Source: an uncultured Alphaproteobacteria bacterium (GTDB taxonomy: Bacteria; Pseudomonadota; Alphaproteobacteria; HIMB59; GCA-002718135). Taken from it: a stretch of 64,000 nt of DNA. The stretch lies in the NCBI GenBank assembly GCA_902620285.1, contig CACNHT010000006.1, positions 857 to 64,856 of the forward strand, given 5' to 3'. Position 1 is the stretch's first letter. The number at the start of each line of letters is the position of its first letter. The notes under the pieces are model-generated. The model did not search any database, was not told where the DNA came from, and worked only from the letters and a program-made list of their open reading frames with translations. Below, one piece after another: positions 1 to 64,000 of this stretch. Position numbers and translations under genes: made by a program.

Positions 1-607
1 CAAAATTTTTTGATTTATTTTTATTGATTTTAATAAGTTTATTTCTAATCTTAATCAAAACATTTTTTCTAATCTTTATTAATCCAATATATTGAAATTT
101 ATTTTTTTTAAAACTTGTAATAGGTTTGCCTATTTCTAAAATTTTATTGTTCTTAATAAAACAACTTTCTGCATCGTTAATAGGCTTATCAAATCGTTCT
201 TTCCAATATTTTTTCCAAATAGTATCAACAACAACACTAATATTTTTATTTGAATTTTTAATTTTTTTTAAAATAGATTTATTATACACAATATCTGAGT
301 AGGAAATGATTAAATCAAAATCTATCTTTTGATATGAATACAATGCTAAGTAGAACGAATAAACCATATTAGTTTTGTTATATAAATTATTATGAATATA
401 ATTAATATTTTTGTATTTGATTTTTGAATTTTTATATCCTGTTACAATATCAATATCAAAAATTTCATTTTTGTTTGCATTAGAAATAATATTTTCAATT
501 AATGATATATTTTTTAACCTTACCATTCCCTTAGGAATTCCTAAAGTAAGTGGCCTTAAACGTTCACCTTTACCTGCAGCTAACACTAAAAGTTTAGTTC
601 TACCCAT
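1..607 (-). CDS. Nucleotidyltransferase, LicC/Cj1416-like cytidylyltransferase candidate (C-terminus runs off the left window edge)
   Basis: Absent from the ORF track because it is open at the edge. My own minus-strand translation from ATG at 607..605 gives MGRTKLLVLAAGKGERLRPLTLGIPKGMVRLKNISLIENII...DTIWKKYWKERFDKPINDAES..., with no stop down to base 1. LAAGKGERLRPLT is the G-x-G-x-R-L-x-P-L-T signature of nucleotidyltransferases. The ATG overlaps the stop of the upstream gene by 8 nt (ATGGGTAG). Confidence 0.75.
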   Translation of the reverse strand, partial: MGRTKLLVLAAGKGERLRPLTLGIPKGMVRLKNISLIENIISNANKNEIFDIDIVTGYKNSKIKYKNINYIHNNLYNKTNMVYSFYLALYSYQKIDFDLIISYSDIVYNKSILKKIKNSNKNISVVVDTIWKKYWKERFDKPINDAESCFIKNNKILEIGKPITSFKKNKFQYIGLIKIRKNVLIKIRNKLIKINKNKSKNF

Positions 608-1238
608 TAAAAATATACTTTATAAATTTTAAATCATCCTTTTTAAATTTTTTATATCTTTCTGGATGCCAACCAATTGCATAAACTTTCTTTTTTTTAT
701 TATAAAATCCCTCTACTACATTATCTGCATATGCCCAAGGAGTTAAGTGTTTTGATAAATTATAATTATTAATTCCATAATCATGATAGGAATTTTTATG
801 AATATTTTTTTTTAAATATTGACTTCTAAATTTATTATCAACAACAGAAATTTTATGAGAACTAGTAACATGATTTCTTACTATATTAATTTTTCCTCCA
901 TAAAATAAATTTATGATTTGCATGCCTCTGCATATACCAAGAATAGGTATATTATTTTTTAAAGCATAACGAAAAATTTGATATTCAATTAGATCTCTTT
1001 TTGTACCTTTTTTTTTCTTAAGATTAAATTTTGTATCCTCTCCTGGTCCTAAAATGACTCCGCTACATTCGAAACTATTTAAAAAACTTATTTTAAAATT
1101 ATTTATTGGTATTAAAAAAACATTAAAATTTAAAGTATTTAAGAAATCTATCATCTCATAACTTACAGCGTTATATTTTTCTTTATATTTATTGTTCTCC
1201 CTTTCACGCATTGTTAGTGCTATATTAATTTTTTTCAT
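600..1238 (-). CDS. Class I glutamine amidotransferase-like / peptidase C26-type hydrolase (Cj1417-like gamma-glutamyl-CDP-amidate hydrolase candidate)
   Basis: 212 aa. Nucleophile elbow ILGICRGMQIINLFYGG (Cys103) and GWHPE (His191, Glu193) form the Cys-His-Glu triad of GATase1/C26 enzymes. No synthase partner domain. Sits between the kinase-like and nucleotidyltransferase genes. Confidence 0.75.
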   Translation of the reverse strand: MKKINIALTMRERENNKYKEKYNAVSYEMIDFLNTLNFNVFLIPINNFKISFLNSFECSGVILGPGEDTKFNLKKKKGTKRDLIEYQIFRYALKNNIPILGICRGMQIINLFYGGKINIVRNHVTSSHKISVVDNKFRSQYLKKNIHKNSYHDYGINNYNLSKHLTPWAYADNVVEGFYNKKKKVYAIGWHPERYKKFKKDDLKFIKYIFNG

Positions 1239-1271
1239 AATAAAATTTATATATTAAAATATTAATTTACA

Positions 1272-4223
1272 TTATATTTTTTTGATAATTTTTTTGTTTG
1301 AATCTATTAAAATTTTTTCACCAATATTAAATTGATTAAAAATTTCTTCTCCACATCCAATAACTGCAGCTAACCCATATTCAGCAGATCTTATTGCCAT
1401 ATGAGATGCCATACCACCATACATAGTCACCAAACCTCTTATTTTAGAAGAAAATATCCAATCATATCCTGGATCTGCTGACTCTATAAATACTATTTTA
1501 TTTTCTAATTTTTCTGGCTTAGTATTATTTTTTAGATAGATTACTTTACCTGTAACACGTTTATTAGTTATAAAATTTGGCTGATGTTTAAAGAAACTGA
1601 TAATATCAACATCTTTATTGGAAAAAATTATTTCACTTAATTTAATACTTTTCGTAATATTATATTTTTTTTTCTCAATATTTACTTTTGATCTTAAACT
1701 TTCAAAATTAATAAATGAGTCAGAAGATAAATGAATTAAATCTTCAACTTTTAGAAAATTTAAATCTATCTCTTTCATTCTTGAATGATTATTTATTTTA
1801 TTTAAAATTTCTAAGATTGCATTTAATCCTTTCGAATATTGAAATTTACCATATTCTCTTCCTTTGATTCCATTTATAATAAAATCAAATAGTTGATTAC
1901 TATTAAAACTTGCTTTTTCTTTTTTTAACCAAATATCAATATCTTTTTTTTTACTTAACCAAAGCAACCTAGCATCATTTATATTTGAATTAATTGAGTT
2001 AGAATTCAAGCTACTTTTTGTAAAAAAATTTTTTACAAATAAAGTTTTATAACTGTTCGAATTTATATCATAACTGGAAGGCCTTAGATGACCATATTTA
2101 TTTATTAAAATTTTTTTATTAATTTTTCTTTTAAAATAATTACTTAAATCATTTGAAAATTCTGAAGATACAGTAGGTATATTTGATAAAAAATCGTAAT
2201 ATTCAGATTTTGAGAATATTTTTAAATTCATCATTGTTTGAAGCATGCTTAAAGAAATAAAACCAAATCTTGCGCTTATTCCAAATGGTATTGCTCCATA
2301 TTCTTTAGTAAATCTTAGAATATCTTTTAAATATTCAAAGTAATCATTAATATTTTGTTTTTTTGTTTCATTAAATATATTAATTTTATCAAAGTTTTTA
2401 TATTTTCTATCTAATTTATCAAAAAGGATTTTAGAGTTTGTGATTAAATTAGAGGTCCATTCTTTGTATTCTTTAAGTATAATTTTAGAATCTAATTTAC
2501 TTAATTTTAAATTTTTCTCTAAATGGTTTAGAAAATTTTTTCGATCATAAGAATAACAATTAATTGAAACTTTAAATTCAATTTTATCATTAAGATGAGG
2601 ATTATTTTTTAAATATTTTAACTCAGAGTTTATAAGTTTATTACATATTTTTTCAGATAATTTAGGTATCAGAAAGGAGTTTAAGCTTTTTCTAATATCC
2701 ACATATGGCAAACCACAAAATGAATAAATTAAATTATCTATAACATTAAATTTATATCCTAATTGATGACGAGATATTGACCATGAAATATCAGTTATTA
2801 GATTTTTATATAATGATATTGATAATGGTAATGGAATTGGCCCAATCATTTCTGCTGGATTCCAATCACTCATATTACTAAAAATATTAGTATTACCAAA
2901 TAAATTATTTTGTTTTTTTTGATGGTCATTTATAAAAGATTTAATATTTGATAATTGTAAATCAAAATCATCAATATGATAATTTCTATTTTTAATTTGC
3001 TTTAGAGGTCTTACTTGAAAAATATGTACTCTATTTTTAATATCAATCGCAAATTCTATATCTAGATTATCAAGATTAACTTTAGACTCTATTTCTTTTA
3101 TAGATCTAATAAGTTTTTTTTGCCAACTATTTAAATATGAAATAGATTTAAAATTTTTATAAATGTAGATAGTCTTAATACTAGAAGCATTACCAGAAGT
3201 TACTGTATCTGTTTTATTTGAAGTATCATCAAAATTTATTAAATAATATGGAGACGAATCTTTTTGGATAGTAGTAAGAACTACACCACTAACTTTAACG
3301 TTTGTTAAAAATTCTTGTATTAAAACTTGATTGTTTGAATTACTATATTTTTTAATTTTATAATTTTTAAAAATTGATTCTATATGGTACTCTAAAAAAT
3401 TATCATTTTTTATATTTAAAATTGACTCAAACATTCCAGCATTAGATTGGTCTAATCGATCTTCAAATATAGAGCTACTCCTGATAATTAATTTTTTTTT
3501 CGGAAAAATTTTTTTAATTTGTTGAAGTATTTTTTTCCTATCATATGACCATTGACCTTGAGTAAAAGTAAATTGATCTAAAACATTGGATTTTTTTAAT
3601 ATTTTATTCATATTAAATAATGTATCTGCTTTAGTGCCAAGTAAAAAACTAGAAGGGTTTGAAAAGTCATCAATTTTAATAAAAGAATTTTTATTAAAAA
3701 TAATTGAGTCTGATAATTTTGCGGTAATTTTTTTAATAAACAAGTTTTCTGAAATATTATTTTTATTTAAAAAAATTTTTTTTATTTGATTAGCAAATTT
3801 TTTTTTAAAGAATAATATTTTTAATTTATTTTTATTTTTTTCTTTAAAGAATTTATAACCTACATTAAGTTTATTATTTTTTAATTCTTTAATAAAACCA
3901 TCTTTTAATAATAAGTTAGAGTCAAATATTAAAGTATCAGAGATTGAAGGTATATTAATAATATTGAAAACATCTAAAAAATTTTCTTTTTTCCAATTAG
4001 GATTATAGTAAAATTTTAATTCAGGATAAGATTTAATTACTTTTTCAATATGATATCCTCCTAAAAAATAAATTTTATTTTTTTTTTCTTTTTTGATGAT
4101 CCCTAACGTGAGATCTAATAAAGTTTCTTGTGATTGATTTATTTTTTGTAAAACTGAGGGGAAGCTTTCTTCTGGATCAATTTTTCTGACTCCTCTTGAT
4201 GATCCTATAATTATAATATTCAT
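1272..4223 (-). CDS. PEP-utilising-enzyme family ATP-dependent kinase without a TIM-barrel domain (Cj1418-like L-glutamine kinase candidate) carrying an extra N-terminal domain of about 195 aa
   Basis: 983 aa. ATP-grasp PEP/pyruvate-binding-type motifs GTKADTL... and IIRSSSIFEDRLDQSNAGMFES. The phosphohistidine swivel motif TMYGGMASHMAIRSAEYGLAAVIG (His941, codon 1401..1403) lies 42 aa from the C-terminus, so the PEP/pyruvate TIM-barrel of PpsA/PPDK is absent. The family call is firm; the substrate is inferred from context. Confidence 0.7.
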   Translation of the reverse strand: MNIIIIGSSRGVRKIDPEESFPSVLQKINQSQETLLDLTLGIIKKEKKNKIYFLGGYHIEKVIKSYPELKFYYNPNWKKENFLDVFNIINIPSISDTLIFDSNLLLKDGFIKELKNNKLNVGYKFFKEKNKNKLKILFFKKKFANQIKKIFLNKNNISENLFIKKITAKLSDSIIFNKNSFIKIDDFSNPSSFLLGTKADTLFNMNKILKKSNVLDQFTFTQGQWSYDRKKILQQIKKIFPKKKLIIRSSSIFEDRLDQSNAGMFESILNIKNDNFLEYHIESIFKNYKIKKYSNSNNQVLIQEFLTNVKVSGVVLTTIQKDSSPYYLINFDDTSNKTDTVTSGNASSIKTIYIYKNFKSISYLNSWQKKLIRSIKEIESKVNLDNLDIEFAIDIKNRVHIFQVRPLKQIKNRNYHIDDFDLQLSNIKSFINDHQKKQNNLFGNTNIFSNMSDWNPAEMIGPIPLPLSISLYKNLITDISWSISRHQLGYKFNVIDNLIYSFCGLPYVDIRKSLNSFLIPKLSEKICNKLINSELKYLKNNPHLNDKIEFKVSINCYSYDRKNFLNHLEKNLKLSKLDSKIILKEYKEWTSNLITNSKILFDKLDRKYKNFDKINIFNETKKQNINDYFEYLKDILRFTKEYGAIPFGISARFGFISLSMLQTMMNLKIFSKSEYYDFLSNIPTVSSEFSNDLSNYFKRKINKKILINKYGHLRPSSYDINSNSYKTLFVKNFFTKSSLNSNSINSNINDARLLWLSKKKDIDIWLKKEKASFNSNQLFDFIINGIKGREYGKFQYSKGLNAILEILNKINNHSRMKEIDLNFLKVEDLIHLSSDSFINFESLRSKVNIEKKKYNITKSIKLSEIIFSNKDVDIISFFKHQPNFITNKRVTGKVIYLKNNTKPEKLENKIVFIESADPGYDWIFSSKIRGLVTMYGGMASHMAIRSAEYGLAAVIGCGEEIFNQFNIGEKILIDSNKKIIKKI

Positions 4224-4281
4224 TTTTATATATTATTGACTTCGTATTTTTGCTTACATACAATTCTATTCCAAATCAAGA

Positions 4282-5112
4282 TTAATATATATTATTTTTT
4301 TTGTATTTTAAAAAAGAATTACTTGATGCTATAAAAAATTTATTCCTTAAAAATATTTTATTATATTTAATTTTATTATTATTTAAATTTAGAATTTGAC
4401 CATTAGCTTCTTCTAATATTATATTTCCAGCAGCAATATCCCATTCGGATGAGCCTACAAATCTTGGATATACATCTGCTTGTCCATCAGCTAAAATACA
4501 GAGTTTTAAGGAACTACCAATGCTTACTAAATTATAATTATTTAATTTAGATAACCATTTTTTGTCTTGTTCAGATGAATGAGATCGACTTGCAACAACA
4601 TTTATTTTTTTGAAATAGTTTCTGCATTCAATTTTATTTTTATAATTAAATAATTTTATCTTTTTTTTTCTAGTTATAATTTTATGTTTGAACGATCCCT
4701 TATTTTTTAGAGCATAATAAAGCAATTTTTTATACGGTGCATAAATTACTCCAAATATAGGTTTATTATTTTTTAAGTAAGCAATATTTATAGTGTATTG
4801 ACCATTTTTATTTAAAAATTCTTTTGTTCCGTCTAAAGGATCTATCATCCAGAAAGAACTCCACTTTCTTCTAACTTTGTAAGAGATAGATTTATTTTCT
4901 TCTGATATTATTTTAAAATTTTCATTTATTCTCTTTAAACCTTTCATTATAATATTATTTGAGTTTAAATCAGCTTGTGTTAATGGGCTTTTATCTTTTT
5001 TAAAATTTAAAGCTTTAGGTTTTTTGTAAAATTTTAAGGTTTCTTCACCAGCTTGTATAGCTAATTTTAAAATACTCTGTATATTATTTTCGAGATTAAA
5101 TTTTTTTTTCAT
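4282..5112 (-). CDS. cysQ: 3'(2'),5'-bisphosphate nucleotidase (inositol monophosphatase superfamily)
   Basis: 276 aa. Metal-binding motif WMIDPLDGTKEF. C-terminal IGSSLKLCILADGQADVYPRF...WDIAAG closely resembles the E. coli CysQ signature as I recall it. Confidence 0.85.
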   Translation of the reverse strand: MKKKFNLENNIQSILKLAIQAGEETLKFYKKPKALNFKKDKSPLTQADLNSNNIIMKGLKRINENFKIISEENKSISYKVRRKWSSFWMIDPLDGTKEFLNKNGQYTINIAYLKNNKPIFGVIYAPYKKLLYYALKNKGSFKHKIITRKKKIKLFNYKNKIECRNYFKKINVVASRSHSSEQDKKWLSKLNNYNLVSIGSSLKLCILADGQADVYPRFVGSSEWDIAAGNIILEEANGQILNLNNNKIKYNKIFLRNKFFIASSNSFLKYKKNNIY

Positions 5113-5123
5113 ATTTTTGAATA

Positions 5124-5200
5124 TGGTAGCGGAGGAGGGATTTGAACCCCCGACATCACGAATATGAGCCGTGCGCTCTGACCAACTGAGCTACTCCGCC
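5124..5200 (-). tRNA. tRNA with CAU anticodon (elongator tRNA-Met most likely; lysidine-modified tRNA-Ile2 not excluded), CCA encoded
   Basis: The reverse complement reads GGCGGAG TA GCTC AGTTGGTCA GAGC G CACGG CTCATAT TCGTG ATGTC GGGGG TTCAAAT CCCTC CTCCGCT ACCA, which folds as a cloverleaf with anticodon CAT. It lacks the three G-C pairs in the anticodon stem and the C1xA72 mismatch of initiator tRNA. Position 1-72 is a G-U pair. Confidence 0.9.
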
Positions 5201-5209
5201 AAATTCAAT

Positions 5210-5545
5210 TTATAAACTAAATGACTCTCCACACCCACAAGTACTTTTCTCATTTGGATTGTCAAAAACAAATCTTGAGCCAAGCTTTTCTTCCTTATAA
5301 TCCATAACAGATCCTAATAAAAACATAGTAGCCTTTGGATCGATTAAAACTTTTGCTCCATCTTGAAGAATAATTTCAAAATTTTTTAAATCTGATGAAT
5401 TGCCAAAATCTAATTTGTAAGAATAACCACTACAACCAGACTTGTCTATACCGATGACTACTGAGTCCATGCCCTTGGGAGCAGAGGATATAATTTTTTT
5501 AATCCTGTCAGCAGCATCAGATGTAATAGTTAATAAATTATTCAT
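5210..5545 (-). CDS. sufA: A-type Fe-S cluster carrier (IscA/SufA/ErpA family)
   Basis: 111 aa. Conserved Cys in GCSGYSY and C-terminal CGCGESF. Last gene of the suf cluster. Confidence 0.85.
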   Translation of the reverse strand: MNNLLTITSDAADRIKKIISSAPKGMDSVVIGIDKSGCSGYSYKLDFGNSSDLKNFEIILQDGAKVLIDPKATMFLLGSVMDYKEEKLGSRFVFDNPNEKSTCGCGESFSL

Positions 5546-5564
5546 TATACTTTTATAAATTAAA

Positions 5565-5951
5565 TTAAAAAATATCTAAAGCAAGTTTTGCTTCTTCTGA
5601 CATTAAATCCTTATGCCATTTCGGATTCCAAACTAAAGAAACTTCTATAGAATTTAGATTTGATAGATTTTCAACTGATTTTCCAACACTTTCGGGCATG
5701 GTTCCTGCTACTGGGCAGTTTGGATTTGTTAGAGTCATTTTAATTTTTATATCATTTTTATCACTTATTTTTATATCGTATATCAAACCTAAATCGTATA
5801 AATTTACTGGTATTTCAGGATCAACAACAGTTTTAATACACTCAATAACCTGATCTTTATTTATTTTAGTACTGATATTCAAATTATTAAATTTTTTAAG
5901 ATAACTTGAATTTTTTTCTGGTAAAAAATCTTTTAATTGTTTTTCTTCCAT
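5565..5951 (-). CDS. sufT: SUF-associated DUF59/SufT-type Fe-S assembly protein
   Basis: 128 aa. VVDPEIPVNLYDLGLIY...TLTNPNCPVAG is the DUF59 core. Located between sufS and sufA. Confidence 0.8.
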   Translation of the reverse strand: MEEKQLKDFLPEKNSSYLKKFNNLNISTKINKDQVIECIKTVVDPEIPVNLYDLGLIYDIKISDKNDIKIKMTLTNPNCPVAGTMPESVGKSVENLSNLNSIEVSLVWNPKWHKDLMSEEAKLALDIF

Positions 5952-5954
5952 TAA

Positions 5955-7151
5955 TTATAATAAAATTTTTGTTATTTCATGCATACTATCTACTAAATGA
6001 TCAACGTCCTCTTTGGTATTATACACTCCAAATGAAATTCTAGATGTTCCAGAAACATTAAAATGCTTCATAAGGGGTTGACAACAATGGTGGCCTGTTC
6101 TTATTGCTATATTCTTTTTATCTAGCATTGCACCTAAATCAGAATTATGAACCCCCTCAATATTAAAAGAAATAATTGCTCCTTTGTTTTTATTTGATCC
6201 AAATATTTTTATATTATTAAATTTTGAGAGCTTATCGTAGGCATAATCATGAAGTTTCATTTCATGATCATAAATAATATTAGGATCAATTTCACTCATA
6301 AAATTTAATGAGGATGAAAATCCAATAACTGGAGCAATGGGAGGGGTGCCTGCCTCAAATTTTTCATAGCCTCGTGCATATGTACTTTTATCAATATTTA
6401 CATCTTGTATCATTTGACCTCCTCCTTGGTAGGGGGAAAATTCATCTAGCCACTTATCTTTCATATACAGTATTCCTAGACCAGATGGGCCATACATTTT
6501 ATGTGCAGAAAAAACATAAAAATCTGGGTCTAAATCTTTTATATCAACTTTTTTATGAGGGGCAAATTGACAACCATCAAGAAGCAGAGGTACGTTATAT
6601 TTTTTTGCTATATCTTTAACTTTATCAAAATTTGTTATTGAGCCTGTAACATTTGACATGTGTGTTAACGTAATTAGTCTGGTTTTAGAATTAATTTTAT
6701 CATTTAATTCATCGTAATTAATTTCACTATTCTCATTTAATCCAAGAGGTATAATTTTTATTTTTTTTTCAATTAAATGCCAAGGAATTAAGTTAGCATG
6801 ATGCTCAAGAAAACTTAATATTATTTCATCACCATCTTTTATGAAACTCTTTGACATACAAGATGCAACTAAATTTATCCCCTCAGTAGCACTTTTAACA
6901 AAAATAATATTTTTTTCAGATGTATTTAAATAGTCTGCAACTCTTTTTCGTGTATCTTCAAATTTTTTTGTCAATTTTGAGCTTAATTCATAATTACCTC
7001 TATGAATATTTGCATATTCATTTGTGTAACAATTATTAGTAGCCTCAATCATTTCATCAACTTTTAATGCAGAAGCTGCAGTATCTAAAAAAACTAGATT
7101 GGGATTTTTTTTGAATACTGGAAATCTTGATTTTAAGTTTGAAGTATTCAT
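5955..7151 (-). CDS. sufS: Cysteine desulfurase, SufS type (PLP-dependent)
   Basis: 398 aa. SAHKMYGPSG (PLP lysine) and RTGHHCCQP (active-site Cys loop). 4-nt overlap with sufD. Confidence 0.9.
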   Translation of the reverse strand: MNTSNLKSRFPVFKKNPNLVFLDTAASALKVDEMIEATNNCYTNEYANIHRGNYELSSKLTKKFEDTRKRVADYLNTSEKNIIFVKSATEGINLVASCMSKSFIKDGDEIILSFLEHHANLIPWHLIEKKIKIIPLGLNENSEINYDELNDKINSKTRLITLTHMSNVTGSITNFDKVKDIAKKYNVPLLLDGCQFAPHKKVDIKDLDPDFYVFSAHKMYGPSGLGILYMKDKWLDEFSPYQGGGQMIQDVNIDKSTYARGYEKFEAGTPPIAPVIGFSSSLNFMSEIDPNIIYDHEMKLHDYAYDKLSKFNNIKIFGSNKNKGAIISFNIEGVHNSDLGAMLDKKNIAIRTGHHCCQPLMKHFNVSGTSRISFGVYNTKEDVDHLVDSMHEITKILL

Positions 7152-8374
7152 TTTACTTTACTTAAGTATCTTATTAGTTTCTTTTGAATTATTTCAGACA
7201 TTTGTTCATTATCAATACTACTTAATTCTTCATTAATAAATGATGATATCAATATTTTAGTTGCTGCAATTTTACTCATACCTCTAGATCTAAGATAAAA
7301 AATAGCATTTTCATCTATTGGTCCTATAGTAGAGCCATGACTGCATTTTACATCGTCAGCATATATCTTTAATTCAGGTTTAGAAAAATACGATGCATTA
7401 TCAGATAGAAGTATTCCTTTACTAAGCTGATATCCCTCTGTTTTTTGTGCTACTTGATCGACATGAGTGTTACTAAAGTATGTTGCTTTGGATCGATCGT
7501 TCAAAATTCCTTTATAAACTTGATTACTTTTACAATCCTCGGCTAAATGTTTAACAAAAGTTTTGTTGTTAGATGTATTATTATCTTTTAGAAAAAAAAT
7601 TCCTTGTAGATCCGCTTCAGAATTAGCTTCTATTAACTCAGAATAATGAAAATTTCTTACGTATCCTTCTGAAAAATTATATACTTTTTGCGTGTAGGTA
7701 GAACCTTTTTTACATGAAGAATGAGTTGTTATTATTAAATTATGATTGGGAGAATTGTCTTGAATTAGAAAATGATTTAGCTGAGAATTTTTTTCTAATT
7801 TAATTACATTTAATATATTTGATGAAGAATTATTTTTATTTTCATATTCTTCAATAAGATTTAGGGATGACCCTTCTTCACAAATATAACTATTTTTTTG
7901 AAAAATAGTTAAATCATCATCAGTTATAATGTTTGATATTTTAATTTTTATGTTGTTATTTTTTTTTATAACAATCTTAAAACCGCTATTTAAAAATAAT
8001 GAATTTAGATTTACAAAATGATCATTCTTTTCAATTGTATCATTTTTAGAAAAATCATTGTAATCTTCATCTATAATTTTAGTAATTTCAATTTTATCAT
8101 CTTTAAAACTAGAACACTGTCCATTTACAGAAACTATTGAATAACAATTTTCCTGATTATTGTTTATTACTGATGTTTCTTCAGGTATCAGATATTTATA
8201 CTTAAAATCAATAAAGTTTTTTAGATTTATATTTTTAAGACTTTCATTATTTTTTTTATCAAATCTATCATCTTTAAAAATATTTATTAATTTTTCTCTA
8301 TGAGTTTGAATATCTTTGTTTTCTGAAAAAAAAATATTTTTTTTATTTTTTAGATAATTATCTTCGATATTCAT
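7148..8374 (-). CDS. sufD: Fe-S cluster assembly protein SufD
   Basis: 408 aa. C-terminal SKPELKIYADDVKCSHGSTIGPIDENAIFYLRSRG is typical of SufB/SufD. Positioned between sufC and sufS. Confidence 0.85.
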   Translation of the reverse strand: MNIEDNYLKNKKNIFFSENKDIQTHREKLINIFKDDRFDKKNNESLKNINLKNFIDFKYKYLIPEETSVINNNQENCYSIVSVNGQCSSFKDDKIEITKIIDEDYNDFSKNDTIEKNDHFVNLNSLFLNSGFKIVIKKNNNIKIKISNIITDDDLTIFQKNSYICEEGSSLNLIEEYENKNNSSSNILNVIKLEKNSQLNHFLIQDNSPNHNLIITTHSSCKKGSTYTQKVYNFSEGYVRNFHYSELIEANSEADLQGIFFLKDNNTSNNKTFVKHLAEDCKSNQVYKGILNDRSKATYFSNTHVDQVAQKTEGYQLSKGILLSDNASYFSKPELKIYADDVKCSHGSTIGPIDENAIFYLRSRGMSKIAATKILISSFINEELSSIDNEQMSEIIQKKLIRYLSKVK

Positions 8375-9114
8375 TACTGAAATTTTTGAAATCCATCTTT
8401 TTCTATTTCAGCAGCAATTTCAGATCCACCTGATTTGACAATAGAACCATTTACCATAACATGTACATAATCTGGTTTAATATAATCCAAAAGTTTTTGA
8501 TAATGAGTAATGATTAAAAATGAATTATCTTTTGTTTTAAGTTTATTAACCCCATCGGTAACGATTTTAAGAGCATCAATATCCAGGCCTGAGTCTGTTT
8601 CATCCAAAATAGCTAAATCTGGATTAAGAATACTCATTTGTAAAATTTCATAACGTTTTTTTTCACCTCCAGAGAAGCCTGTATTAACTGATCGTTTAAG
8701 CATATCAATATTTATACCTAAATCACTAGCTTTAGACTTTAAAAGCTTAGCAAATGATAAATTATCAATTTCTTCTTCGTTCATTCGTTTTCTTTTTGAA
8801 TTAATTGCAGAATGTAAAAATGGAGTAATATTTACTCCAGGTATTTCAACAGGATATTGAAAAGCCAAAAACATTCCTTCTTGTGCTCTTTCTTCGATAT
8901 TTAAATCAAATAAATCATTATCCTTGAAATTAATTCTGCCATTTAAAATTTCATAATCCTCTTTACCTGCTAAAACGTTTGCTAACGTACTTTTACCAGA
9001 TCCATTTGGACCCATAATTGCGTGAACTTCACCTTTATTAATATTTAAGTTAAGACTTTTAAGAATATTTTTGTTTTCAATTTTTACTGATAGGTCTTTA
9101 ATTTCTAAAAACAT
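8374..9114 (-). CDS. sufC: Fe-S cluster assembly ATPase SufC
   Basis: 246 aa. Walker A GPNGSGKST, signature FSGGEKKR, Walker B ILDETDSGLD. Confidence 0.95.
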   Translation of the reverse strand: MFLEIKDLSVKIENKNILKSLNLNINKGEVHAIMGPNGSGKSTLANVLAGKEDYEILNGRINFKDNDLFDLNIEERAQEGMFLAFQYPVEIPGVNITPFLHSAINSKRKRMNEEEIDNLSFAKLLKSKASDLGINIDMLKRSVNTGFSGGEKKRYEILQMSILNPDLAILDETDSGLDIDALKIVTDGVNKLKTKDNSFLIITHYQKLLDYIKPDYVHVMVNGSIVKSGGSEIAAEIEKDGFQKFQ

Positions 9115-9115
9115 A

Positions 9116-10567
9116 CTAACCTACACTTCCCTCGAGAGATATGGATACCAGTTTTTGTGCTTCAACAGCAAATTCCATAGGAAGTTCTTGCAAAACTTGT
9201 TTGCAGAAACCATTTACTATTAATGAAACTGCCTCTTCATGACTTAAACCTCTTTGTCTGCAGTAATAAAGTTGATCTTCATTAATTTTAGATGTCGAAG
9301 CTTCGTGCTCAATAACAGCTGTATTATTTTTTGAGTCAATGTAAGGAACTGTGTGTGCCCCACATTGGTTTCCTACTAATAAAGAATCGCATTGAGTATA
9401 ATTTCTTGCTTTATCAGCTTTCCTTAAAAAAGAAACTTCACCCCTATAAGTATTTTGTGACTTACCTAAAGAAATACCTTTTGATATAATTTTACTTTTG
9501 GTATTTTTACCAATATGAGTCATTTTTGTTCCAGTATCAGCTTGCTGAAAGTTGTTTGTAATGGCAACAGAATAAAATTCTCCGATTGAATTATCTCCTT
9601 TCAAAATGCAGCTAGGATATTTCCATGTAATAGCGGATCCAGTCTCTACTTGTGTCCATGATATCTTACTATTTTTACCTGCACAAAGACCTCTTTTAGT
9701 AACAAAATTATAAATACCACCTTTTCCATCTTCATCTCCTGGATACCAATTTTGAACAGTTGAATATTTTATTTCCGCATCTTCTAAAGCGATTAATTCT
9801 ACATTGGCTGCATGCAATTGATTGTCGTCTCTTTTAGGGGCAGTACATCCTTCAAGATAGCTAACATAACTGCCTTTATCAGCAATAATTAGAGTCCTCT
9901 CAAATTGCCCAGTATTCTCAGCGTTAATTCTAAAATAAGTAGATAGTTCCATTGGACATTTTACTCCCTCTGGTATGTATACAAAAGATCCATCAGTAAA
10001 TACAGCTGAGTTTAACGCTGAAAATGAGTGATCGCCAGGCGGTATAACAGAGCCTAAATATTTTTTTATTAAATTAGGATGTTTTTGAATAGCTTCACCA
10101 ATTGAACAGAAAATTATACCAAGCTTTTCTAATTCACCTTTGTAGGTTGTAGCAACAGAAACACTATCAAATACAACATCTACAGCAACACCAGATAAAA
10201 CTTTTTGCTCCTCTAGAGGTATACCGAGTTTATTATATGTTTCTATAAGCTTTGGGTCTACTTCGCTAAGATCTTTGGGTTTTTTTTCAAAACCTTTTGG
10301 TGCTGAATAATAATAAATATCTTGATAATCGATTTCAGGAAAACTAAGATTTGCCCATTTAGGCTCTTTCATTTTTTTCCATTTTGAATATGCTTTTAAT
10401 CTCCAGGCCAGCATCCACTCTGGCTCCTTCTTTTTAAGTGAAATGAATTTAATTGTATCTTCGTTTAATCCTTTCTTTGGCTTTTCATCATCAATTTCAG
10501 TTACAAAGCCATATTTGTATTTATTTTTACTATAAGAATTTAATGTATTGAGTGTTTCTGAGTTCAC
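9116..10567 (-). CDS. sufB: Fe-S cluster assembly scaffold SufB
   Basis: 483 aa, strongly SufB-like throughout (YGF...[23 protein letters not shown]...[20 protein letters not shown]). GTG start at 10567..10565. Confidence 0.95.
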
Positions 10568-10646
10568 AATACTTCATCTAATTCATTAATTTAAAAAATC
10601 TACCTATTTCAACAAAAATTAACCAAATTTAGAACTGATTTTAAAT

Positions 10647-11741
10647 TTAGGCAGTAATCCAGCCTCCCCCAAGTAATTGGTCATTTTTGTAAAAAACACA
10701 AGCTTGTCCAGGGGAAGTATTATCTAATTCCTTTTCAAATGTAAAAGTTCCATGGTCGCTATTTATATCAAGAATTCCTGGTAAATCTTCTTGGGTTGAT
10801 CTTATTTTTGCTGAACAATCAAGTTTGTTAGGAAGAATATTACCTCCTAACCAATTGATATTTTTAAAATTAATAACATTTTTTTTCAACTTGTCTTTTG
10901 TACCTAAAGTAATTGTGTTTTGATCTTTATTTATGTCTATTACATATAAAGCGTTTTTTGAACCACTAATGCCAATACCTTTTCTTTGACCTATTGTGTA
11001 ATTGCTAATACCATCATGAGTTCCAAGGATATTATTATCTAAGTCATAAATTATACCTTTTTTGTTTACACTTGGATTTAAATTTTTAACCAGATCTCTA
11101 TAGGAATCAGAAGTAACAAAGCAAATATCTTGGCTATCAGGTTTGTCACTTACACTTAGTTTATATTTTTCAGCTAATTGTCTAATTTCTTTTTTTTTAT
11201 AATCACCTAATGGAAATCTAACGTAATTTAGTTGTTCTTGTTGAGTAGCAAAAAGAAAAAAACTTTGATCTTTTGAAAAATCTTTTGCTTTGTGCAAACT
11301 AGCATTATTTAATGATCCCTTTCTTATTGCATAATGTCCTGTCGCTAGTGCATCGGCTCCAATTTTTTTTGCCTCATTAAGTAAATCTGAAAATTTTACT
11401 GTTTCATTGCATTTAACACAAGGTAAAGGAGTTTCACCATTTGCATATGAATCAACAAAGTTGTTTATTACCCCATTAAAAAATTTATCTTGATAATCTA
11501 AAACTATGTGTTCGAAATCATTATTTAGAGCTACATTTTTTGCATCCTCAATATCAATACCTGCACAGCATGATTTATTCTTTGATACATTAGAGTTGTT
11601 ATATAATTTTAAAGTTATACCAATTACATCATAACCTTGTTTTTTTAACATTACCGCTGCAACTGAGCTATCTACTCCTCCAGACATAGCAACGACTACT
11701 TTTGTATCTTTTTCAGACTTATTAAAACCAAGAGAATTCAT
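10647..11741 (-). CDS. mnmA: tRNA 2-thiouridine(34) synthase MnmA
   Basis: 364 aa. PP-loop VVAMSGGVDSSVAA, catalytic-Cys context KCNETVKF and SQDICF. Confidence 0.9.
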   Translation of the reverse strand: MNSLGFNKSEKDTKVVVAMSGGVDSSVAAVMLKKQGYDVIGITLKLYNNSNVSKNKSCCAGIDIEDAKNVALNNDFEHIVLDYQDKFFNGVINNFVDSYANGETPLPCVKCNETVKFSDLLNEAKKIGADALATGHYAIRKGSLNNASLHKAKDFSKDQSFFLFATQQEQLNYVRFPLGDYKKKEIRQLAEKYKLSVSDKPDSQDICFVTSDSYRDLVKNLNPSVNKKGIIYDLDNNILGTHDGISNYTIGQRKGIGISGSKNALYVIDINKDQNTITLGTKDKLKKNVINFKNINWLGGNILPNKLDCSAKIRSTQEDLPGILDINSDHGTFTFEKELDNTSPGQACVFYKNDQLLGGGWITA

Positions 11742-11797
11742 ATATTTAAAACATCTATATTTACAAAATCATATAACTTCAATATTAGCTTTATCAA

Positions 11798-12442
11798 ATG
11801 GTAGACTTATTAATTCCAGGTCCAGAAGGAAAGATAGAAGCAAAATATTCACATAACAATCGAGATGACTCGCCTATAGTAATTTTATTACATCCTGACC
11901 CTTCTAAAGGTGGGACGATGCATACTAAAATTATTTTTAAAATGTACAAAATTTTTATAAAAGCAGGGTTTTCTACGATTAGATTTAACTTTAGAGGGGT
12001 TGGCAAAAGTGAAGGAATATATGACGATGGTGAAGGAGAATTAAGTGATGCAGCTTGCGTATTGGATTGGCTTCAGCAATATAATACAAATTCAAAAATA
12101 TGTTGGGTTGCTGGATTTTCATTTGGTGCTTGGATTGCAATGCAACTATTAATGAGAAGACCAGAGATAAATGGTTTTGTAAGTATTTCGCCACCAGCAA
12201 ATTTAAGAGATTTTAGTTTTTTAGCACCGTGTCCATCTTCAGGATTAATAATGCATGGTGATAAAGACAACATTGCTTCATTTGATTCCACAAAAATATT
12301 GGTTGAAAAACTTCAGCAACAAAAAAAAGTAGATATTAAGTTTAAACCAATAAAAGGTGCAGATCATTTTTATGAAAGTTTTTCTAATGAGTTTGAAAGT
12401 TCAATAAATGATTATATTGGTCAAACAATTGATAGAAAATAA
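11798..12442 (+). CDS. Small alpha/beta-fold hydrolase
   Basis: 214 aa. Nucleophile elbow GFSFGA (G-x-S-x-G), later HGDKD and GADHF. Specific function not recognised. Confidence 0.7.
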   Translation: MVDLLIPGPEGKIEAKYSHNNRDDSPIVILLHPDPSKGGTMHTKIIFKMYKIFIKAGFSTIRFNFRGVGKSEGIYDDGEGELSDAACVLDWLQQYNTNSKICWVAGFSFGAWIAMQLLMRRPEINGFVSISPPANLRDFSFLAPCPSSGLIMHGDKDNIASFDSTKILVEKLQQQKKVDIKFKPIKGADHFYESFSNEFESSINDYIGQTIDRK

Positions 12443-12448
12443 TTTAGA

Positions 12449-13687
12449 ATGAAATTTAAATCTGAATTTCTTAATGAAATTAAAGAAAGAGGGTTCGTAT
12501 ATCAAGATACTGATATAGCAAATTTAGATAATATCATTTCGAAAAATAAGATATCTGGTTACATAGGGTTTGATATAACTAGTGATAGTTTACATGTTGG
12601 AAGTTTAATCCAATTAATGCTTCTTCACTGGCTTGATTTTTATGGACACAATTCAATTTGTTTAATTGGTGGAGGAACAACATTAATTGGTGACCCATCA
12701 GGAAAAGATGAAACAAGAAAAATATTAACTAAAAAAGAAATCGACAAAAATATTGATAATATTAAACATATATTTGGTAGGTTTATTAATCTGAATAAAA
12801 ATGGATTAATAATAAATAATTATGATTGGCTTTCTAAATTAAATTACATAGATTTCCTAAGACAGTTCGGTTCAAAAATTACCTTAAATAGAATGCTAAC
12901 TTTTGATTCAGTAAAAAGTAGGTTGGATCGTGAACAACCATTAACAATATTAGAATTTAATTATATGCTTTTACAGGCATATGATTTTGTTTATCTAAAT
13001 AAAAACTATAATTGTATTTTACAAATGGGAGGATCAGATCAATGGGGTAATATTTTGAGTGGAGTTGATTTAATTCATAAAATTAATCAAAAAAATGCAT
13101 ATGGTATTACTTCACCATTGATAACAAATAGTGATGGATCAAAGATGGGCAAAACAGCAAGTGGAGCAATATGGTTAAATAAAAATAAAATATCTAGTTT
13201 AGATTTTTTTCAATTTTGGAGAAACGTGAATGATAAAGATGTTTCTAGATTCTTATATTTATTTACTAAATTACCAATTAATGAAATAATTAAATTATCG
13301 TCTTTAAAAAATCAGGAAATAAATGAAGCAAAAAAAATATTAGCATATGAAGTAACTAAGATTGTAAGAGGGAAAGAGGATGCAGACGAGGCACTAGAAA
13401 TAACAGAGAACATATTTAATGCCAATATTATTGATGAAAGATTACCTAATATTTCAGAAAAAAAATTAAATTTAAGTAATGATAGTTTTACAATTTTAGA
13501 TGCAATTGAAAAACTCAACTTAGTAAAGAGCAGAAGTGAAATAAAAAGATTAATAAAATCTGACGGAGTTAAAGTTAATGATCAATTATATGAGGGCAAT
13601 CAATTTTCTTTAAAAAAATACTCCGATCTAAAAGAATTAAAAATTTCTATTGGAAAGAAGAAAATTGGAATTTTAAAACTAGATTAA
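12449..13687 (+). CDS. tyrS: Tyrosine--tRNA ligase
   Basis: 412 aa. HIGH-type motif SLHVGSL, KMSKS-type motif SKMGKT, C-terminal S4-like domain. Confidence 0.9.
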   Translation: MKFKSEFLNEIKERGFVYQDTDIANLDNIISKNKISGYIGFDITSDSLHVGSLIQLMLLHWLDFYGHNSICLIGGGTTLIGDPSGKDETRKILTKKEIDKNIDNIKHIFGRFINLNKNGLIINNYDWLSKLNYIDFLRQFGSKITLNRMLTFDSVKSRLDREQPLTILEFNYMLLQAYDFVYLNKNYNCILQMGGSDQWGNILSGVDLIHKINQKNAYGITSPLITNSDGSKMGKTASGAIWLNKNKISSLDFFQFWRNVNDKDVSRFLYLFTKLPINEIIKLSSLKNQEINEAKKILAYEVTKIVRGKEDADEALEITENIFNANIIDERLPNISEKKLNLSNDSFTILDAIEKLNLVKSRSEIKRLIKSDGVKVNDQLYEGNQFSLKKYSDLKELKISIGKKKIGILKLD

Positions 13688-13691
13688 AAAT

Positions 13692-14787
13692 TTATAAAGT
13701 TAGAGAAATTTCTAAGAAAGAGTTTATTTCTCCATCTAAAACATCGTTTACATTAGAGGTTTCGTGTCCACTTCTTAAATCTTTGATTAATTTATAAGGG
13801 TGCAAAACATAAGATCTTATTTGATTACCCCAACCAATATCTTTTTTTTCTTTATTTTTTATATTTTCATTTTCTTTTCTTTTTTGCAGTTCTGCTTCAT
13901 AAATTCTAGATTTAATCATTTTCATAGCATTAGATCTATTTTTATGTTGTGATCTATCACTTTGACATTGGACTACAGTATTGGTAGGTAAATGTGTAAT
14001 TCTAACCGCGCTATCAGTTTTGTTTACGTGCTGACCGCCAGCTCCAGATGCTCTATATGTATCAATTCTTAAATCACTTTCTTTAATTTCAATTTCTATT
14101 TTATCGTCTATTTCCGGATATACCCAAACACTTGCAAAACTAGTATGTCTTCTTTTGTTGCTATCAAAAGGAGAGATCCTTACGAGTCTATGAATGCCAC
14201 TCTCTTTTTTTAACCATCCATATGAATATTCCATTACAATTTTTAATGTACATGATTTAATGCCGGCTTCTTCACCACGAGTTTCCTGTAATAAGTTAAC
14301 CTTGCAACTATCTTGGTTATCAGCCCATCTCAAATACATTCTCTGTAGAATTTGAGCCCAATCTTGACTTTCAGTTCCTCCAGCACCTGCATGTATTTCT
14401 AAAAAAGCATTTAAATGGTCAGCTTCATCATTTAACAAATTTAAATAACGGATTTTTTCAGATAATTTTAGTGTTAATGTAACTTCTTTTAATAAATCAT
14501 CTAGCAGGGTATTGTCTTTATTTTTTTGAATATATTCAAATATCTCTTCATTTTCTTCAACTGATTTGCTTAATTGATTATAATCATCAATTTTATTTTC
14601 GATATTTTTTATTTCCTGAAAGATTTTTTTAGCATCGTTCTTTTCCCAAATGTTTGGATCAGAACTTTTTAGTTTTAAATCCTGAAGTTCAATTTGAAGA
14701 AGTTTATAGTCAAACTCCCCTCCTTATAAGATCATAATTTGATCTTATTTTTTTTAACTTATCTTCAATAATTTCAATAACTTCCAT
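13692..14787 (-). CDS. prfB: Peptide chain release factor 2, requires a programmed +1 frameshift (segments 14787..14713 and 14711..13692)
   Basis: The track ORF covers only 13692..14438. My translation from ATG 14787 gives MEVIEIIEDKLKKIRSNYDLIRRGV then in-frame TGA (14712..14710). Skipping base 14712 continues DYKLLQIELQDLKLKSSDPNIWEKNDAKKIFQEIK...LLNDEADHLNAFLEIHAGAGGTESQDWA... to a 364-aa RF2 with SPF (RISPFDS) and GGQ (GAGGQHVN). Confidence 0.9.
14709..14724 (-). promoter_or_regulatory. prfB autoregulatory +1 frameshift site: internal SD-like AGGAGGGG, then A, then GUU UGA C
   Basis: The minus strand reads AGGAGGGG A GTT TGA C. The layout matches the E. coli paradigm AGGGGG UAU CUU UGA C except for the first base of the shift codon. 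Confidence 0.85.
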
Positions 14788-14794
14788 AAATGCA

Positions 14795-17149
14795 TTACTG
14801 TAATAAACCACCAGTTCCAGAAATGGAATTATTATTAAAATTTTCTAAACCATCAATAACATTTATATTACCTGAATACGGCTCAGAACCCAGTATAAAT
14901 GGCTCAATTATACTATTATTTTTATTAGATATAGTTCCACTTTTTGGATCAATTCTTACAAAACTAATACCTGAAGGAATTCTAAATGGTTTTTTATTTT
15001 TATTAATTTGAATTTTGTTAGCAAAATTTTTAAATATTGGTACTGCAACACTAGAGCCAGTTTGTTTATACCCTAAGGACTTTGGCTTATCATACCCAAC
15101 ATACACACCAATTACCAAATCAGGTGTAAAACCGATGAACCATGCATCCTTATTTTGATTTGTAGTACCTGTCTTACCTGCTAAAGGTATATCTAGATCT
15201 TTTAGTTTTTTAGCTGTTCCTCTTTCTATCACACCTTCCATCATTGATGTAATTTGATATGCAATTCTTGGATCAATAATTATATTTTTATTTTCATTTA
15301 AATTTGGTATTTTAATTTTTGAGGAGATTTTATCTATTTTACAATCAATACATGTTTTTAAACTAGTATCAAAAATTTTTTTTCCATTTTTCGAATAAAT
15401 ACTTGTAATTAACTTTGGTTCAATTTTTTTTCCACCATTTGCTATTATAGCATATGCATTTGTTAAATCTTTAAGAGTAATAACGCCAGATCCTAAAGAC
15501 ATAGAAAGTTTATCATCTAATCCATCACCAATATTAAAATTGTTTGCCATACTTAGAATTTTATTCATCCCAATCCTATTAGCAAGTCTGACTGTCATTA
15601 AGTTTCTTGATTTTTCAATACCAGTTCTCATAGTTGTTAATCCATAAAATTCATCAGTGTAATTGGAAGGTTTCCATTTTGGAAGACCAGGACCTTGATC
15701 TACAACATAAGGAGCATCTAGAATCAATGTTGAAGGTGAATAGCCTTCATTTAATGCAGCTAAATATACTATTGGTTTAAAAGCTGAACCAGGCTGTCTT
15801 TTTGCTTGAGTAGCTCTATTAAATTCACTTCTATTGAAACTATATCCACCTGCAAGAGCTAAAATATCTCCGCTATAAGGATCCAATACAATTATAGCAC
15901 CGTTTGCTTTTGGTTCCTGTCTTATTATGTAAAAATTATTATTTTTCTCAACATAAATTACATCACCTTTTGCAAAATTTTCATCTAATAACCAATCATT
16001 ATATTTATTATCTAAATCAACTAATAATTTTTCTTTATGTTGATTAAACACGTCTATTTTTGTGTTATTTATCTCATTAATAATTACGACTTCCCATTTT
16101 GGATAAAAGGGATTTGTGTCTATATAGAATTTTTTTTTATTAAGAAAATTTTCTATAGTTGTGTTTTCTATTAACCCACTCCATCCTTGTCTTTTTTGAT
16201 AATCAATCAATCCTTCAATAAGACTAAGATTGGCACTTTTTTGAATTTCTGAATCTAAAGCAGTTTTAATAATTAATCCTTCAGAATAAAGTTTTTCCTT
16301 ACCAAATTTTTTAAAAAGCTCTTTTCTAATCTCTTCATAAAAATAATCAGCATCAGAAAATTTAACATCAAATCTCTTATATACTTCAAGAGGTTTGTTT
16401 TTATAATTTAGATCTTCCCTTTTAATATATCCATTTGTATACATTCTATCTATTACCCAATTTCTTCTATCTACTGCTTTGAAATAATTTTTCTTTGGGT
16501 TATAATTATTTGGTGCTTTAGGTAATGCAGCAAGGAATGCTATTTCATGCAGCTCAAGATCATAAATTGATTTATTAAAATAATTTAGACTTGCTGAGGC
16601 AATTCCATAAGATCCAAAACCTAAGTAAATATCATTTAAATATAATTCTAAAATTTCGTTCTTATTTAAAATATTTTCGATTCTTATAGCTAAAATAATT
16701 TCTTTTATTTTCCTTGAATAACTCAACTCATTAGTAAGTAATAAATTTTTTACAACTTGCTGAGTAATTGTTGAAGCTCCAACCACTCTTTTATTTGAAT
16801 TAATATTTGTTACGTTAGTTAAAAATGCTCTAAGGATTGCTATAATGTCGACCCCATAATGTTCATAAAAATTTTTATCTTCTGATGACAAGAAAGCATG
16901 TTTGATTTTTTTTGGAATTCTATTTACAGGAATGAATATTCTCTCTTCTTTATAAAAACTTTTAAGAAGATAGCCATCGGCGCTGTATATTCTAGAAGAT
17001 AAATTTGGTTTATAATTTATAATGTTTTCATATGATGGTAATTCTGGAGCATATCGCCAAAGTGTATAAAAAATAGTTAAAATTGAAATAAATCCAAAAA
17101 TGAATAGTAAAATTAGTGATAATTTTATATAATTGAATAATCTAGTCAT
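14795..17149 (-). CDS. mrcA: Bifunctional class A penicillin-binding protein 1A (glycosyltransferase + transpeptidase)
   Basis: 784 aa. N-terminal TM helix. GT51 motifs SSEDKNFYEHYGVD and GASTITQQ. Transpeptidase motifs QPGSAFKP (SxxK) and KTGTT. Confidence 0.9.
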   Translation of the reverse strand: MTRLFNYIKLSLILLFIFGFISILTIFYTLWRYAPELPSYENIINYKPNLSSRIYSADGYLLKSFYKEERIFIPVNRIPKKIKHAFLSSEDKNFYEHYGVDIIAILRAFLTNVTNINSNKRVVGASTITQQVVKNLLLTNELSYSRKIKEIILAIRIENILNKNEILELYLNDIYLGFGSYGIASASLNYFNKSIYDLELHEIAFLAALPKAPNNYNPKKNYFKAVDRRNWVIDRMYTNGYIKREDLNYKNKPLEVYKRFDVKFSDADYFYEEIRKELFKKFGKEKLYSEGLIIKTALDSEIQKSANLSLIEGLIDYQKRQGWSGLIENTTIENFLNKKKFYIDTNPFYPKWEVVIINEINNTKIDVFNQHKEKLLVDLDNKYNDWLLDENFAKGDVIYVEKNNNFYIIRQEPKANGAIIVLDPYSGDILALAGGYSFNRSEFNRATQAKRQPGSAFKPIVYLAALNEGYSPSTLILDAPYVVDQGPGLPKWKPSNYTDEFYGLTTMRTGIEKSRNLMTVRLANRIGMNKILSMANNFNIGDGLDDKLSMSLGSGVITLKDLTNAYAIIANGGKKIEPKLITSIYSKNGKKIFDTSLKTCIDCKIDKISSKIKIPNLNENKNIIIDPRIAYQITSMMEGVIERGTAKKLKDLDIPLAGKTGTTNQNKDAWFIGFTPDLVIGVYVGYDKPKSLGYKQTGSSVAVPIFKNFANKIQINKNKKPFRIPSGISFVRIDPKSGTISNKNNSIIEPFILGSEPYSGNINVIDGLENFNNNSISGTGGLLQ

Positions 17150-17258
17150 ATTAATAATCTACATTGTGAAATAGTTAAAAATATGACATTAAGCAAATAT
17201 TATACAAATATTCAAAAATGATTTTAATATATAAAAATTTATACGGAGTTTCGGCATT

Positions 17259-19181
17259 ATGTCAAAAAATATACTTATTGATACTACAAATAACATTGAA
17301 ACAAGAATCGCAGTTACTGAGGACGGAAAGTTAGACGATTTTGAAATTGAGACTAACAAAAAAAATGCAGTTAAAGGAGATGTTTATCTAGCTAAAATTA
17401 CTAGGATAGAACCTTCCCTACAAGCTGCTTTTGTTGATTTTGGCACTAACAGAAATGGTTTCCTCCCGCTTACTGAAATACATCCAGATTATTTTAAAAT
17501 TCCTGCAGCAGATGAAGATAAAATAAAAGAATTAAATGAAAGAATATATAATCTTAATGAAGACGAAGATACAAATGGTAGTGATAATGAAAACGAATTA
17601 GAGGATTTGGAGGAAAATAATATTGATACTAAATCTGAAGAACAGCCTGATACAACTGAAGAAAATATTATTTCTATAAAAAAAAGAAAAAGCAAAAAAA
17701 TAAGTCCAAAAAAGGAATATTTTAATTTTTTTAGGAAATATAAAATACAAGATGTTATTCGCCCTAAACAAGTTTTACTTGTGCAAATAAATAAAGAAGA
17801 AAGAGGTTTGAAGGGTGCAGCTCTTACAACATTTTTATCATTTGCTGGAAGATATTGTGTTTTAATGCCTAATAGTATGAATAGTGATGGTATTTCAAGA
17901 AAAATTGGAGATATAGAAGAGAGAAAAAAATTAAAAAAAATCTTATCATCTGTCGATATACCTGAAAAAATGTCTGTAATAGTAAGAACAGCAGGTATTG
18001 GAAGATCAAAAAAAGAAATTTCTAAAGATCTAACATTCCTAGTAGGCCAGTGGAATAAAATTAGAGAACTTACTTTAAAATCAGAAGCTCCTACAATGAT
18101 ACATGAAGAGGGTAATGTTTTAAAAAGGGCTATAAGGGATATGTTAAGTGAAGATGTTGATAAAATTTTAGTAGAAGGAAAAGATGGATATGATAAAGTT
18201 AAAAAAATTACCAAAAACTTAGCACCTACTTTTGTAAAAAAAATTAAACAATATAAATCAGAAGACAATTCACTTTTTGCTTCAAATAATATTGAAACTC
18301 AAATTAATGATTTGTTTAGTTTAAATGTTAAATTAAAATCTGGAGGTTCTATTGTCATCAATACAACTGAAGCACTAGTTGCGGTTGACGTAAATTCTGG
18401 AAAAAATACTTCAGAAAGAAACATCGAAAATACTGCTTTAAAAACAAATTTAGAAGCAGCAGTAGAAATAGCGAGACAACTAAGATTAAGAGATCTTGGA
18501 GGTTTGGTAGTCATAGATTTTATTGACATGGATGATTATAGGAATAATTTTAAGGTTGAGAAAAGTTTAAAAACAGCACTTGTTAGAGATAGAGCAAGAG
18601 TTCAGTTTGGAAGAATAAGTATGTTTGGGTTAATGGAACTATCAAGACAAAGGCTTAGATCAAGCTTAATTGATAAATCATTTGAAACATGTAATTACTG
18701 CAAAGGTTCTGGATTAATTTTAAATTCTTCGTCAATAGTAGAACAAATTATTAAGGTTATAAAAGAGAAAATATCAGATAATAAGAATTCAATAGTTAAT
18801 GTTAAGTGTAATACTGATTTAGCTGAAATATTAATAAATAACAAAAAAAATGAAATTAATTCTTTAGAAAAAAATTTTAATTCAAGAATTAATTTTTATT
18901 TCAATCCTCAATTTTCTCTTCATGATCCAGTTATTGACATTGATAATAACAATATAATTAACTTAGAAGAAGAATTAGATACAAAAACTGTAAATAAAAA
19001 AACTAAAAATAAATTAATAAAAAAAAAGAAAGTTATAAAAACTAAAGTAAAAAAGACTGTTGAAAAAATAAAAAAAGATAATGAAAATGAAAAAAATAAT
19101 ATCAAAGATATTAAAATTAAACAAAATATAGATTCAGTAGAGAGCGATGAAGATAAAGAAAAGACCGGATGGTGGTCTTAA
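17259..19181 (+). CDS. rne: Ribonuclease E/G family endoribonuclease (short RNase E)
   Basis: 640 aa. S1 domain (GDVYLAKITRIEPSLQAAFVDFG), catalytic core (KGAALTTFLSFAGRYCVLMP, VAVDVNSG, GGLVVIDFIDM), Zn-link CNYC. Confidence 0.9.
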   Translation: MSKNILIDTTNNIETRIAVTEDGKLDDFEIETNKKNAVKGDVYLAKITRIEPSLQAAFVDFGTNRNGFLPLTEIHPDYFKIPAADEDKIKELNERIYNLNEDEDTNGSDNENELEDLEENNIDTKSEEQPDTTEENIISIKKRKSKKISPKKEYFNFFRKYKIQDVIRPKQVLLVQINKEERGLKGAALTTFLSFAGRYCVLMPNSMNSDGISRKIGDIEERKKLKKILSSVDIPEKMSVIVRTAGIGRSKKEISKDLTFLVGQWNKIRELTLKSEAPTMIHEEGNVLKRAIRDMLSEDVDKILVEGKDGYDKVKKITKNLAPTFVKKIKQYKSEDNSLFASNNIETQINDLFSLNVKLKSGGSIVINTTEALVAVDVNSGKNTSERNIENTALKTNLEAAVEIARQLRLRDLGGLVVIDFIDMDDYRNNFKVEKSLKTALVRDRARVQFGRISMFGLMELSRQRLRSSLIDKSFETCNYCKGSGLILNSSSIVEQIIKVIKEKISDNKNSIVNVKCNTDLAEILINNKKNEINSLEKNFNSRINFYFNPQFSLHDPVIDIDNNNIINLEEELDTKTVNKKTKNKLIKKKKVIKTKVKKTVEKIKKDNENEKNNIKDIKIKQNIDSVESDEDKEKTGWWS

Positions 19182-20454
19182 GAAAAAATTAATTTTATTT
19201 ATATTAATTTTATTTTTATCATATCAACCTTTAAATGCACAAATATTAGATTATGAAACTGAAGAATTTATTAGTGAAATTTTAAAAAATATTACAACTG
19301 TAAATAAATTAAATAAAAAAATTAAATTTAAGATAAATAGTAGCAATGAAATAAATGCATTTGTCGATCATCAGAATACTATAAATATTAACTCAGGTTT
19401 AATACAAAACTGTGATGATTATGTTGCACTCCTATCTGTATTAGCTCACGAAGTTGGCCATATTGATCTAAACCATATTTCCATAAGAAAGAAAACATTA
19501 GAAAACAAAAAAAAATATAATAACTTGACCTTTTTATCAATAATTGCGGGTTCCGCACTATCTCATAATTCAGAATTATTACAAACAAGTATTATCGGTA
19601 CGGCCGCATTAACTAACCAATACATAGAATTTAGTAAAGAGCAAGAAAAGGAAGCAGACCTATACTCCTTAAATACACTTAATTTGCTGAAAACTAATTC
19701 TAACTCAGTTATAAAATTATTAGAAACTATAGAGCAAAAACTTTTAACTAAGGGATTTTCAAAGGATAAACAGAGATTAAGTACGCATCCTTACTTTGAA
19801 GATAGAATTTTATTAATTGAAAATTATAAATTAAATAAAAATTATAGCATCGACAAAGATTTAAATAAAAGATTTAATTTTATAAAAGCAAAATTTATTG
19901 GCTACAGAGATAATACTGATGCTATAGATTTTTTAGATGAGCCATATAAATCTTATGCTGAGTCTATCAGCTATGCTAGAAATGGTAATTTAAAAATGTC
20001 TTTAGAAAGTTTAAATAAGCTAATTAAAGTAAAAAATGAAAATAGTTTTTTAATTGAAACCAAAGCAGATATTTTATTTTCATATGGTTTTACAGATGAA
20101 GCTATAAGATTCTACAAAAAGAATTTAGAAATTTATCCTCAAAATTTTTACGCGCAAATTAGAATATTTGAGAATATTAAAACTAAAAACTTATCTAATG
20201 ATGAGATTAACATACTTTTTAATAAAAATAAAAATTTATTATATAAATTTTATAATAATAAAAATATTTTAATAAAATATCTTAGTTTAGCTAAAATATT
20301 AAAAAAGAATGAGTGGGTTGAGTTTTTTGAATATATTTTAAAACTAAATCAATATAATAAGAAAGATATTGATTATAATTTTACATCTTTTAAAAAAACA
20401 CAGGATAAAGATTTGTTAATGCTTATAATTAAATTTGAAAAAACAATTTCATGA
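19147..20454 (+). CDS. M48-family Zn metalloprotease with C-terminal TPR-like region (BepA-like)
   Basis: 435 aa. Signal-like N-terminus, HEXXH as LAHEVGHIDLNH, downstream KEQEKEAD. The ATG start overlaps the rne 3' end by 35 nt. Confidence 0.75.
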   Translation: MKIKKRPDGGLKKKLILFILILFLSYQPLNAQILDYETEEFISEILKNITTVNKLNKKIKFKINSSNEINAFVDHQNTININSGLIQNCDDYVALLSVLAHEVGHIDLNHISIRKKTLENKKKYNNLTFLSIIAGSALSHNSELLQTSIIGTAALTNQYIEFSKEQEKEADLYSLNTLNLLKTNSNSVIKLLETIEQKLLTKGFSKDKQRLSTHPYFEDRILLIENYKLNKNYSIDKDLNKRFNFIKAKFIGYRDNTDAIDFLDEPYKSYAESISYARNGNLKMSLESLNKLIKVKNENSFLIETKADILFSYGFTDEAIRFYKKNLEIYPQNFYAQIRIFENIKTKNLSNDEINILFNKNKNLLYKFYNNKNILIKYLSLAKILKKNEWVEFFEYILKLNQYNKKDIDYNFTSFKKTQDKDLLMLIIKFEKTIS

Positions 20455-21509
20455 ACGGATCACTTGTATATCAAGACTATATTAATTTAATAAAAAAAAA
20501 GTTTATAATAAGTAATAATATTGAAAAAACTCAAATTCAACCATCAAGCTTAGATTTATCCCTAAGTGAAGAATGCTATGAAGTAAAACATAGTTTTTTG
20601 TCATATAACTCAAGAGTAAGAAATAAACTTAAAAAATTAATTATCAAAAAAATAAATTTAAATAACGAATTTATATTTAAAAAAAATAAAACATATATAG
20701 TTAGATTAAACGAAAGTTTAAATTTAGATTATAATCTTTTTGGTCATTGTAATCCAAAAAGTAGCACTGGAAGACTGGATATCTTTTGTAGATCTATCGT
20801 CGATTATGCGGAAGAATATGAAAAAATACCTAAAAATTATAAAGGTGAAATATTTTTAGAAATTACATGTCGATCTTTTAATATTGCATTTAAAAAAGGT
20901 AATAAACTTAATCAATTAAGACTGATTAATAAAGAACATAATTATTTATCTGATAAAAAATTGATGAACTTAAATATAAAAGATAGAATTACTAATCTTA
21001 ACAAGAAAAATATAAAAATTGACAAAGGTTTAAAGTTATCTGTTGATTTATCTGAATCAAAAATAATAGCCTACGTTGCTAAGAAAAATACTCCTACTTT
21101 AATATTTTCAAATATTAAATCACATAAAATAAATGATTACTGGAAACCAATAAAAAGTACAAAAAAAACATTACTAATCGAAAAAAATAAATTCTATATT
21201 TTAAAATCAAAAGAAAAAGTTATTATTCCTAAAAGTTTAGCAGGTGAAATGGTGCCTTATGATACTGGTATAGGAGATTTTAGAGCCCATTATGCTGGTT
21301 TTTTTGATCCAGGTTTTGGTGTTCCAAATGGGTCATATGCAGTTTTAGAAGTAAAAACAAATGAAGTTCCTTTTTTATTAGAAGATGGTCAAACTATAGC
21401 TAGAATTAAATATGAAAAGTTGAACAAAAATAGTAATATTGTATACGGAAAAGATATTAAATCAAATTATCAAAATCAAGGTTTAAAATTAAGTAAGCAT
21501 TTTAAATAG
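20451..21509 (+). CDS. dcd: 2'-deoxycytidine 5'-triphosphate deaminase, long (about 350 aa) alphaproteobacterial form
   Basis: 352 aa. PSSLDLSL, KSSTGRLDIF and later GEMVPYD...AHYAGFFDPGFG resemble the dCTP deaminase/dUTPase fold repeated. Confidence 0.7.
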   Translation: MNGSLVYQDYINLIKKKFIISNNIEKTQIQPSSLDLSLSEECYEVKHSFLSYNSRVRNKLKKLIIKKINLNNEFIFKKNKTYIVRLNESLNLDYNLFGHCNPKSSTGRLDIFCRSIVDYAEEYEKIPKNYKGEIFLEITCRSFNIAFKKGNKLNQLRLINKEHNYLSDKKLMNLNIKDRITNLNKKNIKIDKGLKLSVDLSESKIIAYVAKKNTPTLIFSNIKSHKINDYWKPIKSTKKTLLIEKNKFYILKSKEKVIIPKSLAGEMVPYDTGIGDFRAHYAGFFDPGFGVPNGSYAVLEVKTNEVPFLLEDGQTIARIKYEKLNKNSNIVYGKDIKSNYQNQGLKLSKHFK

Positions 21510-21510
21510 A

Positions 21511-21948
21511 ATGAAAAAAATATTAATTATTAATGGCCCTAACCTAAATCTATTAGGTAATAGAGAAGATGATATTTATGGTAAAGATAGTTTAGATAAG
21601 ATTAAATCTGATTGTGAAAAAAAAGGTATAGAGAAGAAATTAGAAATTAATTTTTTCCAATCTAATAATGAAGGGGAAATAATTGATAAAATTCATGAAG
21701 TAAATGATAAATTTGATGGTTTGATTATTAATCCGGCAGCATTTACTCATTCATCAATAGCCATTCTAGATTCATTAAGAGCAATAAATAAGCCCAAGAT
21801 AGAAATTCATCTTTCAAATATTTATTCAAGAGAAGAGTATAGAAAAAAAAGTATCACTTCCGAAGGAGTAGATGGTTTAATATGTGGATTTGGTGGAAAT
21901 AGTTATCTTCTAGGAATTGAAGCAATATGCAAATTAATTTATAAATAA
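21511..21948 (+). CDS. aroQ: Type II 3-dehydroquinate dehydratase
   Basis: 145 aa. ILIINGPNLNLLGNRE..IYG, FQSNNEGEIID, INPAAFTHSSIAILD. Confidence 0.9.
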   Translation: MKKILIINGPNLNLLGNREDDIYGKDSLDKIKSDCEKKGIEKKLEINFFQSNNEGEIIDKIHEVNDKFDGLIINPAAFTHSSIAILDSLRAINKPKIEIHLSNIYSREEYRKKSITSEGVDGLICGFGGNSYLLGIEAICKLIYK

Positions 21949-21950
21949 GT

Positions 21951-22397
21951 ATGACTAAAATAGATAAAGCAGATTTAGAGAATATTAAGTTAATCGTTAA
22001 AGAATCAAAAATTAATAGTGTTGCTAAAATAAAAATAAAAAAAAATGATTATGAAATTGAAATAACCTCAAATGACTTCGTTGAAAACAATGTTTCTGTT
22101 CAAAAAATAGAAAAAAATAATGAAATTAAAGAGACTGAAAATACAAATGATGTTGTAAATGAAGATAATATTGTTAAATCTCCAATGGTAGGAGTTGCTT
22201 ATCTTTCTGCTGATCCAAATTCGCAACCTTATGTTAAAGTTGGTCAACATGTTAAAGCCGGAGATACTTTATTGTTAATTGAAGCAATGAAAACTTTTAA
22301 TGAAATCAAAGCTCCTAGATCTGGTATTATCAAAAAAATAGTTACGTTGAATAGCCAGCCCGTTGAATATGGTGATACTCTTATAATTTTTGAATAA
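21951..22397 (+). CDS. accB: Acetyl-CoA carboxylase biotin carboxyl carrier protein
   Basis: 148 aa. Biotinylation motif IEAMKTFNEI, SPMVGVAY. Confidence 0.9.
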   Translation: MTKIDKADLENIKLIVKESKINSVAKIKIKKNDYEIEITSNDFVENNVSVQKIEKNNEIKETENTNDVVNEDNIVKSPMVGVAYLSADPNSQPYVKVGQHVKAGDTLLLIEAMKTFNEIKAPRSGIIKKIVTLNSQPVEYGDTLIIFE

Positions 22398-23728
22398 TGT
22401 TCAAAAAAATACTGATTGCTAATAGAGGTGAAATTGCTTTACGTGTTCTTAGAGCCTGCAGAGAATTAGGAATAAAAACTGTAGCCATTCACTCTGATGT
22501 TGATGAAAACGCAATGCATGTAAGAATGGCAGATGAAAGTATCTGTGTCGGACCAGCCTCTGCACAATCAAGTTACTTAAACATACCTGCAATTATAACT
22601 GCCGCAACATTGACTGATGTAGATGCAATTCATCCTGGATATGGTTTTTTAAGTGAGAATCAAAGGTTTGCAGAAATCATTGAAGAACACAATATTAAAT
22701 TTATTGGGCCAAAATCGGAACATATCAAAATGATGGGTAACAAAATTGATGCAAAAAAAATAATGGATGAAACTGGGGTGCCAACAGTAAAAGGTATAAA
22801 TGACTTAAGTGATAAAAATAAGATTGAAGATTTTATAAAAAAAGTAAAATACCCAATTATAGTAAAAGCAGCTAGTGGTGGTGGTGGAAAAGGAATGAGA
22901 ATTGTTACAGAAGAAGATGATTTAAATAAAGCTATAAATGAAGCAAAAATTGAAGCTAAAAAATCATTTAATGATGAAAATGTGTATTTGGAAAAATTTT
23001 TAACTTCTCCCAAACATATTGAAATTCAAGTTCTTTGTGATTCATTTGGAAATGTTGTTACTCTTGGAGAAAGAGATTGCTCGATACAAAGGAAACATCA
23101 AAAACTTATCGAAGAAAGTCCAAGTTCAGTTCTTACAAATGAAAATAGAGAAAAAATTTCTGAACTTTGTAGAAAATCTATGAAAGAAATAGGTTATGAA
23201 GGAGTTGGAACATTAGAATTTTTATATGAAAATGATGAATTTTATTTTATGGAAATGAATACACGATTACAAGTTGAGCACCCGGTAACAGAAATGGTAA
23301 CTGGTATTGATCTTGTTAAAGAACAAATTCTTGTCGCTAATGGTGACAAGCTTACGTTAAAACAAGAAGATATAAAATTAAATGGAAGTTCTATTGAATG
23401 CCGTATCAATGCTGAACATCCAGAAAGTTTTATACCATCACCTGGTAAAATAACACAATACCACCAACCTGGAGGACTAGGTATTCGAGTAGACTCAGCT
23501 GTTTACGATGGATACTCAATTCCATCCCATTATGATAGTATGATTGGTAAGCTAATTACCTATGGCGCAACAAGATCAGAAGCTCTAAATAAAATGAACA
23601 GAGCACTAGAAGAATATATAATTATGGGAATAAATACTAATATTCAACTACATCAAAAAATTATTCAAACTGATGAATTTAAAAGAGGAAGTTACAATAT
23701 TAATTTTATGTCAAATTTAATTGAGTAA
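22397..23728 (+). CDS. accC: Acetyl-CoA carboxylase biotin carboxylase subunit
   Basis: 443 aa. KILIANRGEIALRV, GGGGKGMR, EMNTRLQVEHPVTE. 1-nt overlap with accB. Confidence 0.95.
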   Translation: MFKKILIANRGEIALRVLRACRELGIKTVAIHSDVDENAMHVRMADESICVGPASAQSSYLNIPAIITAATLTDVDAIHPGYGFLSENQRFAEIIEEHNIKFIGPKSEHIKMMGNKIDAKKIMDETGVPTVKGINDLSDKNKIEDFIKKVKYPIIVKAASGGGGKGMRIVTEEDDLNKAINEAKIEAKKSFNDENVYLEKFLTSPKHIEIQVLCDSFGNVVTLGERDCSIQRKHQKLIEESPSSVLTNENREKISELCRKSMKEIGYEGVGTLEFLYENDEFYFMEMNTRLQVEHPVTEMVTGIDLVKEQILVANGDKLTLKQEDIKLNGSSIECRINAEHPESFIPSPGKITQYHQPGGLGIRVDSAVYDGYSIPSHYDSMIGKLITYGATRSEALNKMNRALEEYIIMGINTNIQLHQKIIQTDEFKRGSYNINFMSNLIE

Positions 23729-24374
23729 AATAATAGATTTAAAAAGCTTAATAGAATTTTATAAAAAAGCTTACTTTCCGATGGCTGATAGTAAGTATTC
23801 TGAAGAAATAAAATTTTATAAACCCAAATTAAGATTTATCATTCCAATTTCAAATTTTCATTATCCCAAGAAACTTTTTAGTGAGTTTAAAAAAACAAAA
23901 TATAGTTTTAAAATTGATCAAAATTTTGCAAAAGTTATAGAGTTATGCAAAGAAATTAAAAGAAAAGATCAAGATACTTGGATTAATGAAATTATTTTAG
24001 ATACATATATTGAATTACATAAAATAGGTAAATGTCACAGTGTAGAATGTTATGAAGATGATAATCTAATTGGTGGTTTATACGGTTTACATATAGGATC
24101 ATGTTTTTTTGGTGAAAGCATGTTTAGTTTAAAGACCAATACAAGTAAGTTATGTCTACTTTATTTATTGGCAATATTGAAAAAAAATAATTTTTCCATT
24201 TTAGATTCACAGTTTTTCAATCCTCATTTAGTTCAGTTTGGAGCGTATGAGATAGAGACTGAAATTTATGAAAATAAACTAAAAGAAAGTTTAGAGATTG
24301 AAAGTTTTTTTAAGGAAGTTAATAATTTTCAAGAAGTCTTATCGTTACTGCAATCAACTAACCAAAGATCATAA
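23721..24374 (+). CDS. aat: Leucyl/phenylalanyl-tRNA--protein transferase
   Basis: 217 aa. FYKKAYFPM and WINEIILDTYIELHKIGKCHSVECYEDDNLIGGLYGLHIGSCFFGESMFS match the Aat family. TTG start overlaps the accC end by 8 nt. Confidence 0.85.
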   Translation: MSKIIDLKSLIEFYKKAYFPMADSKYSEEIKFYKPKLRFIIPISNFHYPKKLFSEFKKTKYSFKIDQNFAKVIELCKEIKRKDQDTWINEIILDTYIELHKIGKCHSVECYEDDNLIGGLYGLHIGSCFFGESMFSLKTNTSKLCLLYLLAILKKNNFSILDSQFFNPHLVQFGAYEIETEIYENKLKESLEIESFFKEVNNFQEVLSLLQSTNQRS

Positions 24375-24733
24375 ATAGGATTTTCTAACGGAGTAACATC
24401 GGGAGAAGAAGAAATCATCCAGCCTTTATAAATATTAATATTTTCATTATTGATAGTATCGTAAACATCTATCAAAACATAATCTTCAGGAATTTCAGTT
24501 GGAGGGGTACTACCGCAATACAAAACTTCAATATTTAAAGTTTCCCATGATATTTTAGAACTTACCAAAATATCTTTTGTAGAAACTTTATTAGTAGTTT
24601 TATTTAATAACTTAAAAGAAGCATATTTTTTTTCAATAGTCTCAGCAGAAACAGATATAGGTAGGAGAAAAAAAAATGTTACTCTAATTAGGAGTCCAAG
24701 ATTTATATTCTTCTTCTTTTTTTTCTGGATCAT
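24329..24733 (-). CDS. Secreted DUF2155-like protein (start uncertain)
   Basis: The track ORF is 24329..24775. The signal peptide MIQKKKKKNINLGLLIRVTFFFLLPISVSA begins at the third Met (24733). Its position just downstream of an NDUFA12-like gene is the usual alphaproteobacterial synteny. Confidence 0.6.
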   Translation of the reverse strand: MIQKKKKKNINLGLLIRVTFFFLLPISVSAETIEKKYASFKLLNKTTNKVSTKDILVSSKISWETLNIEVLYCGSTPPTEIPEDYVLIDVYDTINNENINIYKGWMISSSPDVTPLENPIYDLWLVDCSNDKTS

Positions 24734-25040
24734 AGTTTTTTGAAAGAGGATAAGATGATGGAAAATATGCATCACTAGTGCCAGTCATATTTGGTTTATG
24801 ATTTTTTTGCCATTTATATTTATGTGAATAGTCAAGTGGAGGATTATCAATCGATTTGTGAAGCCAGGCATGCCAGTGTGGTGGAATGTTTGACGCTTCT
24901 ATTTCGCCATTAAAAATTACCCATCTTTTTGCTTTTAAATTTTTAAAATCTTTAGAGCTGCAGTAATATTTATTTCCTAATTCATCACTACCAACTAAGT
25001 TACCCTTAAACCAAGTATAAATTTTTGTTCCTAATGACAT
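24684..25040 (-). CDS. NADH:ubiquinone oxidoreductase subunit NDUFA12-like protein
   Basis: GTKIYTWFKGNLVGSDELGNKYY...WVIFNGEIEASNIPPHWHAWLH is NDUFA12-family. I prefer the Met at 25040 (MSLGTKIY...) over the track start 25076, which would overlap pyrC. Confidence 0.8.
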   Translation of the reverse strand: MSLGTKIYTWFKGNLVGSDELGNKYYCSSKDFKNLKAKRWVIFNGEIEASNIPPHWHAWLHKSIDNPPLDYSHKYKWQKNHKPNMTGTSDAYFPSSYPLSKNYDPEKKEEEYKSWTPN

Positions 25041-25057
25041 TAATATTTCTATAAAGA

Positions 25058-26092
25058 TTAATGGACTACTTTCCAATTAATTTTTTTATTTGCATAAAAA
25101 TTCTTAACCTGAACATCTTTGTAACTAGATAATTCTGTCATAATCCATTCCTCTTTTTCTAATTTTATTTTTTTATCATTAATTGGAAAACTATAATGTT
25201 TTGCTCCATTTATTGAACAAAATATCTCTAACTTATCAATTGCATTTTCTTGATCAAAAATTTCTGCATATAATTCTAGTGAGCAAGGAGAGGAAAATAT
25301 TCCTGGCTTAGATGACATATCTGGTTTTTTTTCTTGAATTGGATGAGGAGCTGAATCAGTACCTAAAAAAAATTTAGAATTATTGTAACATGCTGCTTTT
25401 CTTAATTCTATTAAATCTGTTTCGTTTTTAACAACTGGCATACAAAAATGATGGGGATTAATCAAATCATCATGAAATACATCTTTTTTTGTTAAAAGCA
25501 TATGGTGTGGTGTGATTGTTCCTGCAATATTTTCATTTTCTTTCACATATTTAACTCCATATGAAGTTGATACATGCTCAAGAGTAATTTTTAAAAGAGG
25601 AAATTTTTTTCTAATAATGCTTAATTCATCATCTATAAAATATTTTTCTCTATCAAAAATATCTATATCTTCAGCTACTTTTTCACCGTGTATTAGTAAT
25701 GGACTTTTTTCTTCTTCTAAAATCTCTAAAAATTTAAAGATTTTCGAAATGTCACTAACTCCATGACTTGAGTTTGTAGTTGCATTTGAGGGATAAAGTT
25801 TAGACCCAAAGAAAACTTTATTTTGCATACCTTTTCTAAAATCTTCTAAATCTAAATTTTCATTTAAATAACAAGGTATCAGTGGTTCAAAATTATTACT
25901 AGATGCATTATTTAAAAGCTCTTTATAAGCAGAAGCTTTATTAGTATCTGTTATGGGAATTTCTGTATTTGGCATTGCAACACATCTATTATTTATTCTT
26001 GAGGAGAAATTAGTAACCATTTCTAACATGTCACCTTCTCTAAAATGTATATGCCAATCATCGGGCTGAATTATTTCAATTTTTTTATTCAC
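25058..26092 (-). CDS. pyrC: Dihydroorotase (homodimeric, E. coli PyrC type)
   Basis: 344 aa. PDDWHIHFREG metal ligands, TLEHVS, FLGTDSAPH. Confidence 0.85.
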   Translation of the reverse strand: MNKKIEIIQPDDWHIHFREGDMLEMVTNFSSRINNRCVAMPNTEIPITDTNKASAYKELLNNASSNNFEPLIPCYLNENLDLEDFRKGMQNKVFFGSKLYPSNATTNSSHGVSDISKIFKFLEILEEEKSPLLIHGEKVAEDIDIFDREKYFIDDELSIIRKKFPLLKITLEHVSTSYGVKYVKENENIAGTITPHHMLLTKKDVFHDDLINPHHFCMPVVKNETDLIELRKAACYNNSKFFLGTDSAPHPIQEKKPDMSSKPGIFSSPCSLELYAEIFDQENAIDKLEIFCSINGAKHYSFPINDKKIKLEKEEWIMTELSSYKDVQVKNFYANKKINWKVVH

Positions 26093-27008
26093 AATAATTA
26101 TTTTTTCGTAATGTAGAATAAATCTTTTCTACGCTTATAGAGTCCATATAGGACTTTGTTTTATCAATATTTATACTTTTAAAATAGTCATAGCTTTCAT
26201 TTGTTCTTATAACTTGTGAATCTTGCATAAATGGACCATAAATCATATCATTTGTTGGGCCAAATAATACTATAGACTTTAATTTTGTGGCTGAAGCCAT
26301 ATGTGATAATCCTGAATCATTTCCAATAAATAATTTTGATTTCTTCATATAAGCAGCAGTTTGAGTCAATGATGCGCCAAATAAATTAATTATCTTATTA
26401 CTATCAATATTTTTTGTTATTTCATTTAAATAATTTTCTTCTTCTGACTTTGAACCAACTAAAATAAATTTAATATTTTTATTTTGAGATAAAATTTTGA
26501 TTAATAGTGAATTATAATTTTTAATACTCCAAATTTTTGGTTTCCAATTTCCACCTGGAAATATAACAAAATATTTAAATTCATCGGACAAATGTTTTGT
26601 AACTATTTCTTCTTCTTTTGTATTTGTCTCAATGAACAAATCTGAACAATCAAATTTAAAGTAATTAGATAATTGCTGCACATGGTTTAGATTAGATTTT
26701 TTTTTAAAAATAAATTTTTGCTTATGTTTTAAAAAATATGATAACAATGAACTTCTAAAATCAATAATTATATCCCACTTCTTTCCATAACAATTAGAAA
26801 TTATATCTAACCAATGCATATTGTATCTTTTTTTTGAAACAGTGATTATGTTCTCTACAGATTTAAAGTTTTTGAAAATTGATTTAGCAGATGGACCAAT
26901 TACAAATGTAAATTTAGTTTCAGGATATTTATTACTAAAATAATTTATTACTCCAGTTGATAGAATTGTATCTCCAATAAGATTTGACGAAATAACAAGA
27001 ATTTTCAC
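26085..27008 (-). CDS. Glycosyltransferase family 9 (LPS heptosyltransferase-like)
   Basis: 307 aa. MKILVISSNLIGDTILSTG N-terminus, C-terminal FIGNDSGLSHMASA and LFGPT, typical of GT9. 8-nt overlap with pyrC. Confidence 0.75.
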   Translation of the reverse strand: MKILVISSNLIGDTILSTGVINYFSNKYPETKFTFVIGPSAKSIFKNFKSVENIITVSKKRYNMHWLDIISNCYGKKWDIIIDFRSSLLSYFLKHKQKFIFKKKSNLNHVQQLSNYFKFDCSDLFIETNTKEEEIVTKHLSDEFKYFVIFPGGNWKPKIWSIKNYNSLLIKILSQNKNIKFILVGSKSEEENYLNEITKNIDSNKIINLFGASLTQTAAYMKKSKLFIGNDSGLSHMASATKLKSIVLFGPTNDMIYGPFMQDSQVIRTNESYDYFKSINIDKTKSYMDSISVEKIYSTLRKNNYCE

Positions 27009-27055
27009 AGAAATATTACACTTTTAATATATTCGATATATATATTTAGATAATT

Positions 27056-27886
27056 ATGAAAGATAAATACTTTTTTCATCATCTGAATTCAAGATTTTTT
27101 GAGATTTCTGGAAAAGATAGTAAATCATTTATTCAAAATTTAATTACTAATGACATTGAAAAATGTAACGATGGATCAATTATTTATTCATGTCTATTAA
27201 CACCTCAGGGTAAATTTTTAGCAGATTTTTTTATATTCAATATCAATGGAAACTATATTTTTGAAACTAATGATAAGTTTTATAGTAATTTAATAGGACG
27301 ATTAAAAATTTATAAACTTCGCTCTGATTTAGAAATTAAAGAAATTAATAATCTTAATTCTTATTCATTATTTAATATAGATTATAAGGGTGATTATAAT
27401 GTTTATTTAAATGATCCTAGAAATATCAACTTAGGTAAAAAACTTATAACGAATAAAAAAATTTTAATTGAAAAAGATAGATTGAAAGAAATTAATGAAA
27501 CAGAATATCATGAAATTTTAATTAATCATACAATACCCTATTCACCATTTGATATTTTAGAAAATAAATCTTTATTATTAGAAAATAATTTTGATAATTT
27601 AAATGCTATTGATTGGGATAAAGGATGCTATGTGGGTCAAGAAATTACTGCAAGAATGAAATACCGTGGATTACTCAAGAAAAAACTTTACGCTTTAAAA
27701 ATAAAAAGTGGAGATGTGCTAGAGGGAGATGAGTTGATAGTAGATAATAAAAAAATAGGTACAATTGTATCAAAAGCAAATTTAAATATTTTTGCTGCAT
27801 TAAATATTAATTTTGTTAATGAAATAAAAAATAAAAATCAAAATTTAGTAATTAATGATTCATTATCCTTTGATTTTTTAAACTGA
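27056..27886 (+). CDS. ygfZ: YgfZ-type folate-binding protein (aminomethyltransferase-like fold)
   Basis: 276 aa. DWDKGCYVGQEITARMKYRG is the YgfZ signature (KGCYxGQE). Confidence 0.8.
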   Translation: MKDKYFFHHLNSRFFEISGKDSKSFIQNLITNDIEKCNDGSIIYSCLLTPQGKFLADFFIFNINGNYIFETNDKFYSNLIGRLKIYKLRSDLEIKEINNLNSYSLFNIDYKGDYNVYLNDPRNINLGKKLITNKKILIEKDRLKEINETEYHEILINHTIPYSPFDILENKSLLLENNFDNLNAIDWDKGCYVGQEITARMKYRGLLKKKLYALKIKSGDVLEGDELIVDNKKIGTIVSKANLNIFAALNINFVNEIKNKNQNLVINDSLSFDFLN

Positions 27887-29026
27887 AAATTTTTTTCTAT
27901 AAAAACTTACAGGAATTATTAAAATCATAAAAATTATTAGCATTGGAATAAATATATTATTAATTCCATAGTTGTTTGCTATAAATCCTAATGAAGCTGG
28001 AGCCCCTATAAATGTTCCGTAAACTGCAATTGAAATTATTGTTATGCCTACTCCACTGTCAATTCCCTCAATTTTTCCAGCTAAACTATATGCGATAGGA
28101 ACAATTGAGGATGCTCCGATACCTAATAATGAAAAACCAATAATAGCTGCATAAATGCTGCTTAAATTAGATAAAATTATTAAACTTATAATCGTCGATA
28201 AAAATAAAAAGAAAATCAAAAGAAAAACTCCAATTTTATCTCTTACCCAATCACCACTAAATCTTCCGATAACCATAAAAATATTAAAACTAAGAGTTGC
28301 TAAGCCGATATAGAAACCATCAACTTGAATAAAATCTCTCATATAGAGAGCTCCCCATGCATCAACACTTCCTTCCGTTAGAGCATTTGCCATTGCAATT
28401 AATGCTAATAAAAAAATCAGTAAGGGCCAAATAAAAAATATATTTTTTTTACTGGAGTCTTCTGATTTTGTTTCAACTTGTGACTCTAAACAAAGTACAA
28501 AATACAAACTCAAAGGAAGAAGAATGATAACATACAAAAGTATATTAAAAATAAAAGAATAATTCCACTCTAGCAAAAAGCTTGTAATTAGAGATCCAAA
28601 TAAAACTCCAAGACTCCAAAATGCATGAAACCCTGACATCATTGATTTTTTTTCTCTAACTTCTAAATTTGATGCATAAACATTGCATGCTATTTCGAAT
28701 GCACCATAACTCATACCAAAAACAAATGAGAAAACCATAAAAAGCCATAACTCTTGAATGAAAGGTACTGGCAACCACAAACAACCTTCAGCAATTAAGG
28801 TGCATGTTAAAATAGATTTTGTTGAAGTTTTCAGAATAAGAGCATTTGCAAAAATCATTGCAACAATTGAACCAATTGCAAATGATAACATAATATATCC
28901 AACACCAACATAATCAGTTTGCAGTTGATCCTTTATGGTAGGTATCCTAATAGCCCATAAACCTACATAACAAGCAGTTATAAAAAAAATAATTTTTATA
29001 GCATGAATATCACTAACTTTTTTCAT
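27878..29026 (-). CDS. MFS-type transporter
   Basis: 382 aa, about 12 predicted hydrophobic helices with a central charged loop (ESQVETKSEDSSKK). Substrate unknown. Confidence 0.7.
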   Translation of the reverse strand: MKKVSDIHAIKIIFFITACYVGLWAIRIPTIKDQLQTDYVGVGYIMLSFAIGSIVAMIFANALILKTSTKSILTCTLIAEGCLWLPVPFIQELWLFMVFSFVFGMSYGAFEIACNVYASNLEVREKKSMMSGFHAFWSLGVLFGSLITSFLLEWNYSFIFNILLYVIILLPLSLYFVLCLESQVETKSEDSSKKNIFFIWPLLIFLLALIAMANALTEGSVDAWGALYMRDFIQVDGFYIGLATLSFNIFMVIGRFSGDWVRDKIGVFLLIFFLFLSTIISLIILSNLSSIYAAIIGFSLLGIGASSIVPIAYSLAGKIEGIDSGVGITIISIAVYGTFIGAPASLGFIANNYGINNIFIPMLIIFMILIIPVSFYRKKFSV

Positions 29027-29035
29027 ACAATTATA

Positions 29036-30397
29036 TTAATTAAAATATTTTTTGTAATATTCAGATAAATTTTCGATAGAAACTCTTTCCTGTTTCATAG
29101 TATCTCTATCCCTAACAGTAACACTTTCATCTTCTAGAGTTTCAAAATCTACAGTTAAACAAATTGGTGTTCCTATTTCATCATGTCTTCTATAATTCTT
29201 ACCAATGTTTCCTGAATTTTCTAAAACAACTCTACCTAATCCCAATTTCTGTAGATTAGATTTTATTTCTTTAGATAAATTAACTAATTCCTCATTATTC
29301 TTTTTGAGAGGAATAACTGCGGCTTTAATAGGTGAAAGATGAGGTTTAAGAGATAAAAGAATTCTTTTATTATCTTTATCAACATTTTCTTCACGATAAG
29401 CTTCATTTAACAAAGCAAGAACTCCTCTATCAACGCCAGCTGATGGCTCAATTACGTATGGAATATACCATTTTTTTTCTTCTAAATCTTGAACAGCTAG
29501 TTTTGTGGTTGAAGAGGAGTTTTTCATAACTTCTGATGTAATTTTAAAATCGTTTTGATTTTTAGTATGAGAACCTAAGTCAAAGTCAGTTCTATTGGCT
29601 ACCCCTTCTAGTTCCTCTTCACCGTGAGGAAACACATAATTGATATCAACGGTTCTTTTTGAGTAGTGAGCTAGTTCATTTTTTTCTACTTCAATTTTTT
29701 TTAAATTTTCTTTTTTTATGCCTTGATTAACCCACCATTCTATTCTCTTATTTATCCAATATTCATGCCATTCATCATCAGTACCTGGTTTAACAAAAAA
29801 CTCTAATTCCATTTGTTCAAACTCTCTAACTCTAAAAATAAAATTACGAGGTGTTATTTCATTTCTAAATGCTTTTCCCATTTGTGCGATACCAAAAGGA
29901 ACAGTTCTAGAAGTTGAATCTAATATATTTTTAAAATTAGTAAAAATTTGCTGACACGTTTCTGGTCTTAAATATGCGAATGAAGAACCATCATCTACTG
30001 GTCCAATTGCAGTTTTAAACATTAAATTAAAAGGTCTTGGCTCAGTAAGATCTTCCGATTTACAATTTGGGCATTTATTATTTTCAAATAATTGATCTGC
30101 TCTCCACCTTGACTTACATGCCCGACAATCAACGAGAGGATCGGTAAAAGTATCTTCATGGCCTGAATGTTTTAGAACTACTGGAGAATTTAAAATTGAG
30201 GCATCCAAACCTTCGGTATCATCTCGTTCATATACCATTGATTTCCACCAAGCTTGTTTAAGATTATTTTTGAACTCGACTCCCATTGGTCCATAATCAT
30301 ATAACCCCTTAATACCACCATAGATGTCATTTGATTGAAATAGAAAACCTCTTCTTTTACAAAGAGAAACTAACTCTTCCATTGTTTGTGCAGTCAT
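29036..30397 (-). CDS. glyQS: Glycine--tRNA ligase, homodimeric class II type
   Basis: 453 aa. [66 protein letters not shown]. Confidence 0.9.
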
Positions 30398-30404
30398 ATA
30401 ACTC

Positions 30405-30566
30405 TTAATCTTTTGGTTTATATTCTTTCGTTCTTGGATCTTTCTCTAAATCGATTACTGAGTCATTATTTACTTTATTATTAGTGAATTTGTCTTGTTT
30501 TTTTTTCTTAAATCTTAAAATTAATAAAATAGAAGCTAAAATTACAAATAAAACTAGAAATTTCAT
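30405..30566 (-). CDS. Small (53 aa) single-pass membrane peptide, unannotated
   Basis: Below the ORF-track size cutoff. My translation is [53 protein letters not shown]. The ATG shares one base with the sppA stop (TAATG) and the stop lies 7 nt before the glyQS ATG, so it fills the gap exactly. Confidence 0.4.
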
Positions 30567-31396
30567 TACAAACCAAACCTAGAAAACATAATTCGTTCTT
30601 CAATTTTATTTAAAATTTCATCAGAATTAAATATTGAAGAAGAAAACCTACGTTGTAAAAATGATTTTTTTTGACTGATTATTTTAATTTTAATTTTTTT
30701 TCCAAACTTCTCTTCTAAAATTGGTTTTATTGCACCAATACCATCAGCTAAACCTAAATCGATAGCTTTATTACCAACCCAAAATAAACCAGAAAAGATA
30801 TCATCTAATTTATTCTGATCGAGTTTTGAACCTCTTCTATCTTTTACATAATTAATAAAATTATCATGAATTTGTTCTTGAATATTTTTTAATCTATCAA
30901 TGTCTTCCTGTTTTTCTTCTTTGAAAGGATCAAGAAAACTTTTACTTTTTCCAGATGTATACACTCTTCTTTCTATTCCAACTTTTTTTAAAAAATCAAC
31001 AAAACCAAAACCTGGTGAAATAACACCAATTGATCCAATAACAGAGTTTTGATCAATATATATTTCATCAGCAGCACATGCTAACCAATAACCACCAGAA
31101 GCTGCAACATCTTCAACGAATGCTAATACTTTTTTGTTTTTTTCCTTTGCCAGATCAATGATCCTTTTTGCTATTAAAGAGGATTGTGTAGGAGAACCTC
31201 CAGGTGAATTAATGACCAAACCTACAACAGGAGATTTTTTATCAGCAAATAACTTATCAATTAACTTTTCTAAATTATTGATTGCTAAACCAGAGCCTGT
31301 TAAGCCTGACTGTGATGATATAATGCCAGATAAACGTAAAACCGGTATTGTAGTACTCTTCGAAAATAACCTTTTAAACATAATATCTAATAACAA
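30566..31396 (-). CDS. sppA: Signal peptide peptidase SppA, 36K type (S49)
   Basis: 276 aa. INSPGGSP, VAASGGYWLACAADEIY. Confidence 0.85.
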   Translation of the reverse strand: MLLDIMFKRLFSKSTTIPVLRLSGIISSQSGLTGSGLAINNLEKLIDKLFADKKSPVVGLVINSPGGSPTQSSLIAKRIIDLAKEKNKKVLAFVEDVAASGGYWLACAADEIYIDQNSVIGSIGVISPGFGFVDFLKKVGIERRVYTSGKSKSFLDPFKEEKQEDIDRLKNIQEQIHDNFINYVKDRRGSKLDQNKLDDIFSGLFWVGNKAIDLGLADGIGAIKPILEEKFGKKIKIKIISQKKSFLQRRFSSSIFNSDEILNKIEERIMFSRFGL

Positions 31397-31510
31397 ATGT
31401 TAATCTTTTCTTAAAGAGTTATGTAGCATTTGTTTGTAATTTTAGTAATTTGAGTTTAAGTGCGTCAATTAAGTTAATGAATTAACATAATATTCTAATA
31501 GTTAAATAAT

Positions 31511-32548
31511 ATGGATAATGTTCTTCCACTTAGAAAAAAAAATTTTTCATTTGAAAATGAAATCAGAGAATTAACAGATCTATGCAAAGAAGACCTTGTA
31601 TCCGTAAATACTATAATCCTTGATAAATTAGATAGCAATGTACCTTTAGTTCATGAAGTTGGAAAATACCTTATCTTATCAGGGGGAAAGCGATTACGAC
31701 CTCTTTTAACTGTTTCAAGTTTTCATATGACAAGAAATGAAACTAGTGAAATTGCAAATAAAATGAATCATATCGGTCTATCTGCAGCAGTAGAATTTAT
31801 TCATACAGCAACACTATTACATGATGATGTAATAGATGAAAGTAAACAAAGAAGAGGAAAACCTACGGCAAATGAGAAATGGAAAAATAAAACAAGTGTA
31901 TTAGTTGGTGATTTTTTATTCAGTAGGGCTTTCCAATTAATGACAAAATATGGCAACACTGAAACATTAAAAATATTAGCTGATACTAGTGTTGTAATTT
32001 CTGAAGGAGAGGTTTTAGAACTCGCTAATGATAAAAATTTAGAAATAAATGAAAATATTTATTTTGAAGTTGTAAATGCAAAGACTGCTTCTTTATTTAG
32101 TGCAGCGTGTCAAGTTGGATCAATTAGTGCTCTTGGAACAGAGGCTGAGGTTAATGCATTAAAATCATTTGGAACAAACTTTGGGATGACTTTTCAATTA
32201 ATTGACGATGCTATTGATTATTCTTCAAATAAAAAAATATTAGGAAAAAATACTGGAGATGATTTTAAAGAAGGTAAAATTACTCTTCCAATAATATTAG
32301 CATACGGAAGATCAAATGATAAAGAAAAAAAATTTTGGGAAAGAACAATATCTGATCTTAATCAAAATGATGGTGATTTTGAAATGGCATTAGAAATAAT
32401 TAATAAATATCAATGCATTGAAGATACTCTTACAAGAGCAAATCATTTCTCAAATGTAGCTATAGACTCAGTTGATATATTTAAAGATAATATTTACAAA
32501 GAAAAATTAGTATCCCTTGTTTCAAAAAGCGTTTCAAGAATTTATTAA
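31511..32548 (+). CDS. ispB: Polyprenyl (octaprenyl-type) diphosphate synthase
   Basis: 345 aa. First and second Asp-rich motifs LLHDDVIDES..RRG and QLIDDAIDY, GKRLRP. Confidence 0.85.
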   Translation: MDNVLPLRKKNFSFENEIRELTDLCKEDLVSVNTIILDKLDSNVPLVHEVGKYLILSGGKRLRPLLTVSSFHMTRNETSEIANKMNHIGLSAAVEFIHTATLLHDDVIDESKQRRGKPTANEKWKNKTSVLVGDFLFSRAFQLMTKYGNTETLKILADTSVVISEGEVLELANDKNLEINENIYFEVVNAKTASLFSAACQVGSISALGTEAEVNALKSFGTNFGMTFQLIDDAIDYSSNKKILGKNTGDDFKEGKITLPIILAYGRSNDKEKKFWERTISDLNQNDGDFEMALEIINKYQCIEDTLTRANHFSNVAIDSVDIFKDNIYKEKLVSLVSKSVSRIY

Positions 32549-32932
32549 TTAATATTCCTCATAAGATTTTACCTCTACTAATTCAGAGCCAAAAGTTTTA
32601 TTAATATCATTTTTTACTTTTGCTCTTTCATCATTGGTAAAATAGACACTTCTTGCTAGATCAATAAATGTTTGATCAAATAATTTTTTTCTTTCGCATT
32701 CTCTAATATCATCTTCTATATCCCACAATTTAGAATTTATATTTACTAGCTTTAGAAGAAAGTCATTTATTTCATCTTCAGAAATATATTTCTTTAATGT
32801 TTTCTGAAGAAATTCTAATTCTTTATTTACATGTTGAAGTTTTATTGAATCAGAGATGTTTTTCTTTTTAATCATTAAAATAGATATTTTATCTACTAAT
32901 TCGCCTAAGGAGATTGGAGTATTTATTAACAT
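32549..32932 (-). CDS. Conserved helical hypothetical protein (DUF6165-like, from memory)
   Basis: 127 aa. ISLGELVDKISILMIKKK...LWDIEDDIRECERKK. Start overlaps the upstream cupin gene stop by 1 nt. Function unknown. Confidence 0.55.
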   Translation of the reverse strand: MLINTPISLGELVDKISILMIKKKNISDSIKLQHVNKELEFLQKTLKKYISEDEINDFLLKLVNINSKLWDIEDDIRECERKKLFDQTFIDLARSVYFTNDERAKVKNDINKTFGSELVEVKSYEEY

Positions 32933-33276
32933 TAGATTATATTATAATTCTCATCATATCTTTTTATATCATTTTCATCGAGTATTTCACCGTACCACAT
33001 TTCTATGATTATTAAATTTTTAGAACCTTTATTAGCAATTCTATGAAGGGCGCCTTTAGGAATAAAAATATTTTCATTTTCTACAAGATTTATAGTTTTT
33101 TTATCTAAAGTAACCTCAACTTCACCTTCTGCAACGAGCCAATGCTCAGAACGATGCTCATGATTTTGTAAAGACAACATTCCTCCTGGTTTAATAAAAA
33201 GTTTTTTAACAAGAAATTTTTTACCTGATTTTAAAATCTCATAGTATCCCCAGGGTTTTTGAACAATAGAATTCAT
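32932..33276 (-). CDS. Stand-alone cupin, type II phosphomannose-isomerase C-terminal-domain-like
   Basis: 114 aa. KPWGYYEIL...LSLQNHEHRSEHWLVAEGE...IPKGALHRIAN matches the cupin of bifunctional PMI/GMP enzymes. Confidence 0.75.
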   Translation of the reverse strand: MNSIVQKPWGYYEILKSGKKFLVKKLFIKPGGMLSLQNHEHRSEHWLVAEGEVEVTLDKKTINLVENENIFIPKGALHRIANKGSKNLIIIEMWYGEILDENDIKRYDENYNII

Positions 33277-33314
33277 TATGAATGTTTATTTATATATTAT
33301 ATATCTATTTTTAA

Positions 33315-33962
33315 ATGATAAAAATTTCACCATCTATATTATCAGCTGATATACTAAAATTAGAAGAAGAAGTTAAACTTTTAGACAAGAATGGCGCTGA
33401 TTATATTCATATTGACATAATGGATGGCCACTATGTCCCCAATATTACTTTTGGACCAAATATAGTTAAGTCATTAAGAAAGGTTACCTCTAAAATTTTA
33501 GATGTGCATCTTATGATTAAACCAGTAAAGCAATATATTAATGATTTTGTAGAAGCTGGCTCAGATATCATTTCTTTTCACCCTGAGGCTGATGATAATC
33601 CAGAAGAAATTATTAAAATGATAAGTGATGCTGAAATTAAAGCAGGAATTGCCATACACCCTGATGTAGATATTGCAAATATTGATCATTTATTTAGTAA
33701 AGTTCAACAAATAATAGTTATGACAGTCACACCTGGTTTTGGCGGTCAAAAATTTATGCATGATCAAGTGCAAAAAATTAAAGATTTAGATGAAATTAGA
33801 AAAAATAATAATTATAACTATGAGATAGCTGTTGATGGTGGAATAAATAATGAAAATGCAAAAATATCTAAAGATAATGGAGCTGATGTGTTAGCAGTAG
33901 GTTCTTATTTATTATCTCAAAATCAAAATAACTATAATAAAATTATAAATTCCTTAAGATAA
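33315..33962 (+). CDS. rpe: Ribulose-phosphate 3-epimerase
   Basis: 215 aa. SILSAD, HIDIMDGHYVPNITFG, VMTVTPGFGGQKF, VDGGIN. Confidence 0.9.
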   Translation: MIKISPSILSADILKLEEEVKLLDKNGADYIHIDIMDGHYVPNITFGPNIVKSLRKVTSKILDVHLMIKPVKQYINDFVEAGSDIISFHPEADDNPEEIIKMISDAEIKAGIAIHPDVDIANIDHLFSKVQQIIVMTVTPGFGGQKFMHDQVQKIKDLDEIRKNNNYNYEIAVDGGINNENAKISKDNGADVLAVGSYLLSQNQNNYNKIINSLR

Positions 33963-34849
33963 TGGACTGGGATAAATTAAAATCATTTTACGAAATTGCA
34001 ATTTCAAGAAGCATTTCTAAGGCAAGTGCTAAACTAAATATTAGTCAATCTGCACTTAGTAGACAAATACAAGATCTCGAATATGATTTAAAGACGCCTT
34101 TATTTATAAGACATCAAAAAGGTGTAAGGTTAACAGAGCAAGGTGAAAATTTATTTAATACTGTAAATCAAATAAATTTTTCAATTTCTGATTTTGAAAA
34201 AAAATTATTAGATAAAAAAACTAAACCAGTAGGAAAATTAACAGTAAGCACAACTGTTGGTTTTGGATCGGCTTGGCTCACACCAAGAATTACTAAATTT
34301 GCTAATCAATATCCAGAGATAGATGTAAATTTAATTATGAGTGATGAAGAAGTTGATTTATCTGCAAGAGTTGCTGATGTTGCAGTTAGAGTAAAGAAAC
34401 CAACACAGGCAAATTTAATTTTTAAAAAATTTGTTAATTTTCATAACCACATTTACGGTTCTTCAGATTACTTACAAAAAAGTGGAATACCAAGAAATGT
34501 AAATGATTTAGATAAACATGATTTAATTTGCTTTGGAGCCGGATTACCTTCTCCTGTTTCTAATATTGATTGGATATTAAAAATTGGAAAAGAAGGAACA
34601 AAAAGACGACCTAAATTTAGAGTAAATAGTATTTACGCGATGTCACTTGCAATTGAAAAAGGTGGAGGTTTAGCATCTTTACCTGATTACATGGTTGCAG
34701 ATAAACCTCAGCTTGTACGTGTTCTGCCAAACTTAGAAGGTCCATCATATCAAACATACTTTGTTTATTCTGAATCTTTTAAAAACGATAGAAGACTTGA
34801 AGTTTTTAGGGATTTTTTATTTAATGAAGCTAAAGATTGGCATTATTAG
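33962..34849 (+). CDS. LysR-family transcriptional regulator
   Basis: 295 aa. N-terminal wHTH FYEIAISRSISKASAKLNISQSALSRQIQDLE plus a LysR substrate-binding domain. The ATG shares one base with the rpe stop. Confidence 0.85.
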   Translation: MDWDKLKSFYEIAISRSISKASAKLNISQSALSRQIQDLEYDLKTPLFIRHQKGVRLTEQGENLFNTVNQINFSISDFEKKLLDKKTKPVGKLTVSTTVGFGSAWLTPRITKFANQYPEIDVNLIMSDEEVDLSARVADVAVRVKKPTQANLIFKKFVNFHNHIYGSSDYLQKSGIPRNVNDLDKHDLICFGAGLPSPVSNIDWILKIGKEGTKRRPKFRVNSIYAMSLAIEKGGGLASLPDYMVADKPQLVRVLPNLEGPSYQTYFVYSESFKNDRRLEVFRDFLFNEAKDWHY

Positions 34850-34891
34850 TCTTTGACTTAATTTTTTATTTTTGTATACCGTATCTACATT

Positions 34892-34975
34892 ATGGGATAT
34901 CCAAAAAAACATAGAGGCAGACGTAAAAGAGGCTCTAAATATAGAAGAAACAAAAAGCGTCAAAAGAAGAAATAA
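34892..34975 (+). CDS. Tentative 27-aa hyper-basic peptide
   Basis: Only ORF in the 175-nt spacer. My translation is MGYPKKHRGRRKRGSKYRRNKKRQKKK (19 of 27 residues K/R/H). No obvious SD. A weak A/T-rich hairpin AAAAGAAG..CTTCTTTT (34962..34994) spans its stop. Confidence 0.3.
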   Translation: MGYPKKHRGRRKRGSKYRRNKKRQKKK

Positions 34976-35024
34976 TTAATACCTAACTTCTTTTTTAAAA
35001 TCTAATTGAACATATATATATACA

Positions 35025-36026
35025 ATGTTTAAATTTTTCACTGAACCAAAATGGTATGTATGGGCTTATGTAGGCTCAGTAGTCATTCTTACTTCTATAT
35101 GGGTTCAAGTTCAAATTGATGTACAGATTAACGAATGGTTTGGTGAATTTTATGACATGATCCAAAAAGCACTGGGGACACCAAATGCTATAACTATGCA
35201 AGAATATATGGGTGCTTTATTTAGTTTTGCTCAACTTGCTGCTATTTCAATTGCATTAGGACTAGCAATTTCATTCCTAACTTCTCATTTTCTTTTTAGA
35301 TGGAGAACAGCAATGGTTGAGTGGTACCATAGTGTTTATGATCAAGCGAGAACTATCGAAGGTGCAAGTCAAAGGGTTCAAGAAGATACGATAAAATTTA
35401 GTAGAATTATGGAAGGTCTTGGAACGAGCTTAATTGAGTCAGTTCTTGTGCTAGTAGAGTTCTTCCCTCTCTTAATGACTTTATCAGTTGGTATACCAAT
35501 TTTATGGTTTGGTGATTGGCAATACGGTTTAGTATCTGGAGCATTTATATGGGCTGTCGGTGGTACAATTTTAATGATTGTACTAGCATGGTTACTAAGA
35601 CTAGTTGGTATTGAATATGATCTTCAAAAAAAAGAAGCTGCTTATAGAAAAATTCTTGTTATTGCTGAAGATGATGGAAGTATTAGGCCTAAATCTTTAG
35701 AAGAACTTTTTCAAGGCGTTAGAGAAATTCACTTCAAAAGTTATTTGTATTATCTTTATTTTAGTATTGGAAGATTAGCTTACCTACAAGCTAATGTTCT
35801 TGCTGCTTACATTTTTTTAGCACCAGCAATTGTTGCAGGTGTCATGACACTTGGAGTTATGCAACAAATTATAAGAGCTTTTGGAAGAGTTGAAGGATCT
35901 CTACAGTATTTATTTAGAGCATGGCCTACAATTATAGAACTTGCTAGTGTGTATAAAAGATTAAGAGAATTTGAGAATAAAATAGAAAAAAACATTCAGG
36001 ATGAAAAAACTGGTATAGTACGTTAG
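35025..36026 (+). CDS. SbmA/BacA-like inner-membrane transporter (no ATPase domain)
   Basis: 333 aa. The N-terminal region ...VQIDVQINEWFGEFYDMIQKAL resembles the SbmA/BacA segment ...VNAWYAPFYDLIQTAL. Multiple TM helices. Confidence 0.7.
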   Translation: MFKFFTEPKWYVWAYVGSVVILTSIWVQVQIDVQINEWFGEFYDMIQKALGTPNAITMQEYMGALFSFAQLAAISIALGLAISFLTSHFLFRWRTAMVEWYHSVYDQARTIEGASQRVQEDTIKFSRIMEGLGTSLIESVLVLVEFFPLLMTLSVGIPILWFGDWQYGLVSGAFIWAVGGTILMIVLAWLLRLVGIEYDLQKKEAAYRKILVIAEDDGSIRPKSLEELFQGVREIHFKSYLYYLYFSIGRLAYLQANVLAAYIFLAPAIVAGVMTLGVMQQIIRAFGRVEGSLQYLFRAWPTIIELASVYKRLREFENKIEKNIQDEKTGIVR

Positions 36027-36385
36027 TGATTTTTCTAGCGTTTATTATTATTCCAATAATAGAAATAAGCATTTTTATAACAATTGGTTCCAATATTGGA
36101 ATTTTAAATACTATCGCAATCATACTAACTACTGCTTTAGTGGGAATATTTCTTGTTCGTAGACAAGGAATAAAATTATTATTTGATGCACAACGAAATT
36201 TATCACAAGGAGTAATGCCTACTGAAGAAATAAAAGGGGGTATTTTCTTATTAATTTCGGGGTTGCTATTAATTACTCCTGGTTTCTTTACTGATTGTAT
36301 TGGTTTTGCTGTCTTCTTAAAACCTGTTCAAAATTTAATTGCTAATCAAGCCAAAAAATATTTTAACTCACGTATTCGCTATTAG
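36026..36385 (+). CDS. fxsA: FxsA-family (UPF0716) membrane protein
   Basis: 119 aa. IPIIEISIFITIGSNIG...LTTALVGIFLVRRQG, LLLITPGFFTD. GTG start shares one base with the preceding TAG. Confidence 0.75.
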   Translation: MIFLAFIIIPIIEISIFITIGSNIGILNTIAIILTTALVGIFLVRRQGIKLLFDAQRNLSQGVMPTEEIKGGIFLLISGLLLITPGFFTDCIGFAVFLKPVQNLIANQAKKYFNSRIRY

Positions 36386-37297
36386 CGGGTCAATTTTTTT
36401 TATTAATTCTTTTAATATTAATACTAATTTTTCATTTGCAGGATCTTCAATTTTTTTAAGTGGAGGTAAAACAATATTCCAATCAGGAATATTATCAACA
36501 ATTGAAAAATATGCTTTCATTAAACTTATTGGTTCATGTGAAGTAATAACTTTACGAATTTGCTGCAGTAGATTTTGTAAATTGGCAAAATTTTTAATGC
36601 TACTTTCATTTTTATGATTTTTTAATATGAAGCTCAGTAATTTACCACATACATTAGTACCAGCTGTAATTGCTCCTGCTCCTCCTCGCTTACAAATATT
36701 TAATGCTAAACTGTCATGACCACAAAATACAGCAAAATCATTAAAATATTTTATAACCTTCATCATTCTATCGCTATCCCCACTAGAGTCTTTTAATCCA
36801 ACTACATTTTTTGGATACAGCTTTAATAAAATTTCAATCATCTTAAAATTAATTGATACGTAAGAATTTTGAGGAATATGATACAAAACATATTGTAGAT
36901 CACTCTCACCTACTCTTTCAATAATATTTCGATAATAATTTATGACACCTTCATTTGTAACATTCTTATAATAAAAGGGAGGAAGTAAAAGAACAGCTCT
37001 TACTTTGTGACTAGCAGCATGTTTAGTCATATCAATTGCATCATTCAAGGATGAAGATCCTGTTCCAGGCATAAGGATATTAGGATCGATACGATTTGAT
37101 ACTAAAAAATCAAGATGATCTTTTTTTTCTTGGACTGAAAAACTATTTGCTTCTCCTGTAGTGCCAAATATTGCAAGACCGTCATGACCTTGTCTCATTA
37201 AATATTGACAATGACGAAGGTAGAGATCTTTGTTGATTGATAAATCATTTTTTACAGGTGTTAGTGCAGCACTAAAGACCCCAGATATTTTATGCAT
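36368..37297 (-). CDS. DapA/DHDPS-family class I aldolase (4-hydroxy-tetrahydrodipicolinate synthase or a paralogous lyase)
   Basis: 309 aa. GTTGEANSFS, Schiff-base lysine context VVGLKDSSGD, YHIP. I cannot separate true DapA from paralogues by eye. Confidence 0.8.
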   Translation of the reverse strand: MHKISGVFSAALTPVKNDLSINKDLYLRHCQYLMRQGHDGLAIFGTTGEANSFSVQEKKDHLDFLVSNRIDPNILMPGTGSSSLNDAIDMTKHAASHKVRAVLLLPPFYYKNVTNEGVINYYRNIIERVGESDLQYVLYHIPQNSYVSINFKMIEILLKLYPKNVVGLKDSSGDSDRMMKVIKYFNDFAVFCGHDSLALNICKRGGAGAITAGTNVCGKLLSFILKNHKNESSIKNFANLQNLLQQIRKVITSHEPISLMKAYFSIVDNIPDWNIVLPPLKKIEDPANEKLVLILKELIKKIDPLIANT

Positions 37298-38075
37298 AAA
37301 AATACAATAAGATAAATCCTAATAAAACTCTATAAATAATAAAAATATTAAAGGTTGAACTTTGTATTATTCGCATCATGATATTAATTGATACTAGAGC
37401 AGCAATACATGCAACGATTGCTGCAAATAAAGATTGGTACAAATTAATATTAATCTCAGGGCTACTTATAAAATCTAAACTTGTTAAAACTAAAGACGCT
37501 AAAATAATAGGAATAGATAAAAGCATAGAAAAAATTGCTGCAGATGATCTATCAAATCCTAAAAAACGCGCTCCAGTAATTGTAACACCTGCTCTACTTG
37601 CCCCAGGTATAAAAGCTAAAACTTGAAACATACCTATGATAAAGGCCTGCACATAACTCATATTCTTCCATGAAGATATTTTCATTTTAAAATGATCTGC
37701 TACAAATAATAGAGCAGCAAAAACAACACTTGTGACCGCAACAACTTTGATATCTCTAAAATATAATTGAACAAAATCAAAAATAAAAAATCCAACTATT
37801 ACGGCAGGTATTGTTGAAATAATAATTTTAATTAAGTTATTATTACTTACAAGCTGAAAGGAGAAAAAACTCTTAATTAATGTTTTTATATCAGATCTTA
37901 GATAAATTATAACTGCTAATAATGTTCCAACATGAACGGCAACATCGGTAAAAAGACCTTGGTCTTGCCAACTGGTTAATTGTGATACAAGAACTAAATG
38001 CCCAGAAGAACTAACTGGTAAAAATTCAGTGAAGCCTTGGACAATACCAATGATAAAATATTGAAGTTCAAACAT
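37290..38075 (-). CDS. uppP: Undecaprenyl-diphosphate phosphatase
   Basis: 261 aa. GFTEFLPVSSSGHL, PGASRAG(VTI)TGA. Confidence 0.9.
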   Translation of the reverse strand: MFELQYFIIGIVQGFTEFLPVSSSGHLVLVSQLTSWQDQGLFTDVAVHVGTLLAVIIYLRSDIKTLIKSFFSFQLVSNNNLIKIIISTIPAVIVGFFIFDFVQLYFRDIKVVAVTSVVFAALLFVADHFKMKISSWKNMSYVQAFIIGMFQVLAFIPGASRAGVTITGARFLGFDRSSAAIFSMLLSIPIILASLVLTSLDFISSPEININLYQSLFAAIVACIAALVSINIMMRIIQSSTFNIFIIYRVLLGFILLYFYA

Positions 38076-39586
38076 TAACCAAAGATTATTTTGCTCAATT
38101 TTTTACCACTTGGAAGGGGTTCAGAATTTTTATTAGAAAAATATTTCTCCATAAAATTTAAATAAACATTGTAATCTTTTAAAATTTGCATTTTTTGAAC
38201 TTTATATTCATCATCACTCTCTTCCATTTTAACTAATTCCGTATCAGTTTGAGACATTGCTTCTGGTATTGTCGTAAAAGGCCTCTCCTGATTAATAACT
38301 AACCTTTCATGTAACTCCCGGTGAAGCATTTTAAAATCTTCTTTTGATAGAGTTTTTGGACTTTCATCAAATATAAGTCTTTTTAAAATAAAGTTTGCTC
38401 TTGGCTCTTTAATTGAAAGAGCAATTTTATATTTTTCATTCCAATCATCTTGTTCGTGAAATTTAGCTATTTCAGTTGATTGTTTAAAATCAAGAAAGGC
38501 ATTTGCTGCACTTTCTGGAAATATATTATCTTGCGATTTTTCGTCTTCTTTTTCAATACGCCTATCAATTTCCATAAGTTTAAACTTGTCTGCTAAATCT
38601 TTATTTTTAAAAACTATTTTCGCTCTTTCATTAAGAACATCTGAACCAATTTCATCGTAAGGCTCGTAATTAGCAGCAATCTTACCTGGTAGAATAATAG
38701 GATGCTGATTAGTAATAACGTATCTATTTTTCCTTTTAATAAGTTTTTTAAATTCTTCAGAATTAGCTTCGAGTAATGGCATCGGATCATGAGCTAAATC
38801 AATTGTGTGAAACCAACCATTGTATTGTGACTCACATACCATCGACAATGCTTGAAGTTTAATTCTTCCCCCAAAACTTGTCATAAAACAAAAACCTTTA
38901 TTTTTATTTATATATTCAATGGTATCTTCTTTACTCATTGTCATTTGAAGCTGATTCCAATTAGTTGTATCTACTTCGTTAATATATTTTGTCAGAGCAA
39001 TTGATGTCTTAACATCTGAAAATGCATCGTGAGCAAATTCAACAGGCAAGTTGTTCATCTCTGCAATTTTTTCTAATTTAAAACTAGGATTACCTCTTTC
39101 TGTTAAAGGTGTTTTTATACTTGATGGGTTGATGGCATATAAACCTCTCGCTAAATTTAATGTATCTCCCCTACTCTTTCTTGTTACATAAGGATAAAAC
39201 ATATGACTAAACAAATTGTATTCGAGAACTGATTCATCAAACTCTATTATGTTGTGTCCTATAAAAGTAGAACTTGGATCATCTTTTTTCCATTGATCAA
39301 AAGTTTCATTAATTTTTTTCATCAATTCGTAAGATGATTGAGGGGCATCAAGTGCCTCTCTCATACCTTTAAGTGTTGTTATTAATGCACCAGGTTGAGA
39401 AATCACTGATGTTCGAGGTCTGCAGAACTCATTCATATTTTGATTTGTTTGATTAAATTTGGAGTCAGTAACTATTGCAGCAATTTGCATTATCTGCTCC
39501 CATTTTGGAGTAGTACCAAAAGCAGTTGGATATTCTTTCTTACCTCTTCCAGATGTTTCTAAATCGTAAAATATATATTTTGACAC
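38075..39586 (-). CDS. sbcB: Exodeoxyribonuclease I-like DEDD 3'-5' exonuclease
   Basis: 503 aa. Exo I motif FYDLETSG, GHNIIEFDE, HDAFSDV, then a long ExoI-type C-terminal domain. Confidence 0.75.
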   Translation of the reverse strand: MSKYIFYDLETSGRGKKEYPTAFGTTPKWEQIMQIAAIVTDSKFNQTNQNMNEFCRPRTSVISQPGALITTLKGMREALDAPQSSYELMKKINETFDQWKKDDPSSTFIGHNIIEFDESVLEYNLFSHMFYPYVTRKSRGDTLNLARGLYAINPSSIKTPLTERGNPSFKLEKIAEMNNLPVEFAHDAFSDVKTSIALTKYINEVDTTNWNQLQMTMSKEDTIEYINKNKGFCFMTSFGGRIKLQALSMVCESQYNGWFHTIDLAHDPMPLLEANSEEFKKLIKRKNRYVITNQHPIILPGKIAANYEPYDEIGSDVLNERAKIVFKNKDLADKFKLMEIDRRIEKEDEKSQDNIFPESAANAFLDFKQSTEIAKFHEQDDWNEKYKIALSIKEPRANFILKRLIFDESPKTLSKEDFKMLHRELHERLVINQERPFTTIPEAMSQTDTELVKMEESDDEYKVQKMQILKDYNVYLNFMEKYFSNKNSEPLPSGKKLSKIIFG

Positions 39587-39618
39587 TGATAAATAACCTT
39601 ATTGGTATTTATAGACTA

Positions 39619-39816
39619 TTAATTATCTCTTTTGGACCAATAAAAATGATAGAAAATAGTAGCTGCAATGGCAACAAAAAGAGAGATAAAAGCTATATAA
39701 ATTATAGTTGCGATTGCCCAGTAAGCTACGGCTATTAAAAGACCAATAGTTGTTATCCCAGCCCAAAAATAGATCAGTCTTTCTAAAAATAATTGCATAC
39801 TGTATCTATTATACAA
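39619..39816 (-). CDS. Small two-helix membrane protein, unknown function
   Basis: 65 aa. Two hydrophobic spans (IYFWAGITTIGLLIAVAYWAI, IIYIAFISLFVAIAATIFY). Fills the gap between rbsK and sbcB with 3 and 32 nt spacers. Confidence 0.45.
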   Translation of the reverse strand: MYNRYSMQLFLERLIYFWAGITTIGLLIAVAYWAIATIIYIAFISLFVAIAATIFYHFYWSKRDN

Positions 39817-39819
39817 TAA

Positions 39820-40734
39820 TTATAGAAGTTTATCAATTTCCTCTCTAGAAGGCATGGAATTTGCTGTTCCAATTTTCGTCGTTGATAAACCAGCTGTTGC
39901 ACTGGCAAATTTAAGCGCATCTTTAATATTTTGACCTTCGGTAATTGCCGCAGCAAAACCAGCGTTAAATGCATCGCCAGCACCAGTAGTATCAACTACT
40001 GGATTTGAAAGATTAGCTATAGGTAAAGAAAATTTTTCATCATTGTTGGCAAAAAAAGCTCCTTTTTCTCCAAGAGTAATAACGACATTTTTAATTCCTT
40101 TTTCTAATAATTGAATTGCAGCTTTTTCAGCATCCTCATGAGTTTCAACATTGTGATCAACATAAAAACTTGCTTCCGTTTCATTTGGTGTAAAATAATC
40201 AATCATAGAAAATAAAGATTCATCTATTTCAGCAGCTGGAGCAGGATTTAAAATTGTTTTTACATTTAAATTATGTGCTTTTTTTAATGCATAGGTAACT
40301 ACATCCTTTGGTGCCTCTAGTTGTGTAAGAAATATACTTGAGTTTTTAATTGCCTCTTCTGCTTTATCTATATCTTCAATGGTAATTGCACCTGCTGCAC
40401 CTGGAAAAACATTAATAGCATTGGCTCCAGTTCCTTCATTTACAAGTATGCCTGCAGCGCCAGTCGAATGATCATTTGAAATAATTACATTACTATAATC
40501 AACACCAGAATTTTCATAAATCTCTGTTGCCATAGATCCAAATTGATCATCACCAATCTTTGAAATAAAAAAAGTTTTTGAACCAGCCTTAGCTGCAGCT
40601 ACAGCTTGGTTTGATCCTTTGCCACCAGGACCAATAACAAAATTTTTACCAAGAATAGTTTCTCCCTCAACAGGAATTTTTTCTCCAAAAAAAACGAGAT
40701 CAGCAACAAAAATACCAAGAATACTAATCGACAT
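39820..40734 (-). CDS. rbsK: Ribokinase (PfkB family; ribose or deoxyribose kinase)
   Basis: 304 aa. GPGGKGSNQAVAAAKAG and DTTGAGDAFNAGFA signatures. Confidence 0.85.
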   Translation of the reverse strand: MSISILGIFVADLVFFGEKIPVEGETILGKNFVIGPGGKGSNQAVAAAKAGSKTFFISKIGDDQFGSMATEIYENSGVDYSNVIISNDHSTGAAGILVNEGTGANAINVFPGAAGAITIEDIDKAEEAIKNSSIFLTQLEAPKDVVTYALKKAHNLNVKTILNPAPAAEIDESLFSMIDYFTPNETEASFYVDHNVETHEDAEKAAIQLLEKGIKNVVITLGEKGAFFANNDEKFSLPIANLSNPVVDTTGAGDAFNAGFAAAITEGQNIKDALKFASATAGLSTTKIGTANSMPSREEIDKLL

Positions 40735-40736
40735 AA

Positions 40737-41195
40737 TTATTTATCGATTATCCAAACAGTACCATCTGGTTTAATAACACCTTTTGTTAAAATAAAATTA
40801 CAGTAAGGTCGTCTTTCACTTGTTGTAATATAGGCATAGGTTGATCTTGATTGCTTATAAAATTCTTGTCTTTCGTATGAACCTATTTTCCAATGATCTC
40901 CTGATACTTCCTTAATTGCATCAATTACTTCTTTATTAGCGTCATTAATTTCATTTGGTTGATTATCAACTTCCATTCGGTGAACGGCAGAGTCTACAAA
41001 GCTGTCTAATGGAAAAACAGATAAGACAGCTCTCATAACAGTTGTCATATCAAGGCCGTCTAATCGGTGAACTCTATTATGATTTGAGTGAGCAGGATAA
41101 TTAATATCGGATATAACGAGTCTATCGCCATGACCCATTTCTCGCAGTGTTTTTAATATATCAGGACTTAAAATAGGATCGACGTTAATTAACAT
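40737..41195 (-). CDS. RbsD/FucU-family sugar mutarotase/pyranase
   Basis: 152 aa. ILSPDILKTLREMGHGDRLVISDINYPA is the RbsD/FucU N-terminal motif. Confidence 0.8.
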   Translation of the reverse strand: MLINVDPILSPDILKTLREMGHGDRLVISDINYPAHSNHNRVHRLDGLDMTTVMRAVLSVFPLDSFVDSAVHRMEVDNQPNEINDANKEVIDAIKEVSGDHWKIGSYERQEFYKQSRSTYAYITTSERRPYCNFILTKGVIKPDGTVWIIDK

Positions 41196-41207
41196 ATTAT
41201 TAGTATA

Positions 41208-43568
41208 TCACTCTCCGTATGGGATCCAAATATTTTTTACTTGTGTACTTTGATATAAAAACTCCTTTAAGAAATCTTCTTCTTTCGAAGACCAATCAAG
41301 ATTTTTTGATTGTGGACACCAACTTCTCTTTAAATTTGATGTTGTACTTTGAAAAACTTTTAAACGCTCATTATTATTTTCACTAAAATACCAAATACCA
41401 TCGATATTTTCATGTTCTGCTAAGATTTTATTCAAACTATTTTGTTTAGTTGTAAGGATGTTAATATAACCTGCCGGAACATCAGAGGTTTCAAGTAGTT
41501 GATATAATTCTGTTGCTAAAAGAGACGTATTTTGACCTGGAACAATAATACTAGCATTTCCTGCAGCAAAATTTGCTGCTAATGTTGTAATTAAACTTAA
41601 AAGAGGAAAATCATCATTTAAAATATTTGCAATAACACCTATCGGTTCTTTAACGGCTAGTGTTAAACCTCTTATAGGAGGATTATGTATAGAGCCTTCA
41701 AACTTATCAGCCATAGCACCATAATAAAATAATCTTTCAATTGATTGATCAAATTCTTTTTCGGCATCTTTTTGAGTAATACCAATTAGAGATGATAGTA
41801 AGCTAGAAAAGGTATTTTTTCGATTTTGTAAATTTTCGGCTAAGTAATAAAGAATTTGAGCTCTATTAAAGTTAGTGGAAGATTTGCTAATTGCTTTAGA
41901 TGCAACCTCTACTGTATCTCTTACATCTTTGCGATTTGCGTTTGGAACATCACAAATAAAATTATTATGAGCATCATAAGAAGAAAAGGAATAACCACTA
42001 TCAGGTCTTTTTTGTTTACCTCCAATATATAATTTTGGAGTTCTATCGATAGAATTAGATGATTGACCTTTAGATGATTTTTTTCCTCTTTTTGACTTAG
42101 AAAAAGGAAGTGGTAATTTTGAATATGCTCTAATACCTTCTGAGCCACCTTCTCTTCCAAAACCACTTTCTTTGAATCCTCCAAAACCACATGCAGCATC
42201 AAATAAGTTTGTAGAATTTATCCAGATGACTCCAGCTTTTACTTTTGGAGCAATATCTAAAGCTAAGTTAATATTTTCAGACCAAATACTTGCCGCAAGT
42301 CCGTATGGAGTATTATTTGCAATGGATACAGCTTCACTAGGTGTTCTAAATGTCATTGTTGTTAAAACTGGCCCAAATATTTCTACTTGAGCAATAAAAG
42401 AAGACGGCGTTACATTTGTAAATAAAGATGGGGGGTAAAATAAACCATTTGTTGGACATGACCATGAAGGTTGCCATAATTTATTTCCATCCTTTTGTGC
42501 TTTATTTACTAAAGAATTAATTTTTTTAAGTTGGACTGGTGCAACTATAGCGCCAATATCAATAGACTTATCTAATGGATCACCAACACGAAGTTTTTCC
42601 ATTCTTTTCTTAAGTTTTTGGATAAATTTTTTCTCAATACTTTCTTGTACTAAGAGTCTTGATCCAGCACAACATACTTGACCTTGATTAAACCAAATCG
42701 CATCAACAACACCTTCTACTGCGCTATCTAGATCAGCATCTTCAAAAACAATAAAAGGTGATTTGCCTCCAAGTTCCATTGTCATTTTTTTATCTGGATT
42801 AGTATTTGTTTGAATTATTTTCTTTCCAACTTCAGTTGATCCAGTAAAGGCAATTTTTTTAATATCTTTATGCGATGTTATATGTTCACCAGTCGAACCA
42901 TCTCCTGTAATAATATTAATTACACCTTGTGGAATTTTAGCTTTTTCACAAAGTTCAGCAAAATAAAGCGCTGTTAAAGAAGTATACTCTGCAGGCTTTA
43001 AGACTACTGTATTGCCAAGAGCAATTGCCGGAGCAATTTTCCAAGCTAACATTAATAATGGAAAGTTCCACGGTATAATTTGCCCAACAACACCTATAGA
43101 GTTATCAGAGTTGTTTGTATTCCTAGCAGCCCACCCGGCATGATAATAAAAATGTCTAGCAACAAGCGGAATATCTATATCTCTTGTTTCTCTTATAGGC
43201 TTACCATTATCAATGGTCTCTAAAACAGAAATAAACCTTGAATTTTTTTGTATGAGACGTGCTAGGGCATATAAATATTTTGATCGATCAAACGATGAAA
43301 GTTTTGACCATTTGACATGAGCTTTTTTGGCAGCACTAACAGCAACATTTACATCTTTTTTTGAAGCAACAGACAATGTTGCTATTTTTTTATTTGTAGA
43401 AGGGTTAATTATATTTAATTTTTTTGAGCTAGACGATTTTACAAATTCACCATTAATAAAATGATTATTTGGATTTTTTAAATTTTTTATCCAGCTATTA
43501 ACTTCTTTGCTGTCTTCTGGTGCTGGCCCATAAGATATATTTTGAAAATTTTTAATAACTTTATCCAT
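41208..43568 (-). CDS. Aldehyde dehydrogenase with a C-terminal degenerate second ALDH half-domain
   Basis: 786 aa. Residues 1-480 form a complete ALDH (IIPWNFP, FTGSTEVGKK, MELGGKSP with Glu265, NQGQVCCAGSR with Cys299, EIFGPV). A basic linker (SKSKRGKKSSKGQSSNS) follows. Residues about 510-786 repeat the ALDH N-terminal/NAD-binding half (PKLYIGGKQ..., KEPIGVIANI) and end near NLKRSW with no ELGGK Glu or catalytic Cys. Confidence 0.85.
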   Translation of the reverse strand: MDKVIKNFQNISYGPAPEDSKEVNSWIKNLKNPNNHFINGEFVKSSSSKKLNIINPSTNKKIATLSVASKKDVNVAVSAAKKAHVKWSKLSSFDRSKYLYALARLIQKNSRFISVLETIDNGKPIRETRDIDIPLVARHFYYHAGWAARNTNNSDNSIGVVGQIIPWNFPLLMLAWKIAPAIALGNTVVLKPAEYTSLTALYFAELCEKAKIPQGVINIITGDGSTGEHITSHKDIKKIAFTGSTEVGKKIIQTNTNPDKKMTMELGGKSPFIVFEDADLDSAVEGVVDAIWFNQGQVCCAGSRLLVQESIEKKFIQKLKKRMEKLRVGDPLDKSIDIGAIVAPVQLKKINSLVNKAQKDGNKLWQPSWSCPTNGLFYPPSLFTNVTPSSFIAQVEIFGPVLTTMTFRTPSEAVSIANNTPYGLAASIWSENINLALDIAPKVKAGVIWINSTNLFDAACGFGGFKESGFGREGGSEGIRAYSKLPLPFSKSKRGKKSSKGQSSNSIDRTPKLYIGGKQKRPDSGYSFSSYDAHNNFICDVPNANRKDVRDTVEVASKAISKSSTNFNRAQILYYLAENLQNRKNTFSSLLSSLIGITQKDAEKEFDQSIERLFYYGAMADKFEGSIHNPPIRGLTLAVKEPIGVIANILNDDFPLLSLITTLAANFAAGNASIIVPGQNTSLLATELYQLLETSDVPAGYINILTTKQNSLNKILAEHENIDGIWYFSENNNERLKVFQSTTSNLKRSWCPQSKNLDWSSKEEDFLKEFLYQSTQVKNIWIPYGE

Positions 43569-43569
43569 A

Positions 43570-44514
43570 TTATCCTATTGCAAGTTTCTCTTTATTTGCA
43601 TATCTGCCACTAGTGTAGTGATAAAGTTGTCTTTCTATATCAATTAATAAACTAGAAGCACCAATTCGCAATAATTTAGGATTAACCCATTCAAATCCTA
43701 GTTCTTCTGCTACTAATATTAAAAATTCTAAAACAGATTTGGCCGTTGATATTCCACCTGCAGGTTTAAAACCAATTTTTTTTCCAGTTTTTGTATGAAA
43801 ATCTCTAATCATTCTCAACATGACAAGACTATTATTAAGATTTGCATTTATACTTTCTTTTCCTGTTGATGTTTTAATAAAATCGGCACCAGCCATCATA
43901 CAAACCAAAGAAGCTTTTGCTACATTTCGAAGAGTCTCAAGATCACCAACACCAAGAATAGCTTTAATTTTTGTTTTACCTGCTATTTCTTTAAAACTGC
44001 GAACCTCATCATATAATTTTTTCCAGTTATTTTGGAGAACATATCCTCTATTGATAACAATATCGATTTCATCAGCACCATCTTTAATAGAGTCAGAAAT
44101 TTCTTTTTTTCTAGTCGTATATGATGATAAACCTGCAGGAAAACCCGTAGAAACTGCTGCAATTGGTATTTTGTTTTGAATAAGTTTTGTACAATCTTTT
44201 ATTAGATGATGATAGACACATACAGCCCCTACTCTTACTGCATTATTTTCTATTCCTAAATCCTGAAGAATATAATCATCAATCGGATTAAGGGCTTTAT
44301 TACACAGTCTTTCAACTTTTCCAAAAGTGTCATCACCACTTAGCGTAGTAAGATCAATTAAAGTAATAGCTTTTAACAACCAAGCGACTTGAAATTCCTT
44401 TTTTACAGTTCTTCTTTTAGTTAAGGTAGATGTTCGACGTTCTACCGCACTCAAATTAATTTTTGTGTTGTCAATCCAGCTTGTATCTAAGTTATAAAAT
44501 GTTTTCTTTGTCAT
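43570..44514 (-). CDS. deoC: Deoxyribose-phosphate aldolase, long (eukaryote-like, about 315 aa) form
   Basis: 314 aa. VCVYH, EIDIVINRG, Schiff-base lysine context FIKTSTGK, FKPAGGIS. Confidence 0.85.
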   Translation of the reverse strand: MTKKTFYNLDTSWIDNTKINLSAVERRTSTLTKRRTVKKEFQVAWLLKAITLIDLTTLSGDDTFGKVERLCNKALNPIDDYILQDLGIENNAVRVGAVCVYHHLIKDCTKLIQNKIPIAAVSTGFPAGLSSYTTRKKEISDSIKDGADEIDIVINRGYVLQNNWKKLYDEVRSFKEIAGKTKIKAILGVGDLETLRNVAKASLVCMMAGADFIKTSTGKESINANLNNSLVMLRMIRDFHTKTGKKIGFKPAGGISTAKSVLEFLILVAEELGFEWVNPKLLRIGASSLLIDIERQLYHYTSGRYANKEKLAIG

Positions 44515-44518
44515 CGAA

Positions 44519-45499
44519 TTAAATTTTTTCTTCTGTTATTGGTCTACTTAGTAAATTACTTAGTTCTTCTTTTAAATCATGTTGCTTATAAAGTATATTG
44601 TATACAGACTCCATTATTGGCATATCAATATTTTTTTTCTGTGAAATATTATAGACTGCTTTAACTGTATAATAACCCTCTGTTACTTCTTGCGATTTTA
44701 AAAGATCTAAAAAATTATCATATTTTGAAGAAGCTAATTTAATACCAAACTGTGTATTACGAGAATTTTTAGAGTTACATGTTAAAATTAGATCACCAAG
44801 CCCGGATAAACCAAATAGTGTATTTTTATCAGCTTTAAATTTTTTTGTGTATCTTGTCATTTCTGCAAAAGATCTTGAAATGAGTGCGCTTTTAGCATTT
44901 TCGCCTAAATTCAATCCTTCTGCAATGCCTGCAGCTATTGCATAAATATTCTTTAACGCACCACCTATTTGCGTTCCGATTAAATCATTTGAATAATAAA
45001 TTCTAAACTCTTTGTTAGGTATAAGTTTAGAAATATTCTCAAAATCTTTTTTATCTTTTGTTGCAAGCGTTACTGCAGTTGGTAAACTTTGAGATACTTC
45101 ATTTGAAAAAGATGGGCCTGATAAAATACTAATTGATTTAAACGGCATCATTTCTTGAAATACATCTGTTAAAAATTTTGAGGACGATATTTCTATGCCT
45201 TTAGAACATATAATAATATGATGATTTTTATTATGTAATGTTGAATCCTTAACTACCTCCCTAATGTTTTGCGCAGGTAATGTTATAAATAAAAATTTAA
45301 CATTTCTAATTTGTTTTAAAGAAGTAGTAGCAGTGACATTTTCATTAAATGAACTGTATTTTAATTTTGGATTAATTTTATGTTCATTTATTGATTTTAC
45401 AATTTTTTCATCTCGAGCATAAATGATAACTTTATTATTACTTAATACTCGGGCAAGTGCACTACCCCAAACTCCTCCACCTAAAATTCCAATTGTCAT
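44519..45499 (-). CDS. gpsA: NAD(P)H-dependent glycerol-3-phosphate dehydrogenase
   Basis: MTIGILGGGVWGSALA Rossmann motif at the N-terminus if the Met at 45499 is used (the track start 45526 adds 9 aa). GALKNIYAIAAGI, GLGDLILTC. Confidence 0.9.
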   Translation of the reverse strand: MTIGILGGGVWGSALARVLSNNKVIIYARDEKIVKSINEHKINPKLKYSSFNENVTATTSLKQIRNVKFLFITLPAQNIREVVKDSTLHNKNHHIIICSKGIEISSSKFLTDVFQEMMPFKSISILSGPSFSNEVSQSLPTAVTLATKDKKDFENISKLIPNKEFRIYYSNDLIGTQIGGALKNIYAIAAGIAEGLNLGENAKSALISRSFAEMTRYTKKFKADKNTLFGLSGLGDLILTCNSKNSRNTQFGIKLASSKYDNFLDLLKSQEVTEGYYTVKAVYNISQKKNIDMPIMESVYNILYKQHDLKEELSNLLSRPITEEKI

Positions 45500-45623
45500 A
45501 CGTTTGATCTTTATCCGGTGAGGCAAATGAAGTCAATTTATGGTTTTTGGCTAAAACCTTGGGTATTTTTATGAAAAAACTGCATGATTGATTTTTGGAA
45601 CTAGTATATGAGGTACCGTATAT

Positions 45624-45639
45624 AAAAAGTATACTTTTT
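45624..45639. repeat. Perfect 16-bp palindrome AAAAAGTATACTTTTT immediately upstream of the SBP gene's Shine-Dalgarno sequence
   Basis: Read directly: a24-a28 g t a t a c t35-t39, every position self-complementary. GGAGG follows at 45641. It could be an operator or 5'-UTR hairpin, or chance in A/T-rich DNA. Confidence 0.2.
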
Positions 45640-45649
45640 TGGAGGAAAT

Positions 45650-46831
45650 ATGAAAAAATTACTTCTAGCTGTTATTGTAAGTTTGTCGACTGTAACGACT
45701 GCTGCATTAGCAGAAATTAAAGTAGGAATTATTCTTGGTTTTACAGGACCAATTGAATCTTTAACTCCTGCTATGAGAGATGGTGCTAGAATGGCATTTG
45801 ATGAAGCATCAAACTCTGGAAATCTTTTAGGTGGTGAATCAATTACTATCTTAGAAGCTGACTCAACTTGTGTAGACTCTGCTGCTGCAACTGCTGCTGC
45901 TGAGGATCTAGTTGCACAAGGGGTAACTGCTATTATGGGCGCTGACTGTTCAGGTGTAACAGGTGCAATTAATGCAAACGTTGCGGTACCAAATGGTATC
46001 TTAATGGTATCTCCATCTGCAACTTCACCAGGTCTAAGTAAAGTTCCTGATAATGGAACTTTTTGGCGTACTGCCCCATCTGATGCAAAAGGTGGTCAAG
46101 TATTAGCTAAACTTGCTTTAAGCAGAGGAATTGAAAGTATAGCTGTAACGTATACTAACAATGACTATGGAAAAGGCTTAGCTGAAGTATTTGAAGCTTC
46201 ATTTGCTCGTGGTGGTGGAACTATTACAGCATCTGCAGCACACGAAGATGGTAAAGCAGATTATTCATCAGAAGTTGGTGTTCTTGCATCAGCTGGTGGA
46301 GACGCACTACTAGTAATTGGTTATATCGATGATGGTGGAAAAGGAATGATTGAAGCATCTTTAGATTCAGGTGCGTTTGACACTTTTGTTCTTTCTGATG
46401 GTATGATCGGTCAATCAATTGTAGATAATATCGGTGCTGATCTTGAAGGATCATTTGGTTCTATGCCAGGTGCAATTTCAAAAGGTTCAGCTAAGTTTGG
46501 CGAACTAGCAGCTGCAAATGGCATGGACGGAAGTGCTCCATATGTTGGAGAGTCTTATGATGCTGCAGCAATTATTGCTCTTGCAATTCAAGCTGGTGGA
46601 TCTGCTGATAAGCAATCAATCCTAAACAATATTGCTAAAGTATCTAACGCTCCAGGTATTGTAATTAACCCTGGTCAATTATCATACGGCTTACAAATGT
46701 TAGCTGCAGGTAAAGATATTGATTACCAAGGTGCAACAGACGTAGAATTTAATGCGTTTGGTGATGCTGCTGGTGCGTTTAAAGAGTTAGAAGTTAGTGG
46801 TGGCGAATTCGTTACTGTTGGCGCTCTTTAA
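45650..46831 (+). CDS. Periplasmic substrate-binding protein of a branched-chain/general amino-acid (LIV/HAAT-type) ABC transporter
   Basis: 393 aa. Signal peptide MKKLLLAVIVSLSTVTTAALA. IKVGIILGFTGP, GADCSG, SPSATSP and NNDYGKG are typical of LivJ-like type I SBPs. Strong SD (GGAGGAAATATG). Ala/Gly-rich. Confidence 0.85.
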   Translation: MKKLLLAVIVSLSTVTTAALAEIKVGIILGFTGPIESLTPAMRDGARMAFDEASNSGNLLGGESITILEADSTCVDSAAATAAAEDLVAQGVTAIMGADCSGVTGAINANVAVPNGILMVSPSATSPGLSKVPDNGTFWRTAPSDAKGGQVLAKLALSRGIESIAVTYTNNDYGKGLAEVFEASFARGGGTITASAAHEDGKADYSSEVGVLASAGGDALLVIGYIDDGGKGMIEASLDSGAFDTFVLSDGMIGQSIVDNIGADLEGSFGSMPGAISKGSAKFGELAAANGMDGSAPYVGESYDAAAIIALAIQAGGSADKQSILNNIAKVSNAPGIVINPGQLSYGLQMLAAGKDIDYQGATDVEFNAFGDAAGAFKELEVSGGEFVTVGAL

Positions 46832-46855
46832 TACTTAAAAATTATTTTAATTTAA

Positions 46856-46881
46856 CCCCAGCTTTTTGCTGGGGTTTTTTT
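46856..46881. terminator. Intrinsic (rho-independent) terminator shared by the convergent SBP and livM-like genes
   Basis: CCCCAGC (46856..46862), loop TTTTT, GCTGGGG (46868..46874), followed by seven T (46875..46881) and preceded by AA. The livM stop codon lies inside the T tract. Confidence 0.8.
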
Positions 46882-48253
46882 ATGAATGCCTTATTTTTTC
46901 CGGTATAATTCCTTTCGGCCTATATCGTAAAATTAATAATAAAATTAAACCCATAAATAAGTATCTAAAGTATGGAACGCTATCTAGTAAATGTAGTTTT
47001 AAAGCATTAGTTGGCTCTAATCCTATTGTAAGTTGATTAATAATAAATGTTGTAAGTGGTGCTGCTTCAATCCAAGAAAACCATATGACAAAACCTCCAA
47101 ATATCGCACCTAAATTATTTCCACTACCACCTACAATAACCATAATCCAAATAATAAAAGTGAAACGAAGTGGTCGATATCCTGAAGGTGTAAATAATCC
47201 ATCTAAAGTAACAAGCATTGCTCCTGCAACACCTACAATTGCGGCTCCTATTACAAAAATAATTAAATGTTGTTTTACAACATCTTTCCCCATAGCATTT
47301 GCGGCTGTTTCATTATCTCTTATAGCTCTCATCATTCTTCCCCAAGGTGATAATTGGGCTTTGTTGGCAAAATAAAAAATTATCAACATAACAATCAAAA
47401 ATAAAATAGCGTAAGATAATTTTACAAATATTCCTGAACCATCAATTATAAGATTGTTTAATACTTGTTGTCTATCACTTACATCAATAATGTTATTTAA
47501 CTTTGATGAATTAAGATATGTAACTAAATTTATAAACCAATCAGCATTTTGCAAATCAATTTCATAAGGAACTGGCCTCTTTAAACCGATTACATTTTTT
47601 ACCCCTCTAGATAACCATTCTTCATGTTTTAAAACACTAACAACTATTTCTGAAATACCAAGAGTAACAATAGCAAGATAATCTGATCTTAATCCGAGAG
47701 CTACTTTACCAATTACAAAAGCGACACCTGCAGCAAATAAACCTCCTACAATCCAAGAGAAAATTATTGGTAGTCCAAGACCACCTAAAAACCCTGCTAT
47801 TGCAGGATTAACATCTTCAATATTATGTGTAGCATTTAAATAAAAGTGTCTGATAATTAAAATACCAAAAAAAATTATTAGTGAATTTAAAATGTACCTA
47901 TTTCTTTTTTGAATTACTGTTTTATTAATATACATTACAGCTATCACCAAAACGAATAGCAAAACAAAACTAATACCTAATCCTCTACCTCCAGCCTGCC
48001 ATGACTCTGCAATGGGAGGATAAGAAACAAGCACTGCTGCTAATCCACCCATGGCAAGAAAACCCATTACACCAAAATTAATTACTCCTGCATAACCCCA
48101 AGAAATATTAACTCCCATTGTCATTATTGCTGAAATAATGCACATATTTAAAATTACTAAACTTACTGACCATCCTTGAATAAAGCCTACAAAAATAAAT
48201 AATGAGATCATGATTGTAATAGCTACCCATTCATATCTTTCAAACTTCATCAT
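46880..48253 (-). CDS. livM: LIV/HAAT-type ABC transporter permease (LivM-like)
   Basis: 457 aa polytopic membrane protein. GYAGVINFGVMGF, LRSDYLAIVTLG and RAIRDNETAANAMG are LivM-like. Confidence 0.85.
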   Translation of the reverse strand: MMKFERYEWVAITIMISLFIFVGFIQGWSVSLVILNMCIISAIMTMGVNISWGYAGVINFGVMGFLAMGGLAAVLVSYPPIAESWQAGGRGLGISFVLLFVLVIAVMYINKTVIQKRNRYILNSLIIFFGILIIRHFYLNATHNIEDVNPAIAGFLGGLGLPIIFSWIVGGLFAAGVAFVIGKVALGLRSDYLAIVTLGISEIVVSVLKHEEWLSRGVKNVIGLKRPVPYEIDLQNADWFINLVTYLNSSKLNNIIDVSDRQQVLNNLIIDGSGIFVKLSYAILFLIVMLIIFYFANKAQLSPWGRMMRAIRDNETAANAMGKDVVKQHLIIFVIGAAIVGVAGAMLVTLDGLFTPSGYRPLRFTFIIWIMVIVGGSGNNLGAIFGGFVIWFSWIEAAPLTTFIINQLTIGLEPTNALKLHLLDSVPYFRYLFMGLILLLILRYRPKGIIPEKIRHS

Positions 48254-49263
48254 AAGACTCTTCCCTTAAATATACCTGATGGTCTAATTAATAAAACGAT
48301 GACTAAAATTGAAAATGATACAGCAAATTTATAATCTGTTGAAAGCAATTGTACTAAACCAGTTGGCTCAATTGAACTTGGGAGTAAATAGACAAAAAAT
48401 TTCTTGTAAGCATATGTTACCATAATTTCGGAAAACGCGATGACATAACCACCTACTACAGCTCCAAAAGGACTACCAATTCCTCCAACAATTGCTGATG
48501 CAAATATTGGCAAGACTAAATTGAGATAAATAATTGGCTTATAACTTTTATCTAATCCATAAAGTGTACCGGCAACGCATGCCAAGACGCCTACTATAAT
48601 CCATGTAGTAAAGACTACTCTATCAGGATTAATACCAGATAATAATGCTAAATCTTCATTATCAGAAAATGCTCTCATTGATTTTCCAGTTTTTGTTTTT
48701 TGCAAAAACCAAAAAGTAAAAGTTAAAAGTAAAATAGTAATTAATATTGTAATAACTTGAGATGATTTTAATGCTAATCCTTCATTTAAACCTGTCATTA
48801 CTTTAAACTGTTTCGCTTTCATTATAAATTTCTGCCCATCAGAAAATTTTATAGTTTCTGTTCCAATTATAATTCTTATTATTGCATTTATTACGAACAT
48901 AACCCCTATTGAAACCATTGCTAAAACAACAGGAACACTTTTTTGATATCTGTAATATTGAAAAACAAATTTATCAGAAATAATACATAAGATAATTGTT
49001 GCTATTATTCCTATGGGTAAAGCTAACAAGGCAGTTGGAAGAATTCCTAAACCAATATTTTGCGATTGAAAAAACCACGTAAATAAAATTGTTATCATCG
49101 CTCCAAATGACATAATTTCACCGTGTGCAAAATTTGCAAAACGAAGTATGGCATAAACAAATGTAACTCCAAGTGCTCCAAGTGCAAGTTGAGAGCCATA
49201 AGAAATGCCTGGAATGATAATAAAATTTAAAAGTACAATTATAGAATTTAGAAAATCAATCAT
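48250..49263 (-). CDS. livH: LIV/HAAT-type ABC transporter permease (LivH-like)
   Basis: 337 aa. ANFAHGEIMSFGAM, GKSMRAFSDNEDLALLSGIN, GGIGSPFGAVVGG. Confidence 0.85.
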   Translation of the reverse strand: MIDFLNSIIVLLNFIIIPGISYGSQLALGALGVTFVYAILRFANFAHGEIMSFGAMITILFTWFFQSQNIGLGILPTALLALPIGIIATIILCIISDKFVFQYYRYQKSVPVVLAMVSIGVMFVINAIIRIIIGTETIKFSDGQKFIMKAKQFKVMTGLNEGLALKSSQVITILITILLLTFTFWFLQKTKTGKSMRAFSDNEDLALLSGINPDRVVFTTWIIVGVLACVAGTLYGLDKSYKPIIYLNLVLPIFASAIVGGIGSPFGAVVGGYVIAFSEIMVTYAYKKFFVYLLPSSIEPTGLVQLLSTDYKFAVSFSILVIVLLIRPSGIFKGRVL

Positions 49264-49264
49264 T

Positions 49265-49969
49265 TTACCCTCCTAAAAAAGACTTTCTAACTTCTGGATT
49301 ATTCAATAGTTCTTCACCTGAACCTTCTCTACTATTTTTTCCATTTACTAATACGTACCCTCTATCAGCAATACCAAGTGCTTGTTTTGCATTTTGTTCA
49401 ACCATAAGTATGCCAACACCAGTTTTGCGAACTTCTATAATTCTTGAGAATAACTCATCCATTACTATTGGTGATACTCCTGCAGTTGGTTCATCTAACA
49501 TTAAAATTTTAGGTTTAGTCATAAGTGCTCTGCCAAAAGCTACTTGTTGTCTTTGACCTCCAGATAATTCTCCTGCACTTTGATTTCTTTTTTCTTTCAA
49601 AATAGGAAAAAGGTCATAAACATCATTAATGGTATGAATAATGTCATCCTTTCTTAAAAATCCTCCCATTTCTAAATTTTCTTCTACTGTCATACCAGTA
49701 AACACATTGTTTGTTTGAGGAACAAATGCCAATCCTAAATTAATTCTGTTTTGAGGTAGCATTGAAGAAATTTCCTCATTTGAATATTCAACAGACCCTG
49801 AAGTTAAACTTAACATGCCTAGCAATGCTTTCATTGCTGTTGATTTCCCTGCTCCATTTGGACCAACGATTACAACAATTTCACCCTCATTAACTTCTAG
49901 ATTAATATCTTTAATAATATCGACCCCTCCATATCCAGCGGTCAAATTTTTACCAATTAAGTGATTCAT
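49265..49969 (-). CDS. livF: LIV/HAAT-type ABC transporter ATP-binding protein (LivF-like)
   Basis: 234 aa. GPNGAGKST, LSGGQRQ, MLDEPTAG. Confidence 0.9.
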   Translation of the reverse strand: MNHLIGKNLTAGYGGVDIIKDINLEVNEGEIVVIVGPNGAGKSTAMKALLGMLSLTSGSVEYSNEEISSMLPQNRINLGLAFVPQTNNVFTGMTVEENLEMGGFLRKDDIIHTINDVYDLFPILKEKRNQSAGELSGGQRQQVAFGRALMTKPKILMLDEPTAGVSPIVMDELFSRIIEVRKTGVGILMVEQNAKQALGIADRGYVLVNGKNSREGSGEELLNNPEVRKSFLGG

Positions 49970-49975
49970 AAATTT

Positions 49976-50743
49976 CTAATTCTTATTAACGCCTTTTCCC
50001 AAATAAGCTTCTATAACTGTATCGTTATTTTTCACTTCATTAAAATTTCCTTTAAATAAAACTGAACCTTCAGCCATCACAATTACAGGATCGCAAATTT
50101 TTTCTATGAGATCCATATCATGTTCAATTACGAAAAAAGTATAATTCTTTTCTTTGTTTAATCTTAATATTGCATCCGTAATTTCATTAAGAAGTGTTCT
50201 ATTAACTCCAGCTCCTACTTCATCAAGTAAAACGATTTGAGGATCAACCATCATGGTTCTCCCTAGCTCAAGTAGTTTTTTTTGACCACCAGATAAGTTA
50301 CCTGCAAGTTCTTGAGTTAAGTGACTTAAATTTAAAAAATTTATTACTTCTATAGCTTTTGCTCTTATTTCTTCTTCTTGTTTCTTTACTTTTGAATTAT
50401 TTAACAATGCATAAGATAATTTTTCACCAAATTGATTTGGAGGGACCATCATTAAATTCTCCAAGACTGTTAGTGTAGAGAATTCATGTGCAATCTGAAA
50501 CGTTCTTAGAACTCCTTTTGAAAATAATTCGTGGGGTTTCAAAAAAGAAATATCTTCATTATTAAGAATAATCTTTCCCTCATCAGGATCATATAAGCCA
50601 GCAATAGTATTAAATAATGTTGTTTTTCCTGCTCCATTTGGACCAATTAAACCTGTAATTGAGCCCTTTTCAATTTTCATTGATGCATTATGGACAGCCT
50701 TTAAGCCTCCAAAAAATTTATTAACGTTATTTATTTCAAGCAT
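49976..50743 (-). CDS. livG: LIV/HAAT-type ABC transporter ATP-binding protein (LivG-like)
   Basis: 255 aa. KFFGGLKAV, GPNGAGKTT, LSGGQKKLLE, LLDEVGAG, C-terminal EAYLG. Confidence 0.9.
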   Translation of the reverse strand: MLEINNVNKFFGGLKAVHNASMKIEKGSITGLIGPNGAGKTTLFNTIAGLYDPDEGKIILNNEDISFLKPHELFSKGVLRTFQIAHEFSTLTVLENLMMVPPNQFGEKLSYALLNNSKVKKQEEEIRAKAIEVINFLNLSHLTQELAGNLSGGQKKLLELGRTMMVDPQIVLLDEVGAGVNRTLLNEITDAILRLNKEKNYTFFVIEHDMDLIEKICDPVIVMAEGSVLFKGNFNEVKNNDTVIEAYLGKGVNKN

Positions 50744-51833
50744 TGTGCAATTTTTTTAAATTTCCATTTAATTCTGCATTAAGAACTAATCCTAGGGATA
50801 TAATTATAGCAAGCATTGCTGACCCCCCATAAGATACTAAAGGTAATGGAATCCCAACAACAGGCATTAATCCAGATACCATAGATATGTTCATTATGAC
50901 ATATATAAATAAATTGCTACCAACACCTATAGATAAAATTCTACCAAAAATATGGTTTGACTTAATGCTTATGTAAAAACAGACTGAAATTAATAAAAGA
51001 AAAAGTATAATTATAAACATTGTGCCAATAAAACCAAATTCTTCTCCAATTAATGTAAAAATAAAATCAGTTTGTTTTTCAGGTAAATACTGTAGATAAG
51101 ATTGAGAGCCTTCCAAAAATCCTTTACCAGTTAAACCACCTGATCCTAAAGCAATTTTTGATTGTATAAGTTGATATCCTCTTCCTAGAGCATCTGCTTC
51201 AGGGTTTAAAAAAGAGAAAATTCTATCTTTTTGATATGGTTGTAAATAATTTAAAGACAAAGGAATTGATAGAATTAAAACAAAAAAACCTAATACAAAC
51301 TTCCAAATTCTTATTCCACTTGCAAATAGAATAAGAATTCCAAGCATTGCTATACTTAAAGCAGTTCCAAGATCTGGTTGAATAACTACTAAAATAAAAG
51401 GTAAAAATAAAATTAAAATTGGAAAAAACAAATTTTTTATGCGCTTAATTTGATCAAATTTTAAATCGTGATAAAACCTTGCTAATGCTAATATTATAGT
51501 AATTTTTATTAATTCTGAGGGTTGAATGCTAAAACCAAGTATATTTATCCATCTAGTTGCACCCTTACCAAAAACACCAATTAATTCTACTGAAAGCAAA
51601 AGCAACAATGATAAAATAAAAAAGATATACGCAAATTGATAAATGAACTTAATATTTATAAGAGCTAAAATAACAGCTAAAAATATAAAAAACGTTAATC
51701 TAATTAAATGTCTTGATGCCCAAGGACTATATGACCCTCCTGCGGCAGAATATAAACCTGCGGCACCGATAAAAGAAATTAAGATTACTAAAAAAATTAG
51801 TAAATAATTTAAGTTTTGAATTTTATTTAACAT
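50736..51833 (-). CDS. rodA: Rod-shape-determining peptidoglycan polymerase RodA (SEDS family)
   Basis: 365 aa polytopic. QPSELIKI, TDFIFTLIGEEFGFIG, PLPLVSYGGS. Follows mrdA with a 1-nt overlap. Confidence 0.9.
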   Translation of the reverse strand: MLNKIQNLNYLLIFLVILISFIGAAGLYSAAGGSYSPWASRHLIRLTFFIFLAVILALINIKFIYQFAYIFFILSLLLLLSVELIGVFGKGATRWINILGFSIQPSELIKITIILALARFYHDLKFDQIKRIKNLFFPILILFLPFILVVIQPDLGTALSIAMLGILILFASGIRIWKFVLGFFVLILSIPLSLNYLQPYQKDRIFSFLNPEADALGRGYQLIQSKIALGSGGLTGKGFLEGSQSYLQYLPEKQTDFIFTLIGEEFGFIGTMFIIILFLLLISVCFYISIKSNHIFGRILSIGVGSNLFIYVIMNISMVSGLMPVVGIPLPLVSYGGSAMLAIIISLGLVLNAELNGNLKKLHNA

Positions 51834-53635
51834 TATGTCTCTAAATTTTTTGTAAATTGAAAAATTTCTTTTGCTATAGGTGCTGCTGTCGATGCGCCTG
51901 AACCTCCATGTTCTATTACTACTGAAACAGCATATCTAGGTTTTTGGACTGGCATATATCCTACAAATAAAGCATGATCTCTTTTTTTCCACTCTACTTC
52001 TTTTTTTCTAAAATCATCACTTTCTCTTTCAGCCACAGTAATTCTTCTAACTTGTGAGGTACCTGTCTTACCTGCAAAAGGTGCTAACTCAGATCTAGAA
52101 TTATATGCTGTACCCTTACTTTCATTTACAACTTTAAACATTGAATTTTTAATAATTTTAATTGCATTTTCATATTTTTCTAATTTTTCAAACTCAATCT
52201 CTTTATTTTGTTTGATAATATTAGGTTGTATATTTTTTCCATTAGAGGCAATAATAGATGTCATCACTGCAAGCTGTAATGGATTGGTTAATACAAAACC
52301 TTGACCAATTGCTGAGATTAGAGTCTCTCCAGGATACCAACTTTCATTATATTTTTTCTTTTTCCAATCACGTGAAGGAATAATTCCTTTTTTTTGATTA
52401 GGTAATGGAACATCATAAATTTTTCCTAAACCAAAATCTTCTGCAACTTTAGCAATTTTATCTATGCCAATTTTTTTAGAGATTTCATAAAAAAAAACAT
52501 CACAAGATTCTTTAATTGCATTACTTACATTCATAGATCCATGACCATTACTTTTCCAACAATGATAAAGTCTTTCACCTAAACTAATTTTTCCATTGCA
52601 AAAATGTTTTGTATTTGTATCAATTACACCATGGACTATTCCCGCTATCGCAACAACCATTTTAAAAGTAGAACCTGGAGCGTATAAACCTTGAATACAC
52701 CTATAAGTAAGTGGTGAGAGTTCATTTTCTAAAACTGAATCCCAATATTTCTTATTTGGTTTTTGAATAATTTTATTAGGATTATAAGATGGTGTTGAAG
52801 CCATACATAAGATGTTACCACTTTTTATATCCATTAGTACTGCAGACCCCGCTTTATGTTCTTTTAATAAATTTAAAGCATATTGTTGAATTCTTAGATC
52901 AATAGTAACCTGAATATCATCCCCTTTTTGACTATCTTTTCTGGATATTTCCCGAATTACTCTTCCAAAGGAATTAACTTCAATCTCTCTTTGTCCTGAT
53001 TTACCTATTAGATAAGGGTTAAAACTTTTTTCAATACCATCTTTTCCTATTTCTAAATTAGGCATATTTGAAATAAAAGGTAATTCAACTTCTTCTTGAT
53101 TTGGTTTATTTGTATAACCTATTAAATGAGAAACGGTATTATCAAATTGGTAAGTTCTCATATAATCCTGAGAAATAAATATACCCTCAATATTAAGTTT
53201 ATTTGATTCTATTTTTTCAAGTTGTGACCAATTAATATTTTCTAAGACTTTTATTTTTTCAAATTTTTTTACTTTTTTAGATAATTCTATTATTTTTAGT
53301 CTATCACTAAAATCTATTTTTATAATTTGATTTAATTCATTTAAAGATTTATTTATATTTTTGGTATTTTCAGGAATTATATATACATCAAACACTTTAA
53401 TATTAGATGCTAAAACTATTTTATTAGTATCATATATCTTCCCTCTAAGAGGGTATATAATTTCTACGTCTATTTGATTATTTTTTGAAAGAGTTTTATA
53501 TTTTTGTGAATCCTTTATTTGAATATTATACAGCCTCCACCCCACAATACTAAAAAAGGATACTTTTAATAAATATAATAAAAAAGTTCTTCTATTTAGA
53601 ACTGAATATTGTTTTTTTTCATCCGAATAGAACAT
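51833..53635 (-). CDS. mrdA: Penicillin-binding protein 2 (elongasome transpeptidase)
   Basis: 600 aa. N-terminal TM, SxxK as PGSTFKM, SNG-type motif, GKTGTSQV. Confidence 0.9.
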   Translation of the reverse strand: MFYSDEKKQYSVLNRRTFLLYLLKVSFFSIVGWRLYNIQIKDSQKYKTLSKNNQIDVEIIYPLRGKIYDTNKIVLASNIKVFDVYIIPENTKNINKSLNELNQIIKIDFSDRLKIIELSKKVKKFEKIKVLENINWSQLEKIESNKLNIEGIFISQDYMRTYQFDNTVSHLIGYTNKPNQEEVELPFISNMPNLEIGKDGIEKSFNPYLIGKSGQREIEVNSFGRVIREISRKDSQKGDDIQVTIDLRIQQYALNLLKEHKAGSAVLMDIKSGNILCMASTPSYNPNKIIQKPNKKYWDSVLENELSPLTYRCIQGLYAPGSTFKMVVAIAGIVHGVIDTNTKHFCNGKISLGERLYHCWKSNGHGSMNVSNAIKESCDVFFYEISKKIGIDKIAKVAEDFGLGKIYDVPLPNQKKGIIPSRDWKKKKYNESWYPGETLISAIGQGFVLTNPLQLAVMTSIIASNGKNIQPNIIKQNKEIEFEKLEKYENAIKIIKNSMFKVVNESKGTAYNSRSELAPFAGKTGTSQVRRITVAERESDDFRKKEVEWKKRDHALFVGYMPVQKPRYAVSVVIEHGGSGASTAAPIAKEIFQFTKNLET

Positions 53636-53636
53636 T

Positions 53637-54122
53637 TCATTTATCCAATTTAGTAAATAAAAATACAGTGGGAATAAAAATAATTAAAGAAATTAAAAAG
53701 AAATTAATAAAGGAACTCATATTAAATTTATAATCATGTATTAGATTTGCCAACAATTGTTCGATTAGAAGCAAAATAATTAAAGTTATAAAATAAATAA
53801 ATATTATTTGATACGAAGATAATCTAATTAAATATTTTTTTAGCAATATAAATAGTATTAAAAGAGATATAAATGTAATTAAATGAGCACCTATATTATT
53901 TAGTAAAAATATATCAAATAAAATTCCATATATAAGAGCTACAAAATAAAGGTAATAATGGTAATGATAAAAAATTAGATAAATTAAAGTTAAATGAAAT
54001 AATACATAGAATCCATTATTGATATTAGGAAATAAGATAAAGGAATTTACTGAGATTGAGAAACTTATAATTAAAATGATATTTAGTTTAGAAGAGGAGT
54101 TAAGAAATTTGGAAAACTCCAT
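53637..54122 (-). CDS. mreD: Rod-shape-determining protein MreD
   Basis: 161 aa, very hydrophobic. Assigned mainly by its position between mreC and mrdA. Confidence 0.7.
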   Translation of the reverse strand: MEFSKFLNSSSKLNIILIISFSISVNSFILFPNINNGFYVLFHLTLIYLIFYHYHYYLYFVALIYGILFDIFLLNNIGAHLITFISLLILFILLKKYLIRLSSYQIIFIYFITLIILLLIEQLLANLIHDYKFNMSSFINFFLISLIIFIPTVFLFTKLDK

Positions 54123-54943
54123 TATTTTGAGATAACTATTTGTACATAATCAATATTTTGAAAATCAACAAATGGTAAAACAAAAAATCTATTTTTTTCA
54201 ACTTTAGCTACTTTACCAACTAATAGATCTACAGGAAAAATTTGAGCTGTACCACTTGTTACTACAATATCTCCTAATCTTGGCATTTTATTTTCTTTAA
54301 TAAATGCACTTACTAAATATTTTCCATCTCCTTTTCCAGTAAGTAAAGAAAAAATACCATCAGATATTGATTTTACTGAAATAGATAAATTAGGATCAGT
54401 CAAAAGCATTACTCTAGAATTATTTGATGTTGTATCAATTACCTTGCCTACTAATCCTCTTTCATTAATAGCTGACATATTTTTCTGAATTTTATCTTCA
54501 TTGCCAGCGTTTAAGTTTATTAACTTTGAATAGATGGTATCATTTCTATTAACAAGAGATGCTGTTTTTATAAGGGTTAAATTATTATCAGTTGCATTTA
54601 ATAATTTTTTTAAAACTTTATTTTCTCTTGAATTTTGTATTGCTAATGTCTGCCATTTTTTTAAACGTACAATCTCTTCTTGAAGTATTTTATTTTCGAA
54701 TTTTAAACTTCTAAACTTATTGTATTCATCAACTAAATTGGAAAAAACATTTATTGGTGCTGATATAAATCTTGTAATTGGAGTAATTATTGAACTAGAT
54801 AGATTTTTTATCCCATTAATAAGATACAAATCAGATTTTGAAAAAAAAACTAAAAGAAACGATAATGTAACAATAGAAATAATTGTAAAATTTTTTACTA
54901 AATTTGAGATTTGAAAAACTTTTATTTGGAACTTAGGTGCCAT
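54122..54943 (-). CDS. mreC: Rod-shape-determining protein MreC
   Basis: 273 aa. N-terminal TM, coiled coil (NKILQEEIVRLKK), C-terminal GLVGKV... and GDIVVTSG beta domains. Confidence 0.85.
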   Translation of the reverse strand: MAPKFQIKVFQISNLVKNFTIISIVTLSFLLVFFSKSDLYLINGIKNLSSSIITPITRFISAPINVFSNLVDEYNKFRSLKFENKILQEEIVRLKKWQTLAIQNSRENKVLKKLLNATDNNLTLIKTASLVNRNDTIYSKLINLNAGNEDKIQKNMSAINERGLVGKVIDTTSNNSRVMLLTDPNLSISVKSISDGIFSLLTGKGDGKYLVSAFIKENKMPRLGDIVVTSGTAQIFPVDLLVGKVAKVEKNRFFVLPFVDFQNIDYVQIVISK

Positions 54944-54951
54944 TTTAACAT

Positions 54952-55995
<1,044 letters not shown>

Positions 55996-57552
55996 TTAAA
56001 CTCCTTCTATTTTTAAATTTGCTGAATTCTCTTTAATAGATTTAGTTTTTTTAAAGATCAATCTGTTTAATGCATTAATGTATGCTTTTGCTGATGCAAC
56101 AATTATATCAGGATCACTTCCTTTTGCTTGTGATGAGAGATTATCATCTTCAAGTCTGACAGTGACCTCTCCTTGTGCATCAGTGCCAGCAGTAATTGCA
56201 TTTACTTGGTAAAGTTTAAGTTTAAATTCAGTATTAGTAAGTTTTTTTATAGCATTAAATGTGGCATCAACAGGACCATTACCATTAATTTTTGTATTTT
56301 CCACTTTATCGTTAATTTCAATCTTTAATTTAGCCTCAGCTTTTTCAACAGATCCAGCATTTACTTCTAGAGATACAAATTTAATGTGTTCATCGTATGA
56401 CGATGTTCTATCCTCTGCTAAAGCAATTAAATCCTCTTCAAATATTTCTTTTTTCTTATCTGCTAAATCTTTAAATCTTCCAAATAATTCCATTAAAGCA
56501 TTATCACCTACTTCATACCCAAGTTCTTTTAACTTTTCTGAAAAAGCATGTTTACCTGAATGTTTTCCAAGAACTAGTGAGGATTTGTTAAGCCCTATTG
56601 ATTCAGGGGTCATAATTTCATAAGTTCCAGCGTGTTTGAGCATACCATCTTGATGTATTCCTGCTTCATGAGCAAAAGCATTTGCACCAACTATCGCTTT
56701 ATTTGGCTGAACTGGGAAGCCTGTTATTGATGATACTAATCTAGAAGCTTTCATAATAGACTCTGTTTTAATATCTGTATGAAAAGGCATTAGATCTTTT
56801 TTTACTTTTAAAGTCATTACAATTTCTTCTAATGATGAATTTCCAGCCCTTTCACCCATACCATTAATTGTACACTCAACTTGTCTTGCGCCTTCTTTAA
56901 TTGCGGCAACATTATTTGCTGTTGCTAAGCCTAAATCATTATGTGTATGAGTGGAAAGAATTGCTTTATCAATATTTGGCACATTATTTTTTACATTTTT
57001 AAAAATTTTACCAAATTCTTCTGGGAGTGTATAACCAACAGTATCAGGGATATTAATAGTTGAAGCACCAGAGTTAATAGCAAGCTCGATACATTTATAT
57101 AAAAATTCTAACTCTGATCTTCCACCATCTTCACAACTCCATTCAATATTATCACAAAGATTTCTTGCATGAGACACAGTTTTTTGAATAGCTTCCAAAA
57201 CTTCTTCTTCAGTTTTCTTTAATTTATATTTCATATGTAGAGGACTAGTTGCAATAAAAGTATGAATTCTTGGAGACTTTGAATGTTGTACTGCTTCCCA
57301 AGCACGATCGATATCTTTAAAGCTTGCTCTTGCTAAACCAGCAATAGTTGAGTTTTTAACCCGCTTGCTAACTTCAGAAACTGCTTCAAAATCTCCATTA
57401 GAAGCGATCGGAAAACCTGCTTCAATAATATCAACTTTCATTGAATCAAGAACTTCAGCAATTTGAAGTTTTTCATCTAAATTCATTGATGCACCTGGAG
57501 ATTGCTCTCCATCACGAAGAGTTGTATCAAAAATATAAATTTTTTCAGTCAT
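55996..57552 (-). CDS. leuA: 2-isopropylmalate synthase
   Basis: 518 aa. IFDTTLRDGEQSPG, HTHNDLGLATAN, C-terminal LeuA regulatory domain. Confidence 0.95.
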   Translation of the reverse strand: MTEKIYIFDTTLRDGEQSPGASMNLDEKLQIAEVLDSMKVDIIEAGFPIASNGDFEAVSEVSKRVKNSTIAGLARASFKDIDRAWEAVQHSKSPRIHTFIATSPLHMKYKLKKTEEEVLEAIQKTVSHARNLCDNIEWSCEDGGRSELEFLYKCIELAINSGASTINIPDTVGYTLPEEFGKIFKNVKNNVPNIDKAILSTHTHNDLGLATANNVAAIKEGARQVECTINGMGERAGNSSLEEIVMTLKVKKDLMPFHTDIKTESIMKASRLVSSITGFPVQPNKAIVGANAFAHEAGIHQDGMLKHAGTYEIMTPESIGLNKSSLVLGKHSGKHAFSEKLKELGYEVGDNALMELFGRFKDLADKKKEIFEEDLIALAEDRTSSYDEHIKFVSLEVNAGSVEKAEAKLKIEINDKVENTKINGNGPVDATFNAIKKLTNTEFKLKLYQVNAITAGTDAQGEVTVRLEDDNLSSQAKGSDPDIIVASAKAYINALNRLIFKKTKSIKENSANLKIEGV

Positions 57553-57594
57553 TTCTTTAATTATACACTAATCAAAATTTTATTAAACTTTCAT

Positions 57595-59158
<1,564 letters not shown>

Positions 59159-59159
<1 letters not shown>

Positions 59160-60925
59160 TAAACTAAAATTTTTCCTTTATCAGCAGATTTTTTGTCTTG
59201 TTTTTGATCTTTACTTAACATCATTTCATTATGAGCAGATCCACTTTGAATCATTGGAAAGCAATTCTCTTCTTTAGTTACCCAAATATCTGCAATTACT
59301 GTATTTTTTGTTTCTATCATTTGATTTATAACATTATCAAGGTCATCAGTTGTTTTTGCTCTTAAACCAACAGCCTTGTAACTTTCAGCTAACTTTACAA
59401 AATCAGGTAAACTATCAGTATAACTTTCGGAATATCTTCCGCCATGTAAAAGTTCCTGCCATTGCCTAACCATTCCCATGTATTCATTGTTTAAAATAAA
59501 TATTTTTACAGGCAATCTATATTGAACAGCAGTGCTCATTTCTTGAATATTCATGAGTATAGAGGCGTCTCCTGCTATATCGACTACTAGAGCATCAGGA
59601 TGTCCAACCTGAGCTCCGATAGCAGCAGGAAAACCATATCCCATAGTTCCTAAACCACCTGAAGTTAGCCATCTATTTGGTTCTTCAAATTTATAGAATT
59701 GAGCAGCCCACATTTGATGTTGACCTACTTCAGTTGTAATAAATGTTTTTGTATTTTTTGTTAACTCATAAAGTCTTTGAACCGCATACTGCGGTTTAAT
59801 CTGCTTGCCTTCATTATTATAGTTTAAACAATCTACTTCTTTCCATTTATTTATTTTATCCCACCATAATTTTAATGAATCAGTATCTATTTTATATTTT
59901 CTGTCTTTCCAAATCGAAATCATTTTTTCAACAACTTGTTTAACATCACCTATTATTGGAACATCAACATTTATTGTTTTGTTGATATTACTTTCATCAA
60001 TATCAATATGAATTTTCTTTGAGTTAGGCGAGAAAGCATCAAGTCTTCCTGTAACTCTATCATCAAATCTTGCACCGATATTAATCATTACATCACATTC
60101 ATGCATAGCCATATTAGCTTCGTACATTCCATGCATTCCAAGCATGCCAAGTGAATTTTTATCTGATGAACCTACAACCCCCAGACCCATTAATGTCATT
60201 GTTACTGGTGACCCAACCATATTTATAAATTCTCTAACTAACTTTGAAGCTTTTGGACCAGAATTAATACATCCACCACCAATATAAAAAATTGGTTTTT
60301 TAGCTTTTGAAATTAATTCTACTGCTTCTTCAATTTTATTTTTTTCAAAATCAGGACTTGGTTCAAACAATCTATGAGAGGGAATAATAATTTTATTTTT
60401 TTCTTCATAAGTTCCTGAAGCAAATTGAACATCTTTAGGTATATCAATTAATACAGGACCTGGTCTTCCATTTTGAGCAATGGTAAATGCTTCATGAAAT
60501 ACAGAAGATAATTTATTAACATCCTTAACTAAGTAATTATGTTTAGTACAAGGTCTCGTTATACCTGTCGTGTCACATTCTTGAAATGCATCACTGCCAA
60601 TTAAGTGTTGAGGTACCTGTCCAGTTATACATACAATAGGTACACTATCCATCATTGCGTCAGTTAAACCGGTTACAACATTTGTTGCACCAGGTCCTGA
60701 TGTAACAAGAACTACTCCAGTTTTACCAGTCGATCTAGCATAACCTTCAGCTGCATGTATCGCACCACCCTCTTGTCTTACTAAAACGTGCTTAATTGAA
60801 TTCTGTTTAAATAAAGTATCGTATATGGGTAATACCGCACCACCAGGATATCCAAATACAACTTCTACGCCTTGTTCAGCTAAGCTTTTTAAGACAATTT
60901 CAGCGCCTGTTATTTCATTGTTCAT
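59159..60925 (-). CDS. ilvB: Acetolactate synthase large (catalytic) subunit, ThDP-dependent
   Basis: 588 aa. GYPGGAVLPIYD, ThDP motif GLGTMGYGFPAAIGA...GDASILMNIQE...NN. 1-nt overlap with ilvN. Confidence 0.95.
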
Positions 60926-60972
60926 TGATTTTAGCTCATAGGCTGTGGATAAAATAAAATCAATAAATTAGT

Positions 60973-61896
60973 TCAATTTTGCTCTAAATTAATGGATTTT
61001 AAGTCAATTTCATCCGGAAATTGATAAAATTTTTTAAAAATATTAAGATTTGAAGATCTCCACCAAGTATGTTGTCTTTTTACATAGTTTCTTGTTACTT
61101 GCTGTATTTTAAAAATACATTCCTCAATTGATACTTCGTTATTAAGATAAGATTGTATTTCAGGAACTCCGTGAGCTTTCATTATTGGTAAACTATAATT
61201 ATAATTTAATTTAAGCAAATTTTTGACTTCCTCTATCGCACCATCTTCCATCATTAAATGTGTTCTATAATCTACTCTTCTATAGTTTTCTTTTCTATCT
61301 GGAAGAAATAATAATATTCTGTAATTTTTTAAATTAATAAAATTTTTATTTTTACTTTTTTTCCAGTCACTAAATTTTTTCTTAGTAAAAAAATTTACTT
61401 CCCATATTCTTCTTATTCTTTGAATATCGTTAGGTGGAATATTAATCATTGCATCACTGTCAAGCTCTTTAACTAAATTATAAAAATTTTCTTTACCAAT
61501 TTTTAAAATCATTTTTTCTGATTCTATTTTTGCTTTTTCTGGAATAAATGGAATTGAAACTATTCCATTAATTAAAGATTCTATGTAAAGACCTGTACCT
61601 CCAACTAAAATTGGAGTTTTATTTTTATTAACTAAATAATTAATTTTTTTTGATGCTTCCTCACACCATTTTTGAACATTAAATCTAACATCACCTTTAA
61701 CAAAACCATAAAGATGATGATTGATTTTTTTTTGATCACTTATAGTTGGTCTAGCAGTTAATATACTTAACTCATTATAAATCTGCATACTATCTGCATT
61801 TATAATTTCACCATTTAGTTGGTTCGCTAGGCTTAAAGCAAATTTTGATTTTCCTGATGCAGTTGGGCCTAATACAAAATAGATTTGAGTTTTCAA
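60973..61896 (-). CDS. miaA: tRNA dimethylallyltransferase
   Basis: 307 aa. P-loop GPTASGKS, INADSMQIY, GGTGLY. Confidence 0.9.
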   Translation of the reverse strand: MKTQIYFVLGPTASGKSKFALSLANQLNGEIINADSMQIYNELSILTARPTISDQKKINHHLYGFVKGDVRFNVQKWCEEASKKINYLVNKNKTPILVGGTGLYIESLINGIVSIPFIPEKAKIESEKMILKIGKENFYNLVKELDSDAMINIPPNDIQRIRRIWEVNFFTKKKFSDWKKSKNKNFINLKNYRILLFLPDRKENYRRVDYRTHLMMEDGAIEEVKNLLKLNYNYSLPIMKAHGVPEIQSYLNNEVSIEECIFKIQQVTRNYVKRQHTWWRSSNLNIFKKFYQFPDEIDLKSINLEQN

Positions 61897-63254
61897 TTAT
61901 TCTTAAATTTAATTGTTACCCAATTTTGCTCATCATCTCTAATTATTTTTAGTAATAATGAGGATCTGCCTGTTTTTTCTAAAGAATTTACTAATTCTTC
62001 AAATGAATTCATATTGCTAATAACCTCTCTATTAACTTCTGTGATTATGTCTCCATTTTGCAGACTACTATCAATGTCGTCAATTAAAATTACTTTAACC
62101 CCACTTTCATGATCTTCAATAGTAATTCCTAAAGATTCAATTTTTAAATTTTTTTCAATATTTGTAATTGTTTTTCTTTCCGTAACTACCTCACCAGGTA
62201 ATTCTCCTAATATTACCTCAATACGAATTTTTTTATTTTTTCTCCAAACTTCTAATATTGCAGTCGAGCCTACATCTGACTCTGCAACAACTCTTGGTAA
62301 ATCAGGCATCTTTTTAATTTCTATATTATTAAATTTTAAAATTACATCTCCTGGTTCTAATCCAGCAGTTTTAGAGGGACCATTAGGATTGACATTGGAT
62401 ATAAATGCACCTTTTTGATCGGGTAAACCAAGACTTTCTGCAAAATCCTTTGTAACAGGTTGAATTTGTACACCTAACCAACCTCTCTTAGTTTTTCCAA
62501 AATCTTTTAATTGTTGTACTATTTTTTTAGCACTGTTCGCAGGTATTGCAAATCCTAAACCAATACTTCCGCCTGTTTGCGAAACAATTGCCGTATTAAT
62601 TCCTATTACCTCTCCATCTAAATTAAATAATGGTCCACCAGAATTACCACGGTTAATAGATGCATCTGTTTGTAAAAATTTAACATATGGCCCACTACCT
62701 AAATCTCTTGAAATTGCAGATATAATTCCTGCAGTGACAGTTCCTCCCAAACCAAGAGGGTTTCCAATTGCAATTGACCAATCTCCAACTCTCATCTTAT
62801 CCGAATCTCCCCAACCAACATATGTAAGTTTTTTGTTTTTTGGATCAATTTTCAATACAGCTATGTCTGCTTTGGGATCTCTTCCAAGTAATTCAGCTCT
62901 AAATTCTGTTTCATCATTTAGTATAACAGTTATTTCATCAGCTCCTTCAATTACATGATTATTTGTAACAACTATACCATCTTCACTTATTATAAAACCT
63001 GAACCAAGTCCTGTCATTGGTCGTTGTGATTGTCTTTGATCACGATCAAAATATTCTTTAAAAAAATCATCAAAAGGAGATCCCTCTGGAAATTGTGGTA
63101 TTTGATTTTGGTTATTATTTTCAACAATTGTAGTTGATGCAATACTAACTACTGCAGGAGATAATTGTTCTACTAAATCAGCAAAACTCTCAGGTACAGC
63201 AAGTAATGGTTTCGAAAATATAATAGAAATTAAGAATAAAAATTTAATTCTCAT
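61893..63254 (-). CDS. degP: Periplasmic Do/DegP/HtrA-family serine endoprotease with two PDZ domains
   Basis: TNNHV (His), DIAVLK (Asp), GNSGGPL (Ser). I prefer the Met at 63254 (MRIKFLFLISIIFSKPLLA signal peptide), 1 nt after the upstream stop, over the track start 63290. Confidence 0.9.
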   Translation of the reverse strand: MRIKFLFLISIIFSKPLLAVPESFADLVEQLSPAVVSIASTTIVENNNQNQIPQFPEGSPFDDFFKEYFDRDQRQSQRPMTGLGSGFIISEDGIVVTNNHVIEGADEITVILNDETEFRAELLGRDPKADIAVLKIDPKNKKLTYVGWGDSDKMRVGDWSIAIGNPLGLGGTVTAGIISAISRDLGSGPYVKFLQTDASINRGNSGGPLFNLDGEVIGINTAIVSQTGGSIGLGFAIPANSAKKIVQQLKDFGKTKRGWLGVQIQPVTKDFAESLGLPDQKGAFISNVNPNGPSKTAGLEPGDVILKFNNIEIKKMPDLPRVVAESDVGSTAILEVWRKNKKIRIEVILGELPGEVVTERKTITNIEKNLKIESLGITIEDHESGVKVILIDDIDSSLQNGDIITEVNREVISNMNSFEELVNSLEKTGRSSLLLKIIRDDEQNWVTIKFKNN

Positions 63255-63255
63255 A

Positions 63256-63456
63256 TTAATTGTCATAGTATTTGATCGTGAAATAAACAAGGCACAGCCC
63301 TAGTAGTGCAAAAAATAAACTAATATTTTTTACAGTTTGTGGATTAATAAGAGAAAGCATATCAAGATATTTCTTTAAATTGTTCGCTAAGAAAAAATAG
63401 AGTATGCCTTCAGTGATCAGCACTAGACCTATGCTTATTAGTAATATTTCAAACAT
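63256..63456 (-). CDS. Small DUF2065-like membrane protein
   Basis: 66 aa, two hydrophobic helices. The hflC - small membrane protein - degP position is the common proteobacterial arrangement. Confidence 0.6.
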   Translation of the reverse strand: MFEILLISIGLVLITEGILYFFLANNLKKYLDMLSLINPQTVKNISLFFALLGLCLVYFTIKYYDN

Positions 63457-64000
63457 TAATTTTGGATATCTATTTCACCAAAAAATTTTTCACAAACTTC
63501 CCCTGGAGCGATTACCATGGACATCTCTGTATCTCCAAAAGTATCTTTACACGCTTGCATTGTTCTTAAGAAATCAAAAAATTCCTCATCACGGCTATAA
63601 GCATCACCTAATATTCTATTTTTAGCAGCATCTCCTTCACCTCTTAGTATTGAAGATGTTCTTTCAGCTTCAGCTAAAATAACTGTTTGTTGTCTATCCG
63701 CTGATGCAACAATTTCTTTAGAAAGTTCTTCACCCTCTGCTCTTAATAAATTTGCTTCTTTTTCACGTTCAGAACGCATTCTTTGATAAACGTTATTAGA
63801 TACTTGTTCAGTTAAATCTGTTCTTCCAATTCTAATATCTACAATTTTAACACCAAAAGAGTCCTCATTAACTTTGATTTGTTTTTCAATCTCATTCATA
63901 ATGTTAATACGTTCATCACTCAGTAGTGATGTTAAAGAGTATTGTGCAATTACACCTCTAACTGCCGCATTTATAATTCTTCCAAATCTATCTGAAAAAG
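63456..64000 (-). CDS. hflC: HflC (band-7/SPFH protease modulator), N-terminus beyond the right window edge
   Basis: I extended the track ORF (63456..63899) upstream by hand: ...FSDRFGRIINAAVRGVIAQYSLTSLLSDERINIMNEIEKQI..., open to base 64000. GVKIVDIRIGRTDL and the C-terminal EFFDFLRTMQA are HflC-like. Confidence 0.85.
   Translation of the reverse strand, partial: FSDRFGRIINAAVRGVIAQYSLTSLLSDERINIMNEIEKQIKVNEDSFGVKIVDIRIGRTDLTEQVSNNVYQRMRSEREKEANLLRAEGEELSKEIVASADRQQTVILAEAERTSSILRGEGDAAKNRILGDAYSRDEEFFDFLRTMQACKDTFGDTEMSMVIAPGEVCEKFFGEIDIQN

Follow-up and report, generated by a model that had tools for sequence, protein, structure and literature searches.

A candidate cytidine diphosphoramidate-type donor cassette in an AT-rich Pelagibacteraceae island

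Do the three adjacent minus-strand genes at the start of the window (the whole 64,000-nucleotide stretch of DNA that was analysed) give a SAR11 (Pelagibacteraceae) genome the activated phosphoramidate donor of Campylobacter? Sequence comparison finds them to be close counterparts of the Campylobacter enzymes for the P-N (phosphoramidate) donor used in capsule decoration; this likeness to Cj1416-Cj1418 is drawn from family models and from JGI names, which give homologues of all three proteins the enzyme names of Cj1418, Cj1417 and Cj1416. Homology E-values for the cassette open reading frames reach 1e-217, and chance open reading frames are therefore ruled out. We think it probable that the segment is the promoter-proximal portion of a small (~8 kb), strain-variable Pelagibacteraceae island that makes a cytidine diphosphoramidate-type donor by the chemistry known from Cj1418, Cj1416 and Cj1417 of C. 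jejuni. An earlier note on this DNA, made from the sequence alone, had proposed such a cassette, and the open reading frames, motifs, catalytic residues, 8-nt gene overlap and low G+C that it described were all found in place. The features are listed in Table 1.

Table 1. Features at the left end of the window
Feature	Position	Strand	Basis or assignment
LicC-like nucleotidyltransferase, 5' 202 codons	1..607	-	cut by window edge; Cj1416-type L-glutamine-phosphate (phosphoglutamine) cytidylyltransferase candidate
212-aa class I glutamine-amidotransferase-like hydrolase	600..1238	-	Pfam, NCBIfam; Cj1417-type gamma-glutamyl-CDP-amidate hydrolase candidate
983-aa ORF	4223..1272	-	
Kinase core, residues 192-981	1281..3650	-	NF004508 match; Cj1418-type L-glutamine kinase candidate
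N-terminal ~190-aa nucleotidyltransferase-fold domain of 983-aa ORF	3654..4223	-	Foldseek, hhalign
cysQ, 3'(2'),5'-bisphosphate nucleotidase	4282..5112	-	TIGR01331
tRNA-Met(CAU)	5124..5200	-	ARAGORN, Rfam

The three cassette proteins

The core of the 983-aa protein is laid out as an ATP-grasp domain, a helical middle domain and a C-terminal phosphohistidine swivel domain; RSSSIFEDRLDQSNAGMFES begins at residue 248, and GGMASHMAIRSAEYG, which contains His941 (codon 1401-1403), begins at residue 936. NCBIfam model NF004508 (789 positions, titled only "hypothetical protein") covers the core end to end at 722 bits (cut-off 501), and its connection to Cj1418 comes from JGI names and from its top score, 912 bits, being that of a Helicobacteraceae protein. 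Homologues of 34-38% identity are called "glutamine kinase" by JGI, and His941 and about 80 further core residues are invariant in 25 divergent homologues. A Pfam search found PPDK_N and PEP-utilizers only and no PEP/pyruvate TIM barrel, a domain that the protein lacks because the chain stops 42 residues past His941; this is the architecture, with the swivel domain at the extreme C-terminus, that had been read from the sequence at the outset. The AlphaFold2 model of the kinase has a pLDDT of 85 and a pTM of 0.76.

The same protein carries an N-terminal domain of which the earlier note made no mention and which lies outside the NF004508 match. Foldseek matches it to LicC (1jyl) and to 3d5n, and hhalign aligns it with the stand-alone cassette nucleotidyltransferases at a probability of 100% (E 1.4e-39). 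It is a degenerate paralogue of the nucleotidyltransferase that the cassette itself encodes: Ser23 stands where the PK motif has its invariant Lys, and an insert of ~35 residues conserved in the stand-alone enzymes is missing. Having lost the catalytic Lys and the insert, it more probably serves in docking or nucleotide sensing than as a second catalyst. The domain was found in 46 of 81 cassette loci and is missing in about 43%.

Pfam places the 212-aa protein in Peptidase_C26 and GATase. In NCBIfam it scores best with NF045546, which spans its full length at 114 bits, under the cut-off of 250 (the second-best family gives 53 bits); all non-Campylobacter cassette hydrolases tested likewise fall under that cut-off, at 63-124 bits. 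Among 69 cassette-linked homologues, conservation of Cys103, His191 and Glu193 is 99-100%; the protein also retains the subfamily residues R11, R81, D82, E85, R104, H123, H128, N149, S150, H152, W190 and R194, and JGI calls one homologue "N5-(cytidine 5'-diphosphoramidyl)-L-glutamine hydrolase". The hydrolase type proposed earlier thus holds for the nearest model and the catalytic triad, though the score stays below the threshold of that model.

The third gene, whose ATG at 607 overlaps the hydrolase gene (TAG ending at 600) by 8 nt, runs off the window, and its full-length relatives have 259 aa. In the visible part LAAGKGERLRPLT begins at residue 9, Pfam finds NTP_transferase and NTP_transf_3, the top PDB match is LicC (1jyk), and homologues of 41-46% identity are called "L-glutamine-phosphate cytidylyltransferase" by JGI. 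All visible residues that are at least 70% conserved in 68 cassette-linked nucleotidyltransferases are kept (G12, G14, R16, P25, K26, N73, D105, D128, W131, W135, R138, D145, E147, Q172 and Y173). The LicC match, subfamily residues and JGI names agree with the cytidylyltransferase-type assignment first made from the sequence.

Gene order, island borders and nearest relatives

The order kinase, hydrolase, nucleotidyltransferase is nearly universal in the 81 loci, which come from many phyla; 68 have the hydrolase cluster and 70 the nucleotidyltransferase cluster, almost always immediately after the kinase gene and in that order. An APS-kinase-like gene or domain accompanies 42 of the 81 loci and is fused to the kinase in five loci of Acidobacteriota (Bryobacterales, Terriglobia), two giant-virus MAGs encode hydrolase, nucleotidyltransferase and kinase as a single polypeptide, and single-cell genome AG-910-C16, a second Pelagibacteraceae genome, has a colinear four-gene set. 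Together with the family models and conserved residues, this order and these fusions bear out the Campylobacter-type cassette of the earlier note. At least 592 other GTDB species of bacteria and archaea have the trio, so the pathway itself is known and it is the host that is new, and because the cassette is so widespread the rarity implied by the earlier note was overstated. What is rare is the AT-rich island in this SAR11 genome.

The three cassette genes have a G+C of 0.208, 0.225 and 0.209, against 0.291 in window positions 10568-64000, and N, K and I make up 36-45% of the residues of their products against 23-28% in SufS and SufB. The described A/T and N/K/I richness was thus recovered, though SufD, at 35%, almost matches the cassette proteins. 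At the tRNA-Met gene the suf core operon gives way to the low-G+C island. Relative L002 has an identical tRNA immediately upstream of its kinase gene, and in relative L007 the opposite island end is an initiator-like tRNA-Met. We also observed, as a point on which the earlier note was silent, that cysQ is a member of the island: it lies on the island side of the tRNA, in the same direction as the kinase gene and 58 bp upstream of it, its G+C is 0.220, and at 90% identity it falls in a cluster of only 2 members, as rare as that of the kinase, where the flanking core genes have 251-426. It is retained in L006 and L007 and reduced to a 49-bp 5' remnant in L002; CysQ is therefore not obligatory.

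What lies past base 1 can be read from L002 (85% nucleotide identity) and L007 (91%), the two nearest relatives that extend beyond the point where the window stops inside the nucleotidyltransferase gene. Both have an APS-kinase-like gene directly past that gene (in L002 it matches NF004041 at 163 bits, cut-off 127), so the predicted fourth gene was found in the relatives, and its presence in this contig itself stays a prediction. Close relatives also carry a sulfotransferase-family gene and a membrane-anchored SGNH-like gene, neither of which had been foreseen. A neighbouring methyltransferase had been among the genes to look for; none was seen among the cassette-adjacent genes of L002, L006 and L007, and the transferred group may therefore be unmethylated.

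Proposed chemistry and alternative readings

The candidate kinase would supply L-glutamine phosphate, the stand-alone nucleotidyltransferase would combine this with CTP to give CDP-L-glutamine, and the Cys103/His191/Glu193 hydrolase would remove glutamate to leave cytidine diphosphoramidate. The APS-kinase-like enzyme, its gene placed just past base 1 from the relatives, would then add a 3'-phosphate to yield a PAPS-like donor, a putative transferase would move the phosphoramidate to an envelope glycan, and CysQ may recycle the released 3',5'-bisphosphate nucleotide.

Might the large protein instead be a PEP synthase, a pyruvate phosphate dikinase or a rifampin-type antibiotic phosphotransferase whose neighbours are unrelated? 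Foldseek gives the three-domain rifampin phosphotransferase 5hv1 as its best solved fold (E 4.6e-23), its PDB sequence matches are PEP synthases, and its two Pfam domains are generic. PDB searches by sequence and by structure found no solved structure of the kinase's own family, however, so rifampin phosphotransferase is merely the nearest fold of the same architecture, at a structural identity of only 14-16%. Against the end-to-end NF004508 match, the competing models reach only the swivel domain of ~70 residues, at 15-42.5 bits for cut-offs of 456-999 (RIF_Ptrans_rph, 26.7 bits, cut-off 999; PEP synthase models, at most 42.5 bits, cut-offs at least 598). The TIM barrel is absent, and linkage across phyla and fusion with the hydrolase and nucleotidyltransferase would lack a rationale. 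We give this reading almost no credence, and the glutamine kinase assignment came through the comparison with both competitors.

The trio might also make an NDP-amidate while the APS-kinase-like, sulfotransferase-family and CysQ genes form a separate PAPS-dependent sulfation module for the same glycan. A homologue of the sulfotransferase-family gene (L009 16285-17397, kin to fragments in L007) matches Sulfotransfer_3 at E 1e-25, and its product resembles CurM and tyrosylprotein sulfotransferases and has PAPS-type motifs; CysQ scores above its canonical equivalog cut-off (251 bits against 228.8 for TIGR01331); and L092 and L093 have a Sulfotransfer_3 gene after the cassette and lack an APS kinase within 10 kb. 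On the other hand, all four cassette-linked APS-kinase-like proteins scanned with NCBIfam belong to subfamily NF004041 and score under the canonical apsK cut-off, such proteins are encoded near members of the glutamine-kinase family, or fused to them, in different phyla, like Cj1415 in C. jejuni, and a non-systematic look at neighbourhoods saw no ATP sulfurylase. We consider a separate sulfation module unlikely. There is a slim chance that the same enzyme logic is applied to a different amide or nucleotide, such as another amino-acid amide or UTP or ATP, and yields some other activated group, or a small molecule instead of a glycan decoration: outside its own small clade the kinase shares only 28-44% identity with homologues, it has the extra N-terminal domain, and loci differ greatly in their accessory genes (TagF-like, formyltransferase-like, asparagine synthase, EptA-like). 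The invariant core residues and the fully kept subfamily residues of the hydrolase and nucleotidyltransferase argue for unchanged substrates, however, and cassette neighbourhoods are mostly polysaccharide genes.

Comparison with known systems

The C. jejuni MeOPN enzymes are Cj1418 (L-glutamine kinase, EC 2.7.3.13), Cj1417 (gamma-glutamyl-CDP-amidate hydrolase), Cj1416 (CTP:phosphoglutamine cytidylyltransferase) and Cj1415 (cytidine diphosphoramidate 3'-kinase) (PMC11800397, PMC6429109), with cj1415 downstream of cj1416 (PMC3907429). The cassette shares with them the three enzyme families in the same transcription order, the conserved catalytic His and Cys/His/Glu triad, the APS-kinase-like fourth gene in the island's nearest relatives, and a low-G+C, strain-variable, surface-glycan-type setting. 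It differs in the degenerate N-terminal domain of its kinase, in having cysQ in the unit (with the sulfotransferase-family and SGNH-like genes of the relatives), in the lack of a methyltransferase beside the cassette in those relatives, and in lying between tRNA-Met genes beside the suf operon rather than in a kps capsule locus. Rifampin phosphotransferase (RPH-Lm, PDB 5hv1/5fbs) is like the kinase in its ATP-grasp, helical substrate and C-terminal swivelling phosphohistidine domains, and unlike it in its low structural identity, swivel-only NCBIfam match and gene context.

In the literature searched, the one report that we found outside Campylobacter is of a MeOPN-like four-gene cluster in a Borg, an extrachromosomal element of Methanoperedens and thus an archaeal mobile element (bioRxiv 10.1101/2024.11.05.622173). 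By its description that cluster has Cj1418-, Cj1417- and Cj1416-like genes with surface-glycan genes and, as here, two nucleotidyltransferase-like units, but the second of these is fused to a PEP mutase and not to the kinase. The cycle of PAPS, sulfotransferase and CysQ is alike in its 3'-phosphate-activated donor made by an APS-kinase-fold enzyme, in the sulfotransferase-fold gene of the close relatives' island and in a CysQ that would remove the 3',5'-bisphosphate by-product; the group moved here, however, would be phosphoramidate on CDP, not sulfate on AMP.

Family assignment of the three cassette proteins

The 983-aa protein matches family model NF004508 (PRK05849) end to end beyond its N-terminal domain, residues 192-981 covering positions 8-786 of the model's 789 with 722.4 bits against a cut-off of 501. 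The competing assignments, rifampin phosphotransferase (RPH) and PEP synthase, find their support in the swivel domain alone: RPH model NF041857 gives 26.7 bits against a cut-off of 999, the PEP synthase models (NF005057, TIGR01418 and others) give at most 42.5 bits against cut-offs of at least 598, and the range over PEP synthase, PPDK and RPH models is 15-42 bits. RPH is also the top solved fold found by Foldseek for the AlphaFold2 model of the kinase (made with 25 homologues; pLDDT 85, pTM 0.76), at 14-16% identity; this likeness lies in the ATP-grasp domain, the helical domain and the C-terminal swivel His that the two have in common, and sequence and fold searches of the PDB found no solved structure of the kinase family. 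By sequence, the family matches place the protein with the candidate glutamine kinases and not with RPH or PEP synthase.

Its architecture, as judged by Pfam, AlphaFold2 and Foldseek, is also the one that the earlier note had ascribed to an L-glutamine kinase, with an ATP-grasp domain and a C-terminal swivel His; PPDK_N and PEP-utilizers are its only Pfam domains, and the PEP/pyruvate TIM barrel is absent. The ATP-grasp motif is at residue 248 and GGMASHMAIRSAEYG at residue 936, as quoted earlier, and His941, the phospho-carrier of the GGxxSHMAIR motif, lies 42 residues from the C-terminus. Across 25 homologues (28-83% identical) neither this His nor about 80 further core residues vary. JGI applies the label 'glutamine kinase' to several homologues at 34-38% identity, and a Helicobacteraceae protein has the top NF004508 score among the proteins scanned. 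The identification of the 983-aa protein as a candidate Cj1418-type L-glutamine kinase is thus supported at the level of sequence.

The first ~190 residues of the kinase have a nucleotidyltransferase fold (Foldseek: LicC, 3d5n), and hhalign aligns them with the stand-alone cassette transferase with a probability of 100% and an E value of 1.4e-39. The domain is a degenerate copy of that cassette enzyme; it is without a ~35-residue insert that is conserved in the stand-alone enzyme, and the PK-motif Lys that is invariant in stand-alone transferases is Ser23 here.

The 212-aa protein has a class I amidotransferase fold by its Pfam GATase and Peptidase_C26 domains, and its best family is NF045546 (gamma-glutamyl-CDP-amidate hydrolase), matched over the full length with 114.1 bits (cut-off 250) and by a margin of ~60 bits over the second family, GMP synthase subunit A (53 bits). 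Because it scores under the cut-off, we file it as Cj1417-like and not as an equivalog. That cut-off is narrow; cassette-linked hydrolases elsewhere also score under it (63-124 bits), those of another SAR11 genome and of a giant-virus fusion (both below) giving 63 and 124 bits, respectively. The triad named earlier, Cys103, His191 and Glu193, is present and 99-100% conserved in 69 cassette-linked homologues, all of a dozen subfamily-specific residues conserved in the same 69 proteins occur in it, and the JGI label of one homologue, 32% identical, is 'N5-(cytidine 5'-diphosphoramidyl)-L-glutamine hydrolase'. The hydrolase type proposed earlier has best family, triad and position after the kinase in its favor, and the equivalog cut-off against it.

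The nucleotidyltransferase is visible for 202 residues, its C-terminal ~57 residues lying beyond the window. It is LicC-like by Pfam and PDB match, with GxGxR and PK motifs, has LAAGKGERLRPLT at residue 9 as had been reported, and contains in its visible part every position that is at least 70% conserved among 68 cassette-linked homologues. Homologues of 41-46% identity carry the JGI label 'L-glutamine-phosphate cytidylyltransferase', and an NCBIfam scan brought up no model for the Cj1416-type family. With the LicC-like fold, the motifs and the subfamily residues all present, its prediction as a CTP:phosphoglutamine cytidylyltransferase type is supported.

The island and its nearest relatives

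The ORF coordinates listed in the table agree with the three co-directional minus-strand genes described before, including the 8-nt overlap between the hydrolase and nucleotidyltransferase genes; the gap between the kinase and hydrolase genes is 33 bp. The A/T- and N/K/I-richness that had been remarked upon is also real, as the cassette has a G+C fraction of 0.21-0.225 against 0.29 in the rest of the window, its N+K+I content is raised, and the adjoining cysQ (0.220) is as low as the cassette genes. Clustering at 90% identity leaves the kinase with 2 members, the hydrolase with 8 and CysQ with 2, against 251-426 for the core proteins SufS, SufB and IlvB; the segment is a rare, strain-specific island. 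The core proteins of the window group at 90% identity or more with proteins labeled 'Pelagibacteraceae bacterium', so the assignment to a SAR11-like genome stands. A promoter and terminator scan of window positions 1-5600 gave promoter-like matches at the level of shuffled sequence and zero terminators.

Coordinates of features in the window and in related loci
Feature	Location	Strand	Basis or remark
Kinase ORF, 983 aa	4223..1272	-	ORF call
Kinase N-terminal domain	3654-4223	-	Foldseek
Hydrolase ORF, 212 aa	1238..600	-	ORF call
Nucleotidyltransferase ORF	starts 607, off base 1 after 202 codons	-	translation
cysQ	4282..5112	-	TIGR01331, 251 bits (cut-off 228.8); canonical CysQ
tRNA-Met	5124-5200	-	between cysQ and suf operon
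GT9 heptosyltransferase-family gene	26085-27008	-	in the 26-28 kb patch (G+C of patch 0.225)
tRNA-Met and cysQ remnant	L002:1172-1227		aligned with window 5123-5064
Protein X	L007:5001-5958
Protein X	L009:15023-16288
Cassette of SAG AG-910-C16	L068:9986-14229
One-polypeptide fusion, 1273 aa	L095:4639-8460		IMG/VR giant-virus MAG contig
One-polypeptide fusion, 1160 aa	L096:4696-8178		IMG/VR giant-virus MAG contig
Marine metagenome cassette	L092/L093:7008-13111
Marine metagenome cassette	L089-L091:7542-12553

Three relatives bear on the DNA to the left of base 1. L006 is 92.5% identical in nucleotides over window positions 5174..1 and has cysQ, kinase, hydrolase and transferase genes in the same arrangement. 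L007, an error-rich sequence that shares 97% identity with L006 and ~91% with the window, runs ~3.6 kb further and has beyond the nucleotidyltransferase, in order, fragments of a membrane-anchored, SGNH-like protein of ~400 aa (X), a protein of the sulfotransferase family, frameshifted fragments of an APS-kinase-like one (motifs GISGSGKTT and LYIDGDDFRELMNNDLGYSLEDRNKNAHRL) and an initiator-like tRNA-Met. In the third relative, L002 (85% nucleotide identity), the kinase, hydrolase and 259-aa transferase genes are followed by an APS-kinase-like gene on the opposite strand, which scores 163 bits with NF004041 (cut-off 127) and stays under the cut-off of canonical apsK, and by a gene for a PMT_2-type membrane protein. 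The APS-kinase-like gene that the earlier note expected beyond base 1 is thus found in L002 and L007; the window itself stops at base 1. No methyltransferase gene was seen among the cassette-adjoining genes of L002, L006 and the error-rich L007.

The L002 lineage has lost ~830 bp of cysQ in a clean deletion, which joins the tRNA-Met and a 49-bp remnant of the cysQ 5' end directly to the kinase upstream region. Since L002 keeps this remnant alone, CysQ is dispensable at the locus. The flank of L002 is rearranged, with kdsB and an initiator tRNA-Met upstream in place of the suf operon.

Two other identities for the island were considered. It might be the known SAR11 O-chain cluster, which lies between the rRNA genes (PMC11898729); this was rejected, as the island adjoins the suf operon and the window is without rRNA. 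The tRNA-Met genes that flank it might be direct repeats of an integrated element, and this too was rejected, as one is elongator-type and the other initiator-like; because they are different tRNA species they give no evidence for an integrative element. Two further patches of low G+C (20-22 kb and 26-28 kb), checked for glycan genes, hold mostly housekeeping genes and one GT9 heptosyltransferase-family gene (in the 26-28 kb patch). Housekeeping or generic functions account for the other genes scanned at 14.8-27 kb (PBP1a, RNase E/G, M48 peptidase, dCTP deaminase, aroQ, accB, accC, aat and an amidohydrolase-family gene).

Spread, fusions and accessory genes

A pattern scan of species genomes found the kinase family in at least 592 GTDB species from many bacterial and archaeal phyla, with one other Pelagibacteraceae genome, SAG AG-910-C16, among the matches listed, and an exhaustive HMMER search (E <= 1e-30) gave 1,408 clusters at 50% identity. 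We analyzed 81 loci locally (within L002-L087; C. jejuni is not among the 80 that came from the genome scan). Of the 81, 68 have the hydrolase cluster and 70 the transferase cluster, nearly always directly consecutive in the order kinase, hydrolase, transferase, and 42 have an APS-kinase-like gene or domain. In five Acidobacteriota loci (Bryobacterales and Terriglobia; L065, L074, L083, L086 and L087) an APS-kinase-like domain is fused to the kinase N-terminus, replacing the nucleotidyltransferase-like one in ORFs of ~974-1069 aa; by domain content these are Rosetta-stone fusions of the Cj1415 and Cj1418 types. Two IMG/VR giant-virus MAG contigs encode hydrolase, transferase and kinase in one polypeptide. 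The longer of these has the hydrolase at residues 2-203, the nucleotidyltransferase at 225-457 and the kinase at 470-1271 (NF004508, 781 bits; NF045546, 124 bits), so that a putative giant virus would encode the whole predicted phosphoramidate-donor pathway as one protein. The linkage across phyla and the fusions are strong evidence that the cassette genes serve one pathway.

The cassette of SAG AG-910-C16 is unrelated to that of the window and so the second version known from SAR11; in it the gene for a short 784-aa kinase and the hydrolase, transferase and APS-kinase-like genes are colinear. It lies among core genes at a different locus (dcd/murA-type on one side, DUF255/yidC on the other) and adjoins a gene for a 1085-aa GDSL-carbamoyltransferase fusion. 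Further abundant marine variants occur on metagenome contigs: L092/L093 have the long kinase, hydrolase, transferase, a formyltransferase-like gene and Sulfotransfer_3, and L089-L091 have an 813-aa kinase, hydrolase and transferase between two sulfatase/EptA-like genes. Both types (G+C 0.24-0.30) lie within NeuB-type nonulosonic-acid clusters, and the assembly collection indexes the hydrolase gene of the first in 31 blocks and that of the second in 53.

The long form of the kinase, with the extra N-terminal domain, is found in 46 of the 81 loci. The 42 such domains that were aligned form two sub-types, one with a loop after the glycine motif that is 5 residues longer, and the 983-aa protein belongs to the longer-loop sub-type; by our reading of the alignment APS kinase is present in 8 of 14 longer-loop loci versus 0 of 20 short-loop loci. 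In 14 loci, all with long-form kinases, the cassette is followed by a gene for a TagF-like (PF04464) CDP-alcohol phosphotransferase; such genes are found in none of the 42 loci with APS kinase versus 14 of the 39 without. This distribution suggests two flavors of donor, plain CDP-amidate and 3'-phospho-CDP-amidate. In 29 of the 81 loci the cassette comes with methyltransferase genes, and 22 of these 29 also have APS kinase.

All six genes of L007 (kinase, hydrolase, transferase, APS kinase, X and sulfotransferase) recur in L009, a MAG of the Rhodospirillaceae; the L009 sulfotransferase has PAPS-type motifs and resembles CurM and tyrosylprotein sulfotransferases. X is ~400-430 aa long, begins with a hydrophobic segment and shows a weak GDSL/SGNH signature; searches found neither a PDB relative nor an above-threshold Pfam family for it, and it lies beside the cassette in nine further loci from distant phyla (L008, L009, L037, L043, L049, L052, L072, L078 and L082). 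We consider it a candidate transferase or esterase.

Proposed chemistry and comparison with known systems

By analogy with the roles of Cj1415-Cj1418 given in PMC11800397 and PMC6429109, the cassette most likely turns Gln, ATP and CTP into cytidine diphosphoramidate, probably 3'-phosphorylated, with which an envelope glycan would be decorated. Such a PAPS-like donor suggests that the sulfotransferase-fold protein could be the phosphoramidate transferase and that CysQ could recycle the 3',5'-bisphosphate by-product. In its fullest form, the proposal is that the SAR11 island and L009 encode a phosphoramidation cycle built from sulfation tools, in which 3'-phospho-CDP-amidate would stand in for PAPS as substrate of the sulfotransferase-fold enzyme and the 3',5'-cytidine bisphosphate left over would be removed by the co-encoded CysQ; that donors would be 3'-phosphorylated where an APS-kinase-like gene is present, and plain CDP-amidate used by TagF-like phosphotransferases; and that this envelope chemistry would be widespread and overlooked. 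We regard this combination as speculative and, taken whole, rather unlikely; if true, the overlooked chemistry would extend to giant viruses and to the marine bacteria that are most abundant.

Expression of the genes would give some SAR11 strains an unusual N- and P-containing surface group. In Campylobacter the MeOPN-type group is a phage receptor, a role relevant to phage-host dynamics and to the strain variability of such islands. The ecological weight is probably small, since the cassette is rare within SAR11 (2-8 members per 90% cluster versus hundreds for the core genes beside it).

To our knowledge, P-N (phosphoramidate) glycan decoration has been chemically demonstrated in Campylobacter alone. 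As late as 2022 the glutamine kinase was described in a review as 'C. jejuni-specific' (PMC9561416). In the literature library searched, no paper ties phosphoramidate to Pelagibacter (two SAR11 co-matches were irrelevant), and outside Campylobacter only a Borg preprint reports such a cluster, described as MeOPN-like (bioRxiv 10.1101/2024.11.05.622173). The present analysis shows gene copies of the predicted donor pathway in Pelagibacteraceae that are, as read from their sequences, intact and residue-conserved. Because JGI already names the homologues correctly and the cassette is widespread, we see in it a new host and a variant architecture of a known pathway and not a new kind of system.
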